Source: Candidatus Nanosyncoccus sp. (lineage in GTDB: Bacteria; Patescibacteriota; Saccharimonadia; Saccharimonadales; Saccharimonadaceae). Taken from it: DNA of 64,000 nucleotides. The notes under the pieces are model-generated. The model searched no databases, was not told the DNA's origin, and worked only from the letters and a program-made list of their open reading frames with translations. Positions 1 through 64,000 of the stretch are shown one piece after another; position 1 is the stretch's first letter, and each line of letters starts with the position of its first letter. Position numbers and translations under genes: made by a program. Location: NCBI GenBank assembly GCA_045546095.1, contig JAZQCE010000010.1, positions 5,712-69,711 of the forward strand, in the 5' to 3' direction.

Positions 1-1044
1 AATACTTTTTTTGTCGTCATTCAGGACAGCGTTCTCAAAAGACAAGTTATCTCCATATCTCAAATAACGAACCCATCCAGCCTGCGGCGTGTGGTCCAGG
101 GGCCCAGCTAGCGCCTGATAAAGTGAAGGCATAACATAGGTTTCACTAGTAGTAGTATCGCTAGTTGTCTGTCCTTGTGCTCTAAAAAATTCTCCATACA
201 TATGCGAAGGCATCAAATTCGTCTCCACGATAGGCAAAATATCAGAAACATGGTTGTTAGCAAAAAAGACTGTATGCAAGTTTTTCAAATTCGCCAAAGG
301 CTCCAAATCAGACACTTCGTTATCATCAATCAAAAGACCAAACAGATTAGCCATGCCGGACAGCGGGCTGAGATCGGTTATCTGATTGTTACTTAGTAAA
401 AGATTCTCCATCTTGGTAGCATTAGCTAGCGGGCTAAGGTCAGTTATCTTATGCCCTTGCAAGTACAACTCCGTGAGCTCTGTCATATTTGCAAGTGGCG
501 AAATGTCCGATATTTGCCCATTTACAGAGGACGAATATCTCGGCGACAATTCTAGATGATACAGCTTTATCAAACCACTCAGTGGCGTAAGATCAGAAAC
601 TTGATGTTCGGATACAGCGAGATAGGTGAGATTAGTCATATTCTGTAACGGAGTAAAATCAGTCACGGCTCCCTTCGTGGCAAAAAATTCGAGATTGGTA
701 AAATTCTCTATACCAGTTAAATCTGTTATTACGCCATCCGTATTACTAAGTCGAACAACGCTAGGTATTTCTGAAACATTCATCGTGGCATAATATGGCA
801 CACTAGAGCAATTATAAGGAGCATAAGATAACCCCTGATTACGGAGCTGGTTATATACTACTTCGCATAGCCTCTTATCATTGAATTCTATTGTTTTTGT
901 GTCCTCAGCAAAGGCCACCGGAGTGAATACTCCACAACTCAGAGCAACAGCAACTGTCGCTACCCCCATCCCAATTATTAATTTTTTTCTAGTTTTTGTC
1001 AGATAACAAAAAACACTACTGCGTGTTTTCATCTTGTTTTCCAT
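1..1044 (-). CDS. Internalin-like leucine-rich-repeat secreted/surface protein, 3' end runs off the window
   Basis: Read manually on the minus strand from ATG at 1044 with no stop to base 1: N-terminal hydrophobic signal (LIIGMGVATVAVALSCG) then 22-aa LRRs such as ISDISPLANMTELTELYLQGHK, ITDLSPLANATKMENLLLSNNQ, ITDLSPLSGMANLFGLLIDDNE. Absent from the ORF track because it is truncated. Confidence 0.9.
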   Translation of the reverse strand, partial: MENKMKTRSSVFCYLTKTRKKLIIGMGVATVAVALSCGVFTPVAFAEDTKTIEFNDKRLCEVVYNQLRNQGLSYAPYNCSSVPYYATMNVSEIPSVVRLSNTDGVITDLTGIENFTNLEFFATKGAVTDFTPLQNMTNLTYLAVSEHQVSDLTPLSGLIKLYHLELSPRYSSSVNGQISDISPLANMTELTELYLQGHKITDLSPLANATKMENLLLSNNQITDLSPLSGMANLFGLLIDDNEVSDLEPLANLKNLHTVFFANNHVSDILPIVETNLMPSHMYGEFFRAQGQTTSDTTTSETYVMPSLYQALAGPLDHTPQAGWVRYLRYGDNLSFENAVLNDDKKSI

Positions 1045-1174
1045 GGTTTGTATGACCTTTCATTTGTTATGTTTATATAGCCGAGAAAACCATGACCAAT
1101 ATCTATATTATATGTCAATCTCAGTATATGTCAACCACCCCAAACCCCTATCCGAAAATATATGGTATAAGACA

Positions 1175-1294
1175 CAATACGCCGTGTTAGTGCAAACCAA
1201 AACCATGGACGTGACTAGGTTATACAAAAGAATAGGCGAATTATCAAAAAGGGACTATAAAGAAATTAGGGACGCTTACCTAAAGCTAATATAA
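1175..1294 (+). pseudogene. C-terminal remnant of a PemK/MazF-family toxin
   Basis: AVLVQTKTMDVTRLYKRIGELSKRDYKEIRDAYLKLI* resembles the PemK C-terminal motif (A-x-L-x-Q-x-R/K-x-x-D-x-x-R-L-x-x-x-I-G-x-L); no PemK N-terminus upstream. Confidence 0.65.
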
Positions 1295-1345
1295 AATATG
1301 CCTCAGTATGACTACTGAGGGTGGGCGGGTAGATCCCGAATATAC
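1292..1345 (-). ncRNA. Putative two-hairpin small RNA convergent on the pemK-like remnant (copy 1)
   Basis: Downstream of a TTGAAA-N17-TATAAT promoter; hairpins CGGG/CCCG (1326-1338) and CCTCAGTA/TACTGAGG (1301-1320); homologous to 6316-6373. Confidence 0.55.
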
Positions 1346-1349
1346 CTTG

Positions 1350-1378
1350 ATTATATCAAACATCACTAGATATTTCAA
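1350..1378 (-). promoter_or_regulatory. sigma70 promoter TTGAAA-N17-TATAAT
   Basis: -35 at 1378-1373, -10 at 1355-1350, spacer exactly 17 nt. Confidence 0.7.
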
Positions 1379-1463
1379 GGCCATTAACTACGAAATCTAT
1401 ATAATACGCACATCTACTGTCAATTTTAGCAAAAAAGAGAGCTTGACATTGTATAATATAACC

Positions 1464-2375
1464 ATGAACGTATTAAAATACGCAAAAGGCGTCGAAAAGC
1501 TTGTCGATCCCATGTTTGTCGGCAAGACTCATTATATGCAAACCAAATTATCCAAAGCACCAGTGTTTTTGCAACGCAAAATCGTCACCGCAGCCTCCAA
1601 AAAAGCCAACAAAATGCCTTTCGTAGTGGAGCCATATTGCACCTTCCTCTTTTACGAAATCCCCGTACCAGAGCGAGTGCAAAAATTCATGCCAGACGGC
1701 TTCACCCCCGCGAGGTCCGCTATATTTGAAGGCGACAAAGCAAAATACTACGGCATAGTCTCGATGTTTCGCATCCATACCAGCGTCTTTTGGGGCGCAC
1801 GCGCCGAATACTACCTTGTCGCCGAAAACACCAAGACCGGCCTACTCAGCTGGATTATGATGGACTACATTTCCGATACCATCAGCTACGACGAAAAACA
1901 CGGCCTCAAATCCCCAGATTGCACTGGCTCCGTCATGACCACTACCTGTGAAGGCGATTTTGTCTGCGAAATGAAAAACGCAGATGGCTCCAAAAAAGTC
2001 GAATGTACCGCCAGCCTTCTTCATTCCAAAATGCGCCCCCTAAACGAACGCCTCTGGATCGAAGGCAACACTTCTATCGCCTACGGTCGTCTCGCCGGCC
2101 AGCCGGATGGCGATCTCTTTTCGCTCACCTTCTACCCCGAGGAAATGAAACAAGCCCTAGATATCCCACTAAAAGACGTTTTCCATTTTCATGCCTCTAC
2201 CTCTACCACAGGCCATTTTGGCGCTGTGCTAGACCGCGTCATCAGTTTTCCTTTTGCCCAGCATATGCTTTCAGACTCGCCAGGCACCCACACCCACTAC
2301 GGCAATGAAGCCGCTCTCCGCAAAGCCGCAGAATCAGTCAAATTCTCTCAGATCAAAACTCTCGGTGGCAAATAA
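1464..2375 (+). CDS. Conserved hypothetical protein (possibly acetoacetate-decarboxylase-like fold)
   Basis: Long ORF; start moved from 1308 to ATG 1464, which lies 6 nt after TGTATAAT. The fold guess is weak. Confidence 0.75.
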   Translation: MNVLKYAKGVEKLVDPMFVGKTHYMQTKLSKAPVFLQRKIVTAASKKANKMPFVVEPYCTFLFYEIPVPERVQKFMPDGFTPARSAIFEGDKAKYYGIVSMFRIHTSVFWGARAEYYLVAENTKTGLLSWIMMDYISDTISYDEKHGLKSPDCTGSVMTTTCEGDFVCEMKNADGSKKVECTASLLHSKMRPLNERLWIEGNTSIAYGRLAGQPDGDLFSLTFYPEEMKQALDIPLKDVFHFHASTSTTGHFGAVLDRVISFPFAQHMLSDSPGTHTHYGNEAALRKAAESVKFSQIKTLGGK

Positions 2376-2428
2376 TCCAACCTACAAATAACCCAGTCCG
2401 CGAAATCAACTCAATCTGCAAAGCTATC

Positions 2429-2923
2429 CTAGTCGCCCAAATATCTTTCCATCCACTCTTTAAATACATCATAATTATTATACGCGTCCGAATCTTCATC
2501 AGCATCCGCTCGAAGCGCCCCTGCCACGTGCCCACGCGAAATTAACGCCACCGACGGGTAATACTTCACCGTATCATGCAGTGAAGATTCCTTTACCTCA
2601 GAAAACATCATCCGGTACGCCAATACGCCCTTTTCTGCCATATATCTAGTCACATACTCGCGCAGCCGATCCGCCGTAGTGCATCCACCCTGATCTACAA
2701 ACACAATAAATGACCTTTCCGCCTGCACTAGCCCCTCATATTCACCAGCATTGATCTCCATAAACTCTGCCCCCTCACCATAATATTCTGCATCTAGAGT
2801 CACCTTTTGTCCTTCAAACCAGCCATTCGTCGCACCAATAAACAACATCACCCCGAGTAGCGCCATTACCAGCACCACAATCAGCCCCAACACCCCCATC
2901 TGTTTCTTTTTCTCTGCGCCCAC
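2429..2923 (-). CDS. Membrane-anchored thioredoxin-fold-like protein
   Basis: N-terminal TM helix; FIVFVDQGGCTTADRL and YYPSVALISRG resemble a thioredoxin fold with a single Cys. Confidence 0.6.
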   Translation of the reverse strand: MGAEKKKQMGVLGLIVVLVMALLGVMLFIGATNGWFEGQKVTLDAEYYGEGAEFMEINAGEYEGLVQAERSFIVFVDQGGCTTADRLREYVTRYMAEKGVLAYRMMFSEVKESSLHDTVKYYPSVALISRGHVAGALRADADEDSDAYNNYDVFKEWMERYLGD

Positions 2924-2924
2924 T

Positions 2925-3626
2925 CTAGTTCTCCGTCAACTCCTCAAAATTAATCTCGTGCATCGGCACCTTATAAAAATCATACACGACCCTACCGTCA
3001 TCGGCGGTTCGTTTAACTTTTATGTTATTATCCCCTTCATAAAACCAATATCCACCCACATCATAAATCTTGGACTCATCCCAGCCAAGCGCCACCAACA
3101 TATTCTTCATCATACCAGAATAACCGCCGCCGCCACACATCAAGAATATGATCTTATCCTTTGGAAACAAGTCTTCTAAAATCTGCATAGACTCTTTATA
3201 GTTTGCCGTATAAGATCCATCCGAATGATGCTGGAAGAGTGTCTTACCAGTATAAGTATCCCCCACCGCTTCTGGGAGCCCTTTCACGTTCACGATATAC
3301 GGAAAAGGCACTACTTCAAATCCATCCACATATCCAGAAAGGTACGAATCTCCACCAATCGCCTCGTAGTTTCCCGGGTCCTTTAGCATTCTAAGGTCTC
3401 GGTATACAGCATCACTCCGATTCAAATATTGATCAATTGTAGATTCATTTACATTCTTATCAATCCCAAGCTCACCTCGCTGCCCCTCGGATAACTCCGG
3501 CGCCGGTAGCTCCGCGAGCCCCTGCTCAGCCGGAAATGCAAATCTGCCCAGCAAAAACGCCCCGACCACCAGTACCACGGCAATAATCGTACTCCACCAA
3601 ACATATTTTTTCATATTTATCTCCAC
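2925..3626 (-). CDS. Membrane-anchored rhodanese-like domain protein
   Basis: N-terminal TM; FLMCGGGGYS active-site-like loop and YDVGGYW motif of rhodanese domains. Confidence 0.7.
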   Translation of the reverse strand: MEINMKKYVWWSTIIAVVLVVGAFLLGRFAFPAEQGLAELPAPELSEGQRGELGIDKNVNESTIDQYLNRSDAVYRDLRMLKDPGNYEAIGGDSYLSGYVDGFEVVPFPYIVNVKGLPEAVGDTYTGKTLFQHHSDGSYTANYKESMQILEDLFPKDKIIFLMCGGGGYSGMMKNMLVALGWDESKIYDVGGYWFYEGDNNIKVKRTADDGRVVYDFYKVPMHEINFEELTEN

Positions 3627-3646
3627 TTAGTTAACCTAATTATAGC

Positions 3647-3713
3647 ATATGACGGGTGGTTGCATGTGTTTTTATGCTGTCAGAAAAACACATGCAACCA
3701 GGACCCGTCATAT
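3647..3713. repeat. Long hairpin / inverted repeat
   Basis: Perfect 16-bp stem GGTTGCATGTGTTTTT (3657-3672) / AAAAACACATGCAACC (3684-3699) plus outer ATATGACGGG/CCCGTCATAT that overlaps the HNH gene stop. Confidence 0.85.
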
Positions 3714-4451
3714 CCCTATAACTCGTTCATTAGGACAATTGGAAAGAATCTGACTGATGGCATCTTTCTCTGCCTCTGTCACCCATAGCGAATATTTGTA
3801 TTTTACCGACACCTGCCTCGCCACATACTGACACCGAAACTTCTTATTCGCCGGCAACCACGTCGCCGCATCACCATCCGATTTTTTCTTGTTTGCCGCC
3901 GCATCCACTGCCAATAAATTCAGCGGGTCCGTAGCTAGTTCATAGCGTTTCTCTGCCGCAAGGTTCTGCGCTCCCTTTTGCCACGCATCAGACAGCGCCA
4001 CCACATGGTCTATCTGTATGCCATTAGAAATCTGCTCTCGCTCTGTATATTTCATATGCTCCCCAGTATACGGCTCGTCATATTCCCCAGCCAGCACATT
4101 GCATCCATCCAGTACCGCCGTCTCACCAAACTCCCGCTTGATGATTTTTTGTCGCAAATTACATCCCTCCACAGTCGGCCACCCATTATAAAATTCTTCA
4201 CGCGAATACCCAGTCTTTGGTGCCCGCCCCTTTACTTCAAGTTTCTCCAAAATCTCTATAGCTAGCGGCTGAGACTCGTCTGCAGGAGCACCACTCGCCT
4301 CGGCCTCCCAATTCTCCGTATCGTATTCCGCCCCCGCGTTTTCCGTAGGTGTAAAAACCGCCTCGTAGCTTTCGGGGTTCACCACCAGCCAAATCAAAGC
4401 CAGAATCAGAGCCGCCCCCACTACCGACAACCTCCGAGCTTTTAGTTTCAT
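3708..4451 (-). CDS. Secreted HNH endonuclease family protein (DUF1524/GmrSD C-terminal-like)
   Basis: N-terminal TM; IQIDHVVALSDAWQKGA, LNLLAVDAAANKKKSD, WLP..CQYVARQ motifs. Confidence 0.85.
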   Translation of the reverse strand: MKLKARRLSVVGAALILALIWLVVNPESYEAVFTPTENAGAEYDTENWEAEASGAPADESQPLAIEILEKLEVKGRAPKTGYSREEFYNGWPTVEGCNLRQKIIKREFGETAVLDGCNVLAGEYDEPYTGEHMKYTEREQISNGIQIDHVVALSDAWQKGAQNLAAEKRYELATDPLNLLAVDAAANKKKSDGDAATWLPANKKFRCQYVARQVSVKYKYSLWVTEAEKDAISQILSNCPNERVIGI

Positions 4452-4469
4452 ACCCTCATTATATCAAAG

Positions 4470-5252
4470 CTAATCTTCTTTTCGCAAAATCTCTGGATTT
4501 AGATGCTCGGTATTAGCTAAATCCTCGCCATCCCCCCGATGCTCCGCCAAAGCTTCCTCATCGGTTGCAGTTTCCGCTACATCATCCTGCACTTTTTCCC
4601 TCTGTGCGGCTAATACCTGAAACAGTTCCGTCAACCCTCGCACACCATATCCGCTCACCGCATATTCAAAATACCCTTTACCGGCCGCCTTCGCGCCCGC
4701 ACGGAGCTCCTCGTATCGCGGGTCAGCCCCCTCTACCTCAGCAATCAATTCTTTCATATCATCGAGAGCCTTAAACGCCCCCTCTACCGACTTTTGCCCA
4801 GACGGCCTATTCACACCTTCACGAAACTCAGCCTCGCTAGCCGCAGCCGCCCCAGCTTCATCCCGCACTTCCCTATATCCTTCTGGCGTATCCACACCCA
4901 AATACTTAAACAAATCTCCAATCGGATCAGCCCTACCACTAGCATCAAACCCTTTTATTTTTTGCACAACAGTCTCCACCCCCATTTCTCGCGCCGCCGC
5001 ATTCAATCCATAATTAATCAATGCTGCCGCGTCAGCAATTCCAGCATTATATTCCGCCCCGGTTTCCTCAGCTCCACCATCTTTTGCCTCTCCATAATAC
5101 TCATTATCCGGATTCGCCACCCCGAGTTTATCACCAGCAAACTCCGGGACACCAGCCTCCATCACTTTCTCAAAATCTTGTTCCGGCGGCACTACTCGCT
5201 CTCTTTCTACTTGTTTGCCAGGGGCTACTTCAAAACTATTATCGTCGTACAT
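4470..5252 (-). CDS. Acidic hypothetical protein
   Basis: 260-aa ORF in operon-like spacing with its neighbours; no recognised motif. Confidence 0.75.
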   Translation of the reverse strand: MYDDNSFEVAPGKQVERERVVPPEQDFEKVMEAGVPEFAGDKLGVANPDNEYYGEAKDGGAEETGAEYNAGIADAAALINYGLNAAAREMGVETVVQKIKGFDASGRADPIGDLFKYLGVDTPEGYREVRDEAGAAAASEAEFREGVNRPSGQKSVEGAFKALDDMKELIAEVEGADPRYEELRAGAKAAGKGYFEYAVSGYGVRGLTELFQVLAAQREKVQDDVAETATDEEALAEHRGDGEDLANTEHLNPEILRKED

Positions 5253-5260
5253 TTTCCTCC

Positions 5261-6241
5261 TTATTCTATGTTTTCTGGTTTTATATTTGAATTAATTAAC
5301 GTATTCAAATGCTCGCTATGCAACACATCTGCATTATAAATCTCCACTTTTGCGTTATATGTTTCAATTAATCCATTTATTTCATTATACAAAGCCTCTA
5401 AAGATTCTTGCCTAGCCACCAGTTCAGCCCTCTGTCCATTAAAATCTTCCTCTGTCTGGAAGCATCCTGCCACATCCGCGCAACTATTAAAACTCACAAT
5501 ATCAGCATTCAGCTGCCCCGCGAGCAGCTCATACTGAGACGTTTTTTGCTCCACCTCATTGCTAATGCTTTCAAGCTCTAGCGCCAAGGCATCCAGCTCA
5601 GCCTGCAACCGATTAAATACTCCAATATATTTATCGTAATAAGCCACCACTTTATCCTGCTCTCTAAAAATCTCCGCATAGTGTCGCTCCAAGGCCTCAG
5701 GCAAATCAGCTATTTCTGTACCCGCCCGCACGTACAACTCTTCCTTTTTCTCATTATCGTCATAAATATCCAACTCTTCACCCAACGCCGTCTGATGTTC
5801 CACCAATACCTCATTTAAAGCCGTCTCCAGCACCTGTCGCGCACCATCATCCATCCGCGCCCACGCTACATGCAACAGCTCATGCGCAGTAGTCAGCTCT
5901 CGTATCCCATCCAGCTCCTCTGAATCTATATTATACACATAGATGCTCTCCCCATCATAGCACCCCAGCACCGCAGTCTCGGTCACACCATCTCTACAAT
6001 TAGCATTAAACTCCTCCCTCTCGCTGAGTACCGGCTGCGATGCGTTAAACAAAAACACACCCTTATCCGTCAAGTTTAGTTCGCCCCTTATCCTCTCCAT
6101 CTCCGCCGACGGCTGATAGGTCACCCCCCGATAATAATCATAAATCCAATCCCTGTTCGCCGCCACCACGGCTCCACCCACAACCAGTACCGCAATTACT
6201 ACCCACCAAATCCATTTTTTACTCGATCTCCTTCTTTCCAT
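5261..6241 (-). CDS. Membrane-anchored protein with HELLH zincin-like motif and C-terminal coiled coil
   Basis: N-terminal TM, AHELLH motif, heptad-rich C-terminus; TATAAT 6 nt before ATG. Confidence 0.75.
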   Translation of the reverse strand: MERRRSSKKWIWWVVIAVLVVGGAVVAANRDWIYDYYRGVTYQPSAEMERIRGELNLTDKGVFLFNASQPVLSEREEFNANCRDGVTETAVLGCYDGESIYVYNIDSEELDGIRELTTAHELLHVAWARMDDGARQVLETALNEVLVEHQTALGEELDIYDDNEKKEELYVRAGTEIADLPEALERHYAEIFREQDKVVAYYDKYIGVFNRLQAELDALALELESISNEVEQKTSQYELLAGQLNADIVSFNSCADVAGCFQTEEDFNGQRAELVARQESLEALYNEINGLIETYNAKVEIYNADVLHSEHLNTLINSNIKPENIE

Positions 6242-6269
6242 ACCTCCATTATACCAAACTCCCCCATCA

Positions 6270-6320
6270 ATTCTAATTATCCAAATAGTTAAAAAGGCAT
6301 TTCATGAATTATATGAGTAA
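6270..6320 (+). pseudogene. Very short C-terminal remnant of a second PemK-like toxin
   Basis: QIVKKAFHELYE* (6282-6320) parallels YKEIRDAYLKLI* at 1294 and is followed by the same convergent RNA/promoter unit. Confidence 0.4.
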
Positions 6321-6373
6321 AAATGTACCCCCGACTTTTCAGAAGGGGGGATTGCGAGTAACCTCGAATATAT
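6316..6373 (-). ncRNA. Putative two-hairpin small RNA (copy 2)
   Basis: Follows a perfect TTGACA-N17-TATAAT; hairpins CGAG/CTCG (6355-6366) and CCCCC/GGGGG (6328-6350); compensatory change relative to copy 1. Confidence 0.55.
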
Positions 6374-6378
6374 TTCAT

Positions 6379-6407
6379 ATTATATCAAGTAGCAAGCATT
6401 TTGTCAA
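6379..6407 (-). promoter_or_regulatory. Consensus sigma70 promoter TTGACA-N17-TATAAT
   Basis: -35 at 6407-6402, -10 at 6384-6379. Confidence 0.8.
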
Positions 6408-6417
6408 TAGAAAGGAT

Positions 6418-6526
6418 AGGTTGGTTATGAATTTAAAGATAAGAATCTTGAATTTCTAAACCAACCTGTTTCCTTAATCCCGTTCACTATTAAAATCTAT
6501 CTCCCGGAACCAAAATAGAAAACATA
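6418..6526 (+). repeat. Cassette boundary repeat R1 (ychF 5' end copy plus element end; palindromic att-like site)
   Basis: AGGTTGGTTATGAATTTAAAGATaaGAATC matches the ychF start (10402-10431); the whole ~110 bp aligns with 8092-8200; inverted arms AGGTTGGTT / AACCAACCT at 6418-6467. Confidence 0.85.
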
Positions 6527-6566
6527 ACGATTTTTATTGCCAAAACAAATGATTTATAATGGTTTC

Positions 6567-6956
6567 ATGTCAAAACCAAGTTATTCAGTTATAGTCCCAA
6601 AAGAGCTTTACCCAAAACCATCAAATCGAGAAATGACTGCTGCCTATATTTTGATTGATTTCTTTAATTCCGATATAAAATTCGTAATCAGAAGCGATAA
6701 TAAAACGCCAGATTTTTTAATTGATAATAAATACTGGGAATTAAAATCTCCTACGGGTAATGGTAAATATAATTTACAGCATGCACTCAGAAATGCTGCT
6801 AAGCAATCAGAAAACGTTATTATTGATGCTAGATTTTCAAAAATTCATATCAATAAAATAAAAAATGAGCTGAATTACCAATTCAAGCACTCTAAAAATA
6901 TAAAGCATCTGCTTTTAATTGATAAGCAGAAAAATGTAGTTGAAATTTCTAGATGA
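6567..6956 (+). CDS. Small PD-(D/E)XK nuclease resembling the tRNA nuclease CdiA C-terminal domain; candidate toxin
   Basis: KTPDFLIDNKYWELKSPTG...LRNAAKQSENVIIDARF motif; ATG 6567 is 6 nt after TATAAT. Family assignment is from recall and needs an HMM check. Confidence 0.75.
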   Translation: MSKPSYSVIVPKELYPKPSNREMTAAYILIDFFNSDIKFVIRSDNKTPDFLIDNKYWELKSPTGNGKYNLQHALRNAAKQSENVIIDARFSKIHINKIKNELNYQFKHSKNIKHLLLIDKQKNVVEISR

Positions 6957-6968
6957 GTACGATATAAT
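6940..6968 (+). promoter_or_regulatory. sigma70 promoter TTGAAA-N17-TATAAT overlapping the nuclease stop codon
   Basis: -35 at 6940-6945 inside the last codons, -10 at 6963-6968. Confidence 0.75.
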
Positions 6969-6974
6969 AAAGAT

Positions 6975-7029
6975 ATCGAAAGTCCGTCAGGCAACGCTGG
7001 ATTGCGTAGGTTCGGGGCTTTCTTTTTTG
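6975..7029 (+). ncRNA. Putative small hairpin RNA (candidate antitoxin)
   Basis: Stem GAAAGTCCG (6978-6986) / CGGGGCTTTC (7013-7022), inner GCAA/TTGC stem, T-run terminator 7023-7028, own promoter. Confidence 0.55.
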
Positions 7030-7044
7030 TGCTATAATGCAACT

Positions 7045-8061
7045 ATGAAGCAGGCTGAAACCACCGATTATTTCAAAATTTTAAGTCCAGATTCTCCAGA
7101 TTGGCTCAAAGATTATATTAATACTAAAGAACTCCAAACCCAAAAATATATCAGTACTACCTGTGGCACACTTTATACCGATTTATTTAGTAGCGATACC
7201 TTTTATTCCAGCTTGGACCACTCCATTGCGGTTGCACTAATTGTCTGGCATTTTACTCACAATAAAAAACAAACTCTTGCTGGGTTGTTTCATGACATTT
7301 CAACTCCTGCCTTCAAACACTGCGTAGATTTTATGAACGGAGATTATCTAAAACAGGAATCTACAGAAGACTTAACTACCGATTTTATTAAAAAATCTCA
7401 GGATGTAATGGATTTACTTAGAGAAGATGATATCAAAATTGCAGAAATCGACAATTATCATATCTATCCAATCGCCGACAACGACACACCAAAATTATCG
7501 GCAGATAGGCTAGAGTATTCATTATCCAATGCGTTATTCACCTATAAAATGTTAGATTTAGAAGAAATTAGAGAGATATACAACGATATAGAAATCGAGC
7601 GAAACGAATCAGGAGAGTCAGAGCTAGGATTCAAAACTAAATCCATCGCTAGAAAGTTTGTCCAAGTTACTAGCAAAATGTCAGTTATCTACCGCGATGA
7701 TAGAACTAGATTCTCCATGCAATTTATTGCAGATATATTAAAAGGGCTAAAAGAAGGCGGTGAAATAACAATAGAAGAATTATACGATAAAAAAGAATCC
7801 GATGTTATTGAGATAATTGAAAAATCAAAATACAAAGATGCCTGGAACATCTGGAAAAAAGCTAAGAAAATCAATATTTCAAAAACTAAACCCGAGGATG
7901 CTTACTATATTCATCAAAAATCCAAAGTACGATATATCGACCCACTTTGTAACGGTGAACGTATGTCTAAAATTTGCAAAATAGCCAAAAATGCCATAGA
8001 CAAAAACCTTTCCTACGATATGAGTAACTATGTCTATCTAGATTTTAAACTCGAAAAATGA
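7045..8061 (+). CDS. HD-domain phosphohydrolase
   Basis: SSLDHSIAVAL...LAGLFHDISTPAFKHCVD...LSADRLEY motifs; start moved to ATG 7045 after TGCTATAAT. Confidence 0.9.
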   Translation: MKQAETTDYFKILSPDSPDWLKDYINTKELQTQKYISTTCGTLYTDLFSSDTFYSSLDHSIAVALIVWHFTHNKKQTLAGLFHDISTPAFKHCVDFMNGDYLKQESTEDLTTDFIKKSQDVMDLLREDDIKIAEIDNYHIYPIADNDTPKLSADRLEYSLSNALFTYKMLDLEEIREIYNDIEIERNESGESELGFKTKSIARKFVQVTSKMSVIYRDDRTRFSMQFIADILKGLKEGGEITIEELYDKKESDVIEIIEKSKYKDAWNIWKKAKKINISKTKPEDAYYIHQKSKVRYIDPLCNGERMSKICKIAKNAIDKNLSYDMSNYVYLDFKLEK

Positions 8062-8076
8062 TATAATCATATCTAT

Positions 8077-8200
8077 AATAACAGATATCACAGGTTGGTT
8101 ATGAATTTAAAGATCGGAATCTTGAATTTTTAAACCAACCCATTTCTTTTATCCCGTTTTCCACAAAAATCCGCCTGCCAAAGCCAAATTGGAAAAACAT
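8077..8200 (+). repeat. Cassette boundary repeat R2
   Basis: 8077-8121 nearly identical to 10388-10431 (1-nt indel); 8092-8200 aligns with R1; palindrome GGTTGGTT...AACCAACC at 8093-8140. Confidence 0.9.
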
Positions 8201-8211
8201 CCATATTAGAA

Positions 8212-8257
8212 CAAAAAGATAGGACTCACCTATTCCGAGGCAAGTCCTATCTTAATA
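8212..8257 (-). ncRNA. Putative small hairpin RNA downstream of the deleted nuclease
   Basis: Perfect 11-bp stem AAGATAGGACT (8216-8226) / AGTCCTATCTT (8243-8253), T-run on the minus strand, own promoter. Confidence 0.55.
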
Positions 8258-8262
8258 ATCTA

Positions 8263-8291
8263 ATTATACCAAAACTACTTCTTAAAATCAA
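8263..8291 (-). promoter_or_regulatory. sigma70 promoter TTGATT-N17-TATAAT overlapping the stop of the deleted nuclease
   Basis: -35 at 8291-8286, -10 at 8268-8263; same register relative to the stop codon as 6940-6968. Confidence 0.7.
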
Positions 8292-8403
8292 CTATTTTCT
8301 TAGTTTTTGTCACAATCTTTAACCTTTCGGTAAATAACAGAATCGTCTTATATTCGTGTTTCTCTAAAATAACACCATTTGGGATAATTTTACCTTTTTT
8401 CAT
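8275..8403 (-). pseudogene. Internally deleted paralog of the CdiA_C-like nuclease (42 aa)
   Basis: MKKGKIIPNGVILEKHEYKTILLFTE|RLKIVTKTKKIVDFKK*: the N- and C-terminal parts align by eye with the two ends of the 6567-6956 protein; the catalytic PD..ELK core is absent. Confidence 0.6.
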
Positions 8404-8590
8404 GCGAGGCATTATAACTAATCCACTCTACTTTTTCAACCCCCCTACCCACAATATGATCTAATGCAAACATCGAAACTTTTGCGGGACACAGTATGTA
8501 GCGAGCGCGAGGACCGAATATTTACATTTTTATTTTTTAATGTATAATAAGTATGAAAAGTATAACCAGTTATACTTTAAGGAAGCGTGC

Positions 8591-8791
8591 ATGAAAAATA
8601 AATTTGTAGGTATAGCCAAAGTTGGTGAAAAAGGACAAATTGTTATTCCAAAAGAAGCAAGAGAAATGTTTGATATTAAATCTGGTGATTCTATCATCGT
8701 TCTTTGTGATAAACAAAAAGGAATTGCTTTATTGAAAGCAGATGCAATTGAAGATTTATCGGATAAAGTATTTCCTAAGGAAGAAAGATAA
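8591..8791 (+). CDS. AbrB/MazE/SpoVT-family DNA-binding protein
   Basis: AKVGEKGQIVIPKEAREMFDIKSGD signature; start moved to ATG 8591. Confidence 0.9.
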   Translation: MKNKFVGIAKVGEKGQIVIPKEAREMFDIKSGDSIIVLCDKQKGIALLKADAIEDLSDKVFPKEER

Positions 8792-9513
8792 TGATAGCAA
8801 TAGAAACAAAAAATTTAACCAAAAAGTTTAAAGACAAAACAGCAGTAAATGGGGTCGATTTGAGCATCAAACAAGGAGAGCTATTTGCACTATTAGGAAC
8901 AAATGGCGCCGGTAAAACTACAATAATAAAAATTTTATCAGGATTGATATTACCAACATCTGGGAATATTAAAATTGAAAACATGGATATGAAAAAAGAT
9001 GTATTTAAGATAAAAGAAATCTTAAATGTATCACCACAAGAAACTGCTATTGCACCAAATTTAACAGTAAAAGAAAATTTAGAATTTATGGCAGGAGTTT
9101 ATCAAATAAAAGATAAAGAAAGAAAGATTAATGAACTTGTTAAGGAGTTTAAGCTTGATGAAGTTTTAAATAAAAGAGCTAAAACTTTGTCAGGCGGATG
9201 GCAAAGAAAAGTATCAATAGCAATTAGTTTAATAAATGATCCTAAAATACTATTTTTAGATGAACCAACATTAGGATTAGATGTTATTGCTAGAAAAAGG
9301 TTATGGAAAGTGATTGAAGGATTAAAAGGTAAAATTACTATTATTTTAACTACTCATTACATGGAAGAAGCAGAAAGCTTATCTGATAGAATTGGTATCA
9401 TGGCAAAGGGCAACATCGTTGAAGTTGGAACCGCTAAAGAATTAATTAAGAAGACTAAAGCAAAAAACTTTGAAGATGCATTTGTAGCAATCGCAACTGA
9501 AGGTGAGCTATAG
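8791..9513 (+). CDS. ABC transporter ATP-binding protein (ABC-2 type)
   Basis: Walker A GTNGAGKTT, LSGG signature, Walker B ILFLDEPT, TTHYMEE. Confidence 0.95.
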   Translation: MIAIETKNLTKKFKDKTAVNGVDLSIKQGELFALLGTNGAGKTTIIKILSGLILPTSGNIKIENMDMKKDVFKIKEILNVSPQETAIAPNLTVKENLEFMAGVYQIKDKERKINELVKEFKLDEVLNKRAKTLSGGWQRKVSIAISLINDPKILFLDEPTLGLDVIARKRLWKVIEGLKGKITIILTTHYMEEAESLSDRIGIMAKGNIVEVGTAKELIKKTKAKNFEDAFVAIATEGEL

Positions 9514-10244
9514 TGAGAATGTTAAATTTCGCCAAGAGAAACTTTAAAGAATTAATAAGAGATCCTTTAAGTTTAATATTTGAAATCGCTTTGCCATTAT
9601 TTTTATTATTTATATTTCAACAATTTGATATACCAGCAGAAAACTACAAATTAGAAAATTTTACTCCAGGAATTATAGTATTTGGTTTTTCATTTATAAC
9701 TTTATTTACTGCTACTTTAATTGCAAAAGACAGAACATCATCATTTTTAATTAGATTAGGTACATCGCCAATGAAGTCGAGCGATTATATTTTAGGATAC
9801 ATAATATCACTAATTCCAATCATAATAATCCAAAATGTATTATTCTTTTCACTAGCAGTTATTTTGGGACTAAACTTTACTATAAACATATTTTTTACAA
9901 TTATCGTATCTATAATAGTTTCAATATTATTTATTTCATTAGGTATATTAATTGGAAGTTTAGTCAGTGAAAAAGGAACTGGTGGGTTAGGAAGTGTAAT
10001 AGTTCAATTAGTATGTTTTACAAGCGGTATGTATTTTCCAAATGATAAAATTGGAGATGTATTTGGTTTTATATGCAGAATCTTACCATTTGAAAGTTGT
10101 TTAAATATAATAAAAAGTGTATTAAACAATAATCTAAATGCAATATCACTGGAAAATATAATAGTATTTTTAATATATACGATTGGAATTTTGATTTTAT
10201 CAATTATTGTATTCAAAAAGAGAATGATAAGTGACAATAAGTGA
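9513..10244 (+). CDS. ABC-2 type transporter permease
   Basis: Six hydrophobic segments, FTSGMYFP motif, translationally coupled to the ATPase. Confidence 0.9.
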   Translation: MRMLNFAKRNFKELIRDPLSLIFEIALPLFLLFIFQQFDIPAENYKLENFTPGIIVFGFSFITLFTATLIAKDRTSSFLIRLGTSPMKSSDYILGYIISLIPIIIIQNVLFFSLAVILGLNFTINIFFTIIVSIIVSILFISLGILIGSLVSEKGTGGLGSVIVQLVCFTSGMYFPNDKIGDVFGFICRILPFESCLNIIKSVLNNNLNAISLENIIVFLIYTIGILILSIIVFKKRMISDNK

Positions 10245-10387
10245 TTGGAAAGTTTTTCAAAGTATTCTCGAATAATCAAACCAACTCCATCATAACAAAC
10301 TGAACAAATACCCCACCCGCAGTTTGCCTTGCACAAACTTTATCATATCTAATGTTATACACCAAAATATGCTATAATTATACCAGC

Positions 10388-10431
10388 AATAACAGATATA
10401 CAGGTTGGTTATGAATTTAAAGATCGGAATC
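10388..10431 (+). repeat. Cassette boundary repeat R3 (the functional ychF start)
   Basis: AATAACAGATATACAGGTTGGTTATGAATTTAAAGATCGGAATC; diverges from R1/R2 right after GAATC. Confidence 0.9.
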
Positions 10432-11526
10432 GTTGGGTTGCCCAATGTCGGCAAATCCACATTGTTTAATGCTCTCACAAACGCTGGCGCCCTCGCTGCC
10501 AACTATCCTTTTGCTACCATCGAGCCAAACGTCGGCATTGTCCCGGTACCAGATGAGCGGCTAGACATCCTCGCCAAAATGTACGAGACCGACAAAATCG
10601 TCCCAGCTACTGTCGAGTTCGTCGACATTGCTGGCCTCGTCGCAGGCGCCTCAAAAGGCGAGGGGCTCGGCAATAAATTCCTTGCCCACATCCGTGAATG
10701 CCAAGCTATCTGCCATGTGGTCCGCGCCTTCAAAAACGACGACATCCTCCGTGCCGACCAAAAACTCGTCGATGATATTGTAGCGCAAGCCAAGGACGAC
10801 ATAGACATCATTAACTTAGAGCTACAGCTCGCCGACGAAGAAACCAAAGCCAAAATCGCCGCCAAACGCAAAAAAGACCCTGGGGACGAATTCATCCCCT
10901 ACCTCACCGACAAGCCCGTCATCTATATGTTCAATGTAGACGAAAAAGGCCTCACCGACAATGACCTACAACAAAAACTAACAGAAGTCGCAAGAAATGC
11001 GCAGTCGAGGGACATAAAGGCAATACTTGCCGAAGGCAATTTTGCCGCCGAAGGGGCGAAGCGAGGTGATAAAATTTCTAATTTATCACCTCGCGAAGCT
11101 CCCGAGACGTGCATTTCTTGCGACTCAAACTGTATTTTTGTTGATGCCAAACTCGAAGAGGAGATGTCCGGCATGGACCGCAATGAGCGCAAAGAGTTCT
11201 TGGAGAGTTACGGGGTAAAAGAAGATGCACTCGGCGAATTAATCAAGGCCGCCTATGACGTCCTCGGTCTCCAATCCTTCCTCACCGCCGGCAAGAAAGA
11301 ATGCCGCGCCTGGACCATCAAAAAAGGCTCTACAGCACCCCAAGCCGCCGGTACTATCCATACCGATTTTGAACGCGGTTTCATCGCTGCAAATGTCTGT
11401 AAATACGCCGACTTAGCAAGACTCGGCTCCGAGAAAGCCGTCCGCGAGGCCGGCCTCCTCCGCACCGAGGGCAAGACTTACGTCATGCAAGACGGCGACG
11501 TTGTCGAATTCCGTTTCAACGTATAA
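10411..11526 (+). CDS. ychF: Redox-regulated ATPase YchF (with in-frame hairpin insertion)
   Basis: GIVGLPNVGKST, NYPFATIEPN, FVDIAGLV, TGS domain IHTDFERGFI, YVMQDGD. Confidence 0.97.
   Translation: MNLKIGIVGLPNVGKSTLFNALTNAGALAANYPFATIEPNVGIVPVPDERLDILAKMYETDKIVPATVEFVDIAGLVAGASKGEGLGNKFLAHIRECQAICHVVRAFKNDDILRADQKLVDDIVAQAKDDIDIINLELQLADEETKAKIAAKRKKDPGDEFIPYLTDKPVIYMFNVDEKGLTDNDLQQKLTEVARNAQSRDIKAILAEGNFAAEGAKRGDKISNLSPREAPETCISCDSNCIFVDAKLEEEMSGMDRNERKEFLESYGVKEDALGELIKAAYDVLGLQSFLTAGKKECRAWTIKKGSTAPQAAGTIHTDFERGFIAANVCKYADLARLGSEKAVREAGLLRTEGKTYVMQDGDVVEFRFNV
10986..11125. repeat. Hairpin element family C, copy in ychF
   Basis: Arms AGTCGCAAGAAATGC / GCATTTCTTGCGACT; core TCGAGGGACATAAAGGCAA...GCCGAAGGGGCGAAGC shared with 36082 and 40266. 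Confidence 0.85.
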
Positions 11527-11558
11527 TATCTTAGCGTCCAACAGGCAAAACAAGTTGC

Positions 11559-12164
11559 CTATTCCGAATCACTCTTTTCTACCGTTACGTATTTTTCGTT
11601 CACCCAGACCACTCCATCCTGATCCGTCTCAAATCCATCCGCATCCTTTATATAAGCCCCCTCTATTAAATCTTCTGCAAATTCTTCCGCATTAAAACCA
11701 TACCAATCTCCGTTTACCCCATTACTATCATACCGATAAACGGCGCCGTCGTACGCAATATTAATTATACTTTCATCACCACCAGTATCGACAATCACAT
11801 TAGGCGCATCATTTTTACTAGTCACGCGTGGGTCTGTTCGAACATTTGGTCCTCCATGCAAAGTCACAGATTCGACGTTCTCAATCGTCTCAATTCTATC
11901 CTGCGTTCTTTCATTTTCCATAACTTCAGACGTAGAGCAATTAGTTGCGAGTACCGCCCCCGTTATCGCTATCGCCGCAAACGCCGCCATAGCCAGAGTC
12001 TTGGCTTTCTTCGTCATGACTAAGTCAGCTTTTTCTGATTTCTTTACTGCCTCATACCGCCTAGTTCTCCGCTTCTCTATTTCATCAAAATCATCGTCCA
12101 TGTGTTCCCAACCAGTCGCCCGTCCACCATCAAAACCACCGTTCCCTTTCTCAAAATTATTCAT
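11559..12164 (-). CDS. Hypothetical membrane-anchored protein
   Basis: 201-aa ORF with a central TM (LAMAAFAAIAITGAVLA). Confidence 0.7.
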   Translation of the reverse strand: MNNFEKGNGGFDGGRATGWEHMDDDFDEIEKRRTRRYEAVKKSEKADLVMTKKAKTLAMAAFAAIAITGAVLATNCSTSEVMENERTQDRIETIENVESVTLHGGPNVRTDPRVTSKNDAPNVIVDTGGDESIINIAYDGAVYRYDSNGVNGDWYGFNAEEFAEDLIEGAYIKDADGFETDQDGVVWVNEKYVTVEKSDSE

Positions 12165-12369
12165 TTTCCTCCTTCAAAACCATTTCGCGTGCTATTTTTT
12201 CTGCATCTATGTTATATTTTTCCAATAATTCCGTTAATCCTTCATCGCTCGGATCTGCTAACCACCTCTGAAAATCGTCCTCCGCCTCTTCTGGCAAAGC
12301 CCCTAATAATTCCTTAGTTATTTTTTTTGTTATCTCTTCAGGTGCCTCCATTTTCCTCCTTTCTTTCAT
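12157..12369 (-). CDS. Small acidic hypothetical protein
   Basis: Coupled to the next gene; the likely start is the downstream MEAPEE after an AGGAGG. Confidence 0.6.
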   Translation of the reverse strand: MKERRKMEAPEEITKKITKELLGALPEEAEDDFQRWLADPSDEGLTELLEKYNIDAEKIAREMVLKEENE

Positions 12370-12396
12370 TATATCATGTTCTTAAAAATACTAGGA

Positions 12397-13383
12397 CTAG
12401 ACTACCGCAAACCAATCCTTCACCGCAAAATCCTCTCCCATTACCTCTGCCACCGCAAGCAAGGGATTCAACTCTCTATATTCTGGTCGCATTTTGAGAA
12501 AACACTCCGCCGCGAATTTCATTTGCCGCAGTTTCTCCCGCGTAATTGCGGCCAACCCCCCTCCAGCAAAATCCGACCGCCGGTACTTCACCTCGGTAAA
12601 ATAAATTTTCTCCTCTCGCACGCTCACAATGTCAATTTCACATAGTTTCGTTTTAAAATTTCTTGCTACGATTCTATGCCCTGCTGCTTCTAGATACCGG
12701 CATACCGCCGCCTCTCCCCTTACACCAATCTGCGTAGTATTTTTATGCACACCTGCATCTCTAGACCACACCCAGTCTAAATCCTCGCCATCTCTTTCTG
12801 CAATTTCATGCACGATTTTGAGAAACCTCCGGTGCTCCGGGCAAACCCCATGTTCTACCAGCATCCTCCGGTGCAGCTCCGTCCCATACCCCATATGTCG
12901 TTCAAACCCATACACAGGATATTTTTCGGACAATTCCACCATATAGTTATCTCGCGCGGTCTTTGCCACTATCGACGCCGCCGAAATTTCCTTGATCAGG
13001 TTATCCCCCTTGATAAGGGTAGTCGTATACTCGCCAAGCCTAGTATCCGCCAAAAAATTAATATTCCCATCGATTATAATCTCAGAGAAGTGCGCGTGCT
13101 GGTCTTTTACCTGCGCCACAGCCCGCCGGGTCGCTAGCCTAAGCCCCGCGATTATCCCCATGGTATCCAGCTCCTCTGCCGCCACCCAGCCGAGCCCTAC
13201 TATAGATACATCACAAATCGCATCCGCCATCGCACTACGCTTCTTTGCCGAAAGCTTTTTTGAGTCTTTCAGCTCATCATACCATTCTAGCTCTCTAGCG
13301 TTCTCTGGCAACACTACCGCGCCCACGACAAGCGGCCCCGCCAGGGGGCCGCGTCCTACTTCATCGATTCCTAGTATCGCCAT
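12397..13383 (-). CDS. rnhB: Ribonuclease HII fused to a YraN-family nuclease
   Basis: GIDEVGRGPLAGP, LKDSKKL, IIDGN, ISAASIVAK; C-terminal GEAAVCRYL..RNF..EIDIV..FTEVKYR is YraN-like. Confidence 0.9.
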   Translation of the reverse strand: MAILGIDEVGRGPLAGPLVVGAVVLPENARELEWYDELKDSKKLSAKKRSAMADAICDVSIVGLGWVAAEELDTMGIIAGLRLATRRAVAQVKDQHAHFSEIIIDGNINFLADTRLGEYTTTLIKGDNLIKEISAASIVAKTARDNYMVELSEKYPVYGFERHMGYGTELHRRMLVEHGVCPEHRRFLKIVHEIAERDGEDLDWVWSRDAGVHKNTTQIGVRGEAAVCRYLEAAGHRIVARNFKTKLCEIDIVSVREEKIYFTEVKYRRSDFAGGGLAAITREKLRQMKFAAECFLKMRPEYRELNPLLAVAEVMGEDFAVKDWFAVV

Positions 13384-13883
13384 TAGGCTTTCTCTGCAGG
13401 CTCAGCCTCTGCCGGCTTTGCCTCTTCAGGTGTCACTTCCTCGGTCTTATCTTCCTTCGTCTCTTCAGCTACTGGGGCTTCCGCTGGAGCCTCTTCTTCT
13501 GCTACCGTCACATCATTTACTGCTGCGCGGTCAAAATCTTTGCTAGCAAGACGCGCCGATTTACCAGAGCGCTGGCGGAGATACGATAGATTATTGCGAC
13601 GAACCTTCGCACGCTTGGTAATCTCAATCTTTTCTACCAACGGAGAATGTACCAGATACGACTTCTCCACACCTACGCCAGAAGTCACCTTGCGCACCAC
13701 AATCCGCTCGGTGTGTGAATTCTTGCGATCTACCCGAATCACTACCCCCTCAAACGTCTGCAAGCGAAACTTACTACCTTCTTTAATCTTCTGGGTGACT
13801 TTCACGGTATCACCCGAGCGCACATCCACTACGGCTTTCTTCTTCTGCGCATCACCAATCTGTTTTAGAATCGAAAAACTCAT
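13383..13883 (-). CDS. rplS: 50S ribosomal protein L19 with acidic C-terminal tail
   Basis: GDTVKV..KIKEG..RLQTFEGVVI, GVGVEK, KVRRNNLSYLR. Confidence 0.97.
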   Translation of the reverse strand: MSFSILKQIGDAQKKKAVVDVRSGDTVKVTQKIKEGSKFRLQTFEGVVIRVDRKNSHTERIVVRKVTSGVGVEKSYLVHSPLVEKIEITKRAKVRRNNLSYLRQRSGKSARLASKDFDRAAVNDVTVAEEEAPAEAPVAEETKEDKTEEVTPEEAKPAEAEPAEKA

Positions 13884-13932
13884 ATTTTTACCTTTTATTT
13901 AATCAATTACACTATATTTTATCATAGTTACT

Positions 13933-14511
13933 CTAGTTTTTCAAGGCTAATCTGATTCTTTCTTCCACTGGGAGCGAAGTATCCACCTTCTCCAATGCTA
14001 GTGTCGCCTCCTTCAACGGGAAACCTAGTGCGATTAAAGCATCTAGAGCTTCGTCTGGCTCGTCATTCTTATGCGCATACTTTGCCTCAGTCGCTCCATA
14101 ATGCGACGGTATGCCCACCTTATCGCTAAGATCCACTATTACCCGCTCTGCCGACTTTTTGCCTACACCCGCCGCCTTAGAGATAAACGCCGCATCAGCA
14201 TTCGCAATCGCATTTCTCACCTCCTCCGCCTCCGCCAATGACAAAATCGCAATCGCCGCCTTTGGCCCTATACCCTGCACACTAATCAGCAGTTCAAAAA
14301 TCTTCTTCGCCGCAAGACTAGAAAATCCATATAGCTCCTCCGAATTCTCTTTCACTGCATGATAAGTAAAAAACTTCCTGTCTTCATTTAGCGCCACCGT
14401 CTCAAAATCCGGCACCGGCACCAGCATCTCATACCCCACCCCACCGACATCGATAATAATACCGTTGTTACCAAATTTTTCCTCAATCTTGCCTCTGAGA
14501 TGCGCTATCAT
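13933..14511 (-). CDS. ruvA: Holliday junction branch migration protein RuvA
   Basis: MIAHLRG, DVGGVGYE, LYGF, LISVQGIGPK, GVGKKSAER; start moved to ATG 14511. Confidence 0.95.
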   Translation of the reverse strand: MIAHLRGKIEEKFGNNGIIIDVGGVGYEMLVPVPDFETVALNEDRKFFTYHAVKENSEELYGFSSLAAKKIFELLISVQGIGPKAAIAILSLAEAEEVRNAIANADAAFISKAAGVGKKSAERVIVDLSDKVGIPSHYGATEAKYAHKNDEPDEALDALIALGFPLKEATLALEKVDTSLPVEERIRLALKN

Positions 14512-14666
14512 ATCTCCTATTTTAACACAAAACCCGTCCCACCTTCTCAAAAAAGCCCCGGGCAACCACAATCTCGTCCTCCGCAGCCTGTAGTGGCCCC
14601 TCAGGAAATTACGGCACTACCTAACCCAGGCTTCCAAGAGCCCTAAAGTTCGCGTTCTAGACCACC

Positions 14667-16634
14667 CTAGGCGCCAGGCGCCACTACACAGCGGACTATC
14701 CACCCGCAATACTTGCCGCTGTAGTCGTTGGTACCAGGGTTAACGTAAGAGCTGCTGAAGTTCAGGCTATAGGCGTAGCTACGACTGTACGCCGTAGACG
14801 ACCAAAAGAACCCGTACGAGCCCCTATTGTAAAGCGAAGCACCGTTAACGTTGCCGGAGTACACAAAGTTATTAGGGAACTGACGCCAGTAGGTACTCAT
14901 GGTAGCGCTAGTGACGCTGTTAGTACTAGAGCTTGCACCGGTACCACCCATCATAGTGTCTAAGTAGGAGAAGCCACCACTTGTCTTACCGCCTTTAGTT
15001 CCGGTGCCATTACCACCATATGGTAAGTGCCAATTAGCTGGGCAGAGGTCGCCTGCAGCCACTACATTTGAGCCTGTGCTATATGTTCCTCTACCGGCCG
15101 TAGCAGAGTACCAGTTGTAGTAGTTTCCGTAGGAGTAGAGGTTGGCGTCAGTGGACATGTTTTGTGTGGTAGAGTAGAAAACACGGTTGGCGGTATTGTC
15201 GGTGCGAAGGCGGGATTGGTCGTCACAAGCGGCGGAGTTATCAGTACACCAGCCGTTAGGAGCAGTGTCAGCATTATAGGCTACGTTTGATGTGGCAGAG
15301 AGGGTATTATGGGTCTCAGCATCTGCATAGTTATGTTTGAGAGTGACAGTGGGGTTAGTAGCATCATTGTCGTTTAGCGGGTTATTGGTATTGGTGGTGG
15401 TGAGAGTAGTGGGGACAGTGTTTGCGTCTTCCTGATGGTTATCTGCTAGCCTGAGGTTCTCTATCATCCAGCAGTTACCATCACTGAGTTTTGCGATAGC
15501 ATAAGTATCACCATCACGGTCGTCTGTGAGGGCAGTGATACTAGAGAGATTAGCAGTAAGGGCACCGGTTTCAATGTTATAGTTTGCAGCTGTAAGTTTG
15601 TTACAGGCAGTTGTGGCGTCTGATTGCATAGAGCCTGTGCTCTTTACCCATACAGCATAGAGAGAGAGGCCGTTAGCGGTGGTACCCGTAGGTACCGTTA
15701 TGTCTTCATTAGGTCCATAGAAGTGGGCGTTCTGGTTAGTGGCATAGTCGTAGGCGTCAGACCAGCCGGCGAAACCATAACCGTCTCTAGAGAAGTTGGA
15801 GGCATAAAGGGCGACACTAGCTCCATCGCTGCTTACTGATTGACAGCCCATGGTGCCTACAGCCGTACTCGCATTGGCAAAGTAATTAATACAGCCCTGG
15901 GTAGGGGTTTGGGGCGAGAGTGGTTCTTCGCTCGCTGGGTGGACTAGGGTGTATTTGACTTTACCTTCATATGTACCAGCAGGCTGAGTCCGGCTCACAT
16001 AGGCAGCATAGGTGGTAGTGACTCTAGACCCTGTAGAGGCTGGACCTACATCAGTACCAGAGTTTTTGTAAGCTACTCTAGTGTATTTGCTAGGGATATT
16101 GGTGTAATTAGAGAAATCTGGATCACCTGTCTCTTTTTCTGTATCTTCCGTAGAGCCTGCTACTATAGGTGTGTATGTGCCAGATACTGCGCCTATCTTC
16201 ATTGCCCAGTTGGAGGTGTCACCTGATGTGGCTGTACCAGTTACTATATTGGTACTGGCATCTAGGTTACTGTCTTTGAGATAAGTATTACCAATTACTT
16301 CCTCACTATACCCTACTGCGTAGATAGAGAATCCTTCTGCATCATTACAGAAAGCTTTGAGGGTAGTCTGTCCTATACCGTCTGGATAGTAATCACTCCC
16401 ACCAGAATATACACCATTAGGAATAGTAGCTGTATGGGCAGTATCTAGCGTAGACTCTAGCGAGCAAGTAGCTGCTACAGTGATAGATGTGGTGGTGACG
16501 GCGGTATCTGTATCTGCGTTAGCCCTAGTACTAGTGAGTATTGCGCCTGATGCTAATACGCTACATATCAGTGCTAAGACTATCGCACTCCACGCACGCT
16601 CAGCCGTTTTCTCTTCTTGGTTGTGCACGCCCAT
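14667..16634 (-). CDS. Secreted FISUMP (Fib_succ_major) domain protein with DGR-like C-terminal region (paralog 1)
   Basis: Signal-like N-terminus, Listeria/Bacteroides-repeat-like GYGFAGW..LYAVW, D.RD...Y.IAKLSDGNCWMIENL, YGNYYNWYSATAG, CPANWHLP, FWSST..VRC. Confidence 0.85.
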   Translation of the reverse strand: MGVHNQEEKTAERAWSAIVLALICSVLASGAILTSTRANADTDTAVTTTSITVAATCSLESTLDTAHTATIPNGVYSGGSDYYPDGIGQTTLKAFCNDAEGFSIYAVGYSEEVIGNTYLKDSNLDASTNIVTGTATSGDTSNWAMKIGAVSGTYTPIVAGSTEDTEKETGDPDFSNYTNIPSKYTRVAYKNSGTDVGPASTGSRVTTTYAAYVSRTQPAGTYEGKVKYTLVHPASEEPLSPQTPTQGCINYFANASTAVGTMGCQSVSSDGASVALYASNFSRDGYGFAGWSDAYDYATNQNAHFYGPNEDITVPTGTTANGLSLYAVWVKSTGSMQSDATTACNKLTAANYNIETGALTANLSSITALTDDRDGDTYAIAKLSDGNCWMIENLRLADNHQEDANTVPTTLTTTNTNNPLNDNDATNPTVTLKHNYADAETHNTLSATSNVAYNADTAPNGWCTDNSAACDDQSRLRTDNTANRVFYSTTQNMSTDANLYSYGNYYNWYSATAGRGTYSTGSNVVAAGDLCPANWHLPYGGNGTGTKGGKTSGGFSYLDTMMGGTGASSSTNSVTSATMSTYWRQFPNNFVYSGNVNGASLYNRGSYGFFWSSTAYSRSYAYSLNFSSSYVNPGTNDYSGKYCGWIVRCVVAPGA

Positions 16635-16738
16635 TTATATTATTTCCTTTATTTATCTATGAATATTATATAATACTTATTCTTTTCTAGTTATATCATA
16701 GCATACTTTTGGCAAAATCCATAACCGTTTTACCCACT

Positions 16739-17263
16739 TCACGACCTTTTCTTCCGCGAATTAGAAAACTTATAATCCCCATTATTCCCCTGCTGGTGGA
16801 GAAAACTACACGTAATCGCGACTGCTAGTGCATCTGCCGCATCATCCGGCTTTGGTTTCTTTTCTAGTCCCAGATGCACCCGCACCATTTCCTCTATCTG
16901 CGGCTTCGTAGCAGCACCATAGCCCGTGAGCGACATCTTTATCTGATTAGGCGAATACTCATACACCGGCACTCCGCGCTGCGCCGCCACCAGCAGCACC
17001 ACGCCTCGCGCTTCTGCCACCGCTATCCCGGTCGTTACGTTTTTTGAAAAAAACAGCTTCTCCACCGCCACCACTTCGGGCTTGCATTCATCAAACACCT
17101 GCACCAGGGAATCGTATAATTCCAACAGCCGCGCCGGCAGCGGCGCATCCACCTCCGTCGTCACCGCCCCAAAATCTAGCGCCCTCGCCCCCGCCCGAGA
17201 AGTCGCCTGTATCAATCCAAAGCCACAAATCCCAATCCCCGGATCAATCCCTAGTATACGCAT
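16739..17263 (-). CDS. ruvC: Crossover junction endodeoxyribonuclease RuvC
   Basis: ILGIDPG, AVEKLFF, EARGV, EYSPNQIK, DDAADALAVA. Confidence 0.97.
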   Translation of the reverse strand: MRILGIDPGIGICGFGLIQATSRAGARALDFGAVTTEVDAPLPARLLELYDSLVQVFDECKPEVVAVEKLFFSKNVTTGIAVAEARGVVLLVAAQRGVPVYEYSPNQIKMSLTGYGAATKPQIEEMVRVHLGLEKKPKPDDAADALAVAITCSFLHQQGNNGDYKFSNSRKKRS

Positions 17264-17276
17264 ATAATATATTATA

Positions 17277-17466
17277 ACGCTTGAAGAGTCTTTTTGTTAG
17301 CATAATGAGATTTAGACCAGATTTCTAAATTGTAAGTTTTGCAACTCGACAACGAAAAAATCTCCCCTAGCGAACTTTAGTTTGCGAATAAGGAGATTTT
17401 TTCTTGACTCGTGTTGCAAGTTTTACAATTTAGAAGTCCGAGCTAACAAAAAGACTCTTCAAGCGT
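17277..17466. repeat. 190-bp nested palindrome filling the radA-ruvC intergenic space
   Basis: Perfect 25-bp inverted repeat 17277-17301 / 17442-17466 enclosing an imperfect long stem 17320-17438. Confidence 0.9.
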
Positions 17467-18818
17467 CACTTTACATACCTTATCAGCGTACTCCTCAGGT
17501 CTTTGGCCGGGATTACGAATTTGTCGCGCACGGTAGCTGGCCCAATCGCATGGAGGAACCCCAGCTTTTTCGCCTCTGCAATTCTCTGGTCTGCCCGAAA
17601 AGCCGAGCGTATCTCGCCACCGAGCCCCACCTCACCAAACACTACGTATTCTTCACCCAGCTTCCTCCCCGCTACCGCCGACGCTATTGCCATACATACC
17701 GCAAGATCCGCTGCCGAATCATTCAGCTTCATCCCCCCTACCACATTCACAAAAATATCTTTATCTGCTAGCTTCAGCTTCGTCCGACGCTCCAGCACCG
17801 CAATTAATAGATTTAGCCGGTTCATATCAAACCCACTCGCCGTCCGCTTGGGATAGCCAAAATTTGTCTTCGTCGCGAGCGCCTGTATCTCTACCAGTAT
17901 CGGCCGATTCCCCTCTAAGGTCGCCAGTATCACCGAGCCATCCGTATTAGTCCGCTCTGCGAGTAATGCCGCCGATGGGTTTTGCACTTCCCGGAGCCCC
18001 GACGATGACATCTCAAATATCGCCACCTCGTTAGTAGAGCCAAATCGGTTTTTTACTGCTCGCACTGTCTTGAACCCACCATATCTATCCCCCTCAAAAT
18101 TCAGCACCACATCTACCAAGTGCTCCAATACTTTCGGCCCAGCCAAGGTGCCCTCTTTCGTCACGTGCCCCACGATAATTACAGCTGTATCCGTAGCTTT
18201 CGCCGCCCGGATAATCAAATTCCCACAATTCGTCACTTGCGACACCGTCCCCGGCGCCGACGATATCTCGTCCATCGCAAGAGTCTGAATAGAATCCACT
18301 ATCACGAGATCAAACTCGCCAGTCTCTATCGTCTTGGCGATATCATTAGCCGAAGTAGACGCCGCAAAGGATAATCGCTCACTCTCTGCCCCAAGTCTCA
18401 CCGCGCGAAGCTTCACCTGCCCCGCTGATTCCTCGCCAGAAACATACAGCACATTATGCGTCTTCGCTACCACTGCACATATTTGCATCAAGATCGTAGA
18501 CTTACCAATCCCTGGCTGCCCAGCGAGTAGCGACACCGACCCCATCAATATCCCACCCCCGATCACCACATCCAAATCAGCAAACTCCGTAGAAAGCCTA
18601 GCCTTGGCATCCGACGGCACTATAGTAGAAATTTTCACAAAATCTAGCTTTTTACCCGAAGCCTTGCCTTTGGCTAGGGCCGACTTACCTCCGACATTCA
18701 CAGCATCTAGCACCTGCTCTACCAGCGAATTCCAAGCTTGACAGTTCGTACACTGCCCCACCCATTTCGCATACACAGCACCGCACTGCTGGCAAACAAA
18801 CTGACTCTTGTTCTTCAT
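17466..18818 (-). CDS. radA: DNA repair protein RadA/Sms
   Basis: C4 zinc finger (CQQCG..CTNC), GQPGIGKST, KNRFG, GEVGLGGE. Confidence 0.97.
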   Translation of the reverse strand: MKNKSQFVCQQCGAVYAKWVGQCTNCQAWNSLVEQVLDAVNVGGKSALAKGKASGKKLDFVKISTIVPSDAKARLSTEFADLDVVIGGGILMGSVSLLAGQPGIGKSTILMQICAVVAKTHNVLYVSGEESAGQVKLRAVRLGAESERLSFAASTSANDIAKTIETGEFDLVIVDSIQTLAMDEISSAPGTVSQVTNCGNLIIRAAKATDTAVIIVGHVTKEGTLAGPKVLEHLVDVVLNFEGDRYGGFKTVRAVKNRFGSTNEVAIFEMSSSGLREVQNPSAALLAERTNTDGSVILATLEGNRPILVEIQALATKTNFGYPKRTASGFDMNRLNLLIAVLERRTKLKLADKDIFVNVVGGMKLNDSAADLAVCMAIASAVAGRKLGEEYVVFGEVGLGGEIRSAFRADQRIAEAKKLGFLHAIGPATVRDKFVIPAKDLRSTLIRYVK

Positions 18819-18831
18819 ATCACCTATTATA

Positions 18832-21800
18832 TCATAGGCGAGGGGCTAGTTCCTTGTGGTACACCATGTCCAAACTATTGTTTTCAGAATTATCGTTGCC
18901 ACTCTCAGGTGCTTTGATATCCTCGCCCCACATATAGAGTGAAGGATCATAATTGATTATTTCAGCCGGAATGACCGAGTTCGCACCTGTAGCCGCACCA
19001 TATGTCCGTTTCGGATCGACCTTACCAGCAATCACTGCACCGTTTATAATTAATTGCCGCGAATTTACCCCAGCATCAACATCATCAGAATCTGCACATG
19101 TTTTGACAGTATCGTCAGCGATCAGTAGCGCATCAATCCTATTCACCCTACAATTAATATTAATATTCTGCTTCGCATAAATCACCAATTTTGGCATCTC
19201 ACTATATTTGGTATATCCGTCGTCATAAATCAAATCACCATCAATTGTGATATCTTCAGTAGAATACACTACCTGTATTGTACTTTTTGCTACGGTATTT
19301 CCGCCCAAAGTCAGACTACTATTGCCACCATTGTAAAAGTAAACATTGTTCTCCTTAATTTTTGCCGCATCGTTTAGCGCCACCGTACCACTCACATTGG
19401 CTTTGTCGTCATATATATACTTAGCAAGAATCACATCCTTATCACCAGTCGCATTACTAGCCGTAGCAGCGCTACCAAGCGAGCCCAGATATGCAGTAGA
19501 TTCGTGGCATAGCCCACTCGCAGGGAGATTGGCAAACGTCAACGGGCTACGCTTGCAAAACGAATCAGCAGCGGTACTACCACCAGGTTGCTCGGCCAAA
19601 GGGTCATTATTATTTTTGCCACCCAGAGGGTTTGGCACAAGCGTTCCATCTTTATTTGCGCCATACCCCATACTCGCCCCACTACCAAACATCTTTATAG
19701 CACCACTAGAAATCACCCCCAGCTCACCCCAAGAGCCAAAGATATAATTCTCATCATAGCTTCCTATTATTCTGTAGTTATTGAATCCGGCCAAATGCCT
19801 CTTGCGCGTGATAGGGGTATCTATACCTCCATTCGAATACACGTTGCCACCCCACACTTGCAAGCTAGGCTTCTTTGCCACTTTATAGCATGCACGAGTA
19901 GAATACGCCCAAGACCCCTCATCCGTCTCATCATAAGCTGTCTGACTCATATTTGTGTCATCTTTGCTATCTATCGGATACACAGCCGACCGTACACATA
20001 TTTCCGTACCAGCTGGTACGTCTGGGATATTCACCATGATGGGCTGCATCGGTAGTGTATCTCCATCCTTTTTATTCAATGGGTTCAGCGTCACCTTTCT
20101 TGCTGGAGTCCATCGACACGTGTCACCAAAGCAGAGCTCTAGCTTATATTTCGCATTGGGCACCCAAGTAGCATACGTGTCTTCAAGTTCACCGTTCGGG
20201 CGCGGTTTTGTAATGAGTTTGATCCTAAAAGAACCAAAACTACCAGCTATAAATGTATCGCCAGACTCATTTGCTATCTCAGTTTCGTTTATAAAATTAT
20301 AGGGTACCTTTGCACTAGCGACCATAGACCTAGAAGTTGTATCCACATTACCCTTATTATTGTCTAATTTTACTAGGCGCCATTTTTGCGCCAAAGTTCC
20401 ATTCGAATCATAAATTTGTACATTAGCACCAGAGTCACTACTACCATTCGCCACATCCATAGCCTTATTATTGGACCCCGAGCAAGACGAGAAAAAGCTA
20501 AAAGTACCATCTCCATTATTAATCACTCGCCATTTCTGCGCACAGGTCCCATTAGAAGTATACATACCGATATTCGTTCCATTATTCAAATTCTGCGCGC
20601 TCAAATCCAACACCAACCCAGTGGCAGGATTCACAATCGTATAAGTACCATCACTATTTTTATCAAAACGCCAAGTTTGCGCCAATGTCCCATTGTTCCA
20701 ATAAATCTGCACGTTGGTGCCATTCCCAGCACTTCCCGTACCGCCAGCAATATCAATAGCGACACTATCAGACAGCGCCGACTGCACAGTATATTCGCCA
20801 TCAAACTCCTTATTGTACTCTTCAAAACTTACTTGCCCAGGCGTTGTTTTGGTAGTAAAATTCAGATTCGTAAGCGCTCTCTGATCTAGGCTGTAGCCTA
20901 CGTCGTCTTTTCCAACCTCCACCCGTATTTTCTCTCTTTCGGATCGCGGCGTCGTAGAACCTGGTTCATAAACATAGTTAGAAAGAAATGTGTACGTGCT
21001 CGTACCCGACCCGTCGTCCTTGCGCTTCTGGACACTAAACGCATTACGCCAATCCCCCATACCGGCATTCTTATACAAATTAAACATGCTTCCCAGCGTC
21101 CCCTCTCTATTTATTTCGTTTTGTGGAAAAACAGTCCCGCCATCTATCTGCATTTTTTGAGGAATCAAACCATACGTATACTGCAATACAGGATTATATG
21201 TAGCCCTATAATAAAGTGTGTCGCCCGGCTTCGCATACACTTCGCGTTGGAAATTCTGATACTTATCTATGCTAGCATTACGCACCTTAATATTAATAAA
21301 AGATGTATCGCTAGACGGCTTTGCTGGATCCTCCGGAATGTCCATATTTGCAGGATCATCAGGCTGAGCGTTGCCTAGCGCCGCTACACATGTAGTGAGT
21401 AATACTTCAGAAACACTTGGCTTCGGATGAAACGTCAGCGTCTCACATACAGTCTGGCCAGGGAATAGCTTGTTTTCCAAAACGTCAGTGTAAACAAGCC
21501 TGGGATTACCCCATGAAAAGTCTTCTGTAGCTCCCGAAACCAAAGTCTCAGATGTGACTGTATCAAGATTAGATGTACGCTCAATGCTATAAGTAGCGCC
21601 CTTCTTTCCCTCATCCCTCTTCAGCTGGTGCCAAAACTTAGCCGTACATCCATTCACTGGATCACAGTCCTTTATAAAATGCGTTACCTTCTTTGTAGAT
21701 TGCGTCCAGCCAGTCTCTTTTTTCTTATCATCTTGTATTGCACCCCACTCTGAATCCACTTCTGCTACTTGAGAGTTGGCGGAGTACTTATCAACTTCTT

Positions 21801-22404
21801 CCATACCATCCCAATAGCAAAAACCCCATACATCTCCAGGAATATAGTTTGGCACTGGTGCCCCCGGATAATCATGCATATATGCCTTCTGATACGCTAC
21901 TAAAGCTTCGTTCTCAAACCCATAACGTTCTATCATATATGGTCCCACCCACTGATTACCCCCCGGAATATTTCTAGTCACGTACGGAGCCCAACCAGGT
22001 TTATTATTAGCATTCAAGGTCATCCAGTGCCCATACATAGCTGTATTAAAATCACCATTACCCAAATTAGCTCCAAACACATTCGCTCCAAAATGCCAAA
22101 AACCTCCACCTTTATCTAAATGCTGTGAACATTCAGCGGGTATACCGACATTAAGAATATTCAACGTATTTGGAAAATACGGAAAATAAGTTGTAGAATC
22201 CACACTATATTGAGCCTTATAAAAGCCCCAGGAGACTCCTGCGCAGTCTATAGTAAAACCATATGAACATCCACCACCGGGCCCACCACTAGAAGCTCCA
22301 CCAGTACCAGTTCCAATCCAAGCCGAAGCATCGCCTACACAAAAGGAACCGCTCAAAAACAGCCCAAATATAAACGCAAAAACAGAACAAACTAGTCGTT
22401 TCAT
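18832..22404 (-). CDS. Giant secreted protein with an inserted RICIN-type beta-trefoil lectin domain
   Basis: Signal peptide; QxW repeats (AQTWRF, AQKWRV, AQKWRL); middle and C-terminal regions paralogous to 23564-26629. Confidence 0.85.
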   Translation of the reverse strand: MKRLVCSVFAFIFGLFLSGSFCVGDASAWIGTGTGGASSGGPGGGCSYGFTIDCAGVSWGFYKAQYSVDSTTYFPYFPNTLNILNVGIPAECSQHLDKGGGFWHFGANVFGANLGNGDFNTAMYGHWMTLNANNKPGWAPYVTRNIPGGNQWVGPYMIERYGFENEALVAYQKAYMHDYPGAPVPNYIPGDVWGFCYWDGMEEVDKYSANSQVAEVDSEWGAIQDDKKKETGWTQSTKKVTHFIKDCDPVNGCTAKFWHQLKRDEGKKGATYSIERTSNLDTVTSETLVSGATEDFSWGNPRLVYTDVLENKLFPGQTVCETLTFHPKPSVSEVLLTTCVAALGNAQPDDPANMDIPEDPAKPSSDTSFINIKVRNASIDKYQNFQREVYAKPGDTLYYRATYNPVLQYTYGLIPQKMQIDGGTVFPQNEINREGTLGSMFNLYKNAGMGDWRNAFSVQKRKDDGSGTSTYTFLSNYVYEPGSTTPRSEREKIRVEVGKDDVGYSLDQRALTNLNFTTKTTPGQVSFEEYNKEFDGEYTVQSALSDSVAIDIAGGTGSAGNGTNVQIYWNNGTLAQTWRFDKNSDGTYTIVNPATGLVLDLSAQNLNNGTNIGMYTSNGTCAQKWRVINNGDGTFSFFSSCSGSNNKAMDVANGSSDSGANVQIYDSNGTLAQKWRLVKLDNNKGNVDTTSRSMVASAKVPYNFINETEIANESGDTFIAGSFGSFRIKLITKPRPNGELEDTYATWVPNAKYKLELCFGDTCRWTPARKVTLNPLNKKDGDTLPMQPIMVNIPDVPAGTEICVRSAVYPIDSKDDTNMSQTAYDETDEGSWAYSTRACYKVAKKPSLQVWGGNVYSNGGIDTPITRKRHLAGFNNYRIIGSYDENYIFGSWGELGVISSGAIKMFGSGASMGYGANKDGTLVPNPLGGKNNNDPLAEQPGGSTAADSFCKRSPLTFANLPASGLCHESTAYLGSLGSAATASNATGDKDVILAKYIYDDKANVSGTVALNDAAKIKENNVYFYNGGNSSLTLGGNTVAKSTIQVVYSTEDITIDGDLIYDDGYTKYSEMPKLVIYAKQNININCRVNRIDALLIADDTVKTCADSDDVDAGVNSRQLIINGAVIAGKVDPKRTYGAATGANSVIPAEIINYDPSLYMWGEDIKAPESGNDNSENNSLDMVYHKELAPRL

Positions 22405-22964
22405 TGCATGTTCTCCTCTAATAACTTTTTATCAACCTTGGACTTTTCGTCAACAAGCTTCTTGTAACGCTCTGCATTAGCGGTATCTCCAAACGAATTA
22501 TACATATCATACAAAACCCCATAATAATACAGCTCGTTATTCTCGTTCACCAAACTAGAAACACTGTCCAAAATCTCCAGTGCCTGCTTTATGTCTTTAT
22601 AATTATCATAAACATAATATGCATACTCGATAGCTAAATATAATTTAAACTCTCCCGATGAAGACTCTACCGCCGATGTATATTCTTTTATGGCTTCATC
22701 TACCCCAAAACCAGGCTCAGTCCCAACTTTTTTCTCAATGGAATCAGCATATATCATTGCCCTTGTAGATTCAGCGATGGGTCCATCCCACCCTTCCATT
22801 TCATTCGCTACGTCTTCGTTGACCTCATTTTCGAAAGAAACCTCTTTCTTCTCAGGCATCGAAACCACGAAAATCGCAACCACCAATCCAACAATCAACA
22901 ACACCAACACAGCCAAGACTCCTACAAGAACCCCATTCCCCTTTTGTGTGCGCCTCTTTTCCAT
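22401..22964 (-). CDS. Membrane-anchored helical (TPR-like) protein
   Basis: N-terminal TM, alpha-helical repeat-like C-terminus; coupled to the giant protein gene. Confidence 0.7.
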   Translation of the reverse strand: MEKRRTQKGNGVLVGVLAVLVLLIVGLVVAIFVVSMPEKKEVSFENEVNEDVANEMEGWDGPIAESTRAMIYADSIEKKVGTEPGFGVDEAIKEYTSAVESSSGEFKLYLAIEYAYYVYDNYKDIKQALEILDSVSSLVNENNELYYYGVLYDMYNSFGDTANAERYKKLVDEKSKVDKKLLEENMQ

Positions 22965-23061
22965 ACTTATTATATTAACACAACCTTTTTGAAAAAACCA
23001 GCAAAATTACAAAAAACATAAAAATTTTGCATTTTATTTTTTCTTATGCTAAAATCGAGTT

Positions 23062-23580
23062 ATGCGGCGGAAGAATTGTTGTGGTGCTACCAACAAAAAG
23101 CTAATCATTATCCTCTGCTTTTTGATACTTGTAATTTCTTGCCTGATTGTATCTATCATCCTAGTAAACTGGCGCTCAAAATCCAGCACCCCGAGCATCA
23201 ACGATTGCACTATCCACGAAGAATCCTATGATATCGCAGATTGTATAAAAACCAACTATGAAATTGACGACAGCCTAGAAAATCTCCTGGCAAGCTATCG
23301 CGTCGCCATCACGCAATCTATTACAGAAGGCAAAACCTACACGGCAGCAAACCTAATAGCTTCTAGAGCCAACTTTTTTATCTCACTGGGCCAATGCGAT
23401 GAAGCCCTGCGACTTCTGGACGGTGAAGACCTGACTAGCTACGACGCCCAAGCCAAAAGTTATATCTACTCCAAAGCCCTAGACGCCAGCACAGAATGCG
23501 GCAATGAGGCCGCACAGTCCAAATGGGATACTCTATTAATAACCAACAATCAGGAGATAAAAAATGCAATCGGCACATAA
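23062..23580 (+). CDS. Membrane-anchored helical (TPR-like) protein
   Basis: N-terminal TM; mirror-image counterpart of 22401-22964; TTGCAT-N17-TAAAAT promoter just upstream. Confidence 0.7.
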   Translation: MRRKNCCGATNKKLIIILCFLILVISCLIVSIILVNWRSKSSTPSINDCTIHEESYDIADCIKTNYEIDDSLENLLASYRVAITQSITEGKTYTAANLIASRANFFISLGQCDEALRLLDGEDLTSYDAQAKSYIYSKALDASTECGNEAAQSKWDTLLITNNQEIKNAIGT

Positions 23581-26500
23581 AATCCTAATCAGTAGCTTAA
23601 TCGTCCTCGGTATCACACTTATCCCCTGTAATACATCCGTCTGGGCCGGTGATTACACCGGCAACGAAACAGGCGGCACAGAAACTGACTGCGGTTTTCC
23701 CCAAGCCTATCTACAAGTTTGTAGTGACGGCGCAGGCGGAGCCAGCTGGCACATCTATAGCACCAGCACCTATAGCGGCCCTACTTATGGCGAATTTGAC
23801 GGAGATATTTTGACTGGCGGTATTACCGTACGCGACATCAAAAGAGCTTGCGCCAAAAGCAACTTCGACTACTACGTCGCCTACGGCTGGGATGGCCGCC
23901 GAGATGGACCTGGCTCAGGGTTTGTACACTGGGGCCCCGCTCAGTGGAATAGAGGAGTCATAGCCGGTGCCCAATACAACAGTAGAGGAGCCCTTGGCAA
24001 AAACGATGCTATCGCAAAAATGGAAGACGGCACTATCACCGACGGTCAGAGGATCACCCAGAGCGCAGCCGAAGCCGTACACAAAGCCCAAATGGGCACC
24101 TCCAGCATCCCCGGCTCTACCGGTTTCTTTTGTTCGCCCTATCGCAAAAACCTAGACAAATTCTCTGGCCGTATCCGAATTGCAGAAGTAAACGGTGGCT
24201 GGAACGATATCGCCAGCAACAAGAAAACCAGCACCAGTTGGCAACAATCCGCAAAAAAGGTCATCCATTTTATCAACAACTGCGACCCCGTAAACGGCTG
24301 CACGGCCAAATTCTGGCATGCGCTAAAAAGAGATTCCGGTACAGGCAGTGTCACCTATACTATTAAAAGAACATCAAACTATAGCTCTGTCAGCTCTGGT
24401 ACTCTAGCCTCCCAAAAAACTGAAAAATTTACAAGCGGAAATTCCAAGACCGTCCTCACGGACGCTCACGACAAAAAACTTTTTCCCGGCCAAGTCGTCT
24501 GCGAGACCCTCACCTTCAAACCAAAACCAAATGCATCTAATGTTACCCTCACCGCCTGTATTGCTGCGCTAGGCAACGCTCAGCCCGGCGACCCCTCTAA
24601 TCCCGACACACCAGAAAACCCAAACACTAACTCGGGTGACACTTCTTTTATCAATATCAAAGTACGCAACGCAGCCGTAGCCAGATACGATAATTACCAA
24701 CGTGAAGTATATGCCAAGCCAGGCGATTTACTAGCCTATCGTGCGACTTACAATCCCAGATTACAATATACATACAGCCTAAAGCCGCAAAAAATGCAAA
24801 TCAATGGCGGCACAATCTACCCCAGATCTGGCATCAACACCTCGGCCACGCTCGGAGCCCTATTCAATCTGCACAAAGCCTCGACGACGCCCAATTGGAA
24901 CAACGCATTTAGCGTTCAAAGAAGTAGAAACAACTCCGCATACACTCTTGTCTCCAACCATCCCAACACAGTCGGCTCCACCGCCAAAGTCACGACAATT
25001 CCAGACTTCGTAATAGTTACAGCCAACGACGTAGGATCCAGCATAAACGAAAAAGCCATCACCAACCTCGTCACAGCCACCAAAACCACCCCTTCCCAAG
25101 TGACCTTCACCAAACACGATAACTCCTCCGAAGACCTAAGAGCCAACGTCTCTACCGCCTCAAAATCACAAACCGCCTCCGCCAAGGTCCCCTTCAATTT
25201 TGAAAACACTACCGAGATAGACGGAACCACTGGGACCACCCTAAATGCAGGCGAGGTCAAGGCTTTAAATGTCAAACTAATCACCAGCCCCCGCCAAAAC
25301 AACACCCTGAACGGTAGATACGCCACCAAAGTACCAGGTGCTTTGTACAAACTAGAAATCTGCCGTGACAATTCCTGTACCTGGACTAGTGCCAAATCGA
25401 CCACACTTAACTCCGCCGGCAACGCCGCTGGTAGCAATATCTCTCAACCCTACAGCATCAACATTCCTGACGCACCAGCCGGCACTAAGCTTTGTTTCCG
25501 CTCAGCAGTTTACCCCAAAAACAGCGGCACCGACACTAATCTCCTTGCCAATTACTATAACTCAAGCGACAATAACTCCTGGGCCTATTCATCACAAGTC
25601 TGCTACGACATAGTGAAAAAACCTAGTCTCCAAGTTTGGGGTGGCAACATCTACACAAATGGAAGCATCACCACCTCCGTCACCATCAAAAACAACCTCA
25701 GTGGCTATACAAACCACAGCCTAGAAGGCTCCAGTAGCGACAATTATGTCTTTGGCTCTTGGGGGGAATTAGGTGTAATCGCTAACGGCATCGTCAGAGG
25801 CTTCGCCAGTGGAGCTAGCACAGGATACAGCGCCCACCGCAGCGGTACACTCGTTCCCAACCCACTTGGTGGCATAAATAACAATAGCCCCCTTGCCAGC
25901 AACCCCGGTGGGACGAGAAAAACCTCGCTTTGCAATCTCAGCCCTCTCACTTTTGCCAATTCCCCATGCACGCCCAATACTGCAGGATCACTCATGAGTT
26001 TCACAATTACCAGTGGCACTAATAGCGACAAGTCAGCCATTATCGACAAATACATTTACAACGAAGTGAACACTCACGGCATCGTTACGCTAAACGACCC
26101 CACCAAACAAAAAACCGATAGCGTGTATTACTACGGCAGCAACTTAGGGCTAACCCTACCAAGTTCCACAATCGCAAAAGCCACTACCCAAGTCGTCCAC
26201 TCCACGAGAGACATTTCTATTACTGGCGACCTGACATACGAGGGGCCATACAACAACTACGACCAAATGCCAAAACTCGTTATCTACGCCGAAAACAACA
26301 TCAATATTGCCTGCAATGTAAACAGAATCGATGCTATCATCATTGCCGAAAAAACCGTCAAGACCTGTAGTGACTCTACCGACTTAAACTCTATAGCAAA
26401 TTCTAGACAACTGCTCATTAATGGTACAATCATTGCCGGCTCCTTAGAGCCCAACCGCACTTATGGTGCAGCCACAGGCGCAAATTCAATCGTCCCAGCG

Positions 26501-26629
26501 GAAATTATCAACTTTGATTCTTCCCTTTATATGTGGGGTTCTAACGAAAGCTCTACCACTAGTAGTGAAACCACAGCTGCCCCCGACCTATACAACACAT
26601 ATAGAAAAGAACTCTCCCCCCGTTACTAA
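23564..26629 (+). CDS. Giant secreted protein, paralog of 18832-22404 without the RICIN domain
   Basis: Shared blocks HFI..CDPVNGCTAKFWH, REVYAKPGD, KKPSLQVWGGN, YGAATGANS.PAEIIN, EL.PR. Confidence 0.85.
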   Translation: MQSAHKILISSLIVLGITLIPCNTSVWAGDYTGNETGGTETDCGFPQAYLQVCSDGAGGASWHIYSTSTYSGPTYGEFDGDILTGGITVRDIKRACAKSNFDYYVAYGWDGRRDGPGSGFVHWGPAQWNRGVIAGAQYNSRGALGKNDAIAKMEDGTITDGQRITQSAAEAVHKAQMGTSSIPGSTGFFCSPYRKNLDKFSGRIRIAEVNGGWNDIASNKKTSTSWQQSAKKVIHFINNCDPVNGCTAKFWHALKRDSGTGSVTYTIKRTSNYSSVSSGTLASQKTEKFTSGNSKTVLTDAHDKKLFPGQVVCETLTFKPKPNASNVTLTACIAALGNAQPGDPSNPDTPENPNTNSGDTSFINIKVRNAAVARYDNYQREVYAKPGDLLAYRATYNPRLQYTYSLKPQKMQINGGTIYPRSGINTSATLGALFNLHKASTTPNWNNAFSVQRSRNNSAYTLVSNHPNTVGSTAKVTTIPDFVIVTANDVGSSINEKAITNLVTATKTTPSQVTFTKHDNSSEDLRANVSTASKSQTASAKVPFNFENTTEIDGTTGTTLNAGEVKALNVKLITSPRQNNTLNGRYATKVPGALYKLEICRDNSCTWTSAKSTTLNSAGNAAGSNISQPYSINIPDAPAGTKLCFRSAVYPKNSGTDTNLLANYYNSSDNNSWAYSSQVCYDIVKKPSLQVWGGNIYTNGSITTSVTIKNNLSGYTNHSLEGSSSDNYVFGSWGELGVIANGIVRGFASGASTGYSAHRSGTLVPNPLGGINNNSPLASNPGGTRKTSLCNLSPLTFANSPCTPNTAGSLMSFTITSGTNSDKSAIIDKYIYNEVNTHGIVTLNDPTKQKTDSVYYYGSNLGLTLPSSTIAKATTQVVHSTRDISITGDLTYEGPYNNYDQMPKLVIYAENNINIACNVNRIDAIIIAEKTVKTCSDSTDLNSIANSRQLLINGTIIAGSLEPNRTYGAATGANSIVPAEIINFDSSLYMWGSNESSTTSSETTAAPDLYNTYRKELSPRY

Positions 26630-26640
26630 ACCACAAGGCC

Positions 26641-27882
26641 TCAGGCAAACGCCTCTCTAAACCACTGGTCCGCCGGACCCGCAGTCATCAGAATTACCAG
26701 ATACTCGTCATCGACATATTGATGCAACTTATTTGCCAAATCATCCCCCAGCTCAGCCGGCTCGGCAATATTTGCATCACCCATCTCTTGAATCAAATCT
26801 TCCGGGGTCAATATCTCTAGGTCTGGGTCCTCCCTAGTCAAATACGTCGGAAGCCAATAAACTTTCTCCGCCCCGAAAAAAGCGTCTTTATATCCACTTT
26901 TCACTTCATGCTGTCTAGAATTTTGGTGTGGCTGATACAATACCACTACACCCTTTTTGCCAAGACGCTTCGCTTCGTCTTTGGCCACATTCAAAGTTGC
27001 AGCGATTTCCTCTGGGTGATGCGCATAATCCGTATATACCCCGTCACAAATTCTTTCAAATCTTCTCCCTACACCAGGAAATTCGTTTACTATCTTTATC
27101 AATTCTTTTTTACGCATACCTAGCCCATCCGGCAACATACTCGCAATAGCCTCTACCGCCAATCCCGCATCTTTTCGCCTAGCCTCACCAGCCAAATCAA
27201 TCTCACCCGCATCAATGCCCCAAATCGACTCATCTCTCCCGTCAATCACTCGCTCACTCTGTGCCATAAACTGCGAAAAAGCCGATTCGTACTCTTGCTT
27301 TGTTTTATAAATATCTGGATGATCGTAGCTAACGCAAGTAATCACGGACACCCACGGATGGAATTTTAGAAAGTTCCGATCATACTCATCCGCCTCATAT
27401 ACAAAATACTTGTCGCCCTCCTGATATCTGCCACTAGGAGCAAAACCTAGAGTCGTCCCCACAATATAAGCCACCGGAAGCCCTAGTTTCAAAGCTACCC
27501 AAACTATCATCGCTGTAGTCGTAGTTTTACCATGAGTCCCAGCCACCGCTATCATTTTTAGATCCAATTTCTCTACCAGATACGCTGTAAAATCATCTCG
27601 TTTTGTGTATTTAATTCCAGCTTTTTTTGCCATTATGAGTTCTGCATGAGTTTCTGGCAAAGCCGAAGTATAGACAAACCAATCTACGCCTTCTTTTAAC
27701 TTTTCATTTAAAAACTCACCATCTTGCTTGCCTATAGAGACTTCAATTCCCGCCTCTACCAATTCATGATAAATCGCCCCTTCAAAAAGATCGGAGCCTA
27801 CCACCTCTAAGCCAGCCTGTTTTGCCATCAAAGCCAACGGCCCCATCCCCGTCCCAGATATTCCAGATATATATACTTTCAT
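26641..27882 (-). CDS. murC: UDP-N-acetylmuramate--L-alanine ligase (Mur ligase)
   Basis: ISGISGTGM, AVAGTHGKTTTT, YEADEYDRNFL, GVGRRFE, DYAHHPEE. Confidence 0.85.
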   Translation of the reverse strand: MKVYISGISGTGMGPLALMAKQAGLEVVGSDLFEGAIYHELVEAGIEVSIGKQDGEFLNEKLKEGVDWFVYTSALPETHAELIMAKKAGIKYTKRDDFTAYLVEKLDLKMIAVAGTHGKTTTTAMIVWVALKLGLPVAYIVGTTLGFAPSGRYQEGDKYFVYEADEYDRNFLKFHPWVSVITCVSYDHPDIYKTKQEYESAFSQFMAQSERVIDGRDESIWGIDAGEIDLAGEARRKDAGLAVEAIASMLPDGLGMRKKELIKIVNEFPGVGRRFERICDGVYTDYAHHPEEIAATLNVAKDEAKRLGKKGVVVLYQPHQNSRQHEVKSGYKDAFFGAEKVYWLPTYLTREDPDLEILTPEDLIQEMGDANIAEPAELGDDLANKLHQYVDDEYLVILMTAGPADQWFREAFA

Positions 27883-27884
27883 GA

Positions 27885-27898
27885 TATAATATATTATA
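27885..27898. promoter_or_regulatory. Palindromic double -10 box TATAATATATTATA serving divergent murC and tsaE
   Basis: Self-complementary 14-mer in an 18-bp intergenic gap; a TATAAT lies 10 nt before each ATG. Confidence 0.6.
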
Positions 27899-27900
27899 CA

Positions 27901-28323
27901 ATGATTATAAGTTCAGAACAAGAGATGCTCGATTTCGGGACCGCCTTCGCCAAATCCTTATGCAAAGGCTCCGCGTCAAAAAAAACAGCTATAGTTATTG
28001 AGCTAGTCGGCGACGTCGGCACCGGCAAAACCACTTTTACCCGTGGCCTAGCCAAAGGCCTCGGCATCAAAGAACCCGTCACCAGCCCCAGTTTTACTAT
28101 TTCCAAAGCCTACGCCATTCCTTCTGGCGGAAGTCTTATCCACTACGATTTTTACCGCCTATCCGACCCAGGCCTCATGGTTGAAGATCTAGAAGAAGCA
28201 CTGAGCACACCCAGCAATATTGTAGTCATCGAATGGGGCGGCTCAATAGCTAGCATTCTCCCGCAAGATCACACCAAGATCACTATCAAATACACTCCAG
28301 AAGGGAGAAAAATCACACTATGA
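27901..28323 (+). CDS. tsaE: tRNA threonylcarbamoyladenosine biosynthesis ATPase TsaE
   Basis: LVGDVGTGKTTF, VTSPSF, HYDFYRL, VIEWG. Confidence 0.95.
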   Translation: MIISSEQEMLDFGTAFAKSLCKGSASKKTAIVIELVGDVGTGKTTFTRGLAKGLGIKEPVTSPSFTISKAYAIPSGGSLIHYDFYRLSDPGLMVEDLEEALSTPSNIVVIEWGGSIASILPQDHTKITIKYTPEGRKITL

Positions 28324-28652
28324 ATCTATACTTAGACACCAGCACACCCGAAACAATCTTACGATTAGACGACAAAGAATATAAATATACTTTCGACAAT
28401 CGTCTTGCCGAAAAACTTCTGGACTTCATCCAGAGCAAACTATCCGAAAACCACAAGACCTGGCAAGATATCTCCAAAATCACTTTTATGTCCGGCCCAG
28501 GCTCTTTCACCGGCCTTAGAATCGGAGCCAGTATAGTAAACACTCTGTCTCACGAATTAGCTATTCCTCTCTACGACCATCACGGCACCAAACACCCAAT
28601 CATCATTCCTGACTACGGCCGCGGAGCCAATATTACCAAACCGCGCAAATAA
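28320..28652 (+). CDS. tsaB: Short TsaB-like protein
   Basis: LYLDTS, GPGSFTGLRIG; only 110 aa. Confidence 0.85.
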   Translation: MNLYLDTSTPETILRLDDKEYKYTFDNRLAEKLLDFIQSKLSENHKTWQDISKITFMSGPGSFTGLRIGASIVNTLSHELAIPLYDHHGTKHPIIIPDYGRGANITKPRK

Positions 28653-29774
28653 TTATTTGCGCTCAGTGTGTCGCTTGATTAAGGAGTGTGACAAAATCAC
28701 TACAAACATTGCCGATACTACCACCACTACACCAAATACAGTAGCCATAATAATATGTCCCTTCGTACCATCAGGGCGAAACACCTTGCTCTCCCCCAGC
28801 GGTGCCACATAATCAGGGTTAGTCGGGTCGTACGCTACCTGCACACCATCCGCCCCAGCCACCTGCGTCGGCATCACATTCAAATTCATATTGCCTAAGC
28901 GTATCTTAAACACCGAGCCATCAGAATCCCTATCTGCGTGAAAAATCCGAATTATCACTCCTTCATCCTTTTTGACCTGAATACCACTATAAGCGTACTC
29001 TTCATTCTGAATTGCAGTATACACCTCGCCCTTCTCGTTTATCATGAATCTACCCGTAGAAGCGCTATGTATCCCACCCATATCGATTGCGAGCTCCGAC
29101 CCCACAAACACAAAGGTATCATCATCAGCAGTTATCTCAAAATTCTCACCCCCACTAGCCGTCACAGTGAAAGGTACCGCAAAATTCATAGTAAATAATC
29201 GGTTGTGCTCATTTGTGTTTGCTTTGTCACCAGCACTAAATTTAATCTCGTCTAATGGATAAAAGCTATCATCGTTGTAAGAAAACTCTGGAGCGCCATT
29301 CGTCTCATAATTTAATTTCAGCGTCCCCGAATATTCCTTGCTTTTACCGTCTATAGTGCCAAACCACCTAGACATATCAAGTCCACGATTAGACAGCAAT
29401 CTCCCCCCCACCGCTACAGGCAAATAGCTCTCGTCAAGATTATATTCTACCAACCCCTGCTCAATTTCATCATATCTGTAGCCGCAATCACTCCATTCAA
29501 ACTGCCGCGAAGCCGCGACCTTATTCGCGTCACTACCATATAGATTAGCGCAATCATCCGATCTTTGATCATAATACACCACTGGCAAGTCTATACTCGT
29601 ACCATCCGTCACACCAGCACTAGCGAGTATCGCCTCTGGCTCACGCGCAATAATTTCTTTATCAATATCCGTGACGGCAGTAGATAATCCATAAAAGGAA
29701 AAAAACATACCTATCCCGAATATAGCCAGCGCCGTTATAGTAAGTATTTGCGTTTTCTTCTGTTGTTTTTTCAT
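28653..29774 (-). CDS. Fibro-slime/PA14-like domain membrane protein
   Basis: N- and C-terminal TMs; FEITADDDTFVFV..LAIDMGGIH matches the fibro-slime motif. Confidence 0.75.
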   Translation of the reverse strand: MKKQQKKTQILTITALAIFGIGMFFSFYGLSTAVTDIDKEIIAREPEAILASAGVTDGTSIDLPVVYYDQRSDDCANLYGSDANKVAASRQFEWSDCGYRYDEIEQGLVEYNLDESYLPVAVGGRLLSNRGLDMSRWFGTIDGKSKEYSGTLKLNYETNGAPEFSYNDDSFYPLDEIKFSAGDKANTNEHNRLFTMNFAVPFTVTASGGENFEITADDDTFVFVGSELAIDMGGIHSASTGRFMINEKGEVYTAIQNEEYAYSGIQVKKDEGVIIRIFHADRDSDGSVFKIRLGNMNLNVMPTQVAGADGVQVAYDPTNPDYVAPLGESKVFRPDGTKGHIIMATVFGVVVVVSAMFVVILSHSLIKRHTERK

Positions 29775-29823
29775 ATTTCGCCTTCTAACTAAAGTATAAC
29801 TTTTTTGCCAAAAATAATCAACA

Positions 29824-30207
29824 TTATTCTTTTGGTATACCCAAATGTTCGTCCGTCAATACTCCCTCCGCAAAAGGTTTTTCATAATTATCGACCGCCT
29901 CCACTTCATAGTTCAAATTCTTCAAATACTCTTCTAGAACTTCCATGCTCATCTTGCCCGTCTTGTCCAATTTATACTCCAGCTCTTTTTCCTCCTCATC
30001 TTCTATCTCTTTTTCGTCCGGCAAATAGCCTGGACGTGAACGGTCTAGATAAATATCGCCAGAATTATGATACACCATCAAAGAAACTCCAGTTGTCACT
30101 ATAGCAATAAACACTGCCACCACCCCCAATATGACTAAATTTAGTCCACCTTTCCTTAGTTTTTTCTTTTCTGGCTGCTTCTCAAGCTCGGATGACATTT
30201 CTTGCAT
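29824..30207 (-). CDS. Hypothetical membrane protein
   Basis: One TM; YLDRSRPG motif; coupled to the upstream gene. Confidence 0.7.
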   Translation of the reverse strand: MQEMSSELEKQPEKKKLRKGGLNLVILGVVAVFIAIVTTGVSLMVYHNSGDIYLDRSRPGYLPDEKEIEDEEEKELEYKLDKTGKMSMEVLEEYLKNLNYEVEAVDNYEKPFAEGVLTDEHLGIPKE

Positions 30208-30710
30208 TACAATTTCCCCTTCAACCGGTTAGCGAGCTTAACGTGCTCTGATAGTAAATTTCGTATCTTTAATGTATCCTGCTCTACTGCCTTTCGTTTT
30301 TGTCGTACTTTCACGAGTTCATTATAAAACTTTTCGGGCTCTGTCTTACAATCCATCAGCACCAGCTCTTCCAAATCCTGCTGATAACTCACAAAATCAT
30401 TCGCAAACAAAATCTTTGCATCGGCAAATTTGTTTTGATTCTCCACTAGCGCAGGCGTAGAGAGATTGTTTTCTACCAACCTTACGTTTAGGGGCGTAAT
30501 ATAATCCGACAGAATCGTCTCGTAATACCCTCCCAGATACACCCTGGCTCTCGAATCAGCTTTCTGTACATTTTTTAGATTATCTCGCATTGATTCGCAG
30601 TGATCCATTATTGCGTTTTTTTGGTTATCCGAAATCGCATTCACAGGCATCGGAGCCAGGCAAAGCAGCATAATCACAACCACACAAGAAATCGACCTCT
30701 TTATTGTCAT
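30207..30710 (-). CDS. Hypothetical secreted coiled-coil protein
   Basis: Signal peptide, helical body. Confidence 0.7.
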   Translation of the reverse strand: MTIKRSISCVVVIMLLCLAPMPVNAISDNQKNAIMDHCESMRDNLKNVQKADSRARVYLGGYYETILSDYITPLNVRLVENNLSTPALVENQNKFADAKILFANDFVSYQQDLEELVLMDCKTEPEKFYNELVKVRQKRKAVEQDTLKIRNLLSEHVKLANRLKGKL

Positions 30711-30781
30711 ATCTTTATTTTATCATAAAAAATATCGGGGGCTGCAATTTAGTTATTTCTCGGCGTTAAAATTACGCCAAG

Positions 30782-30860
30782 ATAAAAATTACAACATCCA
30801 GCCTATTTTTGCTCGGCGTAACAAGTTCGCTCGCAAAAATGGTGGTGTTGTAATTTTTAT
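30782..30860. repeat. Long imperfect hairpin downstream of lepA
   Basis: ATAAAAATTACAACA...ATTTTTGC / GCAAAAAT...TGTTGTAATTTTTAT. Confidence 0.75.
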
Positions 30861-30903
30861 ATGGGTAATTTTATATGCCTCGAAATAATCTAAATTGCAA
30901 CCC

Positions 30904-32769
30904 TCAGTCCCTCTTTAACATAACCGTAAAAGCTTCTGACGGAATGTCGATTTTGCCAAATCGCTTCATTCGTGCTTTACCGCGTTTTTGCTTCGCAAGT
31001 AGCTTGGCCTTGCGATCTCTATCACCTGTGTGGATTTTTACCGTCACATCTTTGCGATACGCACCAATTGTCTCCCGCGCGATAATTCTCGCCCCAATCG
31101 CCGCTTGCAGAGCCACTTCAAAATTCTGACGGGGAATTACGCCTTTCAGCTTCTTCGTCACTTCCCGGCCAATCGCATCTGCCTCACTTCTGTGTGCCAT
31201 CACCGAAAGCGCGTCCATCCGCGTCCCAGCTATTATAAAGTCCACTCTCACTAGGTCTTCAGGCCGATAACCATCTAATTCATAATTAAACGAAGCGTAT
31301 CCACTTGTCGCAGATTTTAGCTGATCATAAAAATCAGTCAACAGATTTGCCATCGGCGCTTCAAAATCAATCACCGCTCGTTCTTCTATATAGCTAAGAT
31401 TCGTCTGATGTCCTCGTTTTTCATTGATTAGATTCAGTACATTACCAATCATCGGCTTCGGTACAATTATCTCTCCCTTTACCCACGGCTCGCGAATTTC
31501 TGCGATTTCCGACACATCCGGCAAATCCGCCGCAGATTTTATCTCACGGACTTCACCGTTCGCCATCACGATTTCATAATTTGTACTCGGATTAGTCACG
31601 ATTAAATCTAATCCAAATTCTCGTTCCAGCCGCTCCTTGATAATATCCATATGGAGTAGCCCCAAAAACCCGATTCTCAGACCAAACCCGAGGATCGGCG
31701 AATTTTCCGGCTCAAATTTTAGTGCTGAATCCGACAAGCTCAATTTTTCCACCGCCTCTTTTAAATCTTTGTATTGATCGTTTGATACAGGGAAAAACCC
31801 TGCATACACAAACGGCAATACATTCTTGTATCCGGGCAGTGGTGTGTCAGCTGGTTTTTTTACCAACGTCACCGTATCACCCACCTTCGCCTCGCTAGTT
31901 GTTTTTAGATTGGTCACAATATAGCCAATCTCTCCCGCAGATAGTCGCTCTCTTGGCGTCATCTTTGGTGTCAAAATCCCGACTTCCAATGCTAACCCCT
32001 TCGTCTCTGCTGCCATCATCCGAATCTCTGCCCCCTTAGGGATCTCTCCGTCAAACACCCTCACATATAGCACCACCCCCCGATAATCGTCAAAATATGA
32101 ATCAAAGATCAACGCTCTAGTGGTCACAGCAGGCCCAACACCATCTTTTCTCGGGCTGCGTTCTCGACCCCTGTCGCCACAGGGGTCGAGCCGCTCATCC
32201 TCGCCTTGCCAGGCTCCGGAGGCCCTTCGAAAAGAGGTGCTTGGGCCTGCCGCCACTACCGCATCTAATATTTGCTCCACATTTTTACCCGTCTTACCGG
32301 AGACTTCTATAATGTCAGATCGTTTGCACCCGAGCAGATTCATAATCTGCGCCGCTACTGATTCGGTATCTGCCGCCGGCAAATCAATTTTGTTTATCAC
32401 CGGAATAATTGTGAGGTCTTGTTCTAATGCCAGATACACATTCGCGAGCGTCTGCGCCTGAATCCCCTGCGTGGCATCCACCACCAGTACCGCCGACTCC
32501 ACCGCCTGCAATGACCGACTCACCTCATAGCTAAAATCCACGTGTCCTGGCGTATCGATTAAATTCAGAGTATACCCTTTCCACTGCATCGTTACCGGAG
32601 CCAGTTTAATCGTAATCCCTTTCTCACGTTCTAGCTCCATTGAATCTAGCAGCTGCGATTGCATCTCACGTTTGCTCACCGTCCCCGTGAGCTCCATCAT
32701 CCGGTCCGCAATCGTACTTTTCCCGTGATCAATGTGTGCAATGATACAAAAATTCCGAATCTTTTCCAT
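30904..32769 (-). CDS. lepA: Translation elongation factor 4 (with in-frame hairpin insertion)
   Basis: IRNFCIIAHIDHGKST, LIDTPGHVDF, GFLGLLHMDI, IPRQNFEVALQA. Confidence 0.97.
   Translation of the reverse strand: MEKIRNFCIIAHIDHGKSTIADRMMELTGTVSKREMQSQLLDSMELEREKGITIKLAPVTMQWKGYTLNLIDTPGHVDFSYEVSRSLQAVESAVLVVDATQGIQAQTLANVYLALEQDLTIIPVINKIDLPAADTESVAAQIMNLLGCKRSDIIEVSGKTGKNVEQILDAVVAAGPSTSFRRASGAWQGEDERLDPCGDRGRERSPRKDGVGPAVTTRALIFDSYFDDYRGVVLYVRVFDGEIPKGAEIRMMAAETKGLALEVGILTPKMTPRERLSAGEIGYIVTNLKTTSEAKVGDTVTLVKKPADTPLPGYKNVLPFVYAGFFPVSNDQYKDLKEAVEKLSLSDSALKFEPENSPILGFGLRIGFLGLLHMDIIKERLEREFGLDLIVTNPSTNYEIVMANGEVREIKSAADLPDVSEIAEIREPWVKGEIIVPKPMIGNVLNLINEKRGHQTNLSYIEERAVIDFEAPMANLLTDFYDQLKSATSGYASFNYELDGYRPEDLVRVDFIIAGTRMDALSVMAHRSEADAIGREVTKKLKGVIPRQNFEVALQAAIGARIIARETIGAYRKDVTVKIHTGDRDRKAKLLAKQKRGKARMKRFGKIDIPSEAFTVMLKRD
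32129..32250. repeat. Hairpin element family B, copy in lepA
   Basis: Arms GCAGGCCCAACACCATCTTTTC / GAAAAGAGGTGCTTGGGCCTGC; core aligns with 57364-57482. Confidence 0.85.
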
Positions 32770-32794
32770 ATTTCTATATTATATAATATTTTCG

Positions 32795-33841
32795 TTATTT
32801 CGTAAAATAATCAATCCCCATCGCTCGCTTAACCTCGCCCAAGGTCTGATCTGCTATTTCGTTGGCTCTTTTTGTACCTTTCTCTAGTATTGCCATTAGT
32901 TCTGCCTCAGGTCTCGCCGCAAACTCTTCTCGCTTTTCACGAATCGGGCCTAGCTCGGCGACAAGTACATCACAAAGAAACTTTTTTACTCTACCATCAC
33001 CTATTCCGCCTTTAGCATAGGCATTTTCTAGCTCATCTAGATTCTGAAATTCTGGATAAAATTCTTTAAACGACTCCTCGGTACAAAAAGCCTCAAGATA
33101 TGTGAATAACACATTCCCCTCCAGCACACCCGGAGCATCAATTTCTCGCGGGAAAGTCACAATACTATTTACCTTTTTCTTGATTGTTGCCGAATCGTCA
33201 GACAAATAAATACAGTTCCCTATGGACTTACTCATTTTCTCGTTGCCATCCGTCCCTGGAAGCCTCAGGCTCGCCTTGTTAGATGGCAAAATCGCCTGGC
33301 ATTCTACTAATACATCTTTTTTGTAAATCCGGTTAAACGCTCGCACAATTTCGCGTGTCTGTTCTAGCATCGGCTCCTGGTCCTCGCCTACTGGCACCTC
33401 GTTCGCCTTAAACGCCGTAATATCGGCAGCTTGGCTAATCGGATAATTGATAAATCCTATCGGCACTGATCGGCCAAAGTCTTTCGTCGCGATTTCATTT
33501 TTCACAGTCGGGTTTCGCACCACCCGGCTATAAGAAACAAAATTCATATAATACGCAGTCAGCTCCGGCAAAGCCCGCACACCAGACTGTACAAAAAACG
33601 TGACTTTCTCTGGGTCTAGCCCCACAGCCAGATAGTCTAGCAACACCTCTCGCACACTATTTCGAATTTTTTCAGGGTTTTCTGCATTGTCCGTGAGCGC
33701 CTGTGCATCCGCAATCATCACATAAAATGCGTCATACCCCCCAGCATTTTGCAAAGCCACTCGCCCTTTTAGGCTACCCACATAATGCCCGATATGTAGC
33801 CGCCCAGTCGGTCTGTCTCCAGTTAATATTATTTTCTTCAT
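32795..33841 (-). CDS. trpS: Tryptophan--tRNA ligase
   Basis: GDRPTGRLHIGH, YPISQAADI, VPVGEDQ, KMSKS. Confidence 0.97.
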   Translation of the reverse strand: MKKIILTGDRPTGRLHIGHYVGSLKGRVALQNAGGYDAFYVMIADAQALTDNAENPEKIRNSVREVLLDYLAVGLDPEKVTFFVQSGVRALPELTAYYMNFVSYSRVVRNPTVKNEIATKDFGRSVPIGFINYPISQAADITAFKANEVPVGEDQEPMLEQTREIVRAFNRIYKKDVLVECQAILPSNKASLRLPGTDGNEKMSKSIGNCIYLSDDSATIKKKVNSIVTFPREIDAPGVLEGNVLFTYLEAFCTEESFKEFYPEFQNLDELENAYAKGGIGDGRVKKFLCDVLVAELGPIREKREEFAARPEAELMAILEKGTKRANEIADQTLGEVKRAMGIDYFTK

Positions 33842-33861
33842 AATCGTTCCTCCGATTATTT

Positions 33862-36033
33862 TTAGTTTACACCTTTCATTGTTAAACTAAGTTTACCATG
33901 ATCGAGCGCAATTAGCTTCACTTTCACCACGTCACCCACGTGTAGTACCTCGTCTACCGACTTTAGCCGCTTATCACTGATCTGCGAAATGTGAAGCATT
34001 CCATCGGTCCCTGGCAATATCTCTACAAACGCTCCAAAATCTTTAATCGACACCACCTTACCTTCATAGACTTTACCTACCTCTGGCTCCTCGGTCAGCG
34101 ACTTCACCCATTCTAGAGCTTTCTTTATCTTTTCTGGGTCCTTGCCCGAAATCGTCACGAGCCCCGTATCCTCAATATCTACCTCAGCACCAGTCTCGGT
34201 AGTAATTTTGTTAATCATTTCACCACCTTTACCAATCACGGCACCAATCTTGTCTGGATTAATCATTAATTTCTCAATCTGGGGTGCATATTTGGAAATT
34301 TCTTTTCTCGGCTCTGCGATTACTTTCTTGATATGATCTAGAATAAACATCCGCCCAGCATGACTTTGCTTCAAAGCTTTTTCCATTATTTCTACTGGCA
34401 GCCCATGCACCTTCATATCCATCTGAAGCGCTGTAATTCCCTGATCTGTACCCGTCACCTTGAAATCCATATCTCCAGCAAAATCCTCTGCATCCATCAA
34501 ATCGGTTAGCACATAAGCCTTATCTATATCATCTACGGTAATGTCAGCACCCTTTGGCACATCCACCATCAGCCCCATAGCAACACCACTCACCGGCCGC
34601 GCCAAAGGCACACCTGCATCCATCAAAGCCATGCACGATGAACAAGTCGCCGCCATCGAGGTGGAGCCGTTCTGCGACATTATCTCAGTCACACTGCGGA
34701 TGGCGTATGGAAAGTCTTCTTCGCTCGGGAGCACCGGAATTAGTGCTCGCTCTGCCAAGTATCCATGCCCGATTTCGCGTCGCCCCGGCGACCCCATTCG
34801 ACCCGGCTCACCTACAGTATATGGCGGTGCATTATAATGATGCATATAGCGCCGTTTACCGTCGGTCACCTCCATTGTATCTACATCCTGCGAATAGGAT
34901 AGTGGTGCCAGCGTCACAATGTTCATCGCCTGCGTCACGCCACGAGTAAACAGCGATGACCCATGTGTCCTCGGCAAAATCCCTACCTGGGAGGATAGCG
35001 GCCTCACTTCGTCTAGCTTCCTACCATCCGGACGTACACCCTCCTCCACGATTCCGCGCCGCACCTCCTTGTGCACCGCCAGCTCAAAAGCCTGATCATA
35101 TACGTCCCGCAAATTCTCGTCATACCATTCTACTTTTTCATTATCAGTCTCACCTTTACCATGAGTCAAAGCAAACTCATCGTGCATTGCGTATTTAATA
35201 TCGTCTAGGATATGCGCTCTTTCCATCACATTGCCACGCACCTTTGAGCCAAACTTCCCAGCCGTCCATTCAGCCACTTCTTTTGTCACTTCTTCATCCG
35301 GCAGTACCAGCTCATATTCTTGCCTTGGCGCAGCTACTTGCTTTGCTAGCTCCCTTTGCAAATCTAGCACCGGCTGCACCTTGTCTACGGCCCAGTGCAT
35401 CGCCTCGATAATCATATCCTCTGGCACTTCATTCGCGCCAGCCTCCACCATTACTACTTTACCATCTTTACAAGCCACTACGAGGTCTAGCGGAGATTTC
35501 TCACGCTCTTCGGGGCCGAGGAATCCCTTAAAATCGCCCCCAATTCTGCCAATTCTAATCCCAGCAATTGGCCCATCAAACGGCACGCCTGCGTTCATCA
35601 GCGCCGCCGAGGCCGCAATCATCGCCACACAATCTGGCCGAAAAGCCGGATCTAGTGACAATACCGTACACACCACTTGCACCTCTTGCCGATATCCCTT
35701 CGGGAAAAGTGGCCGAATCGGCCGATCTATCAACCGCCCCACTAGCACAGCTTCATCAGCCGGCTTGCCTTCCCGCTTTATAAACCTAGAACCACTAATT
35801 TTGCCTGCAGCATAAAATTTCTCCTCATATCCAATAGATAAAGGGAAGAAATCTTGCACCACCGGTTTGGTCCCCACGACCACCGACCCTAGCACCACGG
35901 TATCCCCATAGGTCACTAGCACCGAGGATGTCGCACGAAACCCAACCCTATTCACCTCTAACGTCAGCTCACGTCCTAACCACTCCGTAGAAAGCCTCAC
36001 CGTCTTTTTACCATTAGGGTTAATAATGTCCAT
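33862..36033 (-). CDS. pnp: Polyribonucleotide nucleotidyltransferase
   Basis: RFIKREG, LIDRPIRPLF, GHGYLAERAL, DMDFKV, KH and S1 domains; start moved to ATG 36033. Confidence 0.97.
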   Translation of the reverse strand: MDIINPNGKKTVRLSTEWLGRELTLEVNRVGFRATSSVLVTYGDTVVLGSVVVGTKPVVQDFFPLSIGYEEKFYAAGKISGSRFIKREGKPADEAVLVGRLIDRPIRPLFPKGYRQEVQVVCTVLSLDPAFRPDCVAMIAASAALMNAGVPFDGPIAGIRIGRIGGDFKGFLGPEEREKSPLDLVVACKDGKVVMVEAGANEVPEDMIIEAMHWAVDKVQPVLDLQRELAKQVAAPRQEYELVLPDEEVTKEVAEWTAGKFGSKVRGNVMERAHILDDIKYAMHDEFALTHGKGETDNEKVEWYDENLRDVYDQAFELAVHKEVRRGIVEEGVRPDGRKLDEVRPLSSQVGILPRTHGSSLFTRGVTQAMNIVTLAPLSYSQDVDTMEVTDGKRRYMHHYNAPPYTVGEPGRMGSPGRREIGHGYLAERALIPVLPSEEDFPYAIRSVTEIMSQNGSTSMAATCSSCMALMDAGVPLARPVSGVAMGLMVDVPKGADITVDDIDKAYVLTDLMDAEDFAGDMDFKVTGTDQGITALQMDMKVHGLPVEIMEKALKQSHAGRMFILDHIKKVIAEPRKEISKYAPQIEKLMINPDKIGAVIGKGGEMINKITTETGAEVDIEDTGLVTISGKDPEKIKKALEWVKSLTEEPEVGKVYEGKVVSIKDFGAFVEILPGTDGMLHISQISDKRLKSVDEVLHVGDVVKVKLIALDHGKLSLTMKGVN

Positions 36034-36081
36034 AAAAATTATCCTTTCTGGGAAAACCTCAGATATTGTTAGCCAAACACT

Positions 36082-36213
36082 AGTAATTGCTAAAACATAA
36101 CGTCGAGGGACATAAAGACAAAATCTCTGATTTTGTCGCCGAAGGGGCAAAGCTTTTGTGTAAATTTATTATCACATCGCGGAGCTCCCAAGACGTATGT
36201 TTTAGCAATTACT
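36082..36213. repeat. Hairpin element family C, copy upstream of pnp
   Basis: Arms AGTAATTGCTAAAACATA(A)CGTC / GACGTATGTTTTAGCAATTACT; family C core. Confidence 0.85.
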
Positions 36214-36362
36214 TTTTTAGCAAGCAATATCTGCCGTCTTCCCAATTGTTAATGTCGTATTTATTATACCAAGGCTTGCCAAATTAAGCAAAGTATGCTA
36301 TAATAAGCGTATGCGTTGTTTTGCATGTTTTCGCAACCGTCATACTAGAGAAAAGGAAAAGC

Positions 36363-36932
36363 ATGAGCAATTTTACCACAGTCGCAGAAGCAATGGCCAG
36401 AAAAATCAATTTTGAGGAGGAATGCAAAAATGGCATTGGTCGCCTGACCATCACGGGGCTCTCGTTCCCAGAAAACAAGACGTTCTATCCGCTCGACAAA
36501 ATCTGGAGCAGTATCCGCAAGCGCAACGCCGAGGCCTACGGGGTTTACACCACCGCAGTTTTTTCTTCGCCTAGCGCAGGAGTCATTCATGGGGAATTTT
36601 ACCCCAATCACGCCAACATCGACGAAGATGCTGCCGAGCAATATACCAAGCGTTTCGAGGATACCTTTTCCCTCCAGATTCTACTCTTCGCGGATGCCAT
36701 CATCAGCTTTCTTATGGATTACGAGCTAGGCTACACCGCCTATTGCAAATATCTCGAGAAAGCCGCTGGCAACCCCTCCCCCGAAGAATGCGGCTCCATC
36801 ATCGACGCATTTCTTCGTCGCTATCGTTTCAAGACCGACGAAGACGACGCCGAAAAAAGACGCCGTGAAGAACGCAGCCGGATGATCATGAACGCAAAAC
36901 TCATGGAATTCGCCTCGCTGATAGGATTCTAG
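36363..36932 (+). CDS. Hypothetical protein
   Basis: 190-aa ORF from ATG 36363, followed by a terminator. Confidence 0.7.
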   Translation: MSNFTTVAEAMARKINFEEECKNGIGRLTITGLSFPENKTFYPLDKIWSSIRKRNAEAYGVYTTAVFSSPSAGVIHGEFYPNHANIDEDAAEQYTKRFEDTFSLQILLFADAIISFLMDYELGYTAYCKYLEKAAGNPSPEECGSIIDAFLRRYRFKTDEDDAEKRRREERSRMIMNAKLMEFASLIGF

Positions 36933-36953
36933 CCATTCTGGCCTTCTTCTGCA

Positions 36954-36981
36954 AAAACCCGCCTAACTCTAGGCGGGTTTT
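36954..36981. terminator. Intrinsic terminator
   Basis: AAAAACCCGCCTA-ACTC-TAGGCGGGTTTT stem flanked by A and T runs. Confidence 0.8.
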
Positions 36982-37005
36982 ACTCTAGCTTGCCAAAAAA
37001 ACATT

Positions 37006-37129
37006 TCAGGAAGTAAATTTTGAGCAAGATACGAGGCAGCATTGAGCAACGCAAAGGAGACGTACTTAGCGTACGTCTCCTGCGTAGCGGAAATGCTAAC
37101 AAAGTAGCTTGCCAAAATTTACTTCCTGA
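37006..37129. repeat. Hairpin element family D, overlapping the rpsO stop codon
   Basis: Arms TCAGGAAGTAAATTTTG.GCAAG / CTTGCCAAAATTTACTTCCTGA; inner GGAGACGTAC/GTACGTCTCC stem. Confidence 0.85.
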
Positions 37130-37385
37130 GGCCGAGCTTGCTGATGGTTTTCTTATACAGCTCAAAATCAGTCTTCTCTAGGTATTTTAGCAACTTCTTG
37201 CGTTTTCCTACCATCTGGATTAAACCTCTTTTGGCCATAAAGTCATGTTTGTTCTTCTTCACGTGCTCAGTCACTTCGTGAATGCGCTCCGTGAGAATAG
37301 AAACTTGTACTTCAGGAGAACCAACATCCGCCTTACTCCGGGCGACCTTGGCAATAGCCTTGCTCTTATTCTCTTTTGTTATCAT
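37119..37385 (-). CDS. rpsO: 30S ribosomal protein S15
   Basis: DVGSPEVQVSILT, KHDFMAKRGL, YL....LGLRK. Confidence 0.97.
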   Translation of the reverse strand: MITKENKSKAIAKVARSKADVGSPEVQVSILTERIHEVTEHVKKNKHDFMAKRGLIQMVGKRKKLLKYLEKTDFELYKKTISKLGLRK

Positions 37386-37470
37386 TGCCCCATTATATCA
37401 CACTCTCTCCTATCTGTGAACCCCTTGAAGCATGAAAACCAGATCCGCCGTGTTGAGAAGACGATTCACA

Positions 37471-38988
37471 TTACTCACCCACCAGGCATCTCATGCTGAA
37501 GCCGCCGCTGCGACCGAAGTGGTTGTATGGGCCAACGCTCGAAGAATCTACATTTAAACCATTCATATAGTAGCGATCGTCGTAGGTAGAAGACCACCAG
37601 CCGCCTCTGCTACCCTGATCGTACGCCGAGCTATTATAGTAGCTACCCGACAGAGGGGTAGACAGATTATACTGAAAGCTATTAGAGTTTGTAGCATCGC
37701 TGCTATATTTATCGGCAAGAGCCTTATATTCGCCAAAATAGTAACCTGTAGGCATCCGCCAGTTTGCTGGGCAGATATCTTGAGAGGCATCAATAAGGGT
37801 GTCTGGCACGTCTACACCACTACCACCTGCATAGCAGTAGGTACTGGCAGAAGCAGCACAGAAGTTATAATAAATACCTACCTTAGCTTGACCACTCGTA
37901 GCAGCTGGACCATAGGATGTCACGAGGGTATCTTTGCTGGCGTTATTGATGCGAGGCTGGATATAGCTATCGTTATTATTAAAGTTTGTTGCCACATTAG
38001 CTACTGCGACATTACTCCAACCAGCATTACCACCAGCATTACCACCGTTTAGGAGATTAGTAATGGCAGCAGCCGTGGCATTAGTATTGGTTTCATTCAT
38101 GTTGGCTGCTGTGGTGGAATCAGTAGGATCTAGAGCTAGGTTGTCTAACATCCAGCAATTACCGTCTGCAAGTCTAGCGGCTTTATATGTCTGGCCATCA
38201 CGAGAATCAGTAAGGGTATAGACTTGGTTTTCTGGCAAATCTTGTGAACAATAGGTTACATCCTGAAGAGTGGTAGCGGTATCTAGAGATTTAGGGACAA
38301 TAGGTTTAGCCGCATCCGCTGGATGCACCAATGTATATATCACCTTCCCACTATATGTACCTGCAGGTTGGGTCTGAGAGATATATGCTGCATAGGTAGT
38401 AGTCAGCTCTGCACCAGTAGCAGTAGTATTACTACTAGGTATATCAGTAGCAGAGTCTCTATGCGCTACCTTTACATAGTCACTAGGCACTATGCTGTAA
38501 TTGTTATAGCCATTGTCTAATTCTAGGGCATAGGTAGCAGATGCGTTAGTAGCTAGCTTCATAGCCCAATTGGATGTATTACCAGATTCTGCTATGCCAG
38601 TATCTATGTTTCCTATGGCTGCTGGTGTGCCTACTAGCTTAGTACTATTAGTTCCTCCTACTTCTTCTCCCGTATATCCCGCAGCATAGATGGCAAAGCC
38701 ATTATTATCGTTACAAAAGGCTTTGAGGGTGGTAGTACCAATATTATCTTGATAGGTACCATTAGTGATTTCTGCTGTATGTGAATCCATACTAGTACCA
38801 CTCATGGTGCAGGATACTGGGACGGTGATGGTGATGTCGTCTACGATGTCGTCGGCATGAGTTTTAGCAGAGCCTAGCAAGACACTAGCGCATAATGTAG
38901 CCACTAGCAGCCCACCAGCTATCAGATATCCCACTGGTTTTCCATCGACTCCCGTATATTCTACTGGTTCTTTACTAATCACCACCAA
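37471..38988 (-). CDS. Secreted FISUMP-domain protein with DGR-like C-terminal region (paralog 2)
   Basis: Shares the N-domain IGxTTLKAFCND..GF.IYA with paralog 1; DSRDGQTY..LADGNCWM, CPANWRMP, WWSST..MRC. Confidence 0.85.
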   Translation of the reverse strand: MVVISKEPVEYTGVDGKPVGYLIAGGLLVATLCASVLLGSAKTHADDIVDDITITVPVSCTMSGTSMDSHTAEITNGTYQDNIGTTTLKAFCNDNNGFAIYAAGYTGEEVGGTNSTKLVGTPAAIGNIDTGIAESGNTSNWAMKLATNASATYALELDNGYNNYSIVPSDYVKVAHRDSATDIPSSNTTATGAELTTTYAAYISQTQPAGTYSGKVIYTLVHPADAAKPIVPKSLDTATTLQDVTYCSQDLPENQVYTLTDSRDGQTYKAARLADGNCWMLDNLALDPTDSTTAANMNETNTNATAAAITNLLNGGNAGGNAGWSNVAVANVATNFNNNDSYIQPRINNASKDTLVTSYGPAATSGQAKVGIYYNFCAASASTYCYAGGSGVDVPDTLIDASQDICPANWRMPTGYYFGEYKALADKYSSDATNSNSFQYNLSTPLSGSYYNSSAYDQGSRGGWWSSTYDDRYYMNGLNVDSSSVGPYNHFGRSGGFSMRCLVGE

Positions 38989-39127
38989 GGCAGATTTTTT
39001 GTCACCTTATGTCTTATATCAGATTTTATGCTATATTTCTTTTTGTGTAGCATATATAACCTTTCAACTTAGTTAAGTCCATTATAGCACACATTTTTCA
39101 TAATGCTAATGTTTTTTAAGAATCGTG

Positions 39128-40252
39128 CTACAAAATCTTCTGGAGCTCAGCCTTGTACGCCTCTACCCCCGGCTGGTCAAACGGATTCACGCCAAACAGC
39201 TTAGCGCTCATCGCACAGGAAAGCTCAAAGAAATAAATCAACTCACCAAACCCTATCTCGTCATAGCTTGCCACGCCAAGCGAAAGTACCGGTATCCCAC
39301 CAGCGGCGTGAGCGGTTTTTACCGCCTGCACCACTTTGGCATTCATTTCGTCCGTAGGATAATCGATGATGGTCTCCCATAGGTTTCGCCGCCCGTCCTG
39401 CATAAACTGCCCCAACGAATGCAAATCCGTAGAATAAATCACCGACGCCGGCAGTACACCCTGCCGATTCTTTCCCTCGGACTCGCCAAACAATTGCTTC
39501 AGCCATTCATTAAAATACGCCGTAGACGGTTCAAAACTAGCAAAGACTTCCGTATCGTACCCTTTCTGCCCTAGCTCATATCGCATCCAGGCATACTTCG
39601 TAGCTGGCTCCACCGTAGATTCCACCGCTCCAGCTGCTCCCTCGAGCAGCTTGTCTACATTCACGCCTGCAACCGCCATTGGCAAAAGCCCCACCGCCGA
39701 AAGCACTGAATACCGCCCACCAATATTATCTGGCACCACAAGCATCGTGTATCCTGCCGCTACCGCTTCGTCGTGCAAAGCACCCTGTTTCTTATCTGTG
39801 GTAGCATAAATCCGACTTGCCGCTTCCTCTTCGCCGTATTTTTCGATTAATTTTTTCTTAAATTCACCAAAAGCAATCGCCGGCTCCAGGGTAGTCCCAG
39901 ATTTCGAAATCACATTCACGGAGAAGTCATGATCCCCCACCTTTTCTAGTGCCCGCTCGAGCTCCCGTCTAGAAAGCGAATTCCCTGCATAGATTATTTT
40001 CGTCTCCGATTTGGGATGTAATGCCTCAATGACCGCCCGATGCCCCAAGTACGACCCCCCGATTCCAATACACACCAAATATTCACTCTCTTCCTGTATT
40101 TTCTTCGCAGCCTCCTTAATCCGCACGAACTCACCCATATCAAATTTCTTCGGCAAAGCAAACCACCCGCCCATCTTATCGCGAGCAATTTCCTTTAGTA
40201 TCTCCGCAGTTTTTACTTCATCTATTTGTGGACTAAAATTCACTGTTATCAT
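39128..40252 (-). CDS. pgi: Glucose-6-phosphate isomerase (short form)
   Basis: IGIGGSYLG, SKSGTTLE, IGGRYSVLS, QLFGESEGK, NPFDQPGVEAYK; start taken at ATG 40252 after TATAAT. Confidence 0.95.
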   Translation of the reverse strand: MITVNFSPQIDEVKTAEILKEIARDKMGGWFALPKKFDMGEFVRIKEAAKKIQEESEYLVCIGIGGSYLGHRAVIEALHPKSETKIIYAGNSLSRRELERALEKVGDHDFSVNVISKSGTTLEPAIAFGEFKKKLIEKYGEEEAASRIYATTDKKQGALHDEAVAAGYTMLVVPDNIGGRYSVLSAVGLLPMAVAGVNVDKLLEGAAGAVESTVEPATKYAWMRYELGQKGYDTEVFASFEPSTAYFNEWLKQLFGESEGKNRQGVLPASVIYSTDLHSLGQFMQDGRRNLWETIIDYPTDEMNAKVVQAVKTAHAAGGIPVLSLGVASYDEIGFGELIYFFELSCAMSAKLFGVNPFDQPGVEAYKAELQKIL

Positions 40253-40265
40253 AACGTTATTATAC

Positions 40266-40405
40266 AAGACTTGCGCAAAATCGTAAAATCGAGGAACATA
40301 AAGGCAAAATCTCAGATTTTGCCGCCGAAGGGGCGAAGCTTTTGTGTAAAATTTCTAATTTACACAAAAGCGAAGCTTCCGAGGTTTACGATTTGCGCAA
40401 GTCTT
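40266..40405. repeat. Hairpin element family C, between the pgi and tRNA-Leu promoters
   Basis: Arms AAGACTTGCGCAAA(A)TCGTAAA / TTTACGATTTGCGCAAGTCTT; family C core. Confidence 0.85.
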
Positions 40406-40429
40406 ACAGATATGCTATGATTACACTGT

Positions 40430-40516
40430 GCCCGAGTGGCGGAATTGGTAGACGCGCTAGCTTCAGGTGCTAGTGGTAGCAATACCGTACAGGTTCAAGT
40501 CCTGCCTCGGGCACCA
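40430..40516 (+). tRNA. tRNA-Leu(CAG)
   Basis: Cloverleaf, long variable arm, anticodon loop TTCAGGT, encoded CCA. Confidence 0.95.
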
Positions 40517-40659
40517 AGGAGACGAACAAAAATCCAGAATTTATTCTGGATTTTTTAAGATGACGCAGGTGCCTTAGCCGGCGAAGCCGGCATCGCACCA
40601 TAAAAGTAAATATGCATCTGCATATTTACTTTTATGATATTCGTAGGCAGAAAACTAGA

Positions 40660-43092
40660 TTATTTCAGAGCCTTTATTACCGCATCGCGATCATTTTTTA
40701 TCAACCTGAGCCTCGCGGCGATTTCTTTTTCGCCAATTTCTATCGCTCGAGCCAGAGCTGGCTCATCTTTCATCGGCAAGAAGAAATCCTTCCACGCCTC
40801 AAATTCGCTCTCCGTCCTGATAATATTAGCAGTGTACCGCGGGTACGCATCCAACGACTTATCCCCCATGACTTTCCTCAAGGACTCCCAATTCTTTACC
40901 AGCCACCGCCATGTCATCTCTCGTGACTTTGAATTCCTAAACAACCTTACAAACAGATAAATCTGATCCTGCAACTTCACAATCTCTTTTTTATCGAGCA
41001 ACCCCACTGCCTTTTTTAATACTTTCTCATCCTTCGTTAGCGTCACCGCTATACGCAGGTCTGCCTTAATCTCTGGATCGGCAATCTGCTGATATGCCCG
41101 GATATACTCATCAAACACCGAGCCATCCAAATAAATTTTAGCGTCCAAAATATCGGCTCGTATTTCCGAATCCAAGCTCTCGTAATTTCTGTCGTACATC
41201 TCTGCCAGTTTTTGCAAATTTTCGGTGTCTTCCGCATAGAAATCCAGCCCAAGCAGTATCGCCCGAAGACGCAAGGTATTTTCATCATCACCATCTCGCG
41301 TCGTCAAGCCAATTTCCGAAAGTTTCGGCTGCACCAAGTTCCCCACAAACTCTTTCAGTTTCTTTTCTTCTTCCGACCCAGGCTCCACGAAAATCTTTAG
41401 TTGCCCAATAATTACCGCCACGATTTCCCACACCGACGCACTATCCTCATCCTTAAACTTCTCTACCAAAGGCAATAGCGATGCCGAATCAGCCAGCTTC
41501 GTCCGCGCCGTGAGAGACCTATCAATTAAAAGTCTCAGTTTTTCTTCCAGCCCCAGCTTATCAAAATTCCGAAGCCGCTCTTCAAATTCAGCCTCACTCA
41601 AATTCAATACATAGTGCCCACTCATATCCTCTGTCACTTCCGGCACCATCCATTCCGTCTCCGGCATTTCAGGCGAATCCAGCAAAAACCGCTTCTGTGT
41701 GTATTTCTCAAATTCATCATCACCCGTAATCACCGGATACCCCGGCTTGTCAATAAACCCGTGCATTAGCTCACCCACATCAAACTCCGCATACTCCGAC
41801 AAAGCATTCCACAGGTCATCACCGACCGTATTTTTATATTTATATTTTTCAAAATATTTTCGTAAGCCTTTACAAAATTCATCCCAGCCCATCAAGCGAA
41901 TTAGCATCAGCATCAAATGTGCTCCTTTAGAATACACAATCGCACCATCAAATAATGTCGCTATCTCCGCCGGGTCATGTACCTCCTGATGCACCGACTG
42001 CACATCTGTATAAGCATCCCGCACCAAGGCCGAGAAACAATCACCCGTGAAAAAACCTTCCCAAATCTTAAACTCAGGATATGCATAATCAGACGCAAAA
42101 TATTCCATCACGCTGGCAAACGACTCATTTAACCACAAGTCATCCCACCATTCCATTGTCACGAGATCCCCAAACCACTGATGCGACAACTCATGTGCTA
42201 CCGTAAGCGAAACCGATTTTTTCGTCTCTATTGTCGCACTTTTGCCCACCAACATCATTGATTCCCGATAGGTCACCAGCCCCCAGTTCTCCATCGCTCC
42301 TGCCTCAAAATCCGGCAACGCTATCTGGTCTAATTTCTCCAGAGGATAAGGCACTCCAAAATTATCGTCATAAAACTCTAGCGACTTTGCCGCAATCTCA
42401 TTAGCAAAATCCACCGAATCCACATCCTGCGCCAACGAACAATAAGTTGTAATCTTCGTCCCATGCGCATTAGTCACACTCTTGCCATGAAATTTCCCAA
42501 TCACCCATGCCAGCAGATAAGTGCTCATTCGTGGCGTCGGCTGAAAAGTTTTTGAAAAAGCGCCATCGAGGACCGTAAGCTCGGCCGAACGGCCTCGAGT
42601 GTGTCCGAGATGGTGCTTTTCAAAAACTTCAGGTGTGTTGGCGATAATCAAGTCGTCTTTGTCTGGCGTTGTGATCGATAGCTCAAACACCGCTTTGGCC
42701 GCGGGCTCGTCGATACACGGGAAAGCCTCGCAAGCATAATGGCTTTCAAATTGCGTCGCCACTATCGTCTCCGTATGCCCCTCGTATTCATAAGTAGAAA
42801 GATACGCCCCCTGCATATTTTCATTCAAAGTGCCATTATAATCTATGGTTATTTCTCTTTCCCCAAGTGGTACCTTGCGGATCTCCAAGACCCCCCCGTC
42901 TGTCACGAACTCAGATTCCTTACCATCGACCAACACCCCATCAATCTTTAGACCCACCGCATGGAATTTCACCGTCTCCACCATGGCCTCACCAGTCACA
43001 GTCACCATTCCGCCAATCGTCTTGGTCTCTTTATCAATAAACAAATCAAGCGTATATTTTTCCGGTTTAAAATAATCAAGTAATCTCTCCAT
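40660..43092 (-). CDS. pepN: M1 family aminopeptidase N (with in-frame hairpin insertion)
   Basis: ATQFE, AFPCIDEP, GAMENWG, HELSHQWFG..LWLNESF. Confidence 0.95.
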   Translation of the reverse strand: MERLLDYFKPEKYTLDLFIDKETKTIGGMVTVTGEAMVETVKFHAVGLKIDGVLVDGKESEFVTDGGVLEIRKVPLGEREITIDYNGTLNENMQGAYLSTYEYEGHTETIVATQFESHYACEAFPCIDEPAAKAVFELSITTPDKDDLIIANTPEVFEKHHLGHTRGRSAELTVLDGAFSKTFQPTPRMSTYLLAWVIGKFHGKSVTNAHGTKITTYCSLAQDVDSVDFANEIAAKSLEFYDDNFGVPYPLEKLDQIALPDFEAGAMENWGLVTYRESMMLVGKSATIETKKSVSLTVAHELSHQWFGDLVTMEWWDDLWLNESFASVMEYFASDYAYPEFKIWEGFFTGDCFSALVRDAYTDVQSVHQEVHDPAEIATLFDGAIVYSKGAHLMLMLIRLMGWDEFCKGLRKYFEKYKYKNTVGDDLWNALSEYAEFDVGELMHGFIDKPGYPVITGDDEFEKYTQKRFLLDSPEMPETEWMVPEVTEDMSGHYVLNLSEAEFEERLRNFDKLGLEEKLRLLIDRSLTARTKLADSASLLPLVEKFKDEDSASVWEIVAVIIGQLKIFVEPGSEEEKKLKEFVGNLVQPKLSEIGLTTRDGDDENTLRLRAILLGLDFYAEDTENLQKLAEMYDRNYESLDSEIRADILDAKIYLDGSVFDEYIRAYQQIADPEIKADLRIAVTLTKDEKVLKKAVGLLDKKEIVKLQDQIYLFVRLFRNSKSREMTWRWLVKNWESLRKVMGDKSLDAYPRYTANIIRTESEFEAWKDFFLPMKDEPALARAIEIGEKEIAARLRLIKNDRDAVIKALK
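42541..42632. repeat. Hairpin element family A, copy in pepN
   Basis: Core GGACCGTAAGCTCGGCCGAACGGCCTCGAGTGTGTCC (42570-42606) with copy-specific arms. Confidence 0.85.
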
Positions 43093-43109
43093 GTTCTCCT
43101 TTCAGGGCT

Positions 43110-45035
43110 TTAATGTAGTTTGGCGGTTTCTGGTAAAGTCGTGGATTTCAAAATCGGCTCGAGATCGGCTTCTTCAAGTGTTTCATGCGTCAATAATTCT
43201 TCCGCCAGTTTATCTAGCACAGCTTTATTAGCCCTTAACACTGCTTCTGCCCGCTTTGCTGCCTCGTCAGAAAGTTTCTTGATTTCTGCATCTATGACCT
43301 CAGCAGTCTTTTCCGAATATGGCTTACCAGTAGTAATAGTATAATATCCTGTCGCCTCGGATGGGAACACCAAGTTACGAGTACCATCCCCCATGCCCTC
43401 TTCTATGATCATCGACTTAGCGAGCTCTGCTACATTTTGCAAATCAGAAGATGCCCCAGTAGTAATCGCATCTTTACCAAAAATCAACTTCTCAGCCATA
43501 CGTCCACCCATTGCCCGAGCGAGAATATCTTTTAACTCATAAATATTTTTATAACTCCTATCCTCAGGCGGCAAAAACCATGTCACACCACCTGTCCGAC
43601 CTCGCGGAATAATCGTCACCTTATGCACTGGATCAGAATCCGGCAATACGTGCCCCACAATCGCATGCCCAGCTTCATGATAGGCCGTAATTTTACGCTC
43701 TTTTTCATTCATCATTTTACTCTTTCGCTCCGGCCCAATCGCCACTCTTTCAAAAGCTTCGGTCAAATCACTATTAGAAATCGCCTTGTGCCCTTCACGT
43801 GCTGCTGTAATTGCAGCCTCATTTGCAATATTCGCTAGATCCGCACCAGACGATCCAGCCGTCTTTTTGGCCATCGATTCCAAATCCACATCACCCTCTA
43901 CTGGCTTACCCTTAAAGTGTACTTTCAAAATTTCCAATCTATCTTTTCGCTCCGGCAAAGTCACATTTACGTGTCTATCAAACCGCCCTGGACGAAGTAG
44001 AGCCTTGTCTAGCATATCCACACGGTTCGTCGCCGCCATCACGATTACACCAGAATCATTATCAAACCCATCCATTTCTACCAAAATCTGATTCAGCGTC
44101 TGCTCGTCTTCACGCCCAGCACCACCACGCGCATCACGCTTATGCGCCACCGCATCGATTTCATCGATAAAAATTATAGACGGAGCGTTCTTCTTAGCCT
44201 TAGAGAATAAGTCTCGCACTCGGCTAGCACCCACACCCACAAACATTTCTGCAAATTCCGACCCAGAAATAGAGAAGAATGGGACATTTGCTTCACCTGC
44301 CACGGCTCGCGCCATCAGAGTCTTACCAGTACCCGGCTCTCCCGCAAGCAATACCCCACGCGGGATTTTTGCTCCTAATTTTTCGTATTTTTTTGGCGAC
44401 TTCAAGAAATCCACAATCTCTGTCAAATCTTGTTTCGCGGCCTCATTACCCGCCACATCCTTAAAAGATACTTTTTTCTTGTCTGGCCCATATAGTCTAG
44501 CCTTCGCCTTACCGAATCCCATCGACTGATTATTGGCGGAATTCGCCTGCTTCATCATCCAGACAAAGAACCCTACAATGATAATAATCGGAAATACCGT
44601 CAAAGCCACTTCGAGTACAATCCCCCACGTATTCACCTCTTCCTTATATTCAATTATAGGATATTTCCCTTCACAAGTAGTCAGCTCTTCCCCTTCTAGA
44701 CCTTCACAATGATTTACCAAACCCTGATCATACAGAGTCCCCGCAGAATCCTTTCTTGATGTCTCCGTAGCTTCTTTTTCGCCTTTTAGGGTGACATCTA
44801 CGGTATTACCCGTAACTGTAATTTTCTCAATATTTCCATTCGGATCGTTAGCCCGCTGGACCACTTCCGAAATCGGAACCTCAGTTTTTTCTATACCACC
44901 ACGATTCAAGTTTGCGACAATCAGCGCGGCAAAACAAATCAAAATAAACGTAAACAACAAACTCCGCACCATATTCGATTTTTCGTTTTGTGCCTGCCCG
45001 CCTCGGACTGGCTTTTTTTGTGCACTTTCTGCCAC
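43110..45035 (-). CDS. ftsH: ATP-dependent zinc metalloprotease FtsH
   Basis: Two TMs, [22 protein letters not shown]. Confidence 0.97.
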
Positions 45036-45140
45036 TATTTCCTCCTTATTATAAACATATCAATATTAGCATCTTTCACATACATCTATTTTATCACGAC
45101 TTCCCCTATTTTTTAAAAATGTGCTATAATAATATCACGT

Positions 45141-45216
45141 CTGGGTGTGGCGCAGTTGGTAGCGCGCGACTTTTGGGAAGTCGAGGCCGCTGGTTCAAGT
45201 CCAGTCACCCAGACCA
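45141..45216 (+). tRNA. tRNA-Pro(TGG)
   Basis: Cloverleaf, anticodon loop TTTGGGA, CCA end. Confidence 0.95.
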
Positions 45217-45227
45217 TTTTTATATCC

Positions 45228-45304
45228 CTGGGATTGGCGCAGCCTGGTAGCGCGCGGCATTCGGGATGCCGAGGTCAGGAGTTCAAATCTCCTATCCCAG
45301 ACCA
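45228..45304 (+). tRNA. tRNA-Pro(CGG)
   Basis: Cloverleaf, anticodon loop TTCGGGA, CCA end. Confidence 0.95.
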
Positions 45305-45308
45305 CGCT

Positions 45309-45385
45309 CGGGGCTTGGCGCAGCCTGGTAGCGCGCACGCATGGGGTGCGTGAGGTCAGGAGTTCAAATCTCCTAGCCCCGACCA
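45309..45385 (+). tRNA. tRNA-Pro(GGG)
   Basis: Cloverleaf, anticodon loop ATGGGGT, CCA end. Confidence 0.95.
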
Positions 45386-45603
45386 CTAGTTATTGCTAAT
45401 AATAGATTGCCTCATCGCCTTCCTAAAGTTATATTCAAAGGAAGAGAAACAACTGTTCTTCCCCTGTCTGACATCGCGAGTAGCCGTTTATATGAGCACG
45501 ATACCAACTTCTCGGATTTCAAAGACTTCTCAATCTTTACCCACCCCGGATTCAGGAAAAACAAAGAGTAGAGGCAGGAGCACAGACAGGTAAAAAAACT
45601 CAG

Positions 45604-47958
45604 CTACGAACCCGCGACGCACCTAATACTGTTGCCGCCGTACTTACTGTCGCCACTGGTACCTGGAGAGACAACCGTGCTACTCAGATCCAGTTTGTAG
45701 CTATAGTTGTCATCATACGCAGTAGACGACCAATAGCCTCCGCTGCTGCCCCTAAGGTAGGCAGACGACCTAAAGAAGCGGCCGGAGTAGAGGAAGTTAT
45801 TCGGGAACTGGCGGAGTCTGTTACTCGTTACTGCGCCAGTAGGTGTAGAGGATGAATTCATGTCAGCGTTAGATCCATCCATAGAAGCGCTGAGGTTGGA
45901 GAAGCCTTTGCTAGCGATGCCGTTACCTGTGCTCCTACCATAAGGTAATCTCCAGCCCTTCGGGCAGATAGAAGTGTTTACTGTCTCTGAAGTCTTACTA
46001 TTAGAGTCTGTAGCGGTAGGGCCACTATAGTAGGTAGTATTTGCCATTGCAGCTGCCCAGGTATAATAGTTACCATAGCCATAGGTGTTATTGTCGCCTG
46101 TAGAGCTGGCTACAGTAGATTGGGTATTGAAGTTGTTGTAACGAGGCATCCGGAAGCCGGCATGGCTAGTTTGTGAGATATCTATTGTAGCTGTACCGCT
46201 CTGAGTACCAGCATAGTAAAGTGAGTTTGGCTCGGTAGGATTAGTAGCGGAGCTAGTACTACCCGTAAAGTTCGCCGTCTCTGGCTCGGCTAGACCTTTG
46301 AAATTACCATAAGTCGCATCTGTATGGTATCCTTGGGCGAGATTACCAGTAGAATTATCCGAGTTGGTGTATTCTAATCTTAAATTATCCGTCATCCAAC
46401 AGTTACCGTCTGTGAGTCTGGCTACGGTGTAGATATTAGTATCTCTCGTGTCTTGGAGAGCAATGAAGGAGTCTAGAGTGATGCTGGGATGGTTCTCCGT
46501 AGCGAAGGATACGCCACTGTTTGAGTTTGTGTCTGTCTTATAGGTAATCTTGGTAAGGTTATTAGTACACTCAGTCTCGCCAAAGGTCTGCATGGTGTAG
46601 GTGGTGGATTTAGGTAGCCATACGGCATAGAGCCTGAGGCCCCCGGTGCTATACTGGCCAGCCGTAATAGTAAGTCTTTCATTCGGGCCATAGACTTTGC
46701 CAGCGGCAGTGGCGTTCGCAAAGTTTGTGGTAAAGTTCGCATCGTCTGGGTCTAGCTGCATCGTGCTCCAGCCAAGAAAGCCGTAGTCTGTACGGTAGAA
46801 GTTGGGAGCGTGAAGATAACCAACAGCCGTGGCGGTAGAGTATACGCTCTGGTTGCTCATGGCAGCAATGTTGCCGCTGACTACGGGGCCAGTAGCGCCG
46901 TTGCTACTGTAGCAGATGTAATTACCTGGGCAGTCTGTCCATTGGGCGTAGAGGGTAATGGTGCTGCCTACGGCTGCGAGGTCGGTGACTTGTTGCTCAT
47001 TGGTATAGGAAGTGCCGGTGCCGTCTTGTTTGGTGTTCCAGCCGGCGAAATAGTAGCCAGATGGGGGAGTGAATCCGACAGAGTTGAGATTGGCAGAGAC
47101 CCCCTCATAAAAGACCTGGTCTTGCATAGTACCAGTGCCAGAAAGAGTAGTGCCATTAAAGATGCTGGCAGGATTAAAACTGACTCTATATGAAATACAA
47201 GCGTCAGCCATGGTAGTGTAATAGACGATAGTACCATCCTGATTGCTATTATTGATGTCTGGTATGAGCTTGTAAGTGCCTAGAGGCATAGAGCTATTCA
47301 TAGCTACGCCATAGTAGAGGGAGAATTCATCATTAATGTCTGTGGTACTAGGTGTAGGGAGAGGAGATTTAATAGTAGCGACAGTGCCTCCTAGAGCTGG
47401 GACTGGGGAGAAGGTAGAGCTAGCGATGGGAGCTGTATCATCTGCATTATAGTAATAGCCCCAGGTATTGGCAGAGCTATTTAGGGCAGTACTACCAGAT
47501 ACTGGGGAGAAGTAAGTGCCTACAGTATTATTGCTGCTGTTACCATTTAGGTAGAGATTGTTATCATCTACTGATGCGGATACAGCGAAATTATAGCCTG
47601 AGCGACATGTGGTAGAGACGATGATTTGGTCTTTACTGATAGCAGTGCTGATGCCAGTAGTAGGGTCGCTGCCGGCGGTAGAGATGTTGATGTTCTGGGC
47701 ACCAGAAGAGGTGACGGTGAGAGAATCAGCGGCTGACACTGGAGCGACTAGAAATGTGCTTATCGTAAGCACAAAAACAAGCCCGGTAAAAGCACCAGCA
47801 GCTTTACCTATAATAGGCATACACGAACTGACGTTCGAGAGGTCATGCTCTTTAATTGCCTGATGGCTGTCTCGGACCACTAGGCAGAGCCCACTGCTAG
47901 TGCTTTTACTAGGCTTATTTTTAACTAAACTTGCGAGATGATTAAATAAATAAAACAA
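45604..47958 (-). CDS. Secreted FISUMP-domain protein with Listeria/Bacteroides repeats and DGR-like C-terminus (paralog 3); start uncertain
   Basis: GYYFAGWNT..ITLYAQW repeat, DTRDTNIY..LTDGNCWM, YGNYYTWAAAMA, CPKGWRLP, YWSST..IRC. Confidence 0.85.
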   Translation of the reverse strand: MFYLFNHLASLVKNKPSKSTSSGLCLVVRDSHQAIKEHDLSNVSSCMPIIGKAAGAFTGLVFVLTISTFLVAPVSAADSLTVTSSGAQNINISTAGSDPTTGISTAISKDQIIVSTTCRSGYNFAVSASVDDNNLYLNGNSSNNTVGTYFSPVSGSTALNSSANTWGYYYNADDTAPIASSTFSPVPALGGTVATIKSPLPTPSTTDINDEFSLYYGVAMNSSMPLGTYKLIPDINNSNQDGTIVYYTTMADACISYRVSFNPASIFNGTTLSGTGTMQDQVFYEGVSANLNSVGFTPPSGYYFAGWNTKQDGTGTSYTNEQQVTDLAAVGSTITLYAQWTDCPGNYICYSSNGATGPVVSGNIAAMSNQSVYSTATAVGYLHAPNFYRTDYGFLGWSTMQLDPDDANFTTNFANATAAGKVYGPNERLTITAGQYSTGGLRLYAVWLPKSTTYTMQTFGETECTNNLTKITYKTDTNSNSGVSFATENHPSITLDSFIALQDTRDTNIYTVARLTDGNCWMTDNLRLEYTNSDNSTGNLAQGYHTDATYGNFKGLAEPETANFTGSTSSATNPTEPNSLYYAGTQSGTATIDISQTSHAGFRMPRYNNFNTQSTVASSTGDNNTYGYGNYYTWAAAMANTTYYSGPTATDSNSKTSETVNTSICPKGWRLPYGRSTGNGIASKGFSNLSASMDGSNADMNSSSTPTGAVTSNRLRQFPNNFLYSGRFFRSSAYLRGSSGGYWSSTAYDDNYSYKLDLSSTVVSPGTSGDSKYGGNSIRCVAGS

Positions 47959-48056
47959 CGTACGACCTTTTCATGCCTTTTAACTTTTATTCTTGTAATT
48001 AATTATACACATATACCCCCCTCCCGCAAGTCTTGACTTTTATAAAAAACATAACC

Positions 48057-50246
48057 TCACTCAAACACCGGCAAATCGTCCGGAAACGGGTCAAAATCCG
48101 ACTCCCCAAAATCATCAGCAAAATCCGTAAACCCATCGCCGTCACGATCACGATACCCCGCCGAGCCAGCCCCCATCCCGTACGGATCATACCCGAGCTC
48201 CATCAAAAACCTAGACGGCATATTATAATTCCTATCACCAAACGAAAACCGACTCGCCGCATAAGTCAAAAACAACTTCCGCATCGCCCGCGTCATCCCT
48301 ACATATGCTAGCCTCCGCTCTTCTTCTAGCTCCGCCGGATCATCTATGCACCTTGAACTCGGAAACAGCCCCTCTTCCATCCCTACAATAAACACTACTG
48401 GAAATTCCAACCCCTTTGCAGCATGCAGCGTCATTAAGGTCACAGAATTCGCCTCACTGCTCTCATCCACCGACGACATCAAAGTCGCATCCGCCAAAAA
48501 CTCCTCCAGCGTGTCATATTCAGCCGCATTCGTCGCTAGTACATCCAAGTTCCGCATCCGCTCTTCTGCCGCCGGTGTTCCATCATCCGTCAATGTCTTG
48601 AAGTCAAAATACTCTACAATTCGCCTTACGATTTCGCCCGAGTTTTCTACAGCTTTTAAATCAACCGGATCGGTCCTATTCGGGACCGTAAGCTTGGCCG
48701 AGCGGCCCTTGAGCGTGTCCCGAGTAGGACCATCCGGTTGATTTTGTATCCCCCTGATAAACCCAGTCAACTTCCTCAAAGCATTTTTCGCCTTAGCAGA
48801 ATTCAATACCTCCAGCAGATCCGCATCCAGCAGCGGGTTCTCACCCTTCATCACGTCCATTGCAGACAAAATCTTGTTTAGTGACACCTCACCAATCCCT
48901 GAAAGCACATTAGATACCACACGCGCCAGACTAACCGTATCTCGCTGATTTTGAATCACCTTTAATATCGCCAGCACGTCCTTCACTTCCTTGCGATCAT
49001 AGAATCTCACCCCGCCCACAATTTTATATGGTATATGCATCCCCATAAACGCTTTTTCAAAATTATACGACTGTGCATTCGTCCGATAAAGCACCGCAAA
49101 ATCACTAAAATCCGGATATTTCTTTTGCAAATTCAGGATTGTGAGCGCCACATAATTCGCTTCCTGCGCTTCATCACGCAGATTCTCAATATCCACCGGC
49201 TCACCATCCTCTATCTCCGTAAATAGAGTTTTTTCGGTCCGGGTTTTATTTTGATTAATGATTTTCTGCGAAGCCCGCAAAATATTCCCCGTAGAACGAT
49301 AGTTCTGCTCCAACTTGATTACCTTAGCCCCCGGAAAATCCTTTTCAAAATTCAAAATATTCGTAAAATCCGCTCCCCGCCATGAATAAATAGACTGCCA
49401 ATCGTCCCCCACCACACAAATATTTCGTTTTTCATTTACCAAAAGTTTTACAATATTATATTGCACGACATTAGTATCTTGATATTCATCAATCAGGATA
49501 TGTTTGAATCTTTTCTGCCATTTTTTTCTCACCTCAGAATGTTTTTGCAGCAGTTCTAATTCTTTCAAAAGCAAATCGTCAAAATCCAGCGCCCCTGCCT
49601 TTTCTTTTTCTACTTCATATTTCGCAAAAATTTTGGCAATTTTTTGTTGGTTTGGATAAATCGCTTTCGCCGCGTAGTCATCCGGCCCATTCCCCTGATT
49701 CTTTTCACTCGAGATAATCGACTGAATCGATTTTGGTTTCAAGTTTTTATTATCTGTAAACTTCAAATCTTTAATAATTCGCCGAATTAGCGATACCTGG
49801 TCGTCCATGTCATAAATCACAAAATTCCGATCCAGCCCTGCCGCATCCGCCTCAATTCGGAGTATCCGCACCGCAATACCGTGGAACGTCCCCATATAAG
49901 GCATGAAGCTACGGGGCGGCTCTTGGGGATTTGCGGGCAATTCCAAAAACGCTTCACTCGGGACCGTAAGCTCGGCCGAACGGCCTTGAGTGTGTCCCGA
50001 GTGAAGTGTTTTAGAATTGCCCACCAACCGCCACAGCCTCCCCCGCATCTCTCTCGCCGCCTTATTAGTAAACGTCACTGCGAGGATATCCGACGGCCGC
50101 ACACCATGAGCAATCAGATTAGCAATGCGGTGTGTTAAAGTTTTCGTTTTCCCAGATCCAGCTCCCGCCAATATCAACACTGGCCCCGTTAGGCACTCTA
50201 CCGCCTCCTTTTGCCGCGGATTCAATCCCTCCAAAATTTCATTCAT
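48057..50246 (-). CDS. pcrA: ATP-dependent DNA helicase PcrA/UvrD (two in-frame hairpin insertions)
   Basis: LAGAGSGKT, TFTNKAA, IDEYQD, QNYRST, TLHAAKGLEF, EERRLAYVGMTRA. Confidence 0.97.
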   Translation of the reverse strand: MNEILEGLNPRQKEAVECLTGPVLILAGAGSGKTKTLTHRIANLIAHGVRPSDILAVTFTNKAAREMRGRLWRLVGNSKTLHSGHTQGRSAELTVPSEAFLELPANPQEPPRSFMPYMGTFHGIAVRILRIEADAAGLDRNFVIYDMDDQVSLIRRIIKDLKFTDNKNLKPKSIQSIISSEKNQGNGPDDYAAKAIYPNQQKIAKIFAKYEVEKEKAGALDFDDLLLKELELLQKHSEVRKKWQKRFKHILIDEYQDTNVVQYNIVKLLVNEKRNICVVGDDWQSIYSWRGADFTNILNFEKDFPGAKVIKLEQNYRSTGNILRASQKIINQNKTRTEKTLFTEIEDGEPVDIENLRDEAQEANYVALTILNLQKKYPDFSDFAVLYRTNAQSYNFEKAFMGMHIPYKIVGGVRFYDRKEVKDVLAILKVIQNQRDTVSLARVVSNVLSGIGEVSLNKILSAMDVMKGENPLLDADLLEVLNSAKAKNALRKLTGFIRGIQNQPDGPTRDTLKGRSAKLTVPNRTDPVDLKAVENSGEIVRRIVEYFDFKTLTDDGTPAAEERMRNLDVLATNAAEYDTLEEFLADATLMSSVDESSEANSVTLMTLHAAKGLEFPVVFIVGMEEGLFPSSRCIDDPAELEEERRLAYVGMTRAMRKLFLTYAASRFSFGDRNYNMPSRFLMELGYDPYGMGAGSAGYRDRDGDGFTDFADDFGESDFDPFPDDLPVFE
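48657..48745. repeat. Hairpin element family A, pcrA copy 2
   Basis: Arms AAATCAACCGGAT(C)GGTCCTATTCGGGAC / GTCCCGAGTAGGACCATCCGGTTGATTT. Confidence 0.85.
49935..50022. repeat. Hairpin element family A, pcrA copy 1
   Basis: Arms GGGCAATTCCAAAAACGCTTCACTCGGGAC / GTCCCGAGTGAAGTGTTTTAGAATTGCCC. Confidence 0.85.
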
Positions 50247-50344
50247 TATCCTATTATATCAAACATCCAAAAAACAAACACTCATAATAAAAAGAGGCTC
50301 TTTGGGCCTTGATAGCCCCAAGCCTAACCGCCATAGCAAAAAGC

Positions 50345-50373
50345 TTGACAAGCCCAAACCTAAGCATTATAAT
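50345..50373 (+). promoter_or_regulatory. Consensus sigma70 promoter TTGACA-N17-TATAAT
   Basis: -35 at 50345-50350, -10 at 50368-50373; no ORF downstream. Confidence 0.75.
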
Positions 50374-50378
50374 AAAAC

Positions 50379-50447
50379 TAGGTGGTGTAGCTCCAGAAAC
50401 TACACCAATGGGTTGGGTTAAGCCGTCACTTACGGCTTAACTTTTTT
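50379..50447 (+). ncRNA. Putative orphan two-hairpin small RNA
   Basis: Hairpin GGTGTAG/CTACACC (50384-50406), then an 11-bp terminator stem (50417-50441) and a T-run. Confidence 0.45.
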
Positions 50448-50647
50448 CTTCGGCTACCTCGCCGTAATGAGAGCTTTACGGTTATTTGAATTCGCCATAG
50501 CGAAAACTTTAATCCCATCTGCCTCCTTTCCGAGCTTCTGACATATCTGGAATAGTGGTTTACTGAAGCTCCACATCCGCACGAATATGCTATGGCAAAA
50601 TTCCTACTGAGCCAAGCCAAACCTCACTAAACCCCAAAGCCAACCCG
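50408..50647 (-). ncRNA. Putative structured RNA of about 200-240 nt (6S-like rod or diverged SRP RNA)
   Basis: TTGAAA-N17-TAGAGT promoter; stems 50488-50501/50589-50603 and 50532-50538/50565-50571 separated by a bubble; no credible ORF. Confidence 0.4.
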
Positions 50648-50713
50648 ACGCTACTCTATCGCGCAGCCTCAAAAATTTCAACCCCTAGCCACGTATCTCA
50701 AAGCATGAGTATT

Positions 50714-52264
50714 CTAGATTCCGGTCAGCGGCACTATATCTGCACCCAGATGCCTCAGTCGTGCTGCAAAATCTTGATACCCACGATTAATTGGATAAAC
50801 ATTGCGCAAAATCGATTTCCCTGGTGCCGCAAGCATGCCAATCAGCACCACTACCGCTGGACGCAAAGCCTGCGGCGCGACCAATTCCGTCGGCCTCCAA
50901 TTTGTCGGCCCCTCAATATACACACGATGCGCGTCGAGCAACTCTACCTTGGCATTCAAATTCGCAAGCTCCGTAATATACACCGCCCGATTCTCGAACA
51001 CCCAGTCATGAATCAATGTCCTCCCCTTCGCCACAGCTGCAATTACCGAGAAAAACGGCAAATTATCAATATTTAGCCCCGGGAAAGGCATTGGATGAAT
51101 TTTGTCCACCGGCGCCACCAAATCAGACTTCTTTATTGCGAGGTCCACCAATCTGGTCCGCCCATTAGCCGAAGCATACTCTGGCGACTTTTCAAATTTT
51201 GCATTCATACTTTTTAGCACTTCCAGCTCGACTTCCAAAAACTCTATCGGCGCACGCCTCAAAGTAATCTCCGACTTCGTCACTAGTGCCGCAGCGATGA
51301 AGCTCATCGCCTCAATCGGATCCTCAGAAATATTATAATCCACATCAAGGTCGATTTGCGGACGCCCCCGCACCCTCAGAGTAGTCGTACCAACACCAGA
51401 AATTTTGACCCCCATCTTTTCCAAAAAGAAACAAACATCCTGCACCATATAGTTAGGAGAAGCCCCCACAATCACTGTTTCTCCTGGCGCAAGTGCAGCC
51501 GCCATCAACACATTTTCAGTAACCGTATCGCCACGCTCAGTCAAAACAATATAACGTCCATCACTCTTCTTTAGTGTCTTTTGATCTACAGACACCTCAT
51601 AAAATCCAGGATTTTTTTCTGCATCTACTTTTAGCCCAAACTGCTCCAAGGCCTTGAGATGTGGCTCCACTGTCCTAGTCCCTAGCGAGCATCCACCAGC
51701 ATAAGGTATCTGAAACTGACGATAGCGATGTAGTAGTGGCCCCAAAAACATAATGATTGATCGCGTACGGCGCGCCGCTTCGACATCCATCTCGTCTAAC
51801 TTCAATTCGCGTGGTGATATAATTTCCAGGTCGCGCCTGCGATTTGTCCAACGGCATTTGACTCCGATAGACTCCAAAACTTCTATAATCCTAAAAACCT
51901 CTTCTATTCGTGCGATGCGTCTAAGAGTAGTCTTCCCAGTGTTTAGTAAAGACGCACAAAGCAAAGCTACCGCTGCATTTTTCGATGTATTAATCGTGAT
52001 TTCACCAGAAAGTTCCTTCCCACCAATAATCCGGAAACTCTGCGAGGCAGAGTCATTAATAGAGAGAATTTGCTTACCCAAAGCCTCCGAGAGCTTCTTT
52101 ATCATCTCTAACGATACATTCTGCCCGCCCTTCTCGATGCGGTGTATCGCCGACTGGCTCGACCCCACTGCCTCGGCTAACTCACCCTGAGTCCAGCCTT
52201 TTTCGAGCCGCATATGCTCTACGGTTTCACCAATAACTTGCTGATATGTCTTTGCTTTTGCCAT
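50714..52264 (-). CDS. murA: UDP-N-acetylglucosamine 1-carboxyvinyltransferase with N-terminal XRE HTH
   Basis: WTQGELAEAVGSSQSAIHRIEKG HTH; SKNAAV, GGCSLGTRT, LRPAVVVL EPT motifs. Confidence 0.92.
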   Translation of the reverse strand: MAKAKTYQQVIGETVEHMRLEKGWTQGELAEAVGSSQSAIHRIEKGGQNVSLEMIKKLSEALGKQILSINDSASQSFRIIGGKELSGEITINTSKNAAVALLCASLLNTGKTTLRRIARIEEVFRIIEVLESIGVKCRWTNRRRDLEIISPRELKLDEMDVEAARRTRSIIMFLGPLLHRYRQFQIPYAGGCSLGTRTVEPHLKALEQFGLKVDAEKNPGFYEVSVDQKTLKKSDGRYIVLTERGDTVTENVLMAAALAPGETVIVGASPNYMVQDVCFFLEKMGVKISGVGTTTLRVRGRPQIDLDVDYNISEDPIEAMSFIAAALVTKSEITLRRAPIEFLEVELEVLKSMNAKFEKSPEYASANGRTRLVDLAIKKSDLVAPVDKIHPMPFPGLNIDNLPFFSVIAAVAKGRTLIHDWVFENRAVYITELANLNAKVELLDAHRVYIEGPTNWRPTELVAPQALRPAVVVLIGMLAAPGKSILRNVYPINRGYQDFAARLRHLGADIVPLTGI

Positions 52265-52296
52265 AGATTGATTATATCACAATATGCATATTTGTA

Positions 52297-52453
52297 AACA
52301 CAAATAGCATGTTTTTCGGGACCGTAAGCTTGGCCCGACCGTCGAAGGAGACGAGACTGCAGAAAGTTCACTTTCTGCAGCGAGCCGACGCTCAACGGGC
52401 GACTCAAAGAGTCGAGCGGCCTTGAGCGTGTCCCGAAAAACATCCATTTGTGT
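52297..52453. repeat. Hairpin element family A, long form, between divergent murA and pgk
   Basis: Same termini as the short copies plus an internal segment of about 75 bp; arms AACACAAATAGCATGTTTTTCGGGAC / GTCCCGAAAAACATCCATTTGTGTT. Confidence 0.85.
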
Positions 52454-52467
52454 TATAATACGGCTAT

Positions 52468-53520
52468 ATGAAAACAATCCGAGATTTAGACATCAAAGAC
52501 AAAACCATCCTGGTCCGCGTAGATTACAATGTACCCCTAAAAGACGACCAAGTCGAGAGCGACCTCCGCATTCGCGCTAGTCTCCCTACTATTAGATACC
52601 TTCTAGAGCACGGCGCCAAGCGCATTGTCCTCATCTCTCACCTCGGCCGCCCAGAAGGCAAAGAAAATCCAGCCTTCACTCTTTCTCCAGTCGCCAAAAC
52701 CCTCCGCAAATTACTAAAAGACGTCAAAGTCGGCTTTTACCCTCTACCAAAGCCAGGAAGCAAAATCGCAATCCCCACAGATGTCAAAGTGGCCCTACTC
52801 GAAAACCTACGCTTCGACCCAGGTGAAGAAGCAAATTCCCCCGATTTTATCAAGAATATAGTATATTCCGTAGAGGCCGACGCCTTCGTCCAGGATGGCT
52901 TTGCCGTAATCCATCGCGCACACGCTTCTACCGCTGCCGTCACGGACATTCTCCCCACATATGCCGGCTTGCTCTTAGAAAAAGAAATTACCAATCTAGA
53001 AGCCGCTACCAAAAACCCATCAAAGCCAGTCCTCCTCATTATCGGTGGAGCCAAAGTCGACGACAAGCAGCCCTTAATCGACAAATTCACAAGTTTAGCC
53101 GACCATATCTATGTTGGTGGCAAAATCGCCGCCGATGGGTATAAATCAGACAACCCCAAAATTATCGTAGCCTCCGATTTTGACGAAGACACCGAAAGTC
53201 GCAAGCTAGATATCGGCCCACTCTCCACTGGCGAGCTAGCCGGCCTCATCACCGACGCAAACACCATCATCTGGAATGGTTTGCTAGGTAAAGCTGAAGA
53301 TTCCGCCTATGCCACTGCCTCTACCATTGCCGCAGAATTGATTGGCGAGAAAAAAGGCGCCACTACTATCATTTGCGGTGGCGACACTACCGGTTTCGTC
53401 GAAAACCTCATGCAAAATCATCCATCGCTAGAATATTCACTAGTCTCCACCGGTGGCGGCGCAGCTCTCGAATTCTTGCTTGGCAAAAAACTGCCAGGAT
53501 TGGAATCTATCAAGAAATAG
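52468..53520 (+). CDS. pgk: Phosphoglycerate kinase
   Basis: LVRVDYNVP, SHLGRP, LLENLRF, IGGAKVDDK, STGGGA.LEFL. Confidence 0.97.
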   Translation: MKTIRDLDIKDKTILVRVDYNVPLKDDQVESDLRIRASLPTIRYLLEHGAKRIVLISHLGRPEGKENPAFTLSPVAKTLRKLLKDVKVGFYPLPKPGSKIAIPTDVKVALLENLRFDPGEEANSPDFIKNIVYSVEADAFVQDGFAVIHRAHASTAAVTDILPTYAGLLLEKEITNLEAATKNPSKPVLLIIGGAKVDDKQPLIDKFTSLADHIYVGGKIAADGYKSDNPKIIVASDFDEDTESRKLDIGPLSTGELAGLITDANTIIWNGLLGKAEDSAYATASTIAAELIGEKKGATTIICGGDTTGFVENLMQNHPSLEYSLVSTGGGAALEFLLGKKLPGLESIKK

Positions 53521-53543
53521 TCCTCCACTAAAAGGCGATAATC

Positions 53544-54974
53544 CTATACCTTTCGAACTCTAATGGTATCCGTCCCGACCTTATTCTTGTCACCAGACAC
53601 AATCACCGTCGTCAAATCTTTTTTGCCATCGCGAGTCTGCAAATACCCAGACTTCTTTAGCTCCACAGCTAGAGCATAGCCAAATTCCGGCGAGTATGGT
53701 CGCACAAACGCCGAGTTCGCGTAGATAAGCGCCAACTGGTTTGCCACACGAGGATTAGAAGTAACGGACACAATAGGCAAATTCGGTCTCTGCGCTGCTA
53801 TCGCCATAGCCGTCGCCCCAGACGCAGTCTGGCAAACCATAACATCAGCCTCTATTTTTTCTGCCAATCTCGCTGCAGCATACGATATCGCATCATAAGC
53901 TACCGAATCCCCCTCTGGCAATCGTGACATCGGTGCAATCCTAGAATGATTCTGTGTGTAGAGGATAATTTTCTTCATTTCCTTCACCGTCTCTAATGGG
54001 TATTTGCCATTTGCGGTCTCGTCAGATAGCATCACCACATCTGCCCCCTGGACCACCGCCGTAGCTACATCCGAAGCTTCCGCCCTAGTCGGCTCTGGGT
54101 TCTCCACCATTGATGACAGCATCTGCGTCGCCACAATACAAAGCTTCGCATGAGCTCGGCAAAGCGCAATTAGTTTCCTTTGCACTATTGGCACTACTTC
54201 TGCACCAGCTTCCACAGCCATATCCCCACGCGCCACCATAATTCCATCGGCAGCCTTTACGATTTCTTCCAGATTTTTTTCGGTTTCAGTCGCTTTCTTA
54301 GTTTCAATTTTTGCAATAACTTTTGCCGTCGAGCCAAGAGACAGCAGTATTTGTTTTAATTTCAAAACATCCTGCGCCGTCTGCACAAAACTCAGAGCCA
54401 CATAATCATAGTCTGAGTTAGCTCCGTATTCAATATCAGCTAAATCTTTTTTTGTCAAAATATCACCGCCAAAATCAGTGTCGGGGAGGTTTAATCCTTT
54501 TTTAGACATGATAAAGCCCTCGTTCAAAACCTTAATTTTGATCGCCGTATCAGAGACAATCTCCATAACTTCGGCTTTAATTTTGCCATCAAATAATGAC
54601 ACCGGCTCACCCACTTTGACTTTCGCTACCAAATTATATTGTATAGGTACTGTCATTCCACCATCATGCTCAAATTCTTTCGATTCCAACACCAACTCAT
54701 CGCCCACGTGTAAATCTAAATGATTGCCTTTAAGCATCCCCAAACGAATTTTTGGCCCCTGCAAATCCTGCAATATAGCCACACTGCGTCCTTTCTTTGC
54801 AGCAGCCGCTCGAATCCATTTTATCTGCTGATCGCGCTCCTCGTTCGAGCCATGAGAACAATTCAATCGACAACCGTTTACGCCAGCCATTATTACCTCT
54901 TCAATTTTTTCTGCTGTGTTTGTCGACGGCCCAATTGTAGCCAAAATTTTTGTTCTCTTAAATAGTCTGCTCAT
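53544..54974 (-). CDS. pyk: Pyruvate kinase
   Basis: TKILATIGP, DLQGPKIR, AKIET, MVARGDM, ATQMLSSM. Confidence 0.97.
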   Translation of the reverse strand: MSRLFKRTKILATIGPSTNTAEKIEEVIMAGVNGCRLNCSHGSNEERDQQIKWIRAAAAKKGRSVAILQDLQGPKIRLGMLKGNHLDLHVGDELVLESKEFEHDGGMTVPIQYNLVAKVKVGEPVSLFDGKIKAEVMEIVSDTAIKIKVLNEGFIMSKKGLNLPDTDFGGDILTKKDLADIEYGANSDYDYVALSFVQTAQDVLKLKQILLSLGSTAKVIAKIETKKATETEKNLEEIVKAADGIMVARGDMAVEAGAEVVPIVQRKLIALCRAHAKLCIVATQMLSSMVENPEPTRAEASDVATAVVQGADVVMLSDETANGKYPLETVKEMKKIILYTQNHSRIAPMSRLPEGDSVAYDAISYAAARLAEKIEADVMVCQTASGATAMAIAAQRPNLPIVSVTSNPRVANQLALIYANSAFVRPYSPEFGYALAVELKKSGYLQTRDGKKDLTTVIVSGDKNKVGTDTIRVRKV

Positions 54975-55021
54975 ATATATCTATATTACCATAAGTTTTA
55001 TTTTTATGATAATATAAGCTT

Positions 55022-55513
55022 ATGGCAAGCACAAAAACCAAAACCAAAATCACCCTTCCTAAGTCCAGCCAGCGACGTAGATATCGCGCCCATGCTCAAA
55101 AAGATTATTCTACCAAAGCACGCAAATTCGTCCTCATTCTTATACCGGCTCTAGTCGTCATTATTGTTTTTTCTGTTATCTGTGCCAATATTTTTAATCC
55201 TGAACACCAAATTAAATCCAAACTCGAAGCACTCGCCACCAACCACTACGAAAACATTATCTATGAAAAACTCGTCACCTCTAGCAATTATTCTGGCGAC
55301 CCCGAGACCGCTCTGTCGCGCAACAAAGACAGGGGGCTCCCATCCTACACCCTCCGCCAATTATTGCTCGAAGACCAAGTCAAGACAGCAGACGCCGCCG
55401 AATATCTATTAAAATACTGTGACGAAAACGCCACAACGGTCAAATTCTACCCAGAGCCTCCATACGAGCGAACTTCCTACCGCGTAGAGTACACCTATTC
55501 TTGCAATTTCTAA
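55022..55513 (+). CDS. Hypothetical single-pass membrane protein
   Basis: Basic N-terminus, one TM, C-terminal Cys pair. Confidence 0.7.
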   Translation: MASTKTKTKITLPKSSQRRRYRAHAQKDYSTKARKFVLILIPALVVIIVFSVICANIFNPEHQIKSKLEALATNHYENIIYEKLVTSSNYSGDPETALSRNKDRGLPSYTLRQLLLEDQVKTADAAEYLLKYCDENATTVKFYPEPPYERTSYRVEYTYSCNF

Positions 55514-55549
55514 TATTTTTTGTTATTATATATCATATATAAATAGGCT

Positions 55550-55624
55550 GGCCTCTTAGTATAACGGTTAGTACATCGGGTTTTCATCCCGACAACGCGG
55601 GTTCGACTCCCGCAGAGGTCACCA
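55550..55624 (+). tRNA. tRNA-Glu(TTC)
   Basis: Cloverleaf, anticodon loop TTTTCAT, CCA end. Confidence 0.93.
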
Positions 55625-55774
55625 TAATTTAAAAGAAGACCCAAAGGGTCTTATTTTAAATTATGACGGTCTTTGCGGGAGGCGAAACCGCAAAGCGGGT
55701 TCGCCCTTTCAAGGAAATGAGTGAAAAAGAAAAAATTATTTTTCTTTTTCCGAATGACGCAGAAAGGAAAGAAT

Positions 55775-55862
55775 TTTACGAAGTAAAATTCTTGCTCCCG
55801 CGTGAAACAAACTCCCGCATTTACGAAGTAAAATTCTTGCTCCCGCGTGAAGCAAACTCCCG

Positions 55863-55863
<1 letters not shown>
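55775..55863 (+). repeat. 45-bp-period tandem duplication abutting the ligA stop
   Basis: TTTACGAAGTAAAATTCTTGCTCCCGCGTGAA(A/G)CAAACTCCCGC at 55775-55818 and 55820-55863. Confidence 0.9.
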
Positions 55864-59083
<3,220 letters not shown>

Positions 59084-59103
<20 letters not shown>

Positions 59104-59974
59104 GTTCTAATCTCTCTATCCTCTTCTCAATCGGAGGATGCGAAGAGAAAAGATTATTAAAGAACCCTTTTCGTAAAGGATCATTGATATACATAGCCTC
59201 CGTGGCAATATTCTGACTCTTCATCGGCTGTGAATGCGACTGCAACTTCTTTAATGCAGAAATCATACCTTCTGGATACCGAGTAATATTTACCGCCGAT
59301 GCATCTGCTAAAAATTCTCTCTGCCGCGACACCGCCATCTGCGCAATACTGGCAAACACAGGTGCTAGCACCGCCACGACGATTAATAACACATAAGCCA
59401 CCGGGCTACCCTCATTATCCCGACGCCTATCGCCATAGAACATCATTCTAAAAGCCAGATCAGAAATCAACCCTATCACACACACCAACCCAAAAACAAT
59501 CATCGACACCCTAATATCATAATTTTTCACATGCGACATCTCATGCGCCATCACCGCCGTAAGCTCCTTATCATCCATGATGTTTATGAGGCCAGTAGTA
59601 GCCGCCACCGAAGAGTGCTTAGGGTCGCGCCCCGTAGCAAAAGCATTCGGCGCCTGGTCATCAATAATGTACACCTTCGGCATCGGCAGCCCAGTCGTAA
59701 TCGACAAATTCTCTACAATATTATAAAATCTAGGGTTGTCTTTTTTCGTGATTTCCCTTGCACCGGTCATCGCCATCGCAAGCGACGAAGATGCATAATA
59801 TTGAATCACCGCATAGATTATAGCCGCCACCGTCGTCCACACAGCGATCCACGGATCATTATAAATCCATGCAAAGACTCCCGCAATCGCACCAATCAAA
59901 ATCACAAACCCGATTATAATATATACAGTCCGACGTTTGTTTTCTGCAATTTGTTTATACATTTCTTCCCTCAA
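59084..59974 (-). CDS. htpX: Zinc metalloprotease HtpX (M48)
   Basis: PNAFATG, VMAHEMSHV, SRQREFLAD, LFSSHPPIEKRI. Confidence 0.95.
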
Positions 59975-60005
59975 GCTGGAAGCCTAGCATACGCTAGGCT
60001 TCAAA

Positions 60006-60584
60006 CTAAAATTTAACGTCTGGTGCCTTCTCAATCTTGGCTTTTTCACCTTCAGCCACCTCAAAGTAATCACGAGTCTTAAAATGCCCGACCATGTTAT
60101 TCACGATATTAACTGGGAAAGTCTTAATCCTGGTATTCAAATCCTTAGCTCCAGCATTGTAAAACCTACGTGCGGCCTGAATTTTATCCTCAGTATCCTG
60201 AAGCTGTGTTTGCAAAGTCTGAAAATTCGTATTAGCCTTTAATTCTGGGTAAGCCTCAGCAATTGCAAAAATCCGACTAAGCGCACCCTGCATTGCATTT
60301 TCTGCCTCAGCCGCCTGTTTTACAGTCTTTGCACCCATAGATGCAGTGCGGGCCTCGGTCACCATCTGGAAAGTCTCTTTCTCGTGCTTAGCATAGCCTT
60401 TTACAGTCTCCACCACATTTGGAATCAAATCTGCACGGTATTTCATCTGTACCGTGATATCCGACCACGCCTCATTCACACGCTCGTTTAGTTTGACTAA
60501 TCCGTTGTAGATCCCTGCAAATACTATCACCAATAGTACTACTACCACTACAACAATAATCGCCACAATTCCACCTGTTGACAT
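60006..60584 (-). CDS. lemA: LemA family protein
   Basis: N-terminal TM, AWSDI..Q..YRADLIPN, EAYPELKA, ARRFYN. Confidence 0.95.
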   Translation of the reverse strand: MSTGGIVAIIVVVVVVLLVIVFAGIYNGLVKLNERVNEAWSDITVQMKYRADLIPNVVETVKGYAKHEKETFQMVTEARTASMGAKTVKQAAEAENAMQGALSRIFAIAEAYPELKANTNFQTLQTQLQDTEDKIQAARRFYNAGAKDLNTRIKTFPVNIVNNMVGHFKTRDYFEVAEGEKAKIEKAPDVKF

Positions 60585-60664
60585 ATATATCTCCTTTTAA
60601 TTATGTATCAATTATAACAAATTTACACCAAAACTCAAAATATATGCTATAATTAGTTCATTGT

Positions 60665-60741
60665 GCGAGCGTAGCTCAGTTGTTTAGAGCGCTTCCTTGC
60701 CAAGGAAGAGGTCGAGAGTTAGAGTCTCTTCGCTCGCACCA
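60665..60741 (+). tRNA. tRNA-Gly(GCC) with non-canonical D/T-loop elbow
   Basis: Cloverleaf, anticodon loop TTGCCAA, CCA end; D-loop AGTTGTTTA and T-loop TTAGAGT. Confidence 0.9.
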
Positions 60742-60773
60742 CATCAAAATCGAGACCCAGATGGGTCTATTTT

Positions 60774-61589
60774 TTATCTCATCTTGTTCATCGTGTCAGC
60801 AATGAGCTCCGTCTCGTCCACTTCGTATCTTCGCGGATGATGTTTGCCGTCAATTTTGCCCTCGCGATATTCATTTACTACAGCCACATATTCCGCCGTG
60901 ATCACGCTTGTCGGCAAAGCAAATACGGCAATCCCCGCTATCGCCGAAATCGTCGTAATCATCTTACCAAATTCTGTCTGCGGCACAATATCGCCATACC
61001 CAATCGTCGCAAGCGTCATCACTGCCCAATACAAAGCATCCAGAAAATTCGGGAACAGTTCCGGCTCTTCATTAAACATCACCGCCGCCACCATGAATAT
61101 ATAAATTGCGGCTAGCGACGCCACGAATAACAGTGGTCTCGCCGCACGTTTGAGCACAATCTTAATTAATTGCAAGCTACGCGAATGCTGAAAAACCCTC
61201 ACCACATGGAGCAATCTCGCCACCCTCAGCAATCTAAAACCGCTATTTATACCAGTCGATACAGACAAAATCACCAACAAATCTACAAGCGCCAAAGGCG
61301 AAAATGGATATCTGGCAAAGCTCCAAGGCGAATGGTTTTCGTAATGATAGTCTGCCGTTATGAGCCGCATTAAGTAATCTAATACAAATACGATTGTACA
61401 TATAACATTTATCAGCATCAAAGGCCACGTTCTTTCATCATGGAACATTAGCGGAGCAAAGCTCATCAATGTGACCACCACCATCATACGATCATAATAC
61501 TTGCTCGCTTCATGGTTTTTGGACAAAGGCTCAATAATATCAAAAACCCACTTACGCCAATCATTTCTTTTCTGTATTCGTTCTACCAT
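60774..61589 (-). CDS. Potassium channel / ion transporter
   Basis: S4-like FRLLRVARLL and selectivity filter TLATIGYGD. Confidence 0.92.
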   Translation of the reverse strand: MVERIQKRNDWRKWVFDIIEPLSKNHEASKYYDRMMVVVTLMSFAPLMFHDERTWPLMLINVICTIVFVLDYLMRLITADYHYENHSPWSFARYPFSPLALVDLLVILSVSTGINSGFRLLRVARLLHVVRVFQHSRSLQLIKIVLKRAARPLLFVASLAAIYIFMVAAVMFNEEPELFPNFLDALYWAVMTLATIGYGDIVPQTEFGKMITTISAIAGIAVFALPTSVITAEYVAVVNEYREGKIDGKHHPRRYEVDETELIADTMNKMR

Positions 61590-61638
61590 AATCTTTAAAT
61601 TAATTATACCACATTGTCCTTATGTTATAATCGTTAAT

Positions 61639-62571
61639 ATGAGTTGGCTCATTTTTGTCGCCATAGCAGTATTCTTTGATGCAATTCGCATTTTTACGGA
61701 TAATTATATTTCCGATGTTCATTTTAAAGGTCGCGACGTAGCCGCACAGAAACTTTTTTCCGCCTATGTTAAACCTATTTTAGCCGTCGTGGTTCTTTTT
61801 ATTACTGGTTTCAATATAGCAGATTTTGACACCACCACCATTATTTTACTTATCTCATCTGGTTTTCTCCTTAGCATCGCAGACGTCGCCTACTATTACG
61901 CTCTAGGCATTGAAGACTCCACCAATATTGGTATTTTTATCCAGCTCGCCCCAGTACTTTATTTAGTCCTCGGCTGGATGTTTCTCGGAGACGTCTTCTC
62001 GCCCATACAGCTTCTAGCCATAGCCATCATCCTAATCGCCCCCGTAATGATTGTACTTACGTCTAGAAAGCGCAGCCGCAAAGTCAAACTAAAAGCAGTA
62101 GCTCTCGCTTTTACCTACGTTTTTATCTCTGTCATCGCAAATCTCATCTATGTCAAAGCCAACTCCGAAACTCTAGACCTAAACACAATCATCCAAGAAG
62201 TGTCATTTGTCATCATGGGCACCGGCATTATGGATTTTGTCCTTATGTACACCATGCCAAACTGGCGCAGTCGTTTCCGTCGTGTCCAAAAAACCAGCAA
62301 AAATAAGGTTCTTATCCCCTTAGCCGTTAGCCTAACCGCTGGCACCATCAAAAACTACGCCTACCGCACGGCACTCGTCGTAGCTCCAGCAGTCGCACTT
62401 GCTTCTGCCGCCTCCGACTCTGTCGAACCAATCGTAATATTCTTTATGGGGCTGGTACTTACCCTTATCTGGCCCAAATTCGGTCGCGAAAAACTCGACA
62501 AAAAGACCGTCATAGTCCACCTCGTTGCCACAATCCTTGTAGTGATTGGCATCTTCCTCATGCAGTTGTAA
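61639..62571 (+). CDS. EamA/DMT family transporter
   Basis: About ten TMs in two repeats; start moved to ATG 61639 after TGTTATAAT. Confidence 0.85.
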   Translation: MSWLIFVAIAVFFDAIRIFTDNYISDVHFKGRDVAAQKLFSAYVKPILAVVVLFITGFNIADFDTTTIILLISSGFLLSIADVAYYYALGIEDSTNIGIFIQLAPVLYLVLGWMFLGDVFSPIQLLAIAIILIAPVMIVLTSRKRSRKVKLKAVALAFTYVFISVIANLIYVKANSETLDLNTIIQEVSFVIMGTGIMDFVLMYTMPNWRSRFRRVQKTSKNKVLIPLAVSLTAGTIKNYAYRTALVVAPAVALASAASDSVEPIVIFFMGLVLTLIWPKFGREKLDKKTVIVHLVATILVVIGIFLMQL

Positions 62572-62597
62572 ATGTAATATGATATAATGAAATAGGT

Positions 62598-62671
62598 GGC
62601 GCTTTGGCGGAGTGGTTACGCAGCGGTCTGCAAAACCGCGTACACCGGTTCAATTCCGGTAGGCGCCTCCA
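62598..62671 (+). tRNA. tRNA-Cys(GCA)
   Basis: Cloverleaf, anticodon loop CTGCAAA, U73, CCA end. Confidence 0.95.
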
Positions 62672-62758
62672 ATCCAGTAGGAGCCGATATTAATCCAGAA
62701 TAAATTCTGGATTTTTTGAGGCGACGCCCTGGATTCTTTTTACGCAGTAAAAGGCCTT

Positions 62759-63730
62759 TTATTCCGGTATTTTTAGTAGAGGCTCTTTGACATTTGATAG
62801 TTTCTTGGCTTTTTCAACCAAGGCGTTTATCTGCATTTCGTGCTCCTTGGCGTCATCAGGAGTATACGCTTCTTTCTCGCGCATCAAATCGCCTGTAAAA
62901 CCTGTGCCTCGAGCCGCTTCCCAAAAATACTCCCCACAATTCACATCGTCATGATACCAAGGTTTCTTAGACAAATTGTAATGCAGTAGCTTTGCACCTC
63001 TCGAATTCTCCCCCTCTGGCTGGCAATTCCATTCTTTACCGAGGTGTTTTATTTTACCCTTCAAAATCACATTCAAATAATCCTGGTCTGGCGCCACCAA
63101 GTCAGCATCGAGTTTGATAAGATCCGTCATTTTAGTGATGTAATGTAGCTTTCTCAATTTCTTTAAATCCATTAGTAATACGCCAGAATTGACATACTCT
63201 TTGGCTGGAACCCCTAAGCCATTCTCGACATACTTCACAAATTCCGGTACCATTGCCACTTTCGGGTCTACCCGCGCAGCAATCGCATCATCTCCTAGCT
63301 CAACGTCAAACAATTCACCAATGTCCCCTCGAAGTATAGTGTCACTATCAATATAGATCCCCTTTTCGTATTGCAAAAATATTCTCGCGATAAACGCTCG
63401 ATAATAATATACTGCCCTTGCAAAGAAGTCCCCCGAGCCACTACGCTTTGCGCAGTATCGCACGATTATTTGCATATACAAATTATACTTCATCTTATGG
63501 AATTCAATAGCGCAGTTTCTTGTCACCAAATTCCTTAGCCTCAGCCGATTTCGCCATCCCAGTTTATCATACATCACAATCACCCTATAATTCCGCTCTG
63601 GATTCGTATGTTTCATTAACGAATTGATGCAAGCCGCTGCATACTTAGCGTAATCATCCGTAATCGTGATAAACACAGGTACGACCTTAGTTTTTTTGAA
63701 CGGGTTCATCCCCGTATTGAATATACTCAT
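62759..63730 (-). CDS. Glycosyltransferase family 8 protein
   Basis: YIDSDTIL DxD, YVNSGVLLMDL, DQDYLN, LHY..KPW. Confidence 0.92.
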   Translation of the reverse strand: MSIFNTGMNPFKKTKVVPVFITITDDYAKYAAACINSLMKHTNPERNYRVIVMYDKLGWRNRLRLRNLVTRNCAIEFHKMKYNLYMQIIVRYCAKRSGSGDFFARAVYYYRAFIARIFLQYEKGIYIDSDTILRGDIGELFDVELGDDAIAARVDPKVAMVPEFVKYVENGLGVPAKEYVNSGVLLMDLKKLRKLHYITKMTDLIKLDADLVAPDQDYLNVILKGKIKHLGKEWNCQPEGENSRGAKLLHYNLSKKPWYHDDVNCGEYFWEAARGTGFTGDLMREKEAYTPDDAKEHEMQINALVEKAKKLSNVKEPLLKIPE

Positions 63731-64000
63731 TTAATCTATTTTATCATTCTTTTGCAAATATTCAAAATATGCATAAGTACTATGCCGGCTGTTCTTTTTC
63801 ATACTCTCATATGCTTTTTCTGCCAGCATCGCCCGGTTTTCCGCCTCGCTTTTATCTTTGTCTGGATAAAAAGGTCCGTCCACGTATACTGTCATTCGCG
63901 GCAAATCACGCTTTTTATCTTTTCGCTTTTGATAGGTTGTAGTCATAGTAAAAATTGGCAAATCATTTCGCGCCGCATATTTAAATGATTTATCCCCTGC
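63731..64000 (-). CDS. 3' end of a probable lysophospholipid acyltransferase family protein (partial)
   Basis: Open from the window edge: SFKYAARNDLPIFTMTTTY..TVYVDGPFYP; abuts the GT8 start. Confidence 0.55.
   Translation of the reverse strand, partial: AGDKSFKYAARNDLPIFTMTTTYQKRKDKKRDLPRMTVYVDGPFYPDKDKSEAENRAMLAEKAYESMKKNSRHSTYAYFEYLQKNDKID

Follow-up and report, generated by a model that had tools for sequence, protein, structure and literature searches.

How does the end of a conserved ribosomal protein gene come to lie beside an inverted copy of itself? The window analysed here, 64,000 nucleotides of contig JAZQCE010000010.1 from Candidatus Nanosyncoccus sp., presents such an arrangement behind rpsO. 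The initial annotation had read it as an inverted target duplication, that is, as the work of an element that generated one of its own arms from the DNA into which it was inserted. In what follows, the genome of the window is designated G000, other genomes carry G numbers, and individual copies of the repeat family carry L numbers. The rpsO gene, which encodes ribosomal protein S15 (88 aa), occupies 37119-37385 on the reverse strand in the ORF list, ends in ...LGLRK with its stop codon TAA at 37119-37121, and has homologues in 39 of 41 related genomes (49-92% identity). A promoter-like site at 37392-37420 on the same strand, which is a consensus match only, combines TTCACA-17-TATAAT with an upstream TG and reaches 11/12 in a consensus scan.

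On the rpsO strand, the whole of 37006-37129 folds into a single imperfect-palindrome hairpin of 124 nt, which in the RNA begins with the final 8 coding bases of rpsO and runs through the whole far arm, and which has orthologous copies in 14 other species. When 36985-37140 is folded on the rpsO sense strand, its free energy is -74.3 kcal/mol (z = -10), and none of 200 shuffled sequences is as stable. The outer arms at 37006-37022 (TCAGGAAGTAAATTTTG) and 37113-37129 (CAAAATTTACTTCCTGA) are 17 nt long, 90 nt apart and 100% complementary, and their sequence has two sites in the whole window, namely the arms themselves. The original observation, that the right arm covers the end of rpsO with its stop codon and that the left arm is its inverted copy, is thus borne out at 17 of 17 positions within one hairpin. 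The near (5') arm on the reverse strand is made up of 8 coding bases of rpsO, the TAA and ATTTTG (6 bases past the stop), and the far (3') arm of CAAAAT, a sub-family motif, and TTACTTCCTGA, the inverted copy of the rpsO end. At the centre stands a perfect 11-bp stem, AGGAGACGTAC-loop-GTACGTCTCCT (37055-37081 on the reverse strand, arms 37055-37065 and 37071-37081), which covaries around a variable loop among 103 distinct copies of the family; bulges and mismatches fill the middle of the hairpin between this stem and the outer arms.

If rpsO had evolved its own terminator or attenuator on the spot, this too would put a hairpin between the stop codon and the end of the transcript. The locus has a separate canonical terminator, however, a two-way intrinsic one formed by the inverted repeat AAAACCCGCCTA/TAGGCGGGTTTT at 36954-36981, which lies 25 nt downstream of the hairpin, is common to rpsO and the convergent ORF 36321-36932, and was missed by a simple terminator scan. 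Relatives without the element carry an equivalent GC-rich terminator directly after the rpsO stop codon. The hairpin, a 124-nt structure with AT-rich outer arms, does not have the form of an intrinsic terminator and matches no Rfam family, and the existence of over 100 homologues, distributed behind 42 or more genes and across hundreds of independent assemblies, speaks both against an origin in place and against an assembly artefact. We attach practically no credence to either, and the concern raised initially that a local terminator might have produced the match can be set aside. The convergent ORF 36321-36932 (203 aa, opposite strand) lies between rpsO and pnp; in other taxonomic families of the order, a conserved leader of ~150 nt (with AAGCTTGTGCACATTAA) comes directly after rpsO and precedes pnp.

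Which of the two arms is original can be read from relatives. The near arm is native to rpsO, since the same codons are present in relatives without the element, and the premise that the S15 end predates the insertion was therefore sound. The far arm is found only where the element is present: in 29 relatives whose rpsO loci lack the element, no inverted counterpart of the gene's end was found, the best match being 6-9 of 11 positions. These loci also bear on the suggestion that a hairpin already stood at the end of rpsO and that the core was inserted into its loop. IS1397 and ISKpn1 do insert into REP loops, and the position of the element at the centre of a locus-specific stem would suit such an origin, but the relatives without the element have no inverted copy and have a GC-rich terminator directly after the stop, and an AT-rich 17-bp stem overlapping codons is unlike the local terminators. 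We regard a pre-existing hairpin as very improbable.

The rpsO hairpin is one copy of an old multi-copy family of imperfect palindromes, ~125-135 nt in length, in Saccharibacteria. The family was followed in a genus sample of 369 genomes of Ca. Nanosyncoccus-like Saccharibacteria and in an order sample of 301 genomes from 217 genera, all of the genomes compared being metagenome-assembled. BLAST of the hairpin interior against the genus sample returned near-full-length copies after rpsO in ~11 other species, together with further copies at loci unrelated to rpsO. A covariance model (R1) was built from an alignment of 37 cores and its consensus fold, 17 of whose 26 pairs carry compensatory changes. 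This model has matches in 153 of the 369 genus genomes, many of them with at least 11 copies; in the order sample it matches 170 of 301 genomes, which represent 131 of 217 genera. Within such counts, orthologous copies should not be taken as independent. No description of the family was found in the literature searched on Saccharibacteria and Patescibacteria, an Rfam search of the region gave only chance-level matches, and the whole window at gathering score gave tRNAs only. An order-wide hairpin family has apparently gone undescribed.

At rpsO, R1 delimits a family core of 93 nt at 37022-37114 on the reverse strand (G000:C10:42733-42825) with a score of 106 bits in the forward and 28 bits in the reverse orientation, and the rpsO stop codon lies 7 nt ahead of the core start, within the helix. 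The rpsO copy thus agrees with the family in scoring in one orientation only, with a same-strand stop directly ahead; family orientation is unambiguous, at 53-107 bits forward versus at most 33 bits reverse. Across 103 distinct copies, 25 of 29 core pairs have had both bases changed with pairing kept in some copies (652 cells), and 91% of core cells are paired versus 33-45% with partners slid. The core has fixed bulges and mismatches and a conserved G-U pair on the sense strand. Wobble counts stand at 70:64 for G-U to A-C, or 70:33 when a doubtful loop-closing pair is omitted, and do not speak clearly for a constraint at the level of RNA. Many distant copies from other taxonomic families of the order (among L155-L194) are Y-shaped, with a 5' branch containing a GC-GNA-GC mini-hairpin ahead of the long hairpin, and a perfect locus-specific stem encloses branch and hairpin together. 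Some of the L155-L194 copies lie beneath long opposite-strand open frames, which are possibly spurious.

G000 itself holds only two copies of the family by R1. The idea of a multi-copy element within this genome was dropped when BLAST gave self-matches only, and R1 then found one diverged second copy at 58980-59071 on the reverse strand (53 bits, E = 7e-13, R1 E-values being rough). This copy begins where an HtpX-like protease gene ends, at the stop codon 59084-59086, and has its own outer stem, AAGAAGTYAAAACGCGG. The family matters for annotation in that it creates false N-terminal extensions and spurious ORFs: at 58955-59090, this second copy is read through as a false N-terminal extension of the next gene (ORF 57991-59103). 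Outside the window, on contig C18 of G000 just downstream of 44616, TAATATTTCTAATATTTTGGCGTAAAATATGG with the sub-family motif AATATTTTGGCG follows the presumed rpmG (L33) and may be the remnant of a lost copy.

Copies in the genus are placed after genes. With an upstream ORF of at least 60 codons required, a same-strand stop lies 1-28 nt ahead of the core in 93 of 106 genus copies, versus 7% at random positions in G000. The upstream genes fall into at least 42 unrelated groups; named by reading of their C-terminal sequences, not by database matches, they include those for S15, S18, S1, L21, L33, EF-P, Fpg, Ndk and RNase H, as well as Map, ClpP, YchF, RuvB, PyrG, ArgS, MscL and HtpX. At loci where G000 lacks the element, the orthologous gene has its native stop codon at the same place, which implies that the element starts 0-3 nt after an intact gene, and a separate terminator usually lies downstream of the family copy. 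Genus copies accordingly sit in the 3' untranslated region right after the stop, always oriented like the gene and upstream of the real terminator, and from this arrangement they are expected to be co-transcribed with the upstream gene and predicted to fold on the sense strand. Outside the genus, a stop is found within 35 nt in only 13 of 40 sampled copies, many of which have an extra 5' branch, and the stop-codon rule may be specific to the Nanosyncoccus-like lineage.

Several known classes of repeat share some of these properties. The REP, BIME and REPIN sequences of Enterobacteria and Pseudomonas are likewise dispersed, extragenic and hairpin-forming and often occur just after stop codons, inside transcripts; for REPs near stop codons, effects on translation and on the stability of the mRNA have been reported, and REPINs are long imperfect hairpins of ~100 nt. 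The present family also consists of dispersed extragenic hairpins with many copies per genome, G000 having only two. It differs in that its core is a single 93-nt structured unit with fixed bulges instead of two short REPs, and in that its outer arms appear to be copied from the host gene. A partnership with a RAYT gene (Y1 HUH transposase) was considered and rejected: a search with PF01797, in which the positive controls were detected, gave matches above the cut-off in only 4 of 20 high-copy genomes, so that the gene is missing from the other 16 and from G000. ERIC/IRU and YPAL of enterobacteria and the Correia elements (NEMIS) of Neisseria are co-transcribed imperfect palindromes of ~100-170 nt that often abut or overlap stop codons and fold into long RNA hairpins that RNases can process. 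These elements carry their own terminal inverted repeats, whereas the terminal helix of the present family is locus-specific; Correia makes a TA duplication, whereas the present family has no consistent duplication; and they show no sequence relation to it, nor is there a match in Rfam.

Terminal inverted repeats shared among copies, as in MITEs, are also absent, the outermost helix being locus-specific and inclusive of host codons, and only inner modules are common to the copies. No consistent direct repeat of fixed length was found at the junctions of 14 typical copies, and a target-site duplication, including a TA duplication at stop codons, was rejected because of these inconsistent junctions; no transposase gene was noticed beside the copies examined. 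Integron attC sites resemble the family as imperfect palindromes lying directly after an ORF in a fixed orientation, with functionally important unpaired bases on one strand. In attC, however, conserved outer core sites (RYYYAAC ... GTTRRRY) enclose a variable centre, whereas here the centre is conserved and the outside variable, and attC core-site motifs are absent from the family by reading. The Rickettsia palindromic elements (RPE) are, as here, selfish palindromic repeats in a reduced genome, and other hairpin families of the window resemble them in lying in frame inside genes, for example pcrA; the family behind rpsO follows stop codons in 93 of 106 genus copies, unlike RPE, which lie inside genes. 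By these tests, the rpsO hairpin is not a MITE, a REP-RAYT element, an attC site, a terminator or a member of an Rfam family.

The outer arms contain a part carried by the element and a part derived from the gene. Beyond the core, most copies have a conserved outer module, 5' ..GTTCTCnnGG-CG... opposite 3' ...CATCCnnGAGATAAC.., which contains an asymmetric loop, a 1-nt bulge and a fixed C-T mismatch. The sub-group to which the rpsO copy belongs has the bulge-adjacent module (A/T)AATTTTGG, and because this module is found behind several unrelated genes, the ATTTTG of the 17-nt arm probably came with the element. Only the outer 11 nt, TCAGGAAGTAA, stem from rpsO itself and are locus-specific. 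Recurrence of the arm at unrelated loci had been named at the outset as a ground for abandoning the target-derived reading; the inner part of the arm, (A/T)AATTTTG(G), does recur on copies at unrelated loci, but this leaves ~11 nt that are truly specific to rpsO.

Nor is rpsO alone in having its end mirrored. When outer helices were compared by anchored alignments, all three stop bases were mirrored in 35% of copies versus 2.4% with arms swapped between copies, and the stop plus at least 6 coding bases in 11% versus 0.4% in the swapped control. Gene-end mirroring recurs at other, unrelated genes: it has arisen independently at the genes upstream of L118 (where ~20 coding-end bases are mirrored, stop included), L101 (pyrG), L121, L064 and L051, and at the locus of a gene ending in ...IDEMSL, most of 9 species have a mirror of the last Leu codon (CTC/CTT/TTA/TTG) together with the stop. 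The derivation of the far arm from the gene, and its co-evolution with synonymous and stop-codon sites, are real and recurrent.

This co-evolution is seen in detail at rpsO. In the 26-pair outer stem of 14 aligned rpsO hairpins, 94.6% of cells are paired, versus at most 50% with partners slid, and 9 of the 26 pairs have changed on both sides, a number reached by none of 500 shuffles. The third position of the last Lys codon forms an A-U pair in 7 species and a G-C pair in 5, and the third base of the stop codon (TAA in 11 species, TAG in 3) covaries with the far arm. Across the 14 species, the far arm matches the changes of Lys AAG/AAA, Arg AGG/AGA and stop TAA/TAG in rpsO, and the matched synonymous changes that the initial annotation had proposed as a check are therefore present. 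Three species have a compensated 1-bp insertion in the outer stem and G139 has a compensated dinucleotide change; single mismatched intermediates also occur in some species (A-C in G133, G114 and G121). Relative to the G000 copy, the copy of G128 lacks essentially only the 11-nt mirror of the coding end.

A tree built on the coding sequences of rpsO has 15 filled and 10 empty sites interleaved in one clade (100/99 support), all deeper relatives and outgroups of which are empty, and strongly supported branches force at least five changes between the filled and the empty state. Since the rpsO copies share private features such as GCAAGMTAC arms, we infer that the element was inserted once, long ago, in the common ancestor of some 25 species and has since been lost at least five times. 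The site of G006 (TAAATTTTGGCAA...) was taken up as a candidate pre-insertion site and rejected, as the tree places this genome inside the filled clade; its empty site is probably a deletion remnant and hence a secondary loss. In the comparison with element-less relatives that had been proposed, none of the 29 relatives has a mirror copy; empty sites within the clade, such as that of G006, probably postdate the insertion. Beyond the far arm lies one copy of a direct repeat, 13 nt in G000 (TAGCTTGCCAAAA, at 36986-36998 and 37105-37117, enclosing part of the element) and 26 nt in G139. Downstream of rpsO in G176 (L043) are two full tandem copies and a partial third, and ahead of the second copy stands a decayed duplicate of the final ~30 nt of rpsO. 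These direct repeats probably represent a decayed tandem duplication of the rpsO end together with the element and do not resemble a target-site duplication.

Taken together, the reading that we hold with moderate confidence is that of a 3'-UTR hairpin repeat resembling REP and ERIC, the 3' arm of which is rewritten from its 5' arm by fold-back template switching. The conserved core would be kept and the outermost helix rebuilt locally, so that the 3' arm would become the reverse complement of whatever lies 5' of the core, stop and last codons included. The likely route would be intrastrand fold-back template switching during DNA synthesis (quasi-palindrome correction or extension), for which only the coding arm could serve as template, being shielded by selection on the protein; in addition, an intact helix may itself be selected for. 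At rpsO, an 11-nt templated extension into the gene would have taken place, and the far arm would have been updated repeatedly as rpsO changed.

Two copies in one genome, L045 and L053, bear directly on such copying, their cores being identical at 92 of 93 positions. L053 keeps the conserved mismatch and asymmetric loop of the family. The 3' arm of L045, in contrast, is the complement of its own 5' arm and of the flank after the stop at 17 of 17 positions; the family motif is lost on the 3' side only, element-borne sequence has been overwritten, and the 3' arms of the two copies differ at ~8 of 17 positions. In a similar way, the difference between G128 and G000 would go back to one fold-back extension that was either made or lost. 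In template-switch (quasi-palindrome) mutation, fold-back copying makes an exactly complementary arm and can extend a hairpin into its flank, a process that fits L045 versus L053, G128 versus G000 and the compensated indels. These comparisons, along with the multi-base changes, favour templated copying from the 5' to the 3' arm, although point mutation and selection could also yield compensatory changes. Work on quasi-palindromes concerns a mutational process, whereas here the process would apparently have acted repeatedly on a dispersed repeat with coding sequence as a protected template. Template switching at inverted repeats is treated in PMC5941160 and PMC8604942.

In a true inverted target-site duplication, only the core would be mobile, and the insertion itself would make the far arm from the target flank in one step, for example by fold-back priming at the target. 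Such an event would explain why no far arm is seen without the element, and the perfect locus-specific outer arms that surround at least three different structured cores in the window, as well as distant order-wide copies of the rpsO-hairpin family, hint at a shared mechanism of this kind. In most genus copies, however, outer modules conserved across the family (GTTCTCnnGG ... GAGATAAC), complete with their fixed mismatch and bulge, reach as far as the stop codon, which means that more than the core alone is mobile. At a single orthologous rpsO insertion, re-matching of the arms went on after speciation, the copying in L045 overwrote sequence that the element had brought with it, and neither a consistent target-site duplication nor a neighbouring transposase was noticed at the copies examined. 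What survives of the original claim is that the far arm is an inverted copy of the native rpsO end that occurs only with the element; its manufacture in a single insertion step agrees less well with the data than repeated fold-back copying or repair does, and we consider a one-step duplication unlikely, although a step at the time of insertion may have played a part.

A functional mRNA 3' hairpin shaped by point mutation and compensatory selection alone, in which the stop codon must be base-paired for function, would account for the order-wide conservation of the core, its heavy covariation and conserved sense-strand G-U pair, the strict sense orientation, the placement at stop codons and the single mismatched intermediates (A-C in G133, G114 and G121). 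Compensated indels and multi-base changes would be hard to reach stepwise, however, and the ~8 of 17 differences between the 3' arms of L045 and L053, whose cores are nearly identical, point to one event. Similar perfect arms also occur on copies beneath long opposite-strand open frames (which may be spurious) and in 5' regions, where a role at the 3' end of an mRNA would not apply. Selection without templated copying therefore seems improbable to us.

Fold-back template switching may nevertheless operate alongside a function in the RNA, candidate roles being mRNA 3'-end protection or processing and coupling to translation termination. The hosts are ultra-small, host-dependent bacteria with genomes of ~0.8 Mb and almost no spare DNA, and the retention of a ~130-nt hairpin behind many core genes throughout the order argues for either a real role or a very effective selfish strategy. 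The rpsO locus provides an unusually clean natural record, in which a non-coding arm tracks the synonymous and stop-codon changes of a ribosomal protein gene, and makes fold-back template switching directly testable as a maker and maintainer of RNA hairpins. A bolder proposition, which we put forward only tentatively and judge unlikely, is that hairpin elements spread or are repaired by self-templated fold-back synthesis, each writing an inverted copy of the last codons of its host. To our knowledge, such synthesis has not been described as a maker of inverted target duplications. It would place the stop codon in a long conserved RNA helix and could tie translation termination to the fate of the mRNA in dozens of housekeeping genes.

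The window contains several other hairpins. Those at 10986-11125, 36082-36213 and 40266-40405 share a branched core (CGAGGGACATAAAG...GCCGCCGAAGGGGCGAAGC...) and form a family distinct from that of the rpsO hairpin; a perfect locus-specific stem of 14-18 nt closes each of them. Two of these copies are found not after stop codons but upstream of pnp and upstream of pgi, in 5' or divergent-promoter regions. A third family, with GGGACCGTAAGCT in common, is represented at 49931-50027 and 52309-52443. Its copy at 49931-50027 lies in frame inside pcrA, in a variable linker, and corresponds to ~25-30 residues that are absent from the orthologues of G006, G002, G017 and G012. This copy was considered as a cleaner test of which arm is native and was rejected, as the native arm is not assignable in a variable linker. 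At 17277-17466, a 190-nt hairpin has perfect outer arms of 25 nt and a second, inner pair of long arms. Finally, a 46-nt inverted repeat at 55597-55691 is 83% complementary, and its left arm is formed by the 3'-terminal part of a tRNA gene (55550-55621, from the T-arm to CCA); here, too, a gene's 3' terminus would have been copied in inverted form.

Follow-up and report, generated by a model that had tools for sequence, protein, structure and literature searches.

The pcrA gene of this Candidatus Nanosyncoccus genome carries two in-frame copies of one hairpin repeat, here called family A. We put the probability at roughly 0.55 that family A is a small gene-less hairpin repeat, like the selfish palindromic elements of Rickettsia, whose spread or retention would be coupled to replication. 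In each unit, a basal stem of 10-30 bp, which differs from locus to locus, is capped by a strongly conserved core of 35-39 nt. The core, written as strand E, is GGGACCGTAAGCTYGGCCGAACGGCCTTGAGYGTGTCCC (39 and 40 nt in the two pcrA copies). The features found in the window, i.e. the whole 64,000-nt stretch of DNA that was analyzed, are collected in Table 1.

Table 1. Family A hairpins in the 64-kb window and the gene that carries two of them
Feature	Position	Strand	Details
pcrA/uvrD-type superfamily 1 helicase ORF	48057..50246	minus	729 aa; hosts two family A copies
Family A hairpin copy 1 in pcrA	49935..50022	+	core E 49960-49998 (39 nt) plus copy-specific arms
Family A hairpin copy 2 in pcrA	48658..48745	+	core 48682-48721 (40 nt) plus arms unlike those of copy 1
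Family A hairpin in the M1 aminopeptidase gene (pepN; ORF 40660..43092, minus)	42541..42633	+	in frame; core 42569-42607
Intergenic family A copy	52309..52443	+	core split by a nested ~76-nt insert; between divergent HTH-MurA and pgk

The product of the pcrA ORF matches the Pfam domains UvrD-helicase (5.9e-89) and UvrD_C (1.2e-75) as well as the PcrA of PDB entry 1pjr (E = 4.7e-138). Its translation includes ...LHSGHTQGRSAELTVPSEAF... and ...PTRDTLKGRSAKLTVPNRTD...; in gene sense, copy 1 is GNSKTLHSGHTQGRSAELTVPSEAFLELP (PcrA residues ~77-105) and copy 2 is NQPDGPTRDTLKGRSAKLTVPNRTDPVDL (residues ~503-531). The arms of about 25 bp are unrelated between the two copies and are reverse complements of each other within each copy. 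DNA folding yielded -33.3 kcal/mol (z = -8.4) for copy 1 (49930-50027) and -33.8 kcal/mol (z = -9.1) for copy 2 (48652-48750). The core of copy 2 contains GGCCC at the place of GGCC in copy 1, and this extra C puts the first half of the core into a different frame from that of copy 1, with the frame of copy 1 kept in the second half. Copy 1 is thus read GGA CAC ACT CAA GGC CGT TCG... (GHTQGRS) and copy 2 GAC ACG CTC AAG GGC CGC TCG... (DTLKGRS). A sequence-only reading of the window had claimed two in-frame hits by the same element, a common core with unrelated arms and a frame change halfway through copy 2. The ORF translation, the core matches and the codon readings bear this out, with hairpin limits that agree within one base.

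Both inserts lie in variable surface loops. Copy 1 comes after the motif Ia helix in domain 1A, where it stands in place of four residues (84-87) of Geobacillus stearothermophilus PcrA in the alignment, and copy 2 lies in the variable helical region, which we take to be domain 2B. Both coincide with gaps in the alignment to solved PcrA, and in the AF2 model each falls in one of two long coil segments of low confidence (pLDDT < 50 at residues 78-106 and 504-532), flanked by confidently predicted helices. Neither segment is present in the PcrA of the other genus genomes aligned (17/17). The insert at site 1 is common to the related metagenomic species P0007, P0029, P0023 and P0032, the one at site 2 to P0002 and P0003, and the core is inverted at that site in P0003. 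With neither insert in the 17 genus orthologues and each in a different small set of species, this comparison shows two separate events at different times, old rather than recent. Independent insertion into pcrA, as proposed from the window alone, is thereby supported.

The core pattern occurs in the window at 42569, 48682 and 49960, all on the plus strand, with none expected from 100 shuffles; a fourth copy has a split core (52316-52436). The copy in the aminopeptidase gene reads ...EVFEKHHLGHTRGRSAELTVLDGAFSKTF... (DNA fold z = -5.6), and the right arm of the intergenic copy, which folds with -42 kcal/mol (z = -6.8), extends into the pgk TGTTATAAT box. Searching the genome with nhmmer revealed about 27 copies in 832 kb, all of which fold as hairpins; 15 (55%) lie within long open ORFs and 12 outside. 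Among the genes affected here are those for aminoacyl-tRNA synthetases, GatA, GatB and the helicases PcrA and AddA, and in relatives those for TopA, PriA, LigA and GyrA (sequences read by eye). The insert is missing in most orthologues of PcrA, GatB, GatA, TyrRS and PepN. In sister species, the protein loops that carry family A here are filled by other, unrelated hairpin families.

Core E contains stops in two of its six frames, and four are stop-free. All 15 genic copies are open, in both orientations, and make use of all four stop-free frames and of no other; 39 further genic copies in related genomes likewise occupy stop-free core frames only. This agrees with the earlier suggestion of a filter for an open frame. 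As only in-frame insertions in stop-free frames are seen, the genic inserts are presumably translated, forming loops that AF2 predicts with low confidence. The peptide GRSA(E/K)LTVP recurs in PcrA (twice), PepN, GatA, GatB, TyrRS and AspRS, which might speak for a functional protein module or an ancient conserved PcrA loop. We consider this reading wholly implausible: the peptide is absent from most orthologues, including the 17 PcrAs mentioned above, it is predicted as low-confidence coil, some copies are intergenic, and in three other frames the same core DNA is read as DRKLGRTALSVS, THSRPFGQAYG and DTLKAVRPSLRS. The use of four reading frames, in both orientations and with 15 of 15 genic copies open, rules out the peptide module and indicates that the conserved entity is the nucleic acid and not the peptide.

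At the level of nucleic acid, core and arms behave differently. Over 121 distinct copies from two phyla, about 29 of the 35 positions of the core do not vary, and those that do are wobble, compensatory or unpaired positions. A full swap from C-G to G-C is seen at P3 (93 vs 27), and at two pairs of P2 strand E mostly carries G.T (80 and 102 of 121 copies); strand E outfolds its complement in 114 of the 121. The arms are 80-95% Watson-Crick paired at positions 4-15 despite their unique sequences, and beyond about 9 nt from the core the arm identity between copies equals the compositional baseline (0.26). Orthologous copies are 92-93% identical in the core, 61-68% in the arms and 61-78% in the flanking coding DNA. 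Their arms drift yet stay paired by compensatory changes that are visible in the protein, too. No two copies in this genome share arms, and blastn-short with all 54 arms returned no match elsewhere in the genome beyond chance (12-17 nt). A recent copy-and-paste event is therefore not visible, which counts against the selfish repeat that we favour.

The orientation of the copies is not random. In this genome 25 of the 27 copies (Fisher p = 1e-5), and in five relatives all 21, have E on the strand that is locally C-rich, i.e. 46/48 overall. The direction of the host gene predicts orientation less well, with 11 genic copies opposite to and 4 along the gene here, and 22 and 17, respectively, in the relatives. 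With the direction of replication inferred from GC skew, this points to a polarity that follows replication-type skew rather than transcription. Of the two links that the sequence-only reading had hinted at for the uniform orientation in the window, the one to replication has consequently gained ground genome-wide, and the one to transcription was rejected. Neither of the outcomes named as refuting that reading, random orientation and peptides that are ancient conserved loops, was observed. The leading strand is usually G-rich in bacteria, which would make the C-rich strand the lagging strand. Checking the leading strand by marker genes (RpoB, EF-Tu, GyrA, DnaK and others) gave a mixed result, a search of the assembly, in which one contig (C8) is masked, yielded no match to the 16S primer motif, and in Bifidobacterium the GC skew over 20 kb is only about +/-0.03, too small to reveal a polarity.

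This polarity also bears on a reading at the RNA level, in which the hairpin would be excised from or regulate the mRNA, as an intervening sequence or processing site, and leave a protein without insert. A long stem could join the edges of the insert, the hairpins are very stable (z -5 to -9), and rRNA genes with insertions are a known feature of candidate phyla radiation bacteria. We nevertheless regard it as very improbable, because excision requires no constraint on frame or stops, yet the 15 genic copies here and the 39 in relatives all sit in stop-free frames. In addition, 11 of the 15 genic copies have the better-folding strand E antisense to the mRNA, the polarity tracks skew and not gene direction, and no ribozyme or intron family was matched. 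Rfam 15 at gathering threshold returned only tRNAs for the window. When eight Bifidobacterium loci were searched by E-value, one tRNA was obtained, along with two weak microRNA-precursor matches far below gathering scores, which we took as chance.

The distribution of family A is patchy. It was found in 13 of 25 genus genomes and in none of 16 genomes of other families, and the same core occurs in several cultured Bifidobacterium genomes, with 11-29 copies each and GC-rich, locus-specific arms; B. callitrichos DSM 23973 is one of the carriers. Among 13 further Bifidobacterium genomes, three carry the core, and the complete genomes in the sample contain 0-5 copies. The Bifidobacterium copies are extragenic, beyond the 3' ends of convergent genes, and the stems adopt the base composition of each host genome. 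The closest Bifidobacterium genome without the two hairpins has a plain bidirectional terminator only and is too diverged for reading the junctions. Collections of plasmid, phage and viral contigs contained no family A copy, a full-text literature search for the core sequence gave no match, and keyword searches for palindromic repeats of Saccharibacteria or Bifidobacterium yielded nothing relevant.

An alternative that we weigh as possible but rather doubtful is a strand-polar signal with a function for the host. Here, the core hairpin would be a cis-acting site for conserved machinery (single-stranded DNA in replication, repair or segregation, or an RNA structure) under purifying selection, with genic copies being incidental or tolerated. 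The core identity of 92-93% between orthologous copies against 61-78% in flanking essential coding DNA and the invariance of about 29 of 35 positions over 121 copies and two phyla argue for it. So do the near-absolute polarity (46/48), as known from other polar chromosomal motifs, the lack of a transposase among our search results and the location of the Bifidobacterium copies behind 3' ends of convergent genes. That old, vertically inherited copies still have a highly conserved core is not expected of a purely selfish repeat and fits a function or gene conversion better. On the other hand, such a signal is not expected to be as patchy as observed (13/25 genus and 3/13 further Bifidobacterium genomes) or to vary from 1 to 29 copies per carrier genome. 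An essential signal is likewise unexpected in loops of aminoacyl-tRNA synthetases, the same protein loops of sister species hold unrelated hairpin families, and no Rfam family was matched.

The gene-less selfish repeat is best illustrated by the Rickettsia palindromic elements (RPE), short palindromic repeats without genes that belong to several families and occur between genes as well as in frame in housekeeping genes of the reduced, host-dependent Rickettsia, where they are read through as extra surface peptides. Family A resembles them as a gene-less palindrome with both intergenic and in-frame genic copies. RPE copies have a consensus in common along all of their ~100-150 bp, whereas family A copies lack a whole-element consensus and share only the 35-39-nt tip, with a stem of its own at each locus; the host phylum is also a different one. 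To our knowledge, neither strand polarity nor sharing across phyla has been reported for RPE.

Further parallels exist to REP/BIME and IS200/IS605-derived elements, imperfect palindromes of 35-40 nt whose strands fold unequally and that are processed in the form of single-stranded hairpins. Insertions of IS200/IS605 take their orientation from replication, and the orientation of family A is similarly tied to the skew-inferred replication direction. In contrast to these elements with their Y1 (HUH) partner, RAYT for REP/BIME and a TnpA with the same end hairpins for IS200/IS605, family A has copy-specific stems and no Y1 transposase: a six-frame search for Y1 transposase/RAYT (PF01797) found none in this genome (98% complete), although positive controls matched. 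Only one of the 26 genus genomes gave a PF01797 match, and 24 of the 25 others besides this genome gave none. The missing mobilizing enzyme, together with the missing plasmid, phage or viral copy, counts against our preferred explanation. REP/BIME are typically extragenic, whereas more than half of the family A copies are genic here; those of Bifidobacterium are extragenic. Unlike in IS200/IS605, the better-folding strand is the C-rich one and not the presumed lagging-strand template. Classical MITEs have conserved terminal inverted repeats and target-site duplications, whereas the inverted arms of family A are copy-specific. Integron attC sites are recombination sites for which the fold of one strand counts and not the sequence; they are strand-specific and vary in sequence while pairing is kept, as family A does, but their conserved R/L boxes lie at the base and their centre is variable; in family A this layout is reversed, without a cassette array.

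If family A is indeed a selfish repeat of this kind, in-frame selfish palindromes known from Rickettsia would extend to the candidate phyla radiation and affect many essential information-processing enzymes, with consequences for annotation, structural modelling and estimates of protein reduction. Near-absolute polarity without a Y1 transposase would suggest that hairpin repeats can be made or kept via replication instead of a dedicated enzyme. A nearly invariant 35-nt core in two phyla would either be a recognition site under very strong constraint or record DNA passing between an epibiont and an actinobacterial host, and shared cores could help to predict the hosts of uncultured Saccharibacteria. 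As some carriers are cultured Bifidobacterium type strains, these questions are open to bench testing.

With respect to a mechanism, spread or retention coupled to replication could proceed as follows. If the leading strand is G-rich as usual, E would be the lagging strand, and its hairpin would act in single-stranded DNA at the replication fork. Strand switching between the arms, by snap-back or quasipalindrome templating, would keep them complementary while their sequence drifts, and may also make one arm out of neighbouring host sequence. The core would be kept nearly unchanged as the part that nucleates the hairpin or that is recognized by some factor. Template switching at quasipalindromes copies changes between the arms of an imperfect inverted repeat, keeps complementarity and is strand-biased; as a mutational process, it accounts neither for the origin of the core nor for its spread to new sites. 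A bolder version, which we offer as speculative and unlikely, is a transposase-less element that propagates at the fork: hairpin formation in the nascent lagging strand would start from the 39-nt (13-codon) core, snap-back synthesis would copy adjacent host sequence in inverted form, each insertion making its own stem out of its target, and the core would circulate between Saccharibacteria epibionts and Bifidobacterium, marking a host-epibiont pairing in the gut.

At the hairpin feet, where the insertion junctions are not exactly definable, we saw no direct duplication. When the 57 nt of core and E 3' arm are taken out of tyrS, exactly 421 aa remain, the length of the closest relatives, and this deletion achieved the best score in the deletion scan. 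For pcrA, gatA and gatB, removal of the whole hairpin scored equally well or better, with gap penalties in hypervariable loops driving the scores, so that the scan has little power at these sites. One arm may thus have been built from the target in tyrS, to which the scan's support for this origin is confined. Also in its favour, gene-downstream arms resemble native sequence of insert-free orthologues in pepN (DGAFSKTFQ and DAGFKTVSFE) and in gatB (DEVHS and DEKYV), and the outer arm of the PcrA hairpin in genome G004 is built of the conserved host codons WDLLQ.

The window (C10:5712-69711) belongs to an assembly of 832 kb in 27 contigs, and close relatives of its proteins are labelled Candidatus Saccharibacteria, with Ca. 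Nanosyncoccus alces as one member of the genus. Its pcrA gene carries two copies of family A, a small hairpin-forming repeat in which self-complementary, locus-specific arms enclose a conserved core; E denotes the core strand as written on the plus strand. The core pattern matched three times in the window against 0 expected. In pcrA, the arms of about 25 bp are reverse complements inside each copy and differ between the two, and folding of the elements as single-stranded DNA yielded -33.3 and -33.8 kcal/mol (z = -8.4 and -9.1). Because of the extra base in its core, copy 2 is read in gene sense as DTLKG|RSAKLTVP, compared with GHTQG|RSAELTVP in copy 1, which matches the sequence-only reading of a gene hit twice with a half-shifted frame in the second copy.

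Family A copies and other features of the window
Feature	Position	Strand	Remark
UvrD/PcrA helicase ORF, 729 aa	48057..50246	minus	two segments with common core
Family A core, copy 1 in pcrA	49960-49998	E on plus	core E = GGGACCGTAAGCTYGGCCGAACGGCCTTGAGYGTGTCCC
Family A core, copy 2 in pcrA	48682-48721	E on plus	one extra C
Family A copy, core split	52316-52436 (hairpin 52309-52443)		fourth copy in window
HTH-MurA-like ORF	50714-52264	minus	N-terminal helix-turn-helix (XRE-like) segment fused to MurA-like enolpyruvyl transferase
Other hairpins, one family	36082-36213; 40266-40404; 10986-11125		same layout as family A
Other hairpins, further	17277-17466; 32120-32259; 37006-37129; 58965-59085; 47773-47922		same layout as family A
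Repeats at tRNA (55550-55621)	55597-55691 and 55775-55863		46-nt inverted repeat overlapping 3' end of tRNA, then 44-nt tandem duplication

Neither PcrA site contained family A in the 17 other genomes of the genus (0/17), many of which carry short loops instead. Among metagenomic PcrA proteins, the nearest of which is only 79% identical, family A fills site 1 in P0007, P0029, P0023 and P0032 and site 2 in P0002. Since the sites are filled in different sets of related species, the pcrA copies are two separate insertions, as had been proposed, each old enough to be common to related species. At site 2 of another such protein, P0003, the core is read as RDHKLGRAVLERVSD, in the same place and in the orientation opposite to the source genome, suggesting either inversion of the core between its arms, which are themselves inverted, or a second insertion at this place.

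At site 1, residues 79-116 replace residues 84-87 of Geobacillus stearothermophilus PcrA, the loop that follows the motif Ia helix; site 2 lies in a region that is helical and poorly aligned with that protein, which we take to be domain 2B. In an AF2 model of moderate quality (mean pLDDT 64, alignment of 24 sequences), residues 78-106 and 504-532 are predicted as coil with pLDDT below 50, flanked by confidently predicted helices. Both insert loops are hot spots, and unrelated GC-rich in-frame hairpins occupy them in other species; likewise, the GatB linker holds three or more distinct types of core among seven species. Different in-frame hairpins in sister-species loops (PcrA site 1 of Ca. Nanosyncoccus alces, L016 in G004; GatB linkers L054-L075), e.g. 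...RPVVTGE...VVTS..., reach fold energies of up to -70 to -100 kcal/mol, and in the genome G017 the segment AHSRDGS looks like the remnant of a deletion.

A profile search detected about 27 family A copies in the genome, each with self-complementary arms of its own, 3 to about 30 bp long, and no arm matched any other place in the genome. Fifteen copies lie inside long ORFs, which by Pfam encode two IleRS/ValRS-type synthetases, LeuRS, an AspRS-type synthetase, TyrRS, GatA, GatB, FemAB, an AddA-like helicase-nuclease, a RuvX-YceG fusion, a Wzy-like protein, an M1 aminopeptidase and PcrA (twice); one 169-aa ORF had no Pfam match. Direct reading of the core places stops (TGA and TAA) in two of its six frames. 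Every one of the 15 genic copies is open, and together they use all four open frames (GHTQGRSAELTV, DRKLGRTALSVS, THSRPFGQAYG and DTLKAVRPSLRS). As 39 more genic copies in other genomes obey the same rule, the suspected filter for an open frame is evident. As all four open frames are used, the conserved entity is the nucleic acid, and a peptide as the conserved unit is ruled out.

Hosts in other genomes, whose sequences were read by eye only, include ArgRS, TsaD, MnmA, TopA, PriA, LigA and GyrA. The hosts are heavily skewed to tRNA- and DNA-handling enzymes: by a rough estimate, synthetases and GatAB account for some 5% of coding DNA, yet hold 7 of the 15 genic copies here, and the enrichment was seen on contigs C3, C5, C21, C22 and C25 as well as in relatives. 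An in-frame copy is also present in the G003 orthologue (L007) of the HTH-MurA-like ORF. Several intergenic copies end directly at an extended -10 box, TGTGTTATAAT, that lies a few bases upstream of a start codon (the split-core copy in the window, L118, L168, L174, L177 and L148), and their distal arm mirrors part of the promoter.

The fold was analyzed in 121 distinct copies. Although the arm sequences are unique, Watson-Crick pairing reaches 80-95% at arm positions 4-15. The core forms stems P1 (GAC/GTC), P2 (GCTY/GAGY with a TT bulge) and P3 (GGSC/GSCC), with a 5x2 internal loop after P1 and the apical loop GARC; P3 displays a complete C-G to G-C exchange (93 vs 27 copies). Two P2 pairs are mostly G.T (80/121 and 102/121), where the opposite strand would have A.C mismatches. 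Since G.T also exceeds A.C on strand E in the arms (77 vs 34) and E out-folds its complement in 114/121 copies, it is strand E whose fold is kept, be it as DNA or as RNA. Orthologous copies in LeuRS, GatB and GatA, compared in a set containing two genomes twice, are 92-93% identical in the core, 61-68% in the arms and 61-78% in flanking coding DNA, and the arm changes are compensatory. From these identities, the arms appear to change about as fast as the coding DNA around them, the sole yardstick, with pairing kept, and the core is either constrained in place or homogenised between copies.

Third-codon-position GC skew had the same sign for plus- and minus-strand genes in every large contig; because its sign ignores gene strand, it is a replication-type asymmetry and not a coding-strand effect. 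The locally C-rich strand holds E in 25 of 27 copies (Fisher p = 1e-5), the majority orientation agrees in 10/10 contigs with copies, and retesting in five other genomes of the genus gave 21/21 copies (p = 1e-6), which strongly bears out the earlier hint at replication-linked orientation. Genes run opposite to E in 11 cases and in the same direction in 4 (22 and 17 in relatives). The 11:4 split is the expectation from three open frames against one, and gene orientation is a poorer predictor than the C-rich-strand rule. The bacterial leading strand is usually G-rich; if this applies here, E would be on the lagging strand. By GC3 skew, the C-rich strand of contig C3 (127 kb) carries about three quarters of its genes and is the apparent lagging strand if the usual rule holds; a gene majority on the lagging strand is unusual for bacteria.

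Within the order, family A is limited to this genus (13/25 genomes vs 0/16 from other families). Scanning one genome per species, we found among the matches listed the same core in many MAGs of Saccharibacteria and Nanosyncoccus recovered from animal guts and in many cultured Bifidobacterium species (callitrichos, saguini, reuteri, biavatii, myosotis, goeldii, rousetti and others). The core shared with Bifidobacterium is 35 nt long (L107-L175, L222-L226; G042-G047). Six Bifidobacterium genomes have 11-29 copies each, and the distribution in 13 further ones is patchy (3 carriers). Bifidobacterium copies are intergenic, and often two of them face each other behind the 3' ends of convergent genes; their arms of 25-30 bp are perfect, GC-rich and locus-specific. 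Arm GC tracks the host genome (39% vs 59%), and the core is unchanged. No copy was found in plasmids, phages or viral contigs. Two matches, in bins assigned to Bulleidia and 'Clostridiales', carry AT-rich arms like those of Saccharibacteria and may result from misbinning. As Saccharibacteria are epibionts of Actinobacteria, the common core may reflect DNA exchange or shared constraint.

The main puzzle of family A is its arms. Removing the core and the E 3' arm from tyrS (57 nt = 39 + 18) gave the exact 421-aa length of the closest relatives and the best alignment score. In pepN and gatB, the gene-downstream arm (E 5' arm) resembles native sequence of insert-free orthologues, and in the different hairpin at PcrA site 1 of G004, the outer arm consists of the conserved codons WDLLQ. 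These comparisons point to one arm of native host origin, of which the second arm would be an inverted copy. Whole-hairpin removal in pcrA, gatA and gatB, however, scored equal or better, which counts against this idea, but all of these sites are hypervariable, which limits the comparison. Partly similar arms and flanks in some Bifidobacterium copies suggest that whole hairpins may also be copied. No mobilising enzyme was found, Y1 transposases are absent and Rfam has no match to family A. Possibly, the nascent lagging strand is where the E hairpin arises, and intrastrand template switching would then keep the stem paired and might extend it; this would explain why strand E folds better, why the copies are strand-polar and how the tyrS junction came about. 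The main rival, a core that is a functional, strand-polar site under selection, would account for its conservation in place, but the patchy distribution speaks against it.

Three known systems come closest, and family A fails one defining feature of each. It resembles Rickettsia palindromic elements, which are in-frame and translated in reduced genomes, but it has no whole-length consensus. It shares single-strand hairpins and replication polarity with REP/RAYT and IS200/IS605-derived hairpins, but not the Y1 transposase, and it resembles attC sites in a fold conserved while sequence is free, but reverses the placing of conserved and variable parts. We found no description of family A in the searchable literature. 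The 16S primer motif was not found anywhere in the assembly, in which contig C8 (1786 nt) is entirely N (masked).

The other large hairpins of the window combine a conserved GC-rich interior with outer arms that differ from copy to copy and are often 100% complementary. One of their families starts with CGAGGGACATAAAG and ends with CTCCCGAG, resembling the family A collar. The repeats at the tRNA may mark an attachment site or the end of an element.
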